Part shown: positions 1 to 64,000 of the stretch, piece by piece
Layout: every line of letters begins with the position of its first letter
Position numbering within the stretch: the stretch's first letter is position 1
From: Anolis carolinensis
Taxonomy: Eukaryota
Direction: 5' to 3'
NCBI RefSeq assembly: GCF_035594765.1
Contig: NC_085845.1
Span: forward strand, 70,364,024-70,428,023
DNA length: 64,000 nt
Notes under the pieces: generated by a model
Database searches by the model: none
Seen by the model: the letters and a program-made list of their open reading frames with translations, nothing else
What the model was told of the DNA's origin: nothing
Position numbers and translations under genes: made by a program

Positions 1-54
1 TTTCAAAGTTATCTATTAAGTCATCAAAGCTAATTTGCTACCACTAGTTAGGTT

Positions 55-345
55 GGAGCCCACTTGCTGACCGAAAGGTTGGCAGTTCAAATCGAGAGAA
101 GGGATGAGCTCCCGCTGTTAGCCCCAGCTTCTGCCAACCTAGCAGTTTGTAAACCTGTAAATGTGAGTAGATCAATAGGTAGTGCTCCAGTGGAAAGATA
201 GGTAACAGTGCTCCATACAGTCATGCTGGCCACATGACCTTGGAGGTGTCTACAGACAATGCCAACTCTTCAACTTAGAAATGAAGATGAGCACCAACCC
301 TCAGAGTCGGACACGACTATTCTTAATGTCAGGGGAAAACTTTAC
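55..345 (+). mobile_element. Sauria-type SINE (BovB-tail)
   Basis: B-box-like GGCAGTTCAAATC, Sauria body, ...GTCGGACACGACT...CTTTACC tail; 11-bp TSD CTAGTTAGGTT at 44-54 and 346-356. Confidence 0.9.
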
Positions 346-949
346 CTAGTTAGGTTACTTTTCAAATGTGACAGTTGTAGCCTCCTTACTCATTGGCTTC
401 CAGCTCTAGTGCCATCACCATAAAGGCCCTCTCCCTGATAACCATGCAGTGCACTTATTTGTTGGGGGGCAGTCAGAAGATACTTAGAAGAAAATGATAT
501 CAAGATCTAAATAGAAATGTGTAAGAGGATACACACAACCAGACCATTAGATAACAGTGAATGAGAAGAACAAAACAGTAAGCTTGTTCAAAAGTTTATC
601 ATGAAAAATCCAACAGCCAGACTCTGAAAAGCAAACAGAACAAAAGCTGATAGCTGACTTACATGCATCATTAAAAGTGAAGTGCCTGAACTGATCAGTT
701 TTGAACATTTGAAAAATAATAGCTGGAAATGTTAGAATGTAATATCCTCAGTCAACCATGCAACTATGCTTATTTTCTGACAAATGAATGCTTTCAAGGG
801 AATCTCAAAGGCTGCTTGATAAAGAATGAAACCAACTTATCAGATCTAAAATTAAGACTTTAATTTGTGAAACATAGAGGACAGTTGCAAATAAAAGACA
901 CTGGTTGCAAAGAGATTTAATGGCCTAACACCATATGAATATATATGAA

Positions 950-1152
950 AGCCAGTGCAATGTAGTGGTTGAAGCACTGGAATATGACTCTGAGGACCAG
1001 GGTTCTGATCATCACTCAGTCATGGAAGCCCACCAAGTGACCTTGGCAAGTAACACACTCTCAAGCTCAAAGGAAGTCAAAGGCAAATCCCCTCTGAACA
1101 AATCTTGTTAGGGTAACCATAATTTAGAAATATCTTGAAAGTACCCAACACC
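950..1152 (+). mobile_element. old tRNA-derived (MIR/CORE-like) SINE
   Basis: A-box-like TGTAGTGGTT, B-box-like GGGTTCTGATC, GTGACCTTGGCAAGT core; degenerate. Confidence 0.6.
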
Positions 1153-1542
1153 AAAAGAGTTTTTGTTGTGTGTGTGTGCATATGTAACATTTATATTTTG
1201 CTGTCATTTTTGTGATAAGATTCTTTCAATAATGTGTCTATGTTTACACATTTTAAAAGATTTCCCCACTCATAAAAATGTCAAAAAGATATCCATGTCT
1301 GCCACTCAGACAATATCATCACTGTTTGTGATCAGATTCTCCATATGCTTTCCCAGAATTTGGGACACTTATGCTGGTTCTGGAGTAGACAGAATTATTT
1401 TCTTTCCCACTGGGACCAAACTTTAAAAAAGAAGAGACCATCTCCTATTTTTTCCTCCACTCTTGTCTTTCCATATTCACACTGTAGGATTTGGATTTGG
1501 TAGTTTATTTGCTTTGAGTTCCCTTTGGAGAGATAAATTGGG

Positions 1543-1577
<35 letters not shown>
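1543..1577. repeat. (ATC)n microsatellite
   Basis: direct reading; explains the poly-Met ORF at 1395-1577. Confidence 0.95.
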
Positions 1578-2006
1578 TCACCATGGATTCTTTATTCTCC
1601 ATCCATGTTGGAGTGCTCTGCCCATCACTCTAAGACAGGGTCTCTCAAAATGTACTCCACGGAGCCCTTGGGGCTCCACCAGTGATAGTGAAGGGCTCCA
1701 CAGCTGCTGCCTCCTCTTTCCTCTTCCTCTTCCTCCTCCTGCTGAGAAATACAGGGAAATTAAAGTTTGGAGATGCTGAAACAGCAGCAGTAGCAGCATC
1801 CTCCTAGGGCACAGGTACTTTCTTCCCCACCTCCCTCACTGCCCACACCCTTTCCCTCTTCACCCAGATCCTTCCACACACACACCCCACATTCTTTGCT
1901 TCCAAAACCATATTTCTCTCCCACTGCTCAGGGAGTGCTTTGATTGTGCTTTTCATGCATGCATGGCAGAAGTGAATTGAATTAATTAATGGCCCCTGGG
2001 GTTGCA

Positions 2007-2061
<55 letters not shown>

Positions 2062-2062
<1 letters not shown>

Positions 2063-3033
2063 GACATAGCAAACAAGATAGACATGCTGGACTTCATATC
2101 ACAAAATCACAAGTCGAACACTTCCCAAGTGTCTAGGACTGTGTGATGTATTTTCGGATGATGCGCGCAGATCCCAACAGGGTGGCCTTTTGCAGCTGGC
2201 AGATCGTAATTTTGTCAATGTCTATTGTTTCCAAATGCCGGCTGAGATCTTTTGGCACGGCACCCAGTGTGCCGATCACCACCGGGACCACCTGCACTGG
2301 TTTCTGCCAGAGTCTTTGAAGTTCAATCTTGAGGTCCTGATAGCGGCTGAGTTTTTCCTGTTGTTTTTCGTTAATGCGACTGTCACCTGGGATGGCAACA
2401 TCAATGATCCAAACCTTTTTCTTTTCCACAACTGTGATGTGTGTTGTGTTCCAGAACTTTGTCAGTCTGGATTCGGAAGTCCCACAGTATCTTTGCATGT
2501 TCATTTTCCAATACTTTTGCAGGTTTGTAATCACACCAGTTCTTTGCTGCTGGAAGGTGGTACTTGAAGCATAAGTTCCAATGAATCATTTGGGCCACAT
2601 AATTGTGCTTCTGTTTGTAGTCTGTCTGTGCAATTTTCTTACAGCAGCTGAAGAGATGATCAATGGTTTCGTCAGTTTCTTTGCACAGTCTGCATTTTGG
2701 GTCATCAGCTGATTTTTCGATCTTGGCCTTAATTGCATTTGTCCTGATGGCTTGCTCCTGGGCTGCAAGGATCAGGCCTTCTGTCTCCTTCTTCAGGGTC
2801 CCATTTGTGAGCCAGAGCCAGGTCTTCTCCTTATCTGCTTTTCCTTCAATTTTGTCAAGGAACTTTCCATGCAATGTTTTGTTGTGCCAGCTGTCAGCTC
2901 TAGTTTGTAGTGTGGTTTTCTTGTACTGGTTTTTTGTCTGCTGTGCTTTGAGGAGTTTCTGATTTTTGACTTCAATCAAAGCAGGTTCTTCACTTTGCTT
3001 TACATATTCTGTCAGGGCATGTTCTTCTTCTTC

Positions 3034-3034
<1 letters not shown>
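2062..3034 (-). mobile_element. Dong/R4-clade non-LTR retrotransposon, 5'-truncated
   Basis: ORFs 2401-2979 and 2133-2534: CCHC knuckle CRLC..H..SCC, KHN motif, restriction-like endonuclease IIDVAIP..EKLSRY; (TAA)n on both flanks (2007-2061, 3035-3082). Confidence 0.9.
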
Positions 3035-3084
<50 letters not shown>

Positions 3085-4240
3085 GTAAAGTCTCGCTTAT
3101 CTGACTTAAACTGGCAGAGGGGAGAATTAACTTTCTAGGGAGGGAAGAGTTAACTCATGTAAAAGACACCCATATTGAAACTGGGCATATTAAAACCAAC
3201 TCCTGGAGAGCTCACTCTTCAGATGTGTTTTTTAGGAAGTAATCTCTACTAACCATTCCATTGCTGATTGGAGGTCAGATGTTTTGAAGTCAGAAAGGAA
3301 AAAAAACAGACTCTAAGAAGTCATGTGCAGATGACTATTTCGTTCCATCACTGGACTGAAGGACCTATTTATTTCATAGAATAAGAGACACAGAAAATTG
3401 CTATACCAATTCAGACATTGGTGCATGTAGCACCATACTGTTTGCACTGGGTTCTAGCTTGCAGTAATTTTCCAGAGAGAAAAGAGATGGAACCTGGGAC
3501 TATCCGGATTCATTGTACTTCTCCTAATATAGTGGTTAGTGTTGCATTGCTTCAAGGCTGGATGGTAACTCTCTTTCAGATTTAACCAGTATTTGGAGCA
3601 AAATTGTAGCCTTGAACCATTTTTATGAAGTGGCTTTTTTTAAGAAAAGAAAAGAAAAACCCAAAACCAAGCAACTGAGGGAAGAAATCCACTGAACAGT
3701 TAATTTTCTTCAAAGTTAGGCTTACAGCTAAGTCAGAGCCAGTACTGCTCCAGTGGTCTTATCTGAAAGTGCTCACCTCATTTCAAGCACTTCCACTCAA
3801 TGACCTTATGCCATGAATGAGTGATAAGGATGAGGAAGTTGTCTTTGCCTTAGGAAAAGATGCAACCCACACAAATATTAAATCCATTGGCCAGGCTGAA
3901 AAGTCATCTCTTTTTATTCAGTTTGCAAGATGCAATGCACATCAGCCATGCACTGATTCTTACCATTCATATCTAACCTTACATTTTGACCTGATCATAA
4001 CATAAAAAATACAAAGAAAACGTTTTAGCAAAAGAATATTGGTGATTAGAAGTAGTTAAACACAACAGTTGTTGACACTTTTGAACATCTGTTGGCCACA
4101 GATGAAGTACTAGCAAATTGCTCACATTTAATGATATTGTAATGCAAGCAAAAATGCAACAACAACAATAACAGCAACAACAACAAAAGCAACAATGGGA
4201 TTGTTGCAGTACAATTTTCTCATCTGTGACAGCATACATG

Positions 4241-6000
4241 TAATAATGATAACAATAATGATAATGATAATGATAATGACAATGATACTTTATTTGTAAC
4301 CCGGCCTATCTTCTCGAGGAAACTCAGGGCGGTTTCCAGAAAGCAAGAAAGAAATGGCAAACATTGAGTGCCAAAGTGAACAACAAAACAAATCAAAACA
4401 ACAAATAAATAACATCAATATAAACTTAAAAACTTAAAAAAAATAGTTAAAACACATACATTTCATCATACACATTTACATCAAAGGGATCTAATTAAGT
4501 TAAAGTGCAATTAAAAGTATAAAAATGTTGAGTGATGTTATAAAATAACTTCATGATGATATACCACAGCCAGCCAGCACCAAATTACATTTCCAGTGTC
4601 CAGACAAGGATATATTGAGTTGTTCTAGTCCTCCTCCTCTCCATAAGATAAATTGCAGAAATGGGTCTTTAAAGCTTTTTTAAAAGAGAAGAGGGAAGGG
4701 GGCATTTTTAATTCTTTAGGGAGGGAGTTTCAGAGGTGGGGAGCAGTCACGGAGAAGGCCCCTTCTTTTGTTCTCACCAGCCGTGCTTGAGACGGGGATG
4801 GGACCGAGAGGAGGGCTTCCTCCGCTGACCACAGTGCCCATGTTATATGTATGAGGGCTATCCACAAAGTAGGCTACACTTTGGATTTTAAAAAGGACAA
4901 AGTATAGGAGAAATAATTTACCATATGCAGCTGAAAGACACATCCCAATACTATAATCTCATGTAATCCCCATTGAAATGTAGGCACGTCTCATATAGAT
5001 AAATGAGTTTGAAAAGTACTGCTCCAGTAAATTCCCCGCCTGTGTCCTCAGCCCTTCCCCCTTCTCCCTTCCTGCAGCGTAGCCAAAACGCTGCGCTGCC
5101 ACCCACGCCCCCATTGTTGGAAACGGAGGAGAGAGGTGGCAAATTTACTGGGGCAGACCTTTTCAAACTCATTTAATTATATGAGACGTGCCTAGATTTC
5201 AATGCGGATTACCTGAGATTGTATTATTGAGATGTGTCTTTTAGCTGCATATGGTAAATGATTTCTCCTATACTTTGTCCTTTTTAAAATCCAAAACGTA
5301 ACCTACTTTGTGGATAGCCCTCGTATATGTAGAGATGTGGTTGGTTAAACAGCCTGGACTCAAACTGTTTAGGGCTTTATAGGTAATAGCCAGCACTTTT
5401 TATTTAGCCTGGAAGCAGACCAGGACCCAGTGGAACTGCCGTAGCAGGGGAGTGGTTCTCTCCCTATAAGGCGCTCCAGTTAGTAACCTGGCTACCGATC
5501 TCCAGACTAGTTGAAGTTTCCTAACTATCTTCAAAGGCAGCCCCACATGGAAAGTGTTGCAGTAGTCCAGATGGTATGTAACTGAGGCATGGACTACCAT
5601 AGCCAGCTCTGGTGTCTCAAGATACGGGCTCAGCGGGAGCACAAGTTTTGGATGTACGGAGGAGCTCCTGGCCACTGCTGACACCTGGGGTTCCAGGGTC
5701 AGCAATGAGTCCAGGATCACCCCCAAACTGTGAGCCTGTGTCTTCAGGGGAAGTGTAACCCCATCCAACACACGCTGTAACATGTACCTGGTCTGCCTTC
5801 TGACTGACCAGGAGTACCTCTGTCTTGCCTGGATTTAATTTCAACTTGTTAGCCTTCACCCAGAACATTACTGATGACAGGCACCGGATAAAGGCCGAGA
5901 TAGCATCTTTGGCTTTGGGTGGAAAGGAGTAATAGAGTTGGGTGTTATTGGCATACATTTGATACCGAACTCCAAAACTCCAGATGATTTCTCCCGGGGG
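4241..6000 (-). mobile_element. L2-clade LINE 3' part, degenerate, interrupted by a MITE
   Basis: ORFs 5617-6039 and 5400-5783: decayed YADD (YANN), NKLKLNPGKTE, LDYCN, KLQLV..VARLLTG; (AATGAT)n tail at 4241-4287. Confidence 0.85.
4852..5323. mobile_element. Mariner/Tc1-type fold-back MITE
   Basis: ~190-bp inverted arms from (T/C)GAGGGCTATCCACAAAGTAGG to CCTACTTTGTGGATAGCCCTCG; TA on both sides. Confidence 0.85.
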
Positions 6001-6225
6001 TTTAATGTAAAATGGTTTCATGCAGACATCAACTTTCATCTCTCTGGCTAATATTGCCCATGATCCTGTGAGCCAGTATAACTATGGCTGTAGATGGGCA
6101 ACAGTAGTGTCACTGTCAGCAACGTTACTGAGCAAGATAGACACAGGCACCATGGCCTTAGGACTTGGGATTGTGTAGAAACTAAGTCATCTCTTTAGAA
6201 AGAAAACTGCTCTACCAGTCCTTCA

Positions 6226-6378
6226 GGGCCCTTCCACACAGCCCTATATCCCAGTATATCAAGGCAGAAAATCCCACATTATCTGAGTGTGGATTCAGAT
6301 AACCCAGTTCAAAGCAGATATTGTGGGATTTTCTGCCTTGATATTCTGGGATATAGGGATGTGTGGAAGCAAGGGCCC
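6226..6378. mobile_element. PIF/Harbinger-like palindromic MITE
   Basis: GGGCCCTTCCACAC...GTGTGGAAG..GGGCCC termini, internal palindrome, TCA/TTA flanks. Confidence 0.7.
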
Positions 6379-6761
6379 TTAGTTGCTCAAGAGCTATAAG
6401 GTTATTGGATTTAAAACAAAACTACTGATTCTTTCCCACCATTTTCATCCAATTCGACAACTGCTAACTGAATATGTGAACCAATTCTAGAGAAAATGTC
6501 CATATCTGAAAGTTTGTGAATGATACAAATGTTCTGCACAAGAATGAGAAACGGTCTCAGAAGAGGTATATATTTCATGATGTAAACAGTTAAAATGAAT
6601 AACAAAAGCTCAAGGAGAGCATTAGAAATTTCAGAAAGCAATAAGCGGGTCCATTCATGTGTGACTCCACCTGATAAAAGAATTAAAATGAAAACATCAA
6701 GGGTTCCTTGGAAAAACAATGGCTTCATACTGTGTTATATTTTAAGTGTAATGCAGCAAAA

Positions 6762-7090
6762 AGGCCCCTGGTGGCACAGTGTGTTAAAGCGCTGAGCTGC
6801 TGAACTTGCGGACCGAAAGGTCCCAGGTTCAAATCCCGGGAGCGGAATGAGCGCCCGCTGTTAGTCCCAGCTCCTGCCAACCTAGCAGTTCGAAAACATG
6901 CAAATGTGAGTAGATCAATAGGTACCGCTCTGGCGGGAAGGTAACGGCGCTCCATGCAGTCATGCTGGCCACATGACCTGGAGGTGTCTATGGACAATGC
7001 CAGCTCTTCAGCTTAGAAATGGAGATGAGCACCAACCCCCAGAGTCGATCACGACTGGACTTAACATCAGGGTAAACCTTTACCTTTACT
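6762..7090 (+). mobile_element. Sauria-type SINE, full length
   Basis: A/B boxes, ACCTTTACCTTTA tail, near-perfect TSD TAATGCA(G/A)CAAAA. Confidence 0.92.
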
Positions 7091-7335
7091 TTAATGCAAC
7101 AAAGAACTGGTTTTTCATATATTAAAAAAAATCATGAAAATTTTAGACATAAGCCTCATTTTTAATTTCAGTTCCACTTCAGAAAGAGAGAATAACTTTT
7201 GTATAGAATTCTATGGCCCTTCAGGAACCCTAAGAACTCTTCACCATTAAAGCCAGAGCTGCTGGGACTTGCAATGCAACAAAAGCTGGCCCTGCCACAT
7301 AGTGAAAAGGGAGAAGTGATAATTTCTCAGTCCTA

Positions 7336-7479
7336 GGCCCCTTTCACACAGCTGAATAAAGTCCCAAATTATTTACTGGAATATATGGCAGTGTGGACTC
7401 AGATAACCCAGTTCAAAGCAGATATTGTGGGATTTTCTGCCTTGATATTCTGGAATATAGGGCTGTGTGGAAGAGCCCC
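7336..7479. mobile_element. Harbinger-like MITE (same family as 6226-6378)
   Basis: shared CAGATAACCCAGTTCAAAGCAGATATTGTGGGATTTTCTGCCTTGATATTCTGG block; GGCCC..GAGCCC ends. Confidence 0.7.
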
Positions 7480-8474
7480 AAACCTTTGGGATCAGATATT
7501 ATTACATCTTACAGTTATGGGAAATGGTTGTCACTTGTAATAGATTATTGCCTTGTGAATTAATTCACACTTGTCCATGCCTGCACAGATAATGTACAAG
7601 GCAGTAACTAATGGAAAAGTGATAGCAATAGTCGGGTGCTAGCCATAGAATGGCATCTTCAAACTATCCAGGCAATGTGAGAAGGAAGTATGATTTTTTT
7701 TTAAATAAAATCATATTTGCTCAAGAAGGATAAAAAATAGAGAGAAAGACAGTAGCAAACTTTCTCTGAAAAAATCTTCCCCCAAAACAAGACCTTTTGA
7801 TGAGGTCACATAAACCAAGAGTTGACTTGAAGGTCCAGAACAAGAAGTATGCCTATATAAAGTATTCCTCTGAGAGTGCCTTCTTTTTCTCACTTCTATG
7901 TCTGACCTCTGTCTGATTCGGTCAGGTTTTCTTAACCGTTCTGTGTTTACTGCATAAAATCAGTTCTTTTCTTTGCTTGCTTTATTTCCAGTTGGGAGCC
8001 TGTTTGTAAACATGTTTTGATATTTATATATTGCAATGCACACAAGGCTTGAATTCATTCTTCTGTTGACTAGAGCTTGTTTAGAGCTTTTTATATATGC
8101 ACATTGGGTTCGGACAAATTTGCAGCTATATCTCCATGCAGGAATTCTGGATCACAAACTGCATTATCTGAAGATATTCCACAAAACATAGTCGATGACA
8201 GTCCATCACCATCACCCTGAGACGGAAACAGATATAAGGAAGGGCTCCTTTTAACTCTAAGACTTGATAGAGGAAGTCGTCCACTTGGACCTATCCAAAG
8301 TACTGTATTACCAAACTAATACTTTCTGCTGTCTAGTCTATTGTCAAGGGTTGGGCGTGATCAATTTGGTTGGGCTAGGTTTCCAGCTGAAGATTGCACT
8401 GGTCTCTGTGTTTCTTGCTACTAGTACACATAAAAGGATCAGCTCAAGTGTGGCAGTCCAAATCAAAGAATGTA

Positions 8475-8658
8475 CAGGTTGAGCATCCCTTATCCAAAAT
8501 GCTTGGGATCAAAAGTGTTTTGGATTTTAGGGAAAAAATTGAAACCTGTATTTGCATATACAGGCAGCCCCTAAGTTACAAACTTCCAATTTACAAACAA
8601 CTCATGGTTAAGAATAGGGGTGAGACAACAGGAAGTTTGAGAAATCTGCCCCTCAGAA

Positions 8659-8703
<45 letters not shown>

Positions 8704-9138
8704 TCCAAACAAGTCAAATTTTTCAAAATCCAATTATCACAGGAAAAGGAAGTGAGGTGAGGTGAAGAGGGGCACAGACAGCCAAACAAACCTCACGAGG
8801 TGCTAACCCTTCTCTATGCTATCCAAAGATAGATGATAGATTGATTGATTGATTTGGCTGGAGTTACACTTTAAAATGTACATGTTCTGACTTACAAATA
8901 AATTCAACTAAAGAATAAACCTACATACATAGTGAGATATCTTGGAGATGAAATACAAATCTAAACACAGCATTCCTTTCTTTCATTTACACATTATAAA
9001 TATATCTTGAAAATGATTTTATAAACAATATTTTTAATTAAACAAAATTTGAGGACTCTGAACTACCATAAAATGGACAAATCTGGATTTTGGAGTATTT
9101 CAGATTTTTTGAATTGTGGATAAGGGATGCTCACCCTG
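8475..9138. mobile_element. Tigger/Tc1-like MITE containing a second Tigger-like insert (~8561-8925)
   Basis: TIRs CAGGTTGAGCATCCCTTATCC / GGATAAGGGATGCTCACCCTG with TA flanks. Confidence 0.7.
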
Positions 9139-9442
9139 TACAATGTTTCATTTGCCATCTTGGTTGCAGTCTGAACATGTGGTCTTGCATTTTGATACAT
9201 TTAAGTTCTTATTCCATTACATCCCAAAATAGCATGAAGACTGTGTGAATTACGTTTTCATGTACATTCCTTCCCATCTTGACTTTTGAACTCTCTTCTC
9301 TAATGAAGATATCTGAAGACATCAAAAGCTTGCAAACATCGTTGTTGCTTTTGTTTGTTTGACCAAATTGAGGTTTCATGACAATATGGATATGGGAATC
9401 TTCCTTATAGTCAGCATGGTTTCCTCTATTTTTATATAATAA

Positions 9443-10486
9443 CTAGCTTGGGTACCCAGCGTTATTTGAAAAACTAATTTTTCTAATTTTACATAATGCA
9501 TAAGGTTGTGGGTGAACTACAAGTGACATCATGCCAAGTTAACCCTGAGAAACTCCATCAGTATGTACAGTTCTTTATGTTGGGCAAGTTTGCTCTAGAT
9601 GCATCATTGGTGGGGTTCAGTGTGCTCTCTGGCTGTAGGGTTAACTACAACTATGGTGAATCAGTCTCCTCAAACCCCTCCAGTAGGTTGAGTTAGTCAA
9701 GGCGGTTCTGTGTGCCAAGTTTGGACCAGGTCCATCATAGGTGGAGGTCACAGTTTCTTTGGTTGTGGGTGAACTACAACTCCAAGAAAGGAAGATCAGT
9801 TTCCCCAAAATCCCTCCAGTAATCAAATTTTGGCATATTAGATATGTGTGCCAAGTTTGGTCCAGATTCATCATTGTTTGGGTTCATAATGTACTCTGGA
9901 TGTAAGTGAACTACAACTCCTATAAATCCCTCCAAAGACCTCCAGTATTTTTTGTTGGTCATGGCGGTTCTGTGCGCCAACTTAGTCCCAAGTTCATCAC
10001 TGGTGGAGTTCAAAGTGCTTTTGGATTGCAGGTGAACTATACATCCCAGTACCTACAACTCCTATAAATCATAGTGAATTCTCCCCAAACCTCTCCAGTA
10101 TGTTCAGTTGCTGATCAATTTCTCTGTTCGCTTAGAAAAGAATAGGAAAGGGTTAAGGGAGAGGCAGTGGGCGGGGTCATACAAATTCCACAACAATGGA
10201 GATAGTAAGAAACACTGCAATGTTTGTGGTGGAGGAAAAACAGAAAATTTAGGATAAAATTGTCCCCATATGAAAGCTTCACTTGGGTGGTGTTTGTGGA
10301 GGACATTGGCAGGTCTCTTGTACATGTTCCTGGTGCTCACTATAACCTGCAATGTCATTGGAGGGAGGGCCATTGGTGTCTCCTGAGTAGTAGGAGCTAT
10401 AGTTATTTGTGGAGGTTGGAAATTGTCTGTTTAAGTGGACACCCCAGCCACACACATACATACATATTTTCACTTTTATTACATTA
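9443..10486 (-). mobile_element. non-autonomous Helitron, unit 1 of a tandem array
   Basis: minus-strand 3' end CTAG|T at 9446-9442; 5' TAATAAAAGTGAAA head; internal CCAAGTTTGG / GAACTACAACTCC minisatellite units. Confidence 0.75.
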
Positions 10487-11396
10487 CTAGCTTGGGGACC
10501 TGGCGGTGCCCAGGTCATTTGAGAAAAGCATTGTTTGTGTTCCAAGTGTAGTCTAGATCCAATGTCAGCTGGGTTCAGTGAGTGTGAGTGAACTATAACT
10601 CCCATATGCAAGCCCCATCATTCACAGTCCATCTCCCTCCAAACAGCACCAGGATATATAGTAGGTAACGGGGGCTCTATGTGCCAAGGTTGGCTTTGAT
10701 CAGTCATTGGTGGAGGTTGCAGTGCTCTCACGAAGTGAGTGAAGATACTGCAAGTCCCATAATCCATGACCCAAACTCTTCCAAACCGCACCAGAATGTA
10801 GAGTGGGTCATGAGCGGTCTGTGTACCAAGTTTGGTCTTCATTAGTCATTTGTGGCAGTTTCACTGATCTCAGAAAGTGAGTGAAAGTACTGCAAATCCC
10901 ATTATCATTGGTATGTCTTCCCCCAAACTGCACCAGGACATAAAGTGAGTTAAGGGAGGTATGTGTACCAAGTTTGGTCCTGATCTGTCATTACTTAGAG
11001 TAACAGTGGTCTGTTGGAGACAAAATGTTTGAAAGTACTGCAAATCCCATGATGCTTGGTCAATCCTCCCCCAAAGTGCTGCAGTATGTAAAATGTGTCT
11101 TTTGGGATATGTGTGCCAAGTTTGGTCCGATTCTGTCATTAGCGTCAATTGCAGTGCTCTCAGGAAGTGAGTGAAGGTACTGTAAGTCCCATCATCCTAG
11201 GTTTGTCCTCCCCCAATCTGCACCAGAATGTAAAGGGACTCATGGACGTTCTGTGTGCCAAGTTTGGGCCAGGTCCATCATTTGTAGCGGTCACAGTGGC
11301 CTGTGGAAGTGGCGGCCAATCAGAAAGCTGCCACATACATACCCAGATACATACATATATACACACATACATACAAACACTGACTTTTATTATATA
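10487..11396 (-). mobile_element. non-autonomous Helitron, unit 2
   Basis: 3' hairpin GACCTGG-GCACCG-CCAGGTC six nt before CTAG (minus strand). Confidence 0.8.
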
Positions 11397-12540
11397 CTAG
11401 CATGGGACCCGGCGGTGCCCGGGTCATTTGAGAAAGGCATTATTTGTCTTTGAATGTTATGTATTCTGTTTGGAGTGGGTGAACTACAATTCCCAGAATC
11501 GTGGGTCAATCCTCCCCAAACCCTGCCAGTATTCAAAGTTGGCCATTTTGGGTCTGTGTACCAAGTCTGGTCCTGATCTGTCATTGACTGGTCATTGCCT
11601 GACTGCAGAGCTCTCTGGATGGGGGTGAAGTACTACAACTCCCAGATTCCAGGGCAATTGTCGCGAAACATCTGTCAGTATCCACAGTAGGCTATGCTGA
11701 GTCAGTGTGCCAAGTTTGGTCCAGATCCGTCGTTGGCTGGGTTCAGTGCTCTTTGGATACATGTGAACTACAACTCCCAAAATCAAGGCCCATTCCCATA
11801 AACCCCTGTAGTATGTTCAGTTGGTCATGAGGCTTCTCTGTGCAAAGTGTGGTTTTGGTCCATCATCGGTGGGGTTCAATTGCAGGTGAACTATACATCC
11901 CAGTACCTACTACTCCCAAATGTCCAGGCCAATTCTCCTCTAAACCCACCAGTATTCAAATCTGGGCATATCGGGTATGCAGTGCAAGTTTGGTCCAGAC
12001 CCATCATTGTCTGGGTTCATAGCGTTCTGGGTGTAGGTGAACTACAACTCCTCTAAATTCCCCAGTAGGAGTCACAGTGCTCTGACTGGATGCAGGCTGA
12101 ACTACAACTTCCACCATGTGGAGTCAATCCCCCAAACTCCTCCTTTGCTGTGTTTGTTCTGCAGACAGATTTGAAAGGGAAGGGCAGTAGGCAGGGTCAT
12201 GCAAATTTCACACCATTGGAGAACCCTGGGATGCCTGCCTGTGGTGGAGGACAATGCAAAATCTAGGATGAAATGGTCCCCAAATGAAAGCATTCCTTGG
12301 GTGGTGGGCCATAGTGTTTGGGGAGGACATTGGCAGGGGTTGGGATACATGTTCATGGCACTCGCTGTAACTGCAATGTCAGTGGAAAAGAGTGACTTGC
12401 TGGCTCCTCAGCACTGGGAATTGTAGCCTGTTTGTGGAGGCTGTCTGTGTAAACGGACACATACACACATACGGGTTTTTGCTTTTATCATGGATATAAA
12501 TAAATATAAATATATAAATATAAATAGATATAGATATAGA
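11397..12540 (-). mobile_element. non-autonomous Helitron, unit 3
   Basis: 5' A|TCTATATC at 12540; 3' hairpin GACCCGG-GCACCG-CCGGGTC then CTAG; homologous to the copy at 60703-63148. Confidence 0.8.
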
Positions 12541-26913: not shown

Positions 26914-27131
26914 TATGTGTATCCAACAAAATATGAAAGAAGGTACCTGTCTAAGAATAAACTAGGTCATCCAGGGCAACTTTGTGGTAACAGCAAAAGT
27001 AATTCATTTCAATAGAGTTCAGTGTTATCCACAATTTCCTGATAACTCCAGGAACATTTCCCCCTCAGATACGGAGGTCATATCATATAGCACCCAGCTG
27101 GAGAAATTGTTGAAGAATTCTTCCTATATAA

Positions 27132-27260
27132 CAATGGTTCTCAACCTTTTGCCATCCAGATTGTTGAGGCTTCAGCTCCAAGAATTCCTTGACATATTAT
27201 TTGGGACTTCTGGGAGTTGGAGTCAAAACATCTGGAAGACCAAAGGTTGACAAAGCCACT
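27132..27260. mobile_element. hAT-type MITE
   Basis: CAATGGTTCTCAACCT..AGGTTGAC..CCACT termini; similar to 55710-55844. Confidence 0.6.
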
Positions 27261-27292
27261 TTGATTCTCTTTGAGGAGATAAAGCAGAGTTG

Positions 27293-27348
<56 letters not shown>

Positions 27349-27354
27349 GACAAA

Positions 27355-27503
27355 GGCACCTTCTACACTGCCATATGAAATCCAGATTATCTGTTTTGAA
27401 CTGGATTCTGTGACAATGTAGACTCATATAATCCAGTTCAAAGCATATAATATAGGTTATAAAATTTGATAATCCGGATTATATGGCAATGTAGAAGGGA
27501 ACC
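27355..27503. mobile_element. Harbinger-like MITE
   Basis: CCTTCTACACTGCCATAT / ATATGGCAATGTAGAAGG inverted arms. Confidence 0.6.
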
Positions 27504-28700
27504 AACATGCAAACACTGCTTTAGAGAGTGGGACATGGCATCTGCCATATGAATTGCAGTCTCTTTTCTGTCAATTGAACTAAAGTATCTAATTTTCTTT
27601 TATAATATTGACAATTGAATTTTTCATGATACAAACCAAGCTGAATGCATCCAGTGACAATCAGGGTTAATCCTACCATCAGGCAGAGTGAGAAAGTGAC
27701 ATTGACAACCTCCTGCCTATTCCTCCCAAATCTTCACCACTACTCAGCGTCAGAGTTGAGCACATCCCAATCTATTCTGGGGGCCCTTCATAGCCTGCTG
27801 CTCCATGTGTATTCAGGGACACTATCTCATCACCAGTGTTGCAGTAATATCCGCTATTTTATATGTGGTTGTGAAGCACACTATCTTTCTACCTAGGTCC
27901 AGAGTTTAGAAGTAATTTGTTTTGCCTTACATCATCCAGAATCTGCAAGCCAACACTGCCAGCTACCTTTATGGTTGGAAGTTTCTGGAGAGTTTCATAC
28001 TAAAAAGTAAATTTATCAAGTTTACGTGTCAGACCAGTCCTGATGGGAGAAATCTATGAAGACTGCTGTGGCTATTATCTCTTCCCATTCCCCTGATGTT
28101 CACTAGTGAGCAAAAAATATCTGTGGAGAAAGACATTCTACAGAAATCATTCTTTAAGTGCTTAACCATCTTTCCTAAATAAGATTCCAGCACAAGCAAA
28201 GAAGCCAATATGTTCACCTCCAGTGCAAATCTAATGGCGCTAGTGCCATTAGTCTCCTGATTCAAATTACTGTGTTACTTGTCACTGAAAAGGGCAAGAA
28301 TATGTTTATGGCTCCTCTTTGCTAAATTAAAAAATCATTCTGAGAAGGAACTTACACTCTTGCTCTTTGTGACAGATGAAAAGGAGTCTTATATTGAAAA
28401 GGGGAGGAAATATCTATAACCAAATTACATTTAAATCTGAGGTGAGTGTTCAGGTCAAGCAAGGCTGCTTTAGTGCTAAGTCCAGGCCTGATGCCAGAGT
28501 GAAATTGATCAAATCATTCAATTAGCCTATAATTGGGTGGCCACCATCTCTCAATCCTTTTGCTCAGAAAAGGGTATGTTCCAAACAATGTGATATTTAT
28601 TAGTCCTGATCCAGGAAGGTCCTGGATTTCACCAATTCTTCCAGTGCATGTGTTCTGTGTTTTCAAGATTCCAATTTATGGTGACCTTAAAGCAACTCAC

Positions 28701-29030
28701 TGTAGTAGTTGAGCCTTTGATTGTGCCTGCACCTGAAGTCAATGGCGATTCTGGTCCTGCAGACCAGTCTGGTGTTGCTGGGGATTCAGCACCAGCAAAA
28801 CAGCAGGATTGTCATCAAGAGATTTTAAGTCAGGAAACTGAGCAGTCTCATCCTGAAACCCACATTCCAGACAGACTGTTTGTAAGGGAATCAAGGTTGG
28901 AGTCAGAGATGGGCTCAGAGGATGAACTATTGGGTGTTCCCCTTAATGGGCAGTTAGAGAGAAGATTTATGTTTCATCAACATAGAGCAGTGCAGCAGAG
29001 TTTGCTAAGGTCAAACCGCCTATTAGCCAA
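28701..29030 (+). mobile_element. 5' part of a Gypsy-type LTR, truncated by the telomeric tract
   Basis: starts TGTAG; open frame from nt 2 ending RRFMFHQHRAVQQSLLRSNRLLAKR, same phase and motif as the ORFs in the two complete solo LTRs. Confidence 0.55.
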
Positions 29031-29121
29031 AAGGTTTAAGGTTTAGGGTTAAGGTTAGAGTTAGGTTTAGAGTTAGGGTTTAGGGATTAGGGTTTAGGGG
29101 TTAGGGGTTAGGGTTAGGGTT
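29031..29121 (+). repeat. interstitial telomeric (TTAGGG)n-like tract, left part
   Basis: GGTTAG/GGGTTA variants, becoming canonical next to the retroelement. Confidence 0.92.
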
Positions 29122-29367
29122 AGGTATAAGTAATATTTTTTTTTTAGGTATAAGTAATTTTTATTATAATAAATACGTACTACAAACACATTTGCTGACA
29201 ATTACAATCCAAAACAATCAAAGAAGAAATGCTAAATTTTACAATGCTTGCAACAATAAAAAAAATTCTTTACAGTTACATGACCGAATTTTGTCTTTGT
29301 TCACATTTTCCTTATTCTTTGGTTTCAATTACAAGTACAAATACATATACACATCTCAGTTATTATA

Positions 29368-30276
29368 TGTCAGGACCCAGGCTGCAGAGCACCAATAACC
29401 ATACGCAGAGGCCAGAATCTATCTAATATCTTTATTAAAGAATTATATAAAGTCAATAAAACCAAGTGTAGAATATAGTCCAGAAGTAGACCTTTCAGGA
29501 AAGGTCAAATATAGTCCAGGAAAACAATGTCCAATATATGATATTAAAGTCCAAAGTTATAATCCACTTCACCGAAACACACACTATTTGGCAAGCAATA
29601 GTGTGGGGAACTGTCCATAGTCTTTGAGGCTCAAGGTAAATCCGAAGAAAGGGAAAACAAGGCTGGAATCCGAGAAGCAGGGTCCGTGGTTTAAAAAGCA
29701 AGGCAAGGCAAGACTTGAGACTTGGCAAGGTCCAACTTGAAACAAGGCAATCGTGGAACAAGAACTGAGTCCATAGAAATCCGTGGAACAAGGCAGGGCT
29801 GGGAACTTGATTCAGGAGCTGGGAACTGGGGTACGAAGTCTACACACGATCTCACTCCACGAGCTGACGAATTGACTCCGCAAGGATTCCTTTGTGGCCA
29901 AACACCTATATAGGATCTTGTTTTCCCGCCAAAGCACACTTTCTCTGGGGAACAAGAATCGAAACCTATACTGTGTCCAGATGCAGGACTCCTTAAACTT
30001 TCCCAAGGGAAACAGACTTAATCATCTAATTGTCTGGCAGCTATCCTGGCGCTTCGGCGAGTCACCTCCCGAGCGCTTCTATCTTGATTATAATAAAGGC
30101 GGCGAGAAAATGGGGGAGATTTCTGCTCAAGGCTTGTTTGGCTGACTTCTTGTGGGCAAACATCCTGCAGCTGCAAGGGCTCCAAATCCGGCAGAAACGG
30201 TGGGAAACCCAAGTTTTCCTCTTCATCTGTCACAACAGTACTAGGAACGGGACTACATGGCCCATGAGTCATCACA
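29368..30276 (-). mobile_element. solo LTR (Gypsy-type) inserted in the Tx1 3' UTR
   Basis: TG..CA termini, perfect 5-bp TSD TTATA (29363-29367, 30277-30281); homologous to 22485-23349. Confidence 0.92.
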
Positions 30277-30336
30277 TTATATGTCAAACTGTTTTGTATT
30301 TATTATTGCTATCTATATATTCTAACTGGAAACACT

Positions 30337-31107
30337 TTAGGTGATCCCAGGCGTTGTCTCTGCCAGCCAGGGCCAGAACTTCTTCCATTGGCTAGAAGGC
30401 ATCCTGCCTCGTTCCGCTTTACTCAGGGCTCCTATTTCCCCTGCTACCCAATTCACACTAGACCTAACCGTTGCTGCCTTTTGAGTTGCTATTTCTCTGT
30501 TTCTTTGGAAAACCAGGGCCATGAGAACATACAAATTGATCAACCTTGTCGTTGACCAAGGAACATCCCAAAAAGCCTCCCGGGTGTCCCCTTGCTGTCC
30601 CCTCTTCCTTTTCCTGCCGTGGTGTCGTCGTGGACCCCGGATCCCGCCCTCCGGTTCCAGTCCAGAGGCCACCGCCTCCCAAGGCTGAAGCGCCAAGTCA
30701 GGCCAGTCAAAAGTGACAGCCACCTTTTGCCAGGTCTCTTTGGCTGAAGGGCACTCCCTGACAAAATGCTCAATGGTCTCCCTAGGCTTGCTTCCGGTGA
30801 CACAGGCATGTTCCTGGCAGAGAAGTCTGGGACAAAATTGTTCTTCTTCTTTCAGCCACGGTCGGTTGCCCTTCAAAAAGTATATTTGATGGTAAAACCT
30901 CCATCGAATGTCCCACAGACCAAAGGGAATCCTCCGGTCCATGAAATATTCTATTTTTTCTGGTGTTTCTTTTAAATAATTTGACAAATATTCTTTTCGG
31001 GCATTTTTTTCCATCTGTGGCTGAAAGAAAACCACGTCCAGTAAACCATCTCCCAGTAAACAAACTGCTTCAGGTTCTTTATGACCCCTCTCTGAGCCCG
31101 GAACCAC
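30337..31107 (-). pseudogene. Tx1 ORF2 C-terminal part (zf-RVT-type CCHC), separated from the RT by a frameshift
   Basis: CPRLLC...ETIEHFVRECP motif, typical of the L1/Tx1 ORF2 C-terminus. Confidence 0.85.
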
Positions 31108-31136
31108 TCTGCCAGTACTTTATTTTGTTGGATCTG

Positions 31137-34133
31137 TCAATAGACTTCTATCAGGAAATCAGGCCCAGCATGCTTTATGGCGGCTGTCACTTGAAAAGGC
31201 ACCGGTTTCTCCCCCCACTTCTCTGCCCAGCTTTCGTTGACCCAATGCTTTGCGAAAAGGGCAAGCCATCCCTCCAAGCCATCCTCTTGGAGAATCCCTT
31301 GGCCATATTTTCCAAAATTCTGGCCAAGGAAAATAGCCAAAAACTTCAGACGCAAAGCTGGTAAATCGAGGCCTGCTTGGGTCGTCTTCCTATAGGCCAC
31401 CGCCCTGGCCAGAGGGAAATTGGCTGTTCCCCACACAAAACGGAAAACCAGTTTCTCTGCTTCCTTTAAGACTTTCTGGGGGGGAGGGTAGACCATGGCC
31501 AAATTTAAGGCCAGGGGCATGATATAAGTCTTCACGTACACAGCCTTTTGGTAAACATTTAGTCGCCATGGTTTACATTTATCAAAATATTCTTTGATCT
31601 TTTTTAGCCAAAGATGCCAATTCTTTTCCCATCCAGAAGGTTTAATTGAAAACCATAAACCTAAAATTTTACACTCCTCTAGTCTCTCTAGCGTTTGGTT
31701 TTCTTGTTGAGTTTGTTTACTCGCTGTTACCACCTCCACCGGAGATAAACACAAGGTTCCCTTTTCCCTAACGAAAGAAATCAAACGGCTTTTCTGCAAA
31801 TTAATCTGGGCCCCAGAAACTTGTTGATATCCACCCAAGGTGGTCATGACCGAGGCTATCTCTTCCCGGTTATTGACAAAAAAGGAGATGTCATCTGCAT
31901 GGGCCGCATATTTAACTCGTTTCACAGCAACATCTGCAAGGAGCAGCGTGATTTCCCCTCCGAGGGAGGGAACCCTCAAGCCAGTGATATTTTCCTTAGC
32001 CTGGATCTGACAGAGAACCATATCTAAGACTAAAACGTAGAGGAGGGGGCTGATCGAATTCAACCTGATCGGAGCCCCTCTGTGCCCATTGATCTGAGGG
32101 GTTACCTGAGCCTTAGAATACATAAGCTGTATAAACTTCACAAAGTGGAGGGGAAGCCCTTTCCTGGCCAAGGCTTCCCACATGAATCCATGATGGACTC
32201 GGTCAAAAGCTTTGGTTTGGTCCAGTGAGAGTATTCCCCCTTTCCATTCACCTCGTTGGGCCAAATAAAACACCTCCCTAAACAAACACAAAGAGTCCAA
32301 CATGGAACGCCCCGGAACTGCACTGGTTTGAGGGCCCAGGATAATTTTTGGTGCTAACTTTGCTAATCTATTGTTTAAAACTTTGGCTACAATTCTGTAG
32401 TCTACATTTGTCAAAACTATAGGCCGCCAGTTTTGAGGTAAAGTCAAATCTCCTTGTTTAGGAAAGAAAATCAAATCACCTTGATAAAAAGAGTCCGTCA
32501 GGTTATCCCTAGACAAGAGTTGGTTGATCACTCGGGTGAGAGGGGGAACCAGCCATTTAGCGAAGGTCTTATAGAAAATCCACCAGAGCCCATCCGGACC
32601 CGGAGCGGACTTTGTCTTTCCCTGGAATATCACCTGCCAGATTTCTTCCTCCATCACAGGGGCCACCAAATCCTCTCTGTCCTGTTGGGTCAGGCCTTCG
32701 CACATGCTCTCTAATAGGTTTTGGGGTGCCTTATTGAAGAAACTCTCAATGTCATCTTTGTGTATTGCTTTCTTTGAATGCAGATCCCCGTAAAAGCCCT
32801 CCATCACTTTCAACATGCTTTTTGGGTCGGCTTCCACGGGATCCCCTTCGCAACGTCTCAATCCTTCCATTGATATCGAGGAACAGGGAGTTTTGGCACC
32901 AGCCCACTCTTCCACATCCACCACCGCCCCTTTTGTCCTAAATTCTTTGTAATTTTTGCGTTTCAATTTCTGACGGAGTTGAAAATTTTGAATGACTGTT
33001 CGAGACAGCTTAAGTACCTGTTCGTTTACCGGGAGCCCCTGATTAACGTTTTGATGACATTTTAGAAAATCATAGACTGCTTGTTGGTAACGTTGGAGGT
33101 CTTTTCTATTGATTACGTATTCATAATTTTGGCAGGTCTTCCTAATGACTCTTTTTGCTCTCTCCCACCACTCTGGCAGTTCAGAGGCGTAAAGGTCCTC
33201 CAAAGTCATCATGTTTGCCACAACTGACGCGATCTCCTCCTTACAGGCCATATTGTCGATCGTCTTTGGGCGAAGCCTCCAAAGGGGTTTCCCTCTGGGA
33301 CGAACTTCCCCCAAAGCGAGTTGGACTTCGAGCATGGCGTGGTCTGACCACGGGGTGACTGTCAGTCGGCAGCTCGAGCTCTTTAATTCTGCAGGGGCTC
33401 TGATCCTATCTAATCTACTGGCTCTGTTTTTTTGATACCAAGTGAACTTCCCACTTCCCTGAGGTCCATATTGTTCTATAAATGCTTTTTTACATGGAAG
33501 GGGGACAAAATTCAATTGATTGGTGACTTCCAAGGCCTTGTCTTTCAAACTTCGGTCTGTAAGGAAGCTCTCGAGGAGTCTTTCTTCAGGGGTTAATGGG
33601 TTTAACTTTTTCCCACTGCAGTCTTTCTCAATATAGGTGGAATAATCTGCCAATTTGCTCCTGTTGTTAAAGTCCCCAGCGATCAATAAGGATCTGTGAG
33701 TGGAGCAGTACCCTTTCAGGTGGACCCAAAATTTCCTTCGTTGCGATGCCACAACACGGGCATATAAACCACAAAGACGAAATGCCCTTTTCTCTTTTTC
33801 CCCATCCTTTGAGAGCTCTAGCAAAGTAAAGTCCACAATCAGAAGCCTGCCGGGTAAAGCTTCTAGGACAAAGTCCACGCTCAAGTCCCGCCTAGCCTTG
33901 ATCAAAACTGCCACCCCGGCCTGATGTTCCTCTCCGTAAGACCAAAAGGACGGTCCTTTTGTCCACAGTCTTTGCACCCGGGAGCGTTGCTGCTCGCTTA
34001 CCAGGTGAGTTTCCTGCAGGATCACAATGTCCTGCAGCCCCGTTGCCAACAATGGAAGGATCTCATTCTGCCTAGCAGCCATCCTCAGGCCTCTCACGTT
34101 CCATGTGGTAATTGTCAGGGAAACCATGATCAA
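31137..34133 (-). pseudogene. Tx1 ORF2: APE endonuclease + reverse transcriptase (first ATG 34127), damaged
   Basis: APE motifs TWNVRG, LQETH, GDFN, SRLDR, SDH; RT motifs KSAPGPDG, WRPI.L.N.DY, LDQ.KAFDRV.H, HADD; the QG motif is missing. Confidence 0.95.
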
Positions 34134-34306
34134 GTGGCATTAAAGGACTCAAAACCTGCCCTGTTGATACTATTGAAAAAAACTATTGAGAAAACTATAG
34201 TTATTCTTAACTGCAAGATTACACAAAAAAAATTCCAAAATGAAAAAAAGTATCTGATTTTCCCTCCAAAACAAGTTTAACGTTAAGATTTTGACTTTGT
34301 TTATGT

Positions 34307-35240
34307 TTAATATTGGCCTTCTAGTTCTGACCGAATCTTTTCTACCCCCTCCGGAGAAACCGAAGGTGTAGCCTCACAGATTTGGGATAGGAATAAGGAT
34401 GGGAGCGATGGGGAAGGAGGGAATGGGGGAATGGGGTTCATAGGGATGGGGGAAGGGGGAGAGTGATCATGGGCGAGGGAGGGAGGGTGGTCAGGGGGAG
34501 GGAGCAAGGTAGGGCATCAGGGGGACCAGGGTAGGGAGGGGGAGGGAAAGGAGGGAAAGGTCTGTCTTCCCTTGCCTCTTTCCCAGTCTCCTGAGTAAAA
34601 CCTTCCGTTCCCGAGAACAACAAAGGCGAAACTCCACTAGGTGTCCCTTCAATTACAGTGCTTACTTGTATTGGTTCAGATGAAACCAGAGAAGTCTCCA
34701 CTGTTTGTTCTGCTGTTGTTACTACCTCTACCTCCCCTTTCTCTTTCTTCCTCTCATCCTCCTGCTTTTTTGCTTTATTCTTCTTCTTCTTCCTCTGTCT
34801 CTGTTCCTTCACCAAAAGACCCTCAATGTCTGCTCCCCTCTCCATCACCACAGCAGCCTCCAACATTTCCTCATTTGTCACTTCCTCCATTGGAAATCTG
34901 TCCTCTCCCCCACCAGCTTCCTCCCTTTCTGCCAATACCTGGAATCTGTTTATCTGCTCATTAGGGCCCCTTTCCTGCCCCTCCTCCTGGCCCCTCTCCT
35001 GCCTCCGGACCCCCTTCCCCTGCACCACGCTCCATTCGAGGTCCCCCGCCTCACTCTGGACATTTTCCATCGTAGGCTCTGAACCTTCTACTCCCTGTCT
35101 TTTTCTGGATGGCAAGTCCTCCCTCCTTGTCCTCAAGGCCTCCCTCAACACTCTGGTGTGCTCTCTGGCCTGGGCTCGTTCTTTCCCCGTTTTGGTGACA
35201 TGTTGGCCTTCTTGAAGACCCCCTTGTCCTGCTGGTTATA
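34307..35240 (-). pseudogene. frameshifted C-terminal continuation of ORF1 (acidic/basic, Pro-rich tail)
   Basis: 237-aa and 66-aa ORFs overlapping ORF1 in adjacent frames; W..V..K, NRF..L and KKKKNK motifs typical of disordered Tx1/L1 ORF1 tails. Confidence 0.7.
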
Positions 35241-36908
35241 ATATGCCTGGGGGCACCAGAAATAAGTATGACCTAAGTCACCACAAAAATTACACCTGAT
35301 GCTACTGTGGCAGGTTGCCGTGTGGTGGCCCCTGGTCCCGCACCGTGAGCACAAAGGGGAGGTGCAAAGGCGCCTCTGATGGTCATAAGAACCACACTGG
35401 AAACAGGCCTGCGGTTGACCAGCATACCTAGTGATCCCCCTATCTGCTCCTAAAAAGAAATATTTCGGGAGCTTCCCATGTCTGTACTCGGGATCCTCGT
35501 TCTTAAATGAGACCACACACCTATATTCCCCGGTCCAATAGCCCTGCTCATCCTCCTTCTTATCTGGCCCTGACAAAATGACAGCATATTTAGAAACCCA
35601 CCTAGCCACGTCTTGGGCAGGGATTGTGGTAGTTCTAAAACTTATGGTCAAAACTTTTGTGTCTCCCCTAAATAACGGAATCAGCTCATATTCTGCCAAA
35701 AGATCCGGCATCACACTTTTAACTGTTTTGCAGTTCATCCAGAAATCCCTATAGACCTTTTCGGAAGCGAGACAAACATCTATTTCTTTAGACCCCGGGA
35801 GCTGAATGATTGCTAACACATCTTCCCTGCTGGCCTCCAAAGCATCCTTCAGGAGTTTCTTTGAGAGATAACTCCTTGACCCTCTCTCTGGATCCGACCC
35901 TAGGTATCTGAAGCGTACCACATAACGCAATCTGGGGTTCCTCACCTCGGAAGCTTGGCCAAAGAAGAGGTCGAGATATTCCTCCTCTTCGATCAAGTTA
36001 GGAAAACCATAGGGACGTTGGCCAGGGTTCCCACCGCCCCTCCCCGCCACATTAGCATAGGTTCTCCCTCCCCGTTTCTGCTGTTGTGGTTTCGAAGAAC
36101 CTGGAGTTGCCTCCCCGTGAAACTCCCCCCCTCGTCTACGGTCACTTTCCCCTTTTTCTGAAAGTCCATCTAGACCAGACTTTTTACTAACATTAATCTC
36201 ACCCGCTCCTCCGTCAACCTCAAAGGCATGTCTAGTCCCATTGTCCATAGTCTCAGGCTCCTGGAGGAAACTCCTTTGTCTCAGTGTCAGTTCCTTTAGT
36301 GTTTCCTCAGTGTTCTTTGGGATGGAAATTAAGTACTTCATAGGGGGAAAAACCCCCAGGTCCGCAACATCCTCCAAAGCATTCCCACCAGCCACCCTGT
36401 CTGGAAGCATCGGACGAAATCCTTCCTTCCCAACACGTAAACCCTTTCCAGTGTTCCCAGCCACTGCCTCCAGTTCAGAGTCCACCTGATCTGCCCAGTC
36501 CCGTTCTCTTCTGGGCTTCTTCTTGGCACTTTTGGGAGTCCCGGCATCAAGGTCTGAACCACTGATATCACTAAGAGTCCCCCCTCTTTGCCTCACTTTC
36601 TCCTGGTTCTTTGTCCCCTGATCCTTGGGTCTGGCTCCCAAGGAAAGAGGAGTTGAGGTCAAAGATCCCGAATGGTTGTCCTCCACCCGGTTCTGTTCTC
36701 TTTCTCCACTCTGGATGCCTTTCTGGGATCCGCATCTTTCTTCTCCCCTCGGATCGAAGCCCAGCTGCTTGGAGATCTTCTGCCGTTGTCGTAGATCCGC
36801 CACAACGGTCAGAGCCACTCCATCAGAGCTTCTCTGGATACTATTTTGCTCGTGTTGTCCACTTGGGCCCAGACCAAAGGAGTCTGATTCTCGAGAGAAC
36901 ATTGCCAT
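35145..36908 (-). CDS. Tx1 ORF1 gag-like nucleic-acid-binding protein
   Basis: TYANVA motif, RRM-like region, three CX2CX4HX4C knuckles (CFQCGSYDHQRRLC, CSRCGTRGHHTATC, CNFCGDLGHTYFWC). Confidence 0.9.
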   Translation of the reverse strand: MAMFSRESDSFGLGPSGQHEQNSIQRSSDGVALTVVADLRQRQKISKQLGFDPRGEERCGSQKGIQSGEREQNRVEDNHSGSLTSTPLSLGARPKDQGTKNQEKVRQRGGTLSDISGSDLDAGTPKSAKKKPRRERDWADQVDSELEAVAGNTGKGLRVGKEGFRPMLPDRVAGGNALEDVADLGVFPPMKYLISIPKNTEETLKELTLRQRSFLQEPETMDNGTRHAFEVDGGAGEINVSKKSGLDGLSEKGESDRRRGGEFHGEATPGSSKPQQQKRGGRTYANVAGRGGGNPGQRPYGFPNLIEEEEYLDLFFGQASEVRNPRLRYVVRFRYLGSDPERGSRSYLSKKLLKDALEASREDVLAIIQLPGSKEIDVCLASEKVYRDFWMNCKTVKSVMPDLLAEYELIPLFRGDTKVLTISFRTTTIPAQDVARWVSKYAVILSGPDKKEDEQGYWTGEYRCVVSFKNEDPEYRHGKLPKYFFLGADRGITRYAGQPQACFQCGSYDHQRRLCTSPLCSRCGTRGHHTATCHSSIRCNFCGDLGHTYFWCPQAYYNQQDKGVFKKANMSPKRGKNEPRPESTPEC

Positions 36909-39124
36909 ATCCGGTAAATCTCTTGAAAAGTCTTAATCAACTGGGCCTCCGAAAGCCAATCGGGTAAAACGACGACAGAAGTCTTGGGCTTCCTGGCCAG
37001 GAGCAGGTGTTGGATAATCTCCAAGGACAAGGTTCGGGCATGAGCCACTTGTTTTTGGGACTGGGCCACTCTCAGACCCGAGAGGACAGCCTTTAAAACA
37101 GGAAAGCTCTTCTCCAGGATCCCCCAAAGTCGATCCCTGTTGTACTTCTTGAAATTTGGTAGGCGGTCCTGAGATGCCGGCAAGGCCAGGTGGGCCACCG
37201 CAAAGCCCCACAGCTTTAAAGTGTCATGCCTATGAAAATCTTTGGGCAAAATGATGTTGGTCACTTTACCCCAGTTGGTGTGCAGGCACTCTGTCCAGGC
37301 AGCCATAATCTGCCTCTCTCGGGAAAGGGTCTTGATCTGGGATGTCTCAGAAAGCACGGCTTCCGAATCAGCCACTTCCTCCTCCGCCATGCTTTGGAAA
37401 TCGGTGTCATATTGTCGTTTTAAAAATTCTTTAGTCACCAGCTTTTCTGGGTCTTCTTGCCCACCATCTTTCTCTTTTCGCTCTTCCTCACTGCTGCTTT
37501 CTGTAGAGCTCTGCAGGGAAGAGACACCAGACAGCTCCACGCCGCTCTTTCTTGGTAACTGAAAAGAAAGCCCTTCCATTTTCTCCTCCTCATCTTCTTC
37601 TTCAATTTCGGATGCTGAGGTGGAATTAATGGGATCTGAAAGCCCTCTAGGAGCCCCTTTCTGTGTGTCTGTTGGATCTTGCCTTTGTATCTCCCGGGAC
37701 GTTTCCTTTCTTTTAGACAAGGAAATAAGGGACCTTTCCTCTTCCGAGTCTTGCCTTGTTTTTAAAGGGGAGCGGTCACGATCCTCATTCAATGTCTCAA
37801 CCTGCAAGGGAGTTCCCATTTGGGATTTTTGCTGCCTAAGTTTTCTTGCCAAGTCTTCTTTATGTCTTTTAAATTGATTCAGGAGGACAGATTCCCTTTC
37901 AATATATCCCTTTATGTCTTTTATGAGTTCTGTATTGAATGAAGAAATACATTTTCTCTTTTCCCAAAAAGAATTATAGTCTTCCAAGGATCGTTGTTGG
38001 GCTGCTTTCAAAAGAAGGTTTATGCCTTCCTGTTTTAACTCTTGAGTAAATTCTTTAATCTGGTCAATGCCCAATTCCACTATGCTCCTGCTTTTTCTTA
38101 AACTTGAATCTTTTTGTAAAAAGTCTCTGAAGCCTGTTGATTCAGTCTCACGATCAGATAAATCAAAGTCCTCAGGGATTAATTTTAAGGATTCCTGTAG
38201 TTTACTTATATCCAAATTAAATGTTTTATTTTCCATGTCCTCATAAAAGAAAGTTTGCAGAAATTGCTCTGCCTGGGCTTGAGTTTTCCTCTTCTCCTCC
38301 TCCTGCCCCCCTGTTTCCATGGTTACTGGGTGAGTCAAGAAAAGGGATTCTACTTTCGTTTTTGCTGCTTTTGTTTGCTTAATGGCTTTTGTAGCCCCCT
38401 TCTCCCTGCTTTTAGAGAAAAGTACTGGTGTTTTAAACATAACAGAAGTCTCTCCTTTATCAGAGTCAACATGTAAAGCCTTTTGCATTAAATCTACAGC
38501 CATTCCTTCTGTTTCTGTCCCAATATGGAGTGTTTGGGGCATGGCCTCTACTCCTGCTGCTTGGCTCCATGAGGGAAAAGTTTGTCTTTCAAGCATTTGC
38601 AAATATTCTCTTTTCCCCAGCTGGCTATTGCTGCTAGAATTAACATTCAAATCTTTATCTATAACATTTGGCTCATGTTTATCTTGAGTTTGCATCAAGT
38701 TTGATTTGTCTTTTAAAAATCTTTCCTTTCCTATTGTAGTCTGGGGTGTTTTCCCCCCCACTCCAGGCTTTCTTCCTTCTTCTAACAATTCAAACTCTTT
38801 TCTGAAAACTTTATCAACTACTTTGACACCTTGAGAAGTTACCCTTGGTGTCTCTTTTATTCTCAAACTGTTTTCTTTTACAGTTGCAGGTTTCAAAGTA
38901 CTCACAGACTGTGTGCAAGCTGCTGCTGGTGTTTCAGGAGTCTGAGCCTCCATTTTGTCCATAATGGCTGCAGGCTGGGAAGGGGGCTGTGTCTGAAAGC
39001 CCACAAAGTCCCCAAAATCATCCTTTTGGGGGTCCACACTTGCACCTCCTGATGCCAGAAAGGTTCCCATGCCCTCTCCAATCATTGGAGAGGCAGCATC
39101 TTCAGCGGGTTCCAAGTTATCCAC
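36809..39124 (-). CDS. extra upstream ORF of the Tx1 element (771 aa, unknown function; possibly an N-terminal extension of ORF1)
   Basis: 2.3-kb open frame inside the element boundaries; charged/coiled-coil-like middle, acidic Ser-rich block, Trp-containing helical-looking C-terminal ~170 aa; first ATG at 39085. Confidence 0.75.
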   Translation of the reverse strand: MDNLEPAEDAASPMIGEGMGTFLASGGASVDPQKDDFGDFVGFQTQPPSQPAAIMDKMEAQTPETPAAACTQSVSTLKPATVKENSLRIKETPRVTSQGVKVVDKVFRKEFELLEEGRKPGVGGKTPQTTIGKERFLKDKSNLMQTQDKHEPNVIDKDLNVNSSSNSQLGKREYLQMLERQTFPSWSQAAGVEAMPQTLHIGTETEGMAVDLMQKALHVDSDKGETSVMFKTPVLFSKSREKGATKAIKQTKAAKTKVESLFLTHPVTMETGGQEEEKRKTQAQAEQFLQTFFYEDMENKTFNLDISKLQESLKLIPEDFDLSDRETESTGFRDFLQKDSSLRKSRSIVELGIDQIKEFTQELKQEGINLLLKAAQQRSLEDYNSFWEKRKCISSFNTELIKDIKGYIERESVLLNQFKRHKEDLARKLRQQKSQMGTPLQVETLNEDRDRSPLKTRQDSEEERSLISLSKRKETSREIQRQDPTDTQKGAPRGLSDPINSTSASEIEEEDEEEKMEGLSFQLPRKSGVELSGVSSLQSSTESSSEEERKEKDGGQEDPEKLVTKEFLKRQYDTDFQSMAEEEVADSEAVLSETSQIKTLSRERQIMAAWTECLHTNWGKVTNIILPKDFHRHDTLKLWGFAVAHLALPASQDRLPNFKKYNRDRLWGILEKSFPVLKAVLSGLRVAQSQKQVAHARTLSLEIIQHLLLARKPKTSVVVLPDWLSEAQLIKTFQEIYRIWQCSLENQTPLVWAQVDNTSKIVSREALMEWL

Positions 39125-39176
39125 TGTTTTGCCACCAGCCTCTGAGGAGCTGCAGAAAGCGAAACTGCCTCCTCCA

Positions 39177-39263
39177 AGGGTTAGGGTTAGGGTTAGGGTT
39201 CAGTTAGGGTTAGCATTCAGTTAGGGTTAGCGTTAGGGTTAAGGTTTGTGTTGCATTAGGGTT
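39177..39263 (+). repeat. interstitial telomeric (TTAGGG)n-like tract, right part
   Basis: four perfect AGGGTT units (39177-39200), then degenerate variants. Confidence 0.92.
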
Positions 39264-40080
39264 AGGTAGACCACGGCCAAATTTAAGGCCAGGGGCATGA
39301 TATAAGTCTTCATGTACACAGCCTTTTGGTAATCATTTAGTCGCCATGGTTCCCATTTATCAAAATATTCTTTGATCTTTTTTAGTCAAAGATGCCAATT
39401 CTTTTCCCATCCAGAAGGTTTAATTGAAAACCTAAAATTTTACACTCCTCTAGTCTCTCTAGCCTCCGGTGGCTCAGTGTGTTAAAGCGCTGAGCTACTG
39501 AACTTGCAGACCGAAAAGTCCCAGGTTCAAACCCAGAGAGCGGAGTGAGCACCCGCTGTTAGCTCCAGTTCCTGCCAACCTAGCAGTTCGAAAATATGCA
39601 AAGGTACCGCGGGAAGGTAACGGCGGGAAGGTAACGGCGTTCCATACAGTCATGACCTTGGAGGTGTCTACGGACAACGGCAGCTCTTTGGCTTAGAAAT
39701 GGAGATGAGCACCAACCCCCCAGAGTCGGACACGACTGGACTTAACGTCAGGGGAAACCTAGTCTCTCTAGCACTTGGTTTTCTTGTCGAGTTTGTTTAC
39801 TTGTTGTTACCACCTCCACCGGAGATAAATACAAGGTTCCCTTTTCTCTAGCGAAAGAGATCAAACAGCTTTTCTGCAAATTAATCTGGATCCCAGAAAC
39901 TTACTGATATCCACCCAAGGCGGTCATGACTGAGGCTATCTCTTCCCGGTTATTGACAAAGAAGGAGGACGCATATTTAACTCATTTCACAGTAACATCT
40001 GCAAGGAGAGGCGTGATTCCAGCTCCGAGAGAGGGAATTTTCCTTAGCCTGGATCTGACAGAGAACCGTATCTAAAACTA
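39264..40080 (-). mobile_element. second, internal fragment of the same Tx1 family (RT region)
   Basis: collinear with ~31487-32032 with substitutions and deletions; interrupted by a SINE. Confidence 0.92.
39464..39758 (+). mobile_element. Sauria-type SINE inserted in the second Tx1 fragment
   Basis: 14-bp TSD CTAGTCTCTCTAGC (39450-39463, 39759-39772), present only once in the long Tx1 copy. Confidence 0.93.
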
Positions 40081-42503
40081 TCCATAATGTGTTGACATGA
40101 CAGTAAAAGTGGAATATAGCACTATAAGTGTATCATGTGAAAAAAATCCTGGTTAGTTCATTACTCACCTCATGCTTATTATGTTTGCCATATGTAAGCA
40201 ATCAGTAGAGAAACTCTTGTTTTAGTTCATGGCTAAAATCCGTTTTTACGCCAAACCAAAATATTTTCTGCATAGTAAGTCACCCCATATGCGAATTTCA
40301 CTCATCCAATTAGTCTGCTCTGATTGGGACCAGCAACATGATTTAAATCACTGTCACAAAATATCAATATGAAACTTATTATCAAATAACATCTTGCCAT
40401 TATGCCCACTGAAAAAACAAAACACACCTGAACATGAGCTTCCAACAACTGGATAGCTTTCCCATCCTCCTTCTTTTCTAAGAGCAATATTATCCAGCAA
40501 CCTCCTTCTCTACAAAGGTTTTGGTCCATGGTAACTTGGGCCAGGAAAGTTAGCCAACTGTGACTTTCTGCTTAATAACAAAAAGAACTGGGCAGTTCTC
40601 AAGTTCCAGTTATATGCACAAAGATTTAACAGGCATGATGTGGTTGGACTGGGCAATGGGAAGAAAAAGAAATGGCAGGTAGCCAAGTACAAATGCAACC
40701 ATTTCAAGACAGGTTAAATTGATGTGTGCTAGCATCAAACTCCTCCTCTGTTCTAAATAAACCACAATGTAAGCTGATGACAGGTATTTTTCAATCAAGA
40801 AAGGAAAGGAAGGACTAAATTGCAGGTAAAAGAGCAAAGTATGTATGCTGTTCCGATATTCTCAGGAGGAGAAATGTAATCAGTATCATCTTGCACAAGG
40901 ATATAAAAGCAGCTAAGATTGTTCATGTATTATTTTTCCCTGTGTATTTTAAGTCTCAGTGGGGCACTTCAAATCTTTAGTTACCCAATGATAACACAAG
41001 CCAAATGAACATCTGGGTAAAGGTAAAAAATGAGAGATGCACTAATCATTGATCATGTCGAAAATCTATAGGGTATGGGAGAGAAAAAATGGAACTATAA
41101 TTACTGCCCAAAAGAAACATCCTTTTACTTTTTACAATGCTATTGGACATTTGCAAAAACTCTATTACTATTTGCTCAGAATGGTCCTTTATCACTTTGT
41201 CTGGCACTTGCCCGGCATCTTGCAATTCCTGCCATCGTGCATCAATTTAAGCAAATAAATACAAATAGATTTACCACATTAAAATGCACATTGCTCAGTG
41301 AGTAGATACATGCCTAATACACAACTGAAATGCTGTTATCCATAGAGCAGGCTGAAACGGGTTTCATTATCTCCGCTCAAAAGAAACTCATATCTCAAAG
41401 AGCCACACCGAAGTCAGCTTGTTCTATAGAGAAGCTCAATTGAGGCTGTACAACTTTACTCCATTCAAAAAGGAAGAAAGGAAAGAGGCTGTATTTCTAG
41501 GTCAAGGTCAAAACCATGAGGAGAAGCCCTACAGAACTCATTGTAACTATCTGTGTCAGGCTAGGTCTGTATATACATAGTAAAACTTCATTCCCACTGC
41601 TGCTAATATCCAAGTTGAAAGATGTCAATTTGGAGATGAAGAGAATCCAGTGTCACTGGCAAAGTATGATTTTGTACAGGGATGAAAACTAAGTAAATCT
41701 TAGTACAAATCTTAGGGGAAAACATGCAACCATCATGAAATGTAAAATAGAAAGTGACCTCAGGTTTGCATGGAGAATTTGTTCAGACTCATGATGGCTC
41801 ATTAACCTTAAGACCATCAGTAACCTGAGAGAGAAGGCAACAAAAGAAGTGTGTTGCTTTTGTTAGGTTTCTTGAAGTAATTTTCTTTCAAAGGAATCTT
41901 CCCTCCACTAATCTCATACACGTTTAATGTCAAAAGCAGGTTTTCGCAAGTATAAAATGCATAGGACAAGTCCATTGGAATCTCACATAGACTATGGAGC
42001 TGGCAGTGGTACATCAAGATACAGTATTATTGTTTTACACTTTGAGCATGTTTACTCTAAAAGAACTCTCATTCAAAACAGAGCGCGTTTTTGATAGCAA
42101 CCTAAAAGCAAGAGATATGTACAAAGAGAACAAAGAGCTTGGCAGGGTTTAAATATTTCATTTGGTCTGTGGTTAGGGTCTTTGCAGTGTTTGGTTCCTA
42201 TATTTTTGTGTCTGAGATCTGAAAGGTACTTGCTTCTTTTGCTAAAGGGATTTAGCTAACTGGTAACATATCATTTGTGGGCAAAAGGCCTCGTGTTCAG
42301 TCCTTGACATCTTAAGGTCTAAGAAAGATGCTTGGCTGAAATCCTGGAGAGCTTCTGACATTCAGTATAGAAGAACTGAGCTAGATGAGCCAATGGTATG
42401 ATTTGGCATAGGAAGCTTTCTGTAATTCTTTATTGTTATTGTTTTTCCTATTGTATTCTGAGGCTAGATCTACACTGGTATATAATTCAGTTCAAAATAG
42501 ATA

Positions 42504-43261
42504 TGAGGGTTGAATGAGAAGTAATGCCTCCACCTTCGTTACTTGGGTTTGGATGGGAATATTTTAATAAATCAAATGCAGAAATAATCCTTAGAATGTG
42601 CTCTTTAACTACCACTATTCACTTTCCCACATAATCACCAGACAACTGGATACATTTCTGCCAATGATGAACAAGTTTTCTGAAGCCTTAACGGAAGAAG
42701 TTGACACTCTGTTTCCGCAACCAGCATTTTACAGTACCCATCGTGCACAGATCTTCTGATAGCCAAGCAAAGCAATAATGTGACCCACACGTTCTTGTGA
42801 AATGCCGATTATGCTTGAAATTTCTCTCTGAGTGATACGACAATGATCCTGAATCATTCTGTCAACCTTTTGCTTGTGAAACTCAGTGGTTTCTGTCACA
42901 GGACGTCCAAATCCTTGTTTGTCATGCAAGTCAGATGTTCCCACCTCAACAATGACGCACACTACTCACATCAAAACAATCACCAGAAACAGCTTGCATT
43001 CTCTGCATTCTCTCCTTTGGGGTGACACCTTCTGCTGTCAAGAATTCAATGACTGCACGTTGCTTAAGTCGCATTGACTGACCGTCTGCGCAGGGCTCCA
43101 TACTTTGCACTTTAACAATACAACCGTTCAATGTTAAGGCTTCCCGCCAAATGGAACTGTAGAGGAGAGTCTACTGAACAAGCCAGTACCTGACGCATAC
43201 CAGTACTGCCATTTGTTGAGGAGTTATGAAGGTGGATACATTACTTTTCATTCAATCCTTG
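42504..43261 (-). mobile_element. internally deleted Mariner element, inserted in a Harbinger-like MITE (42461-43296)
   Basis: TIRs TGAGGGTTGAATGA.AAGTAATG..TCCACCTTC with TA flanks; transposase remnants KQRAVIEFLTAEG, GRP, GISQERVGHII, KICARWV. Confidence 0.88.
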
Positions 43262-43446
43262 TAATCTAGATTGTATGTTACAGTGTAGATGGGGCCTAAA
43301 AGATAGCTCGTGGTGGTGTTATTCAGCCAGTGTGCACTGATTCACCAAACCACTTGCAGTGAAGATGGAAAAGAAAGTTTCATTTTGAGCAGCAGATACT
43401 TTGATTCATTCCCAGCTGCCCTCTCCAGCAACAGCAGCAAGCTACT

Positions 43447-43700
43447 GGTGCCCCAGGTGGCGTAATGGGTTAAACCCTTGTGCTGGCAGGACTGGTGACT
43501 GATAGGTCAGCGGTTCAAGTCTGGGGAGAGTAGGTGAGCTCCCTCTGTCAACTCCAGCTCCCCATGCAGGGACATGAGAGAAGCCCCCCACAGGATAGTA
43601 AAACATCAAAAACATCCAGGCGTCCCCTGGGCAACGTCAATTCTCTCACACCAGAAGCGACTTGCAGTTTCTCAAGTAGCTCCTGACACACACACAAAAA
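43447..43700 (+). mobile_element. tRNA-head SINE with GCAGTTTCTCAAG..CCTGACAC tail (third SINE family)
   Basis: A/B boxes; same tail as 47148-47435 and 54650-54920. Confidence 0.75.
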
Positions 43701-44387
43701 GCCATTCAATAGAGGCATTGTGGTAATTCCTGGCTTTATTGAAGCTTGTGAGCCACCTGAGAAGAGGAGAAAAAGGGGATGATCACTACTGCACAGATAG
43801 CCCCTATCAGGGAAGGAAAGACAGGAAAAGAAGAGAGAGTATGATAGGGAATGACAGAAATCCCTCCACTTTCCCTTTACTGCAACCAAGAATGCCTCCA
43901 CACTCTCTTCTCCAATAGATTTCTTCTTTCCATGCATGTTACATGGATGATTATTAGGATCATCACCATATGTGCATTGTAAGGGTGATGATGAACCATA
44001 TAGCATTACAATGTGTTTGGTTAACATGCACACATTTGAGAGGAAAATAAACAGAAGCAGTTGTTGATCATTTTGAATGATTGCAGTTCCAAAGAAAGCA
44101 CTCTTGATGCATGTGTGGCTGGAACAGGAAGAATGGCTTAGAACTTCCCATTTAAGCACTTATTACAATTTGCAAATGATTTGTGGGAGATAAGAATTAC
44201 TAGTACTGTACTCAATAGCCATGATATCAAATGGAAGAACAATGAAAAGATTACATGCCTCTGTTGAAGATAAACAGCCAAGAAAAGTCATTGTTCATAA
44301 AGCCCGTAAAGGTCTAGTTGGTCACTCTTAGAAACAGGAACATTGGATGAGATGGGTGCTGCTTAGCCTGATGCAACAAAGGAGCTC

Positions 44388-44430
44388 TTCCTCCTCCTCC
44401 TCCTCCTCCTCCTCCTCCTCCTCCTCCTCT
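44388..44430. repeat. (CCT)n microsatellite
   Basis: direct reading; explains the poly-Arg ORF. Confidence 0.9.
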
Positions 44431-45329
44431 TCCTTTTAATTTTCAGAAAAAATCCAAACTTTTTTCTATGCATAACAAGAGCTTCAATTTGTACATCAAA
44501 CAACCCTCTCACCCTCAATGTTACACAGCAGGGAGATTGCCAGCGTAAGCAAATTGTCACACTTCAGCTTGGGAGTGTTCCATCACATATGCTATGGGAC
44601 TGCAGAAATCCCTGGCAGAAAATGAAATGCCTGCATTCAGATAACTGCAGGTTTAGAATTCCCACATGTCTCCCATTCCAAAAGCAAAAGGTTCCTAGAA
44701 AATAAAAATCCTAACAGGGGGCAACGGGAATGTATCATTATGAAGCACATAATCATTATCAGATAGAAAACACAAAAAATGTGCTCTGCCTGTTCAAACA
44801 GAGAATTAGCGATGCACAGATATTATTTATATATCAGGAAGGAGACTGGTGCCAAATGACTCTTATTAGGCCTACTGCTAGAAGAGGAAATTATTCCCCA
44901 GAGAAAAGGGTTGAAAAATATGTTTCTTGAGTGCTGAGAAACCATGACAAAAAAAGAATCTTAGACTGACTAGAATCTTCATGGTTTAGGACATATTCTG
45001 CATAAAGTTAGAAAATTTGGCTCAGAAAGCAGCATTTTCTTCAAAGAAAATAATACTTCTGCATAGAGTTTATAATTTAAGACACTACAATTCACCAGAT
45101 GAGAATTCTAAATAACTATCTCAAAACTGCAAATCCCAGTATTATACAGGATGGAACTGTTGGAAAACATTCCCAACCAAGCTATTAGAGCAATGGGACT
45201 TTAGACAGTAAGGGTTTCCTACATGCCTCTACCCTCCATGTGTTGGTTCTAGAAGTTTTCCCATTTGCACAGCCACTCACTGTGGGGATGTTAAGAAATC
45301 ACACTGTGGGACCACAGAATCTTCTAGGT

Positions 45330-45932
45330 CAGTGGTCCATGGACCACCAGTGGTCCCTGAGAACTATGGTCCGTGGCCTCACCGTTACTATGCCATTGCA
45401 ACAAGAATGACTGGTCTCTCAAAACCCTCTTATAGTGCTGAGGCAATGGAGATGTTGGGAGCGGAGAGGCTGACCACCCACGAAAGGCACAACAGTAAGC
45501 CTCCTGACTGCTGCTTTTCCTCCTCCCCCTCCCTCTGAGCAGTGCCGTTCCATGTGGTGTCTGGAAGCAGTGACACCTTGGTGTCTTCGTTTTTAGGCCT
45601 GTTCCTGGGGTTATTTGGGGTGCTGATTCAGAAAATTGCATTGGAGAAACCATATCAGCAATAGATTATTGAATATGGTTTTCTGTGGGCGAGCAGATGG
45701 TGACTGCTGGATGGCATATGTGCTGTATGAGAAACTAGAGGTGAAGTGGTCTATCCAATGCCATTTTCTGAATCAGCACCCAAATAATCAAACCAAATCT
45801 GAAGTTGACTAAATACTGATTCATGACCCTTTCGGGACTAGTGTTGGAGAGTGGTCCCTGGGCAAAGTGGTCCCTGGTCAAAGTGGTTGCTGGTCAAGTG
45901 GTCCTTGGTCAAAAAAAGGTTGGGAACTACTG
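45330..45932. mobile_element. hAT-type non-autonomous DNA transposon
   Basis: right TIR AAGGTTGGGAACTACTG, subterminal GTGGTCC repeats at both ends, TTCTAG(GT/CA) flanks. Confidence 0.65.
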
Positions 45933-46852
45933 TTCTAGCATGGGTGCAAATACAGCTAGAACAGTAGTTCCCAACCTCCCTCTCCTTCTGATACTCTTCT
46001 TGAAATTTTCCTATAGTTGGCCAGGGTCTATATTTTTGAATATAAGATCCTTAGCTATGAACTTTCCATACTGCCTCTTCACCTTAGTTTTCTAAAACAA
46101 GGCTCAGAGATATTCAGCACTTCCATTTGTGAATTCCATTTGTGAAGGAGGTTGAGTTATACCAGGCTATCATCATTTCAAGGAAAAAGGGTTAATACCA
46201 CAAGAATTTATTTCTAATCTAATAGGAACCACAGCAGTTAAAGTCAAATCATACTGTTAGAACTGTGTGATGGAAAGAAACCTAAAAAGTAAAAATCCTG
46301 TAGAAACAGATGTTATTTAAGATAACTCCACAAATAGTGTATCACAGAGGTCAATTCTGGGGGTTACTAAAGCATGAATCACCCAGGATTGCTTTGTAGA
46401 ACCTTACTTCACATAGAAAACAAGTATAGGAAAAGTCCAAAGTGAGAAAAAGAGAACTCTGACATTCAATGATCTCTCCCTAATTAATTGACAGATCTGC
46501 CTGCAGTCAAGATGGGAGCAAAGCCAGGGCAAGCCAAAGAGACAAAAGAAAAGTCAGAAATTGGCATCATCTCGTGTCAATAAAAGGTTATGCCTCTTAT
46601 TATTTATAGTCTCATAGACAAGTAATCCTCACAAAGTGCATGCCGATAACACTCATACAACTGAATACCCTACAACAACTATCAAAAGCACTGGATGCAT
46701 GATCCTACATGAACCACCTAATTTCCCCAGGCACAGAACACTTCTAGAGATGGGTAAATTGAAAACATCCATACAGCTCAAAGCAAGATGTGTGAGAATG
46801 CCACAGGGCTGCAGGATCCACCGAATTGAGGTTTGCAGCCCTCTTAAATAGA

Positions 46853-46982
46853 NNNNNNNNNNNNNNNNNNNNNNNNNNNNNNNNNNNNNNNNNNNNNNNN
46901 NNNNNNNNNNNNNNNNNNNNNNNNNNNNNNNNNNNNNNNNNNNNNNNNNNNNNNNNNNNNNNNNNNNNNNNNNNNNNNNNNN
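46853..46982. other. assembly gap
   Basis: run of N. Confidence 1.
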
Positions 46983-47147
46983 TATCTGAGAAAGGAACAG
47001 CTCCTATAGAATTTGAGAGACTTTAGATTTCTAATGTTTATTTCTTTTAACCATATGGCCTCAGAAGTAGCAAGCTTCCCCTCAATGCATAGTGAACATG
47101 CACCAAAAGCATATTACAAAAAAGGAGCAATCAAGTGTATTGAATAC

Positions 47148-47435
47148 TTTTTTGTGTGTGTCAGGAGCAACTTGAGAAACTGCAAGTCGCTTCTGGTATG
47201 AGAGAAATACCATCTGCAAGAATGTTGCCCAGGGGACTTCAGGATGTTTTTTGATGTTTTTAATCATCCTTGTGGGAGGCTTCTCTCAAGTCCCCACATG
47301 GAGCTGGAGCTGACAGAGGGAGCTCATCCATGCTCTCCCCAGGTTGGATTTGAACCGACAACCTTCAGGTCAGCAACCCAACCTTCAAGTCGGCAGTCCT
47401 GCCAGCAAAAGGGTTTAACCCACTGTGCCACAGGG
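47148..47435 (-). mobile_element. SINE of the 43447-43700 family
   Basis: reverse-complement similarity including the GTCAGGAGCAACTTGAGAAACTGCAAG tail. Confidence 0.75.
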
Positions 47436-47619
47436 TAAGTAATTGAATCTACATTGATAGCTGCATTGGGCTTCCTGGGTCCTGAATGTTGAAAGTATGA
47501 TCACAGTATTAATGTGTCAGTAATAAGCAATTTTATCCAACAAAATGAGGCAAAGCAAAAGGGTGGGGTACTGGAAGAAAACTGGCCTCAAATTTTACAT
47601 TTACATACTTATAATAAAA

Positions 47620-49160
47620 TAATAATAAAACTTTATTTATTACCCGCCTCTCTCTCCTTGAGGGGACTCGGAGTGGTTCTCATGGGGACTGAGCCCAAGA
47701 ATCAAACAGATAAAAGCAGAACACAAGAACAGCATATATAATTAAAACAATTAACAATAAAATAAACATTCATAAAATACATCAGCAGGTATCAGAACAA
47801 AAGGTGGGACTATTAAAAATTGAAAGGGAAGGCAGGCATGTGCAAAAACACAAGGTAATAAAATTAGGAATAGGAATAAAGTGTTGGAGATTAGGGCAGT
47901 AAACAATTAAGACTGGGAGCTGTTAAAAACTGACCTATTGTTCGAAAGCATGTTGGAATCATAGAATCATAGAATCATAGAATAGTAGAGTTGGAAGAGA
48001 CCTCATGGGCCATCCAGTCCAAGCCCCTGCCAAGAAGCAGGAAATCGCATTCAGAGCACCCCTGACAGATGGCCATCCAGCCTCTGCTTAAAAGCCTCCA
48101 AGGAAGGAGCCTCCACCACAGCCCTCCACTGTTCCACTGTCGAACAGCCCTCACAGTGAGGAAGTTCTTCCTGATGTTCAGGTGGAATCTCCTTTCCTGT
48201 AGTTTGAAGCCATTGTTCCGTGTCCTAGTCTCCAGGGCAGCAGAAAACAAGCTTGCTCCCTCTTCCCTATGACTTCCCTTCACGTTTTTGTGAAATGTGC
48301 CTAGGGTGGGAGATAATCTAATCTCCTTGGGGAGAGAGAACCAGAGCCGGGGGGCCACCATCGAAAAGGCCCTCTCCCTCGTCCCCACCAGACATGTTTG
48401 GGACGGAGGTGGGAGCGAGAGAAGGGCCTCCCCGGAAGATCTAAGAGCCCACACTGGTTTGTAGGGGAAGATCCGATCACGAAGATAAGAAGGACCCAAG
48501 CCGTTTAAGGCTTTATAGGTCATAACCTGCACTTTGAATTGGGACCAGAAAATTATCAGCAGCCAGTGGAACTGCTTCAAAAGGGGCATTGTGCACTCCC
48601 TGTAGCCAGCTCCTGTTAACAGCCTGGCCACCGATCTTTGTACCAATTGCAGTTTCTGGGCTGTCTTCAAAGGCAGTCCCACGTAGAGTGCATTGCAGTA
48701 ATCCAATCTAGATGTAACCAAGGCAAGGACCATCGTGGGCAAGTCAGGCTTCTCGAGGTACGGTCACAGCTGGTGCACAAATTTTAACTGTTGAAAGGCC
48801 CTCCCAGCCACTGCCAACACCTGAGCATCAAGTGTCAATGCTGAGTCCAGGAGGATTCCCAGACTGCGGACCTGTGTCCTCAGGGGGAGTGTAACCCCAT
48901 TGAGCACAGGTAGCCATCTTATACCCCGATCAGCCCCATGACTGATCAGGAGGACCTCTGTCTTGTCTGGATTAAGCTTCAGTTTGTTAGCCCTCATCCA
49001 GTCCACCCCAACTGTCAGGCACTGGTCCAGGACACGGGGGGCTTCCTTGGAATTTGGTGGAAAAGAATGATAGAGTTGAGTGTCATCTGCATAGAGATAG
49101 CACTGAACTCCAAAGCTCCAGATGACTTCACCCAACAGTTTCATGTACATGTTAAACAGC
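47620..49160 (-). mobile_element. L2-clade LINE 3' part
   Basis: YADDTQLY, NKLKLNPDKTE, SRLDYCNALYVGLP, RAFS..APRLW. Confidence 0.9.
47957..48285 (-). mobile_element. CR1 3' fragment nested in the L2
   Basis: (TTCTATGA)n tail; near-identical to 61540-61870. Confidence 0.9.
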
Positions 49161-50321
49161 TTTCAAGTCAACTCTGGCTGACCTGGCAAGATTTATTGAG
49201 AGGTTTTGCCATTGTCTTCCTTTGCGGCTATGACTTGCTCAAGGTCATCAAGTGGGTTTTCATGAGTCTAAGTCGTTCTGAACTCTGGTTTCTTAGAATC
49301 CTAGACTAACACTCTAACCATTACACCACACTGGCTCTCATTTAGCTCTTGCAAAAATTTTAAAGGTTCCTTAAATCTTACCATTCACTTCTTTGTAAGG
49401 ATCCATTCTTTACTGTATAATTTTCTGGCTAAAATGAACTGTCAAAGGAAGAAAATAAGAGAGGAGGAACTGAGCTGCCGCTACTGCTATTTTATTTTCC
49501 ATGCATTTCCATTTCATTTTAAATCTTTTTCATAATGCCTTTTCAGACCATTTTCCATGCATATTGCTTTGATTTACAACTTTTAATCACTATTCAGCAA
49601 GTTACTAAACAAAGATTTTCTAATGTCCTCCATATATTTCAAAGTTTTGAAGTCCAAAGTTCTAAGAATTTGCAGTCTCCTTTATCTGCCTTGGAATCCT
49701 TACTCATAAATCATATTATGACACTATCTGCATCTACAAGGTGCATCACTATTTATAGCTCACCTTGTTTTGTACCAAATCATGTGATCTTCATAAATCA
49801 TGCCCCTTTTAAACACCTGTACTATTTCCATCTGTCAAGCACATCATTTTTACAAGTTTTGTTTCCCTCACCAGAATTCTCCTTCAGAGTTCCTTACAGA
49901 TATTGTAATGTGTGAGAAGGGGCTAATTGGGCAATTGTTTCTAAAGCATTGAGATGCTATTTAGTAATTCTGTTATTCATGCTACCAGCCTTAATTAAAA
50001 CAGGTGAATGTTATAATAGCATAAGGTTGAAGATTACTCCTTAAACAAGATTCTAGTCTCAGAGATTGGTCTACTGGTCCATCTAACCTGAGTGTAAGAC
50101 ACTGTGGAATCAACAGCACTTTGTCAAATTCAGCTCCCATAATGCCTCACCATAACATATACTGGCCAAGACTGAAAGGTTCGGGGGGACCATTGAAGGA
50201 TAACAGCTCCTGGCTATGTTCACTCTTCTCTATTTCAACTGGTAGCAAATCACCAAGCCATTGAAAAAGCTAGAGATGGCAGTCTAGTCTCAAGCTTTGA
50301 TAGCCAGGTAACAAACAAAAT

Positions 50322-50357
<36 letters not shown>

Positions 50358-50559
50358 TACAGGCGAAAGATTATTTAGCTGGGGTTGCCTACACCAGCAA
50401 AATAATCCAGTTACATTTTAAAGTATTCTACCCTGGATTACCCCCATTAGTGCCCACCCCCATTCATAATACACTGCATTGCCAATGTATTGATGGCCAC
50501 ACATTTCCCCTGCCAAAATTCAGATCAGGATCACTTTTTTTCTCCTTCTCCTCAGAGCC

Positions 50560-51539
50560 CAGCCACAAATGAGACCAACAACAAGGGAGTAGATCGAGGC
50601 TGACTGACAAGGAGTTTGGGTCTCAGTGACTTTTGATAGCATTGACCATGATATCCTTCTGAAACACTTTGGGGGTTTGAGAATTGGAGACACTGCTGCA
50701 GTGGTTCCAGTCATATCTCGCAGGCAGATTCTAGATGGTAGTGCTTGGGGATAGCTGCTCCTTAAATAAATGAGCTGTTATGTGGTGCCACTCTATCTCC
50801 AATTATTTTTAATAATTACGTGAAATGGCTAGGGGAGATCATCCAGAGCCATGGGGCGGTATGCTAATAACACCCCAATATATTTCTCTATGCCCTCAAA
50901 AACAGCCTCAGCTAAGGATTACTATCGGTTTCGGCTGATACGTCAGTTGCGCCCCTTCCTATATTTGGAGGATCTAAAGACAGTATTGCATGCACTGGTA
51001 ACTTCAGGGTTGGACTTCTGCAATGTATTTTCCATTGAGCTACCTTTGTACCAAGTTTGGAAACTTCAATTAGTTCAAAACATGGCAAACAGATTGGTTA
51101 TAGATAAATCTAGGAGTGAGCATATTACACTCATACTAAAGCATACATATTACACCCACTGCCAGTTAGTTTCTGGGCAAAGTCCAAAGTGTTGGTTTTG
51201 ATCTTTAAAGCCCTACATAGTTTGGGTCCAGGTTACCTACAGGATTGCCTCCTTCCATACAATCCATCCCAAACTTTTACGTCGTCTGGCCAACTTAACC
51301 AGCCAGAACCCAACCGGTGACTGTCCCCCAGAAGACCATTTTATCATCTGCCCCAAGACTCTGGAATGACCTGCTAAAAGAAATCAACCGGTCAGTTTTA
51401 AATTGTGAACTTTAATCTGTATTTTATCAGTGGAATTTAACTGATATTTTAACTCTGTATGTCTTGTTATATGTCTTTTAAAAGTGTTTTATCTATTGTT
51501 TTAATGATATCGTATCCTGCCTCAAGCTGTAGGGAGAGG

Positions 51540-51540
<1 letters not shown>
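50560..51540 (+). mobile_element. degenerate L2-clade LINE
   Basis: decayed AFD.IDH, YANNT, GLDFCN, KLQLVQN, EHIT motifs; tail runs into (ATT)n. Confidence 0.75.
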
Positions 51541-51598
<58 letters not shown>

Positions 51599-51599
<1 letters not shown>

Positions 51600-53043
51600 G
51601 ACAGAGCAAACAAGATAGATATGCTGGATTTCATATCACAAAATCACAAGTCGAACACTTCCCAAGTGTCTAGGACTGTGTGATGTATTTTCGGATGATG
51701 CGTGCAGATCCCAGCAGGGTGGCCTTTTGCAGCTGGCAGATCGTAATTTTGTCAATGTCTACTGTTTCCAAATGCCGGCTGAGATCTTTTGGCACGGCAC
51801 CCAATGTGCCCATCACCACCGGGACCACCTGCACTGGTTTCTGCCAGAGTCTTTGAAGTTCAATCTTGAGGTCCTGATAGCGGCTGAGTTTTTCCTGTTG
51901 TTTTTCGTCAATGCGACTGTCACCTGGGATGGCGACATCAATGATCCAAACCTTTTTCTTTTCCACAACAGTGATGTCTGGTGTGTTGTGTTCCAGAACT
52001 TTGTCAGTCTGGATTCGGAAGTCCCACAGTATCTTTGCGTGTTCATTTTCCAATACTTTTGCAGGTTTGTGATCCCACCAGTTCTTTGCTGCTGGGAGGT
52101 GGTACTTGAGGCATAAGTTCCAATGAATCATTTGGGCCACATAGTTGTGCCTCTGTTTGTAGTCTGTCTGTGCAATTTTCTTACAGCAGCTGAGGATATG
52201 ATCAATGGTTTCGTCGGTTTCCTTGCACAGTCTGCATTTTGGGTCATCAGCTGATTTTTCAATCTTGGCCTTAATTGCATTTGTTCTGATGGCTTGCTCC
52301 TGGGCTGCAAGGATCAGGCCTTCTGTCTCCTTCTTCAGGGTCCCATTCGTGAGCCAGAGCCAGGTCTTCTCCTTATCTGCTTTTCCTTCAATTTTGTCAA
52401 GGAACTTTCCATGCAATGTTTTGTTGTGCCAGCTGTCAGCTCTAGTTTGTAGTGTGGCTTTCTTGTACTGGTTTTTTGTCTGCTGTGCTTTGAGGAGTTT
52501 CTGATTTTTGGCTTCAATCAAAGCAGGTTCTTCACTTTGCTTTACATATTCTGCCAGGGCATGTTCTTCTTCTTTGCTTGTTTTACTTGTAAGAGTCCTC
52601 TGCCACCTGATCTTCTAGGCAGATATAGCCAGTCAACATCACTGCGAGGGTGCAGTGAATGATGAATGGTCATGAGTTTTCTTGTTTTTCTGTCCAAATT
52701 TTCCAGTTCCATCTGTGTCCAGTTTATGATGCCAGCAGTATATCCTATGACAGGTATGGCCCAGGTGTTTATGGCCTTGATGGTGTTGCCTCCATTGAGC
52801 TTGCTTTTGAGAGTTTTTCTGACCCCTTGTGTGTATTCTTTACTGACCATAGTCTTCACATGATCATGCTTGATGTTGTCCAGCTGTAATATGCCCAGAT
52901 ATTTATAGGCCTCTGGCTGGTGACACTTTATTGTTTGGCCATTAGGCATATTTATGCCCTCACTTTCAATGATTTTTCCCTTCTTCAATGCCACTGTCGA
53001 ACATTTGTCCAAGCCTAACTCCATGCTGATATCATGCTGATAT
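51599..53043 (-). mobile_element. Dong/R4-clade non-LTR retrotransposon, 5'-truncated, young
   Basis: RT end (GLDKC, YKYLGI, LYLPR..GGRGL), CCHC, RHN, PD..D endonuclease (TPDITVV..IIDVAIP); (TAA)n on both flanks. Confidence 0.93.
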
Positions 53044-54649
53044 TATTATTATTATTATTATTTGCCAAATAGTTATAACTGTTGAAATTGCGAAAATAAC
53101 ACTATCCTTTTAAAAGTAATAATAATATGAGAACCAAGTAGTGTTTATTTAAATAGCAGTGCCAAAAAATGAAATCTCCAACCTTAACCATGGTGGATTA
53201 CTTACCTTACGTGGATATGTTCAAAAATTAATAAAAGAAAACAGATATGTTTGATGATATGTAAGATGACCTTTCAGATTAAACTCTCCCTCTTTAATTG
53301 GAATCTGCATATTTTTCAATTAAATTCTAAGAGGACATGAGCCTCCTTCCATCTTCTAAATAATGTATTTCATTTTTGAAAATACTTGCAAAGTATATGT
53401 AGAGAAAATCCACAAATAATATGAACAATTCTAGGTATTACATTCATTTTAATATGTTTATCTCACCCCACAGACTCATTTGTAAAATCCAAACCAAAGA
53501 CATTATAGTCTCTCTTATGTCCCACTAGTAGTATTTCTGATTTATATCAGTTAATTCAATGCCCAGATATTTTCCAATAATTAAACTAAGCTTGAAGTCA
53601 GAAAGAATTGATTCCAGCTGATCCTATTATATCTGTGTGTGCCTGCTTAACATAGGCAAGGAAAACAGCAACTGCCTCCAGAATTCCTTAGTGAGCATGC
53701 ATGAACAGCAAGGAAAGGGGAAAACAAGTTAACCTACCTACCAGCTACTTCCAACATTTTTAAAAACATAGATTGAAAAGTTTGGCCACTAAAATGGATA
53801 TTATAAGAGGAGTGGAGACTAGTGAAGAAAAAAAAACATTACTACAAGATGCATTTTGGATCAAACTTTCCAGTAGTCTTTAGAAGGGTCAATATGTTTT
53901 TGTTTACTTATTCAAGCTTCCCCTGATCTGGTTGTTTCATTTCACTTGGGCATATTATTAGTTTTGAACAAAAAAAATTGGTGAGATCCACTGAACTATT
54001 TTGAGTGGTGCTGGTGCTGGAACCTATCATGATTCTTTCCATTTTATTTTTGTGTCTAGAACCAAATTTTCTGTTAAATGAGTACACTAGGCCTATGTAT
54101 TACAATTTTGCATATAATCTGGAAACCTAGTTGTTTTGCACAGAAGAAGCCTTGAACTGTGAATAGTTCCCATAGTGAGGAGAAAATTGATTACATGGGT
54201 TGCTATTTCCTGTGACAATGAAATTAATGAAAATTGACATTGCTAGTACAGCATGTGGGCAATTGCTGAGAAGTATAGCAACTTCTTTCTTCAGTTTTAG
54301 CAAAGGGGAAAATGGGCTGGCCTTTGAACATTTCAAAATGCTAACAAGCATTCAACATGTAGCAATGGGAGGGCATCACTGAATAATTAAGACTTGTTTT
54401 ACCATATTCTGATAGATTTCATTAAACAAATATTTGTATAAGAATTTTATCAGAGCAAGCTGAGGTTATAGTAATAGCATATGCTTCTATTACAGAGGCG
54501 TGATATATCAATAGGATATCTCTGATGGCACACCTAACTGACCTGGAGCATGTTCATAATCTCTTTCATCTTTAGCCTATTTTTTTGTATCTCTACTCAT
54601 CAGACAGAATGTGCTATACTGCCTGAGGATTAGGGCATACATGCTATAA

Positions 54650-54920
54650 TTGTGTGTGTGTGTGTGTGTCAGAAGTAACTTGAGAAACTGCAAGTTGCTT
54701 CTGTTGCGAGAAACTTGGCCGTCTGCAAGAACATCTCACAGAGGACACCTGGATGTTTGATGTTTTACCATCCAGTGGGAGGCTTCTCTCATATCCCCAA
54801 ATGGAGAGCTAGAGCGGACAGATGGGAGCTCACCCCGCTCCCTGAATTCAAACCCCCGATCTTTCAGTCAGCAGTCCTGCCAGCACAAGGGTTAAACGCA
54901 TTGTGCCACCGGGGACTCCC
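54650..54920 (-). mobile_element. SINE of the 43447-43700 family
   Basis: same tail, with a (TG)n end. Confidence 0.7.
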
Positions 54921-54997
54921 GGTGGCTCTATGATAATTCCTGGCCATTTGGTAATGCAAATGTGGATTGTACAAGCCGACTGCACACTAATTGGTAC

Positions 54998-55045
<48 letters not shown>

Positions 55046-55329
55046 TATTTTTATACCACCCTATCTTTCAAAAGAGACTCAGAGCAGTGAACAATAATAG
55101 ATCGGCAAACGTTCAATGCCTGAGAAACATAATATAAAAAACAATTCAAATAATAAACTATCAAAAACATGAAGATATACTTATAAAACAACTCAAGATA
55201 ACAGGTGAGAAATTTAAATATACAAAATAAAATAATTGGGAAGCATTTCTCTAATGACTCTAGTAATGGTCAGAAGTAATTAAAACACTTGCTGGCTTTG
55301 AATATTAAATAATAATAACAACAAAAATC

Positions 55330-56390
55330 ATAATTTTCTTTCTTACCCGCCTCTCCTTGTGGCTCGAGGCGGGTTACAACATTGCTTAAAAATCACCCAA
55401 TTTTGACAAAATACATATTAAAATACACAGAACAAAGATTAAACATAAGATGCACATTTAAAATTTGTGATTAAAGCTGCCTGGGTAAGCCTGTCAGAAG
55501 AGATAGGTCGTGAGATGGTTTTTCAATTCCGAAAGCTCATTTAGCAGTTGGAGCTCTTGTGGCAGGTCATTCCACAGTCTTGGAGTGGCCAAAGAAAAGG
55601 TCCTTTGGGTGATGGTCGGGTTCTGGCAGGCTGGAGTAGCTGTCCCCCAAAGGACCTCAGTGTTCAAGAAGATGAAACTGTACATAACCTGGGTCCAAAC
55701 CATGTAGGGCAGTGGTTCTCAACCTGTGGGTCCCCAGGTGTTTTGGCCTACAACTCCCAGAAATTCCCTTCAGTTTACCAGCTGTTAGGATTTCTGGGAA
55801 TTGAAGGCCAAAACATCTGGGGACCCACAGCTTGGGAACCACTGATGTAAGGCTTTAAAGGTCAAAAACAACACATTGTTCTTTGCTCAGAAACTAATTG
55901 GCATCCAGTGAAGTGACTTTAGGATAGGTGTAACATGTTCACTCCTGGATATTCCTGTAACCAATCTGGCTGTCATATTTTGAACCAAGTTGAGTTTTCA
56001 AACTTGTTACAAAGGTGGCCCAATGTAAAGAACATTGCAGAAGTTCAACCTTGACGTTACCAGTGCATGAACTACCACCTTTAGGTCCTCCAAGTTTAGG
56101 AAGGGGGACAGCTGATGTATCAGCCGAAGCTGAGCAGCACTTCTGGCCGTCGCATCTGCCTGGGCTGACATTTGGAGAGACAGATCTAGGAGCACTCCCA
56201 AGCTGCGAACACAGTCTTTAAAGGGGAGTGTAACCCCATCCAGAACTGGTTGACACACCTTCATCCCCAGATTAGGACACCTCTGTTTTGTTTGGATTCA
56301 GTTTCAATTTGCTTTTCCTCATCCAGCCCATTACCTCTTCCAGGCATTTATTCAGAGGAGACACACTATCCTTAGCTGAGGCTGGTTTTT
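55330..56390 (-). mobile_element. degenerate L2-clade LINE
   Basis: VRSLGVLLD, HALVTSRLNFCN, FS.A.PRLWN.LP motifs. Confidence 0.8.
55710..55844. mobile_element. hAT MITE
   Basis: TIRs CAGTGGTTCTCAAC / GGGAACCACTG; 8-bp TSD ATGTA(G/A)GG. Confidence 0.85.
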
Positions 56391-58318
56391 GAAGCACTGG
56401 AATATTGTCTTATCAATTGCAATTTGTTCTTTACTCTAATGACAAATTGGTTTTATGGGGGAGTCGAGATTTGAAAATTCATAAGGAATCATTTTTATGA
56501 AAGGTGTAAACCAATAATGGGATTGTAACCTTAAACCAGATATTTGGTGCTAATTATGAGTTTTTGCCCTTTTCAAGTTTTGAAAGAGCAGTTTAAATCA
56601 CTTTTATGAATGAAATAGTAATATCCACTACTGAAACATTTGTTATGATCCAGATTAGACCTTCCAGCTTTTAGTACATCCAACATTCCCTCAATATTAG
56701 AAACATTAATTGAGGCCAACCAGGTATCCAAATCAGCAATTTATATATAAAAATTTATGTTATCTATAAATATGACATGTGAGTTTTACAGCAAGGAAGG
56801 AATAAAGAATTGGAATATCCAGTTCTGACTGATCAATGACCATTGGTTTTAATATCTAGAACTGTACAGCTATAGATCTCTAACTACTTCTTATACAGCA
56901 GAAATTACTCTTTTGGGCATATTGATCATCATAACGTCTGTTCAGGAAAGGTTTTCTAAATCAGCAAACTGTTGGAGATCCAATACAGCTAACACTTCCT
57001 TAATGCATATGTTTTGGAGTTGTTCGACAGCAGTTAAGTTTTGCAACACAATAACCATATGAGCAAATTTAGTTTTGGAAAGTTCCTTGGTATTCGGGGA
57101 CATGCATGTTCTTTTTAACTACTTACAATTTTCTTAGAAATTAATAAATGGTCAAAGGAAATTGATTTCCCCACCCTTTTGGCAATGGAAAGAATGATAC
57201 TTTGTGACTGGAAAGATATGTTTTTCTCCAGTGGATTGATCTAACAATGCTTGCAACATTTGAAAGAATTATGAAAGAAGAAAGTGCAAAAGCTGGGTTG
57301 CAGTTAAATATCAACAATACAAAGTTTATGCCAAGTGACTGAACGAATAAACAACAACAAAAAAATAATATTTTTATTCCCTTTGTATTTTTATTTTTCT
57401 GGTTTTGTTATACTTAAACATTATTGTATATAATTGAGATCCCTTCTGAATGCAAATTTTAATAAAAGAAATTAAAAGAGCTTTGTTTCATTATTTACTA
57501 AGACCTGCTGCTTCAACCTAACACTGTGTCTAATCTGTGTCTTTCTGGGTCTCTCTCACCATCATCCAATTCCAATATTGCTTAAAAAAATTCCAGAAAC
57601 ATAGTAGGATCAGGATATGGCTTGTCTCTCATTCACTGCAATCTCTTTCCTCAGTCTTTCTCCTCTACATTCAGCTGCTCAGCTCTGATACTCTATATAG
57701 CAAACATAGCCCCAGAAACAAAAACTTGCTCTCAGTGAGGTATTAATGAAACCAAAATGTTACACCTTCCTTCTGTATTTGCATCAGAGGAGTGTGTCGT
57801 TTATTGAACTCTGTGCATGTTTGAAAAACAGTTTGCATATGTAAAACTGCTCTGATGCTCACAGTCTAGGTGTCCTGTTCATGTCAGCAGTGGGTGGGGA
57901 GAGAAGGTACACCTGGTAGCATGCCCACTTTTTCAGTTGTGCTGCCAAATGACTTCCCTAGTAAGCCTGCATTCTGGGCCAGTTGGGAGCTCTGGTTGGT
58001 TCTAATGGACAGGATCTCCCTTCCCTCCCTGACACACTAAACTCCATCATCCCTCCTCCCTCCAAACATAAACACACAGTAATTCTTCAGCATCTGCAAA
58101 TCCACACTTCCGTTCCTGTTCTACTGTCAATAATGGAGTGACTTGCAACAGATGGAGATTTTTTGCATTTATTTTATTTCCACTCAGTAGTTAATGTTAG
58201 CTTTTAAAAAAAAAAGCACTTCTGAATACCATATAGAAGTCTTCAGAGCCAAGAGGTTTGCCACTATTAATATTCACTATTGCCTTTCCAGGTAAGCAAC
58301 AGTTAAGCTTTATCTAAG

Positions 58319-58854
58319 CAGTGTTTCTCAATCTGGGGATTGGGACCCCTGCGGGGGTCATGAGAGGGGTTTCAGAGGGGTTACCAAAGACCATCAGAAA
58401 ACAAATATTTCTGATGGTCTTAGGAACCCCTTTGGCAGAGAAGGCTGAAGATCTCTCCACCTGTCCTTCTCTTCTTTTTTGGAAACAGATGGCGAATCCT
58501 CCCACCAAAAGCCCTCCTCCTGCAAATTTGATTCAATTCTATCATTGATGAAGTTCATAATGCTCTTTGATTGTAGATTGACTATAAATCCCAGCAACTA
58601 CAACTTCCAAATGACAAAATCAATCCTCCCCTAACCTCACCAGTATTCTAATTTAGGCGTATAGGGTATTTGTGCCAAATTTGTTCCAGTGAATGAAAAT
58701 ACATCCTATATATCAGATATTCACAGTATGAAACATAACAGTAGCAAAATTACAGTTATGAATTAGCAATGAAAATAATTGTATGATTGATGGTCACCAC
58801 AACATGAGGAACTGTATTAAGAGGTCACGGTATTAGGAAGGTTGAGAACCACTG
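58319..58854 (+). mobile_element. SPIN/URR1-like non-autonomous hAT element
   Basis: TIRs CAGTG.TTCTCAA / TTGAGAACCACTG; 3' end CATAACAGTAGCAAAATTACAGTTATGAA...CACCACAACATGAGGAACTGTATTAA matches my memory of the SPIN/URR1 terminus. Confidence 0.75.
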
Positions 58855-59524
58855 ATGTAAAGTGCTCATAACTATATTACCTCATCTTGCTTTTCTTCTT
58901 CATGTGCCTGTCTGGCTGCTTTCTGCAGATGGCATGTTCTATAAATCAATAGAACAACAACATTTGAACTGTGTCTTGATAACTAGAAGAGGCAGATAAG
59001 AACATTGCAACAATAATATCCATTTGATTATAATTTTCTTTAATATCTTTGGAAATACCTAATAAATCATGGTTATAAAATATGAAAATTCCCTGATACA
59101 TAAGAAATAATATTTCCACATCAGGATTATATTTCTGATAGTTTTCACAGAGCCTTTCTACTTTAATTACGATAACACTGTAAACAATATCAAGGCAGTA
59201 CAGTGTGTTCCATGAATACTTATGAGCACTATAGAAAGAAGAATTGGGTGTACAGCTTCACGTCTTCATAGTGTCAGTATAAAATCATGGCAAATCCTTT
59301 CTCTTGCAATGGAGATGGTATTTTAAAATTATGTACTGGAGAGCCATATAAAACTGAGTTGTGGGAAGGGCCGAATATGTATTGGAATCATAGTGTAAGC
59401 ATGATTTTCTAGCCTACACCTTGCAGTTAATCTGCATGGATGTCCTGCAGATATGTTACCAGCCCAAAATTAAAACATAGTGCCGAATCCCATAGTCTGC
59501 TACATTCAAGTCAGATTCCATATT

Positions 59525-59760
59525 ACACTACTTCCTTAATGCCTGTGTGCAAAGCCACATCTTTAACTTTTTCCTTAGGACCAGGAGGGAAGGGGCCAGT
59601 CTGATCTCACTGAGGAGGGAGTTCCACTGCTGAGAAGGCCCTGTCTCTCATTCCCACCAGTCGCACTTGTGAAAGGGGTGGGACTGAGAGCAGAGTCTCC
59701 CCAGCAGATTTTAAGGTTCTAACTGGCTCATAAAGAGAGATACATTTGGACAGGTAAGGT
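59525..59760 (-). mobile_element. L2 3' fragment
   Basis: YEPVRTLKS...GMRDRAFSA peptide. Confidence 0.65.
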
Positions 59761-60702
59761 CCATTATGACCCACAGATTCAGGAGGCATACTGTATTATA
59801 ACAACAACAAATACCAATACACTGTATCAATACTGATAAACCTATATGCCTACCAATATAGAAGCACTGTACCTGGCTTTAGAAAAAGAGGGAAACTACA
59901 TTACAGGTCAACTGAAAGTTGATTAACAAAGCCATGGCCTGAGCATGCAGTAGTTGACAACTGGGGCTTTGGGAGATCTCTCATTCATAAGGTCACCAAG
60001 AAGACAATATCCATATACACAATTCTTACAAACTACTGATAATTTTAGAATGTTTGTCCTTGCTGCAACAAAGAGCAGGATAAAGACTGTATGAGCTAAA
60101 GGAAGCCATGGATGAACAAAAGGACACAATTACACCAGCAAATGGCACAAAGGGAAAGTGATTGAGAATAACTGGGTGGTGTTGGACTAAGCCACAGATC
60201 AAATGCAAGACCTCCAGTGGTGGTGGCAGCAACTGGATGGAGAAAATTATCCCACTGCTCCCAGAGAAGAAGGAGCAGCAATTATTCCACCTCCATAGAC
60301 AAGCAGTTCTTCCTATTCTTTACCAATTCTCCAACTCCAAGAGCAGCTCATGAATCGGTTGTTGGTAGGGACACATGATACAGCTTCAGTTCAAAGACTG
60401 AATTCTGGCAATGGCCAAAGGGAAGGTGCTAGCTGCAGTTGCAGTGTCTGTGTATCCCATCCCTTTACACAATTACGCAAAGGAACTTGAGAGAAGGACC
60501 ATCAGAACAGAAATATATAACAGCACAAACATGTGGAAAATATTGTAGAAGTTTTAAAAGCATCCAAATAATTTATGAACTGGAGTAGGGGCATTATATT
60601 TAAGAGGAACCTTTTTGTCAGAAGCAGTTCAATGGAGCAACAGGTGAGAAAAATATTATTGCTAAGGAACTAAAGCAGATAAATAAATGAATTGTCTTGG
60701 TA

Positions 60703-63148
60703 TCTAAATCTAAATCTAAATCTATTCTATCTAATCTAAATCTAAATCTAAATCTAAATTCTAAATCCATAATAAAAGCAAAAACCCATATGTGTGTATG
60801 TGGCACGGATGTCTGCTCACACAGACAGCCTCCGGCCTCCACAAAAAGACTATAGTTCCCAGGGTTAAGACTCTAGCAAGTCAGTCTTTTCCACTGACAT
60901 TGCAGTTACAGCGAGCACCATGAACATGCAGCCCAGCCCCTGCCAATGTTCTTCCCAAACACTACAGCCCACCACCCAAGGAATGCTTTCGTTTGGGGAC
61001 CATTTCATCCTAGATTTTGCTTTTTCTTCCACCACAGGCAGGCATCCCAGGGTTCTCCATTGCTGTGGAATTTGCATGGCCCCGCCCACTGCCCTTTCCT
61101 TTCCAATCTCGCTGCATAACAAATAGAGCACAACTGAGCTGCAACTAAACTTACTGGAAGAGTTTAGGGATTGACTCCACATGGTGGAAGTTGTAGTTCA
61201 CCCTTCATCAAGTCAGAGCCCTGTCACTCCTACTGGGGAATATAGAGGAGTTGTAGTTCACCTACACCTAGAATGATATTAACCCAAATAATGATGACTC
61301 TCGGCCAAACTTGCCATGCAGACCCGATATGCCCAGATTTGACTACTGGTGGGTTTGGAGGAAAACTGGACTGGAAGTTGAGGAGTAGTAGGTACTGGGA
61401 TTTATAGTTCACCTGCAATGAATGAGCATCACACTTGGCACACAGAGCCCCCATAACCAATACAACATATTGGACAAGTTTGGGAAAAAGGGAGTTATAG
61501 TTCACCTGCAGCCAGATAAACATTGACCCCCACCGACAATCATAGAATCATAGAATCATAGAATAGTAGAGTTGGAAGAGACCTCATGGGCCATCCAGTC
61601 CAACCCCCTGCCAAGAAGCAGGAAATCGCATTCAAAGCACCCCCGACAGATGGCCATCCAGCCTCTGCTTAAAAGCCTCCAAGGAAGGAGCCTCCACCAC
61701 AGCCCGGGGGAGAGAGTTCCACTGTCGAACAGCCCTCACAGTGAGGAAGTTCTTCCTGATGTTCAGGTGGAATCTCCTTTCCTGTAGTTTGAAGCCATTG
61801 TTCCGTGTCCTAGTCTGCAGGGCAGCAGAAAACAAGCTTGCTCCCTCCTCCCTATGACTTCCCTTCACGTATTTGTACATGGCTATCATGTCTCCTCTCA
61901 GCCTTCTCTTCTGCAGGCTAAACATGCCCAGCTCTTTAAGCCGCTCCTCATAGGTTCTCCAGACCCTTAATCATTTTAGTCGCCCTCCTCTGGACGCTTT
62001 CCAGCTTGTCAACATCTCCCTTCAACTGTGGTGCCCAAAATTGGACACAGTATTCCAGGTGTGGTCTGACCAAGGCAGAATAGAGGGGGAGCATGACTTC
62101 CCTGGATCTAGACGCTATACCCCTATTGATGCAGGCCAGAATCCCGTTGGCTTTTTTAGCTGCTTCTTCACATTGTTGGCTCATGTTTAACTTGTTGTCC
62201 ACGAGGACTCCAAGGTCTTTTTCGCACACACTGCTGTCAAGCCAGGCGTCCCCCATTCTGTATCTTTGATTTCCATTTTTTCTGCCGAAATGAAGTATCT
62301 TGCATTTGTCCCTGTTGAACTTCATTTTATTAGTTTCGGCCCATCTCTCTAGTCTGTCAAGATCGTTTTGAATTCTGCTCCTGTCTTCTGGAGTGTTAGC
62401 TATCCCTCCCAGTTTTGTGTCGTCTGCAAACTTGATGGTTGTGCCTTCTAACCCTTCGTCTAAGTCATTAATAAAGATGTTGAACAGAACCGGGCCCAGG
62501 ACGGAGCCCTGCAGCACTCCACTTGTCACTTCTTTCCATGATGAAGATGACGCATTGGTGAGCACCCTTTGGGTTCGTTCGCTTAGCCAATTGCAGATCC
62601 ACCTAACCGTAGTTTTGTCTAGCCCACATTTTACTAGTTTATTTGCCAGAAGGTCGTGGGGGACTTTGTCGAAGGCCTTACTGAAATCCAGGTAGGCTAC
62701 ATCCACAGCATTCCCTGTATCGACCCAACTCGTAACTCTATCGAAAAAAGAGATCAGATTAGTCTGGCATGACTTGTTTTTGGTAAATCCGTGTTGACTA
62801 TTAGCACTATTATGTTGACAATGCACTAGGACCACACTTCACACAGAGAAGCCTCATGACCGACTGAACATACTGCAGATATTTGTGGGAAGGGGCCTTG
62901 ATTTTGGGAGTTGTAGTTCACCTCCATCCAAAAACCACTGAACCCAGCCAATGACGGATCTAGACCAAACTTGGCACACAAACTGAATATTGCCTGCTGT
63001 GGATACTGATACATATTTCGGGGCAATTGCCCCAGGAATCTACAAATTGCAGTAGTTCACCCCCATCCAGACAATACTGCACCACACCTGGTACACATGC
63101 CCAAAATGGCCAACTTATAATACTGGCAGAGTTTGGGAAGGATTCAGC
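60703..63148 (+). mobile_element. non-autonomous Helitron (same family as 11397-12540), interrupted by CR1 and then the ERV
   Basis: A|TCTAAATC 5' end and long homology to the reverse complement of 12540-11500. Confidence 0.8.
61540..62804 (-). mobile_element. CR1 LINE, 5'-truncated, young
   Basis: [43 protein letters not shown]; (TTCTATGA)n tail. Confidence 0.96.
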
Positions 63149-63635
63149 TGTAGCGGAACCTTTGTGCTACGGTCCTTGCGAGCGCAGTGGGACGGATTGG
63201 AGACGGACAACTGGAGTATTTCCAAGAAAACAGTTTATTGGCAAGTGGCCACTAGGGTTCCCCCTCGCACAATATAGGTGCTTTCCCAGGGAGAACCCCC
63301 AGCGGCGGGCTGAGTAAATATTTATACACACTACAGGGTTCGGGTTATGCCCGCCCACAAGCAAATTCATTGGCTTAGAGTTGTGACGCTGCTTGACTTG
63401 CATCCAATCAGCGCTGACCAGCGGCCCGGGCGCACTCTTTCTGTGCCGTGTTCACAATCATTCAGAGCGCCTGCGTGCGCATGCGCAGTTTGTTTATCTT
63501 TAGCTTTCATTTCTTCAGAAACACATGATTTCCCAGAAACCACATGTTTCTGTGAGTTTATGCACCCGGGTCGCTAGCCGTCGCCATCTCTGCCCATATA
63601 TGGTATTTCCTGGGGTTCTTTAACCTCCCGCCTCA
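63149..63635 (-). mobile_element. ERV 3' LTR
   Basis: TGAGGCGG...CCGCTACA imperfect inverted termini, preceded by a purine tract AAAAAGAAAATGCGGGAG; TATAAA and AATAAA on the minus strand; CpG-rich. Confidence 0.8.
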
Positions 63636-63686
63636 CTCCCGCATTTTCTTTTTGCGAAGCGCGTGTACAAAAGCTGAAGCAAAGCA

Positions 63687-64000
63687 TTATGGTTCCATCC
63701 AATCCCGCTTGGCTTGGAGTATGGCTATCTTTTCTCCAGGTAAAGATTGTGTGACACACCTAGTACACATTTGCATCATTATTGGAGTGCAGCACATAAC
63801 TATGAGAACAATGAACAATCCTAAAATCCCTACCAACAATATCTCCTTCAACCATTCTACTGAGGGTAACCAGCTAGTCACCCAGGAGAAGGGTGACCAA
63901 CCTTCTACCTCCTGGACATTATTGTAAATTAACTTTTGCAATGACTCGATGTCACCTTCAATAGTACTATTCAAGTTATGAAATTTCACCACACAACGCC
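63687..64000 (-). CDS. env: ERV env, TM subunit C-terminus (continues beyond the window)
   Basis: N-glycosylation sequon NST, heptad-like stretch, Trp-rich membrane-proximal region WSPFSWVTSWLP, TM helix ILLVGILGLFIVLIV, Cys cluster; lies directly upstream of the PPT and LTR. Confidence 0.8.
   Translation of the reverse strand, partial: RCVVKFHNLNSTIEGDIESLQKLIYNNVQEVEGWSPFSWVTSWLPSVEWLKEILLVGILGLFIVLIVMCCTPIMMQMCTRCVTQSLPGEKIAILQAKRDWMEP

What the first reader, a model, noticed from the sequence alone, without database searches (positions are those of the whole stretch)
29111..39200. Both junctions restore the telomeric register: insertion at GGGTT^AGGG
Seen: the left junction is ...GGGTTAGGGTT(29121)|AGGTATAAG and the right junction is ...CCTCCA(39176)|AGGGTTAGGG. 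Removing the element gives an uninterrupted GGGTT-AGGGTT, so any TSD would be 0 or a multiple of 6 nt. Known: APE endonucleases of L1 (T/A step) and TRAS1 (TT^AGG) nick between T and A. Inference: this endonuclease nicks the G-strand at TT^AGGG, and the TT-3'OH primes on the RNA poly(A). It could be a natural endonuclease specific for the vertebrate telomeric repeat.
Basis: partly seen in the sequence, partly recalled or inferred. Interest (0 to 1): 0.75.

Follow-up and report, generated by a model that had tools for sequence, protein, structure and literature searches.

The report
Known telomere-repeat-targeting lizard LINE; nick site unresolved
A 10-kb jumping gene of the green anole sits precisely inside a short internal stretch of telomere repeats, as this already-described telomere-specific family does, but the sequence alone cannot tell which bond of TTAGGG its nuclease cuts.

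Summary
The junction letters and coordinates are exact, and removing 29122-39176 restores the TTAGGG register.

The element lies on the minus strand. It is an L1-group (Tx1-type) non-LTR retrotransposon of Anolis carolinensis with ORF0, ORF1 (two RNA-binding domains plus CCHC knuckles) and ORF2 (APE nuclease plus RT).

Targeting of telomere repeats is well supported:
- An independent copy on another chromosome region (L003) is also flanked by degenerate CCCTAA repeats. It has the same orientation and the same 3' junction phase.
- A second fragment of the family abuts the same 180-bp tract in the window.

The mechanistic detail is only partly supported:
- The element's last three letters equal the next telomeric letters. 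The nick can therefore be at any of four bonds (TT^A^G^G^G), and a duplication of 0-3 nt fits equally well.
- No A-run lies at the junction, so "TT primes on poly(A)" is not shown.
- If the RNA reads through into the repeats, the phase is inherited from the donor and says nothing about the nick.

The window copy itself is defective. The scan noted this stretch before. Modest interest.

The parts
29032..29121 (+). Left half of the interstitial telomeric tract. It is G-strand on +, degenerate away from the element, and the last ~2.8 units are perfect.
29122..39176 (-). Tx1-type (L1-group) non-LTR retrotransposon, sense strand = minus. 10,055 bp, of which ~0.9 kb is a later nested insertion.
29122..29165 (-). 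3' terminus: a 13-nt motif ending ACCT, then A10 and T, then the same motif, then the target. AATAAA lies 14 nt upstream of the first ACCT. There is no A-run at the junction itself.
   Evidence: (D10)
29373..30275 (.). Nested foreign repeat inside the 3' UTR with an 11-bp target duplication. It is absent from the L003 copy and 72% similar to window 22484-23349 on the other strand.
30337..31107 (-). C-terminal part of ORF2 (CCHC-like motif region). In this copy it is cut off from the rest by an in-frame stop and a frame change.
31137..34133 (-). ORF2: APE endonuclease plus reverse transcriptase (998 aa open). It lacks 7 residues in a conserved RT motif compared with another anole copy (P0021).
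33339..34127 (-). APE-type endonuclease domain. All catalytic residues are present. There is a P-to-R change next to the catalytic Tyr in this copy, and a lizard-lineage insertion between the GDFNN and FTWY motifs.
35145..36908 (-). ORF1: two ZCCHC3-type RNA-binding domains and three CCHC knuckles.
36809..39124 (-). ORF0 (771 aa open; first ATG at 39085, 91 nt from the 5' end). No known domain. The last ~170 aa are conserved in Varanus.
39177..39266 (+). Right half of the telomeric tract. The first four units are perfect, then it degenerates with a 17-nt period.
39265..40080 (-). Older 5'- and 3'-truncated fragment of the same family, equivalent to 31487-32032 of the full copy and interrupted by a SINE at 39463-39759. 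Its 3' end joins the tract at an internal telomere-like site. Its 5' end joins unique DNA.

Best explanation
The element is a copy, now defective, of the telomere-repeat-specific Tx1-type LINE family of Anolis carolinensis. It entered a short interstitial (TTAGGG)n tract by target-primed reverse transcription. Its APE nuclease nicked the G strand somewhere within TT^A^G^G^G. The freed G-strand 3' end was positioned on the RNA at the boundary between the conserved terminal ...ACCU and the following A residues, which together mimic five of the six letters of the C-strand unit. cDNA synthesis started there, so the junction carries no A-tail and always reads ACCT then AACCCTAA. Second-strand cleavage 0-3 nt away on the C strand left the register intact. 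Shown here: element anatomy, orientation, repeated targeting, constant phase, intact catalytic residues. Inferred: that the EN rather than RNA annealing sets the site, and the exact bond.
For: Anatomy: APE + RT ORF2, and ORF1 with RNA-binding domains + CCHC. ORF2 is closest to human L1 ORF2p among solved structures (E 5e-57). The EN model (pLDDT 75) is closest to L1 EN (E 5e-16). Host: 97% identity to A. carolinensis proteins. Targeting: the independent copy L003 (90% identical, unrelated flanks) has degenerate CCCTAA repeats on both sides, the same orientation and the same 3' phase. A second fragment hits the same 180-bp tract. Terminal ACCT is conserved in the Varanus relative. All EN catalytic residues are conserved in Anolis, Varanus and a third relative. 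Literature: Tx1-1_ACar was described as telomere-specific by Kojima & Jurka 2013, cited in PMC10088271 and PMC5537684. TRAS1 EN nicks TT^AGG, and SART1 can initiate internally at telomere-like RNA sites (PMC7265360).
Against: Only three anole insertions could be examined. The Repbase consensus could not be compared, so identity with Tx1-1_ACar is by host, type and target only. No biochemical data exist for this EN. The Varanus relatives (50-54% aa identity) lie in a 159-bp satellite, not in telomere arrays, so telomere targeting is not shown for the wider lineage. Register continuity alone is a 1/6 event.
Confidence: 0.8

Rival explanations
1. The phase is inherited, not cut. Transcripts read through the weak 3' end into the downstream (CCCUAA)n of the donor. 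This RNA tail anneals in register to the nicked G strand, as proposed for R1, R2 and SART1. Every new copy then shows the donor's junction and a restored register, wherever in the repeat the nuclease cut.
For: The second motif copy lies downstream of the AATAAA-plus-A-run, yet it is present in all three 3' ends seen. That is simplest if the RNA extends past the A-run. There is no A-tail at the junction. Both copies have an identical junction. Annealing of telomere-like RNA to the target is documented for SART1 (PMC7265360).
Against: A canonical AATAAA 14 nt before the first ACCT followed by A10 suggests polyadenylation there. The two motif copies are identical within a species but differ at 5 of 13 positions between Anolis and Varanus. 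This points to regeneration at each cycle rather than passive inheritance. No RNA data are available.
Confidence: 0.3
2. Nuclease-independent end addition. The G-strand overhang of a real or broken chromosome end primed on the RNA, as in HeT-A/TART or endonuclease-independent L1 at dysfunctional telomeres. Telomerase then added repeats beyond the 5' end, and the structure was later internalised.
For: The orientation (A-rich 3' end towards the upstream G strand) is what end-priming would give. The repeats are perfect right next to both junctions and degenerate farther away, and the two halves carry different variant patterns: period 13 on the left, 17 on the right. Another note of this scan reports telomeric repeats at a LINE junction in this genome (untested).
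Against: The repeat register is continuous across the element (1/6 by chance under this model). The APE domain keeps all catalytic residues across lizard lineages. Both loci are interstitial: L003 is at 251 Mb of a 369-Mb chromosome, and the window's sequence piece runs on for more than 60 Mb beyond the window. The model needs two separate internalisations, and two hits landed in one 180-bp tract.
Confidence: 0.08
3. Chance: an ordinary LINE that happened to land in an interstitial telomeric tract.
For: None beyond the single locus taken alone.
Against: Three events at two loci are all in telomere-like repeats, with the same orientation and the same phase. The tract is about 0.3% of this window. 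There is a published description of the family as telomere-specific.
Confidence: 0.01

Closest known systems
Tx1-1_ACar, telomere-specific Tx1 non-LTR retrotransposon of the green anole (Kojima & Jurka, Repbase Reports 2013;13:843, as cited in PMC10088271 and PMC5537684)
   Same: Same host species, same element type (APE+RT, L1-like/Tx1), same target ((TTAGGG)n). This is most probably the same family or a sister subfamily.
   Different: I could not compare with the Repbase consensus. The window copy and the L003 copy differ by 10-20% in DNA and may represent two subfamilies. The cited papers give no nick site, no junction phase and no biochemical data.
TRAS1 (and SART1) of Bombyx mori, R1 clade, specific for (TTAGG)n
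   Same: APE-type LINE inserted in telomeric repeats in a fixed orientation and phase. TRAS1 has the same orientation (3' end joined to the C strand, G strand as primer), and its EN nicks TT^AGG. SART1 shows internal initiation at telomere-like RNA sites, like the fragment at 39265.
   Different: A different clade. The ORF2 and the EN model are closest to L1. TRAS1 and R1 EN did not appear in the sequence search or in the top 50 fold matches, so the specificity arose independently. TRAS1 and SART1 junctions carry a poly(A) tail; here none is present at the junction. An extra ORF0 is present here.
Tx1L of Xenopus and other target-specific Tx1-clade elements (Keno, Mutsu, Kibi, Koshi)
   Same: APE+RT ORF2, ORF1 with RNA-binding domains and CCHC knuckles, insertion at one position of a repeated target.
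   Different: Different targets (a DNA transposon, snRNA and 5S genes, microsatellites). No reference sequences were on hand for a tree.
Human L1
   Same: Closest solved ORF2p and EN structures. TPRT primed from a T-rich 3' end at a T/A step.
   Different: L1 has loose target choice (TTTT/A), a variable poly(A) at the junction, 7-20 bp duplications, and a different ORF1 type.

Membership tests
Tx1 clade of non-LTR retrotransposons (L1 group) | ORF2 with an N-terminal APE endonuclease followed by RT | tested here: met
   Pfam Exo_endo_phos aa 10-265 and RVT_1 aa 558-826. EN fold model pLDDT 75, best match L1 EN.
Tx1 clade of non-LTR retrotransposons (L1 group) | ORF1 with RNA-binding (RRM-like) domains plus CCHC zinc knuckles | tested here: met
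   PF23057 and PF23058 at E 1e-21 and 5e-17. Three CCHC knuckles are visible in the translation.
Tx1 clade of non-LTR retrotransposons (L1 group) | RT groups with Tx1L and relatives in a phylogeny | not testable with these tools
   No named Tx1 reference sequences were available. Only L1-group affinity is shown: human L1 ORF2p E 5e-57 against R2 at 3e-19.
Tx1 clade of non-LTR retrotransposons (L1 group) | Sequence-specific insertion at one position of a repeated target | tested here: met
   Three of three anole insertions are in telomere-like repeats with one orientation. Two of two complete 3' ends share a phase.
Tx1-1_ACar (Repbase) | Sequence identity with the Repbase consensus | not testable with these tools
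   Repbase is not on hand. The match rests on host, element type and target only.
TRAS/SART (R1 clade) | EN and RT related to the R1 clade | tested here: not met
   No TRAS1 or R1Bm EN appeared among the PDB sequence hits up to E 10 or among the top 50 fold matches. L1 was best throughout.
HeT-A/TART-type end-adding telomeric elements | Addition to chromosome ends without target cleavage, in head-to-tail arrays with no flanking repeat continuity | tested here: not met
   Telomeric repeats lie on both sides in continuous register. The APE catalytic residues are intact. The loci are interstitial.

The most novel reading that the evidence does not exclude
The element's 3' end is built to imitate the telomeric C strand: the conserved ...ACCU plus the first two A residues. 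The G-strand end is therefore placed by base pairing, much as telomerase aligns its template. In addition, the [motif]-A(n)-[motif] terminus is rebuilt at every insertion by a programmed back-jump of the RT from the short internal A-run onto the poly(A) tail. Register and phase would then be set by the RNA, with the nuclease needing only loose specificity. The Varanus relatives would have retargeted the same machinery to a satellite.
Probability: 0.25. Interest if true: 0.5.

Novelty: already known. Interest (0 to 1): 0.3.

Why it matters
A LINE nuclease that naturally recognises the vertebrate repeat TTAGGG would be a useful reagent. So far, telomere cutting has relied on the insect TRAS1 EN fused to TRF1 (PMC2868851). 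It would also be a second, independent origin of telomere targeting among APE-type LINEs. The existence and target of this anole family are already on record. What the present work adds is modest:
- a second locus with the same phase;
- the caveat that the junction cannot fix the cleaved bond;
- the absence of an A-tail at the junction;
- a conserved duplicated 3' terminus that constrains models of how reverse transcription starts.

Tried and rejected
- **Exact look-ups.** Look-ups of the anole UniRef models P0001 and P0021 found no contigs. Only P0022 gave a second anole locus.
- **ORF0.** There was no Pfam hit even at E 1 and no Atlas hit. The AlphaFold model of the conserved C-terminal domain had pLDDT 45 and was not searched.
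- **Atlas search with ORF2.** It gave only unnamed APE+RT clusters, which were no use for naming the clade.
- **Single-event idea.** I considered that the whole block (tract, element, tract, fragment) was inserted as one unit. No flanking duplication is seen in the unique DNA, and the fragment is more diverged, so I treat them as two events.
- **Duplicate-locus idea.** I considered that the L003 and window copies are duplicates of one locus. I rejected this because the flanks are unrelated, the truncation points differ and the nested repeat is absent from L003.
- I did not run the large representative search, because the claim does not rest on absence of relatives.
Full report
**1. The observation**

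- On the + strand the left tract ends ...GGGTTAGGGTT at 29121 and is followed by AGGTATAAG.
- The element ends ...CCTCCA at 39176 and is followed by AGGGTTAGGG.
- Perfect TTAGGG dimers start at 29108 on the left and at 39181 and 39187 on the right.
- With 10,055 bases removed, the offset is 18, a multiple of six, so the register is restored.

Telomere-like 12-mers occur nowhere else in the 64-kb window: 10 matches against 0.32 expected, none of 100 shuffles. The two tracts, 29032-29121 and 39177-39266, are perfect next to the element and degenerate away from it.

Two qualifications apply.
- Register continuity alone has a prior of 1 in 6.
- Bases 29122-29124 (AGG) are at once the complement of the element's last three letters and the next letters of the telomeric unit. 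A duplication of 0, 1, 2 or 3 nt restores the register equally well.

**2. What the element is**

It lies on the minus strand, running from 39176 down to 29122.
- **ORF0.** 771 aa open, first ATG at 39085, which is 91 nt from the 5' end. It has no known domain. Its last ~170 residues are conserved at 36% in Varanus.
- **ORF1.** ATG at 36908, overlapping the end of ORF0 in another frame. It carries two ZCCHC3-type RNA-binding domains and three CCHC knuckles. An NCBI model from another copy ends at the same ORF0 stop (P0026), so the ORF0/ORF1 overlap is probably native.
- **ORF2.** APE nuclease plus RT.

Among solved structures ORF2 is closest to human L1 ORF2p (E 5e-57, against R2 at about 1e-19). 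The EN domain alone finds L1 EN but not TRAS1 or R1Bm EN. An AlphaFold model of the EN (pLDDT 75, pTM 0.78) matches L1 EN best (E 5e-16), with no TRAS1 EN in the top 50. All APE catalytic residues are present in Anolis, Varanus and a third relative. The lizard lineage also carries an insertion of some 25-60 residues between the GDFNN and FTWY motifs, which the model predicts poorly.

The host is Anolis carolinensis. ORF2 is 97% identical to three anole UniRef proteins.

**3. State of this copy**

The window copy is defective. Compared with the 1269-aa ORF2 of another anole copy (P0021):
- it lacks seven residues in a conserved RT motif;
- it has an in-frame stop at 31134-31136;
- it changes frame before the C-terminal part at 30337-31107;
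- it has a P-to-R change next to the catalytic tyrosine of the EN.

About 0.9 kb of its 3' UTR (about 29373-30275) is a later nested insertion with an 11-bp duplication. This insertion is absent from the L003 copy.

**4. Is telomere targeting real?**

Yes, on three events.

(a) *An independent second copy.* The NCBI anole protein P0022 led to locus L003, at chromosome CM069367.1 around 251.06 Mb. It holds a 5'-truncated copy, 90% identical to the window element over window 31701-30276 and 80% over the last 250 bases, 29372-29122. Its unique flanks are unrelated to those of the window. It is flanked by about 390 bp and about 175 bp of degenerate CCCTAA repeats in the same orientation. Its 3' junction reads ...ACCT then AATCCTAACCC. 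This is the same phase as the window copy, which reads ...ACCT then AACCCTAACCC.

(b) *A second hit on the same tract.* Immediately right of the window's tract lies an older fragment of the same family, 39265-40080. It equals 31487-32032 of the full copy and carries a SINE inside. Its 3' end joins the repeats at an internal site where the parent sequence reads ...CTACCCTCC. The fragment reads ...CTACC then TAACCCTAA. Its 5' end joins unique DNA. Internal initiation at telomere-like RNA sites is documented for SART1 (PMC7265360).

(c) *The full copy itself.*

Chance insertion is excluded for practical purposes.

**5. It is already known**

[quoted passage not shown] They list Tx1-1_ACar among elements that insert into telomeric repeats (PMC10088271; PMC5537684). 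I could not compare with the Repbase consensus, so identity rests on host, type and target.

This scan had also noted the same stretch, its 3' duplication and the fragment on this same window.

**6. The nick site**

The G strand is the primer strand. The + strand runs from telomeric G-strand letters straight into the antisense of the element's 3' end. Beyond that, the sequence does not fix the bond.
- Because of the AGG overlap, the nick may be TT^AGGG, TTA^GGG, TTAG^GG or TTAGG^G. The C-strand cut is then 0-3 nt away.
- The terminal ACCT belongs to the element. It is conserved in the Varanus relative, whose flank is a satellite. It recurs in the internal copy of the motif, followed by A residues.
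- ACCU plus the first two A residues matches five of the six letters of the C-strand unit and could pair with a primer ending ...TTAGG.
- The fragment junction needs no further change if the primer ended in ...TTA...TTAG or ...TTAGG. Under TT^AGGG it needs the loss of one G. This is weak evidence, because the fragment is old.

**7. Priming on poly(A) is not what the sequence shows**

In both anole 3' ends there is no A-run at the junction. The A-run (10 and 7 residues) lies 13-14 nt inside, between two copies of a 13-nt motif. AATAAA lies 14 nt before the first ACCT.

The Varanus element has the same architecture with a different motif and 13 A residues. The two motif copies are identical or differ by one letter within a species. 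They differ at 5 of 13 positions between species. The duplication is therefore a family feature, regenerated or homogenised, and not a one-off false start.

A simple model follows. Priming occurs at the ACCU/A boundary. The 13-nt motif is copied up to the short internal A-run. The T-ended cDNA then slips back onto the poly(A) tail. This model is inferred, not shown.

The alternative is that transcripts read through into downstream repeats and anneal in register. In that case the junction phase is copied from the donor and carries no information about the nick (rival 1).

**8. Other rivals**

End-priming at a chromosome end or break, followed by telomerase healing, would give the same orientation. 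It would also explain the perfect repeats next to both junctions. However, it predicts register continuity only 1 time in 6, makes the conserved APE domain superfluous, and needs two internalisations.

**9. Relatives**

Varanus komodoensis has two copies at 50-54% protein identity on one contig, L001. They are embedded in a 159-bp satellite. Copy B is preceded by 176-bp repeats that contain short CCCTAA dimers, and the element starts with CCCTAC-like letters. The one available 3' junction is with the satellite, not with a telomere array.

A third relative at 39% (L002, from a Logan contig) does not reach its 3' end. Telomere targeting is therefore shown only for the anole family.

**10. Verdict**

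The general reading, a vertebrate telomere-repeat-specific LINE primed from the G strand, is supported but already published. The specific claims are not established by sequence and need the assays listed: cleavage exactly at TT^AGGG, priming of TT on poly(A), and specificity residing in the EN.

**Limits of this work**
- Only three anole insertions were examined.
- There is no named Tx1 reference for a tree.

Noticed in passing
window 29122-29165; L003 11349-11383; L001 11418-11458: The 3' terminus has the form [13-nt motif ending ACCT]-A(n)-[same motif]-target in both anole copies and in the Varanus relative. The motif differs between species at 5 of 13 positions, but its two copies are (nearly) identical within a species. 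The duplication therefore looks regenerated or homogenised at retrotransposition rather than being a single frozen false start.
   Followed up: partly
window 29373-30275 (and 22484-23349): A ~0.9-kb unrelated repeat is nested in the element's 3' UTR with an 11-bp target duplication. It is absent from the L003 copy. A 72%-similar copy lies at 22484-23349 on the other strand.
   Followed up: partly
window 36809-39124 (-): An ORF0 of 771 aa lies upstream of ORF1, which is unusual for a LINE. The last ~170 aa are conserved in Varanus (36%). There is no Pfam or Atlas match, and the AlphaFold model was unusable (pLDDT 45). It is a candidate for a targeting or chromatin-binding role, but this is untested.
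   Followed up: partly
L001 (Varanus komodoensis SJPD01000766.1) 1-2011, 11455-14361, 17100-21008, 21412-22178: The two Varanus copies (96.7% identical) sit in a 159-bp satellite, with about 45 bp of the satellite unit missing at the insertion of copy A. Copy B is preceded by 176-bp tandem repeats that each contain a CCCTAACCCTAA core. Both copies start with CCCTAC-like letters.
   Followed up: partly
window 33339-34127 (-): The EN of the lizard lineage carries an insertion of roughly 25-60 residues between the GDFNN and FTWY motifs, relative to more distant relatives and L1 EN. The model predicts it with low confidence. It may lie on the DNA-binding face.
   Followed up: no
window 34446-34547: G-rich 22-23-nt tandem repeats (GGGAGGG type on the + strand, antisense to the element) lie between ORF1 and ORF2. 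These are quadruplex-like motifs of the kind discussed for telomeric retrotransposons in PMC10088271.
   Followed up: no
window 28648-29046 (+): An open frame of 132 aa runs up to the left edge of the telomeric tract. It has no Pfam match, and whether it is a host exon is unknown.
   Followed up: no
window 46853-46982: A run of 130 N (assembly gap or masked). I left it as it is.
   Followed up: no
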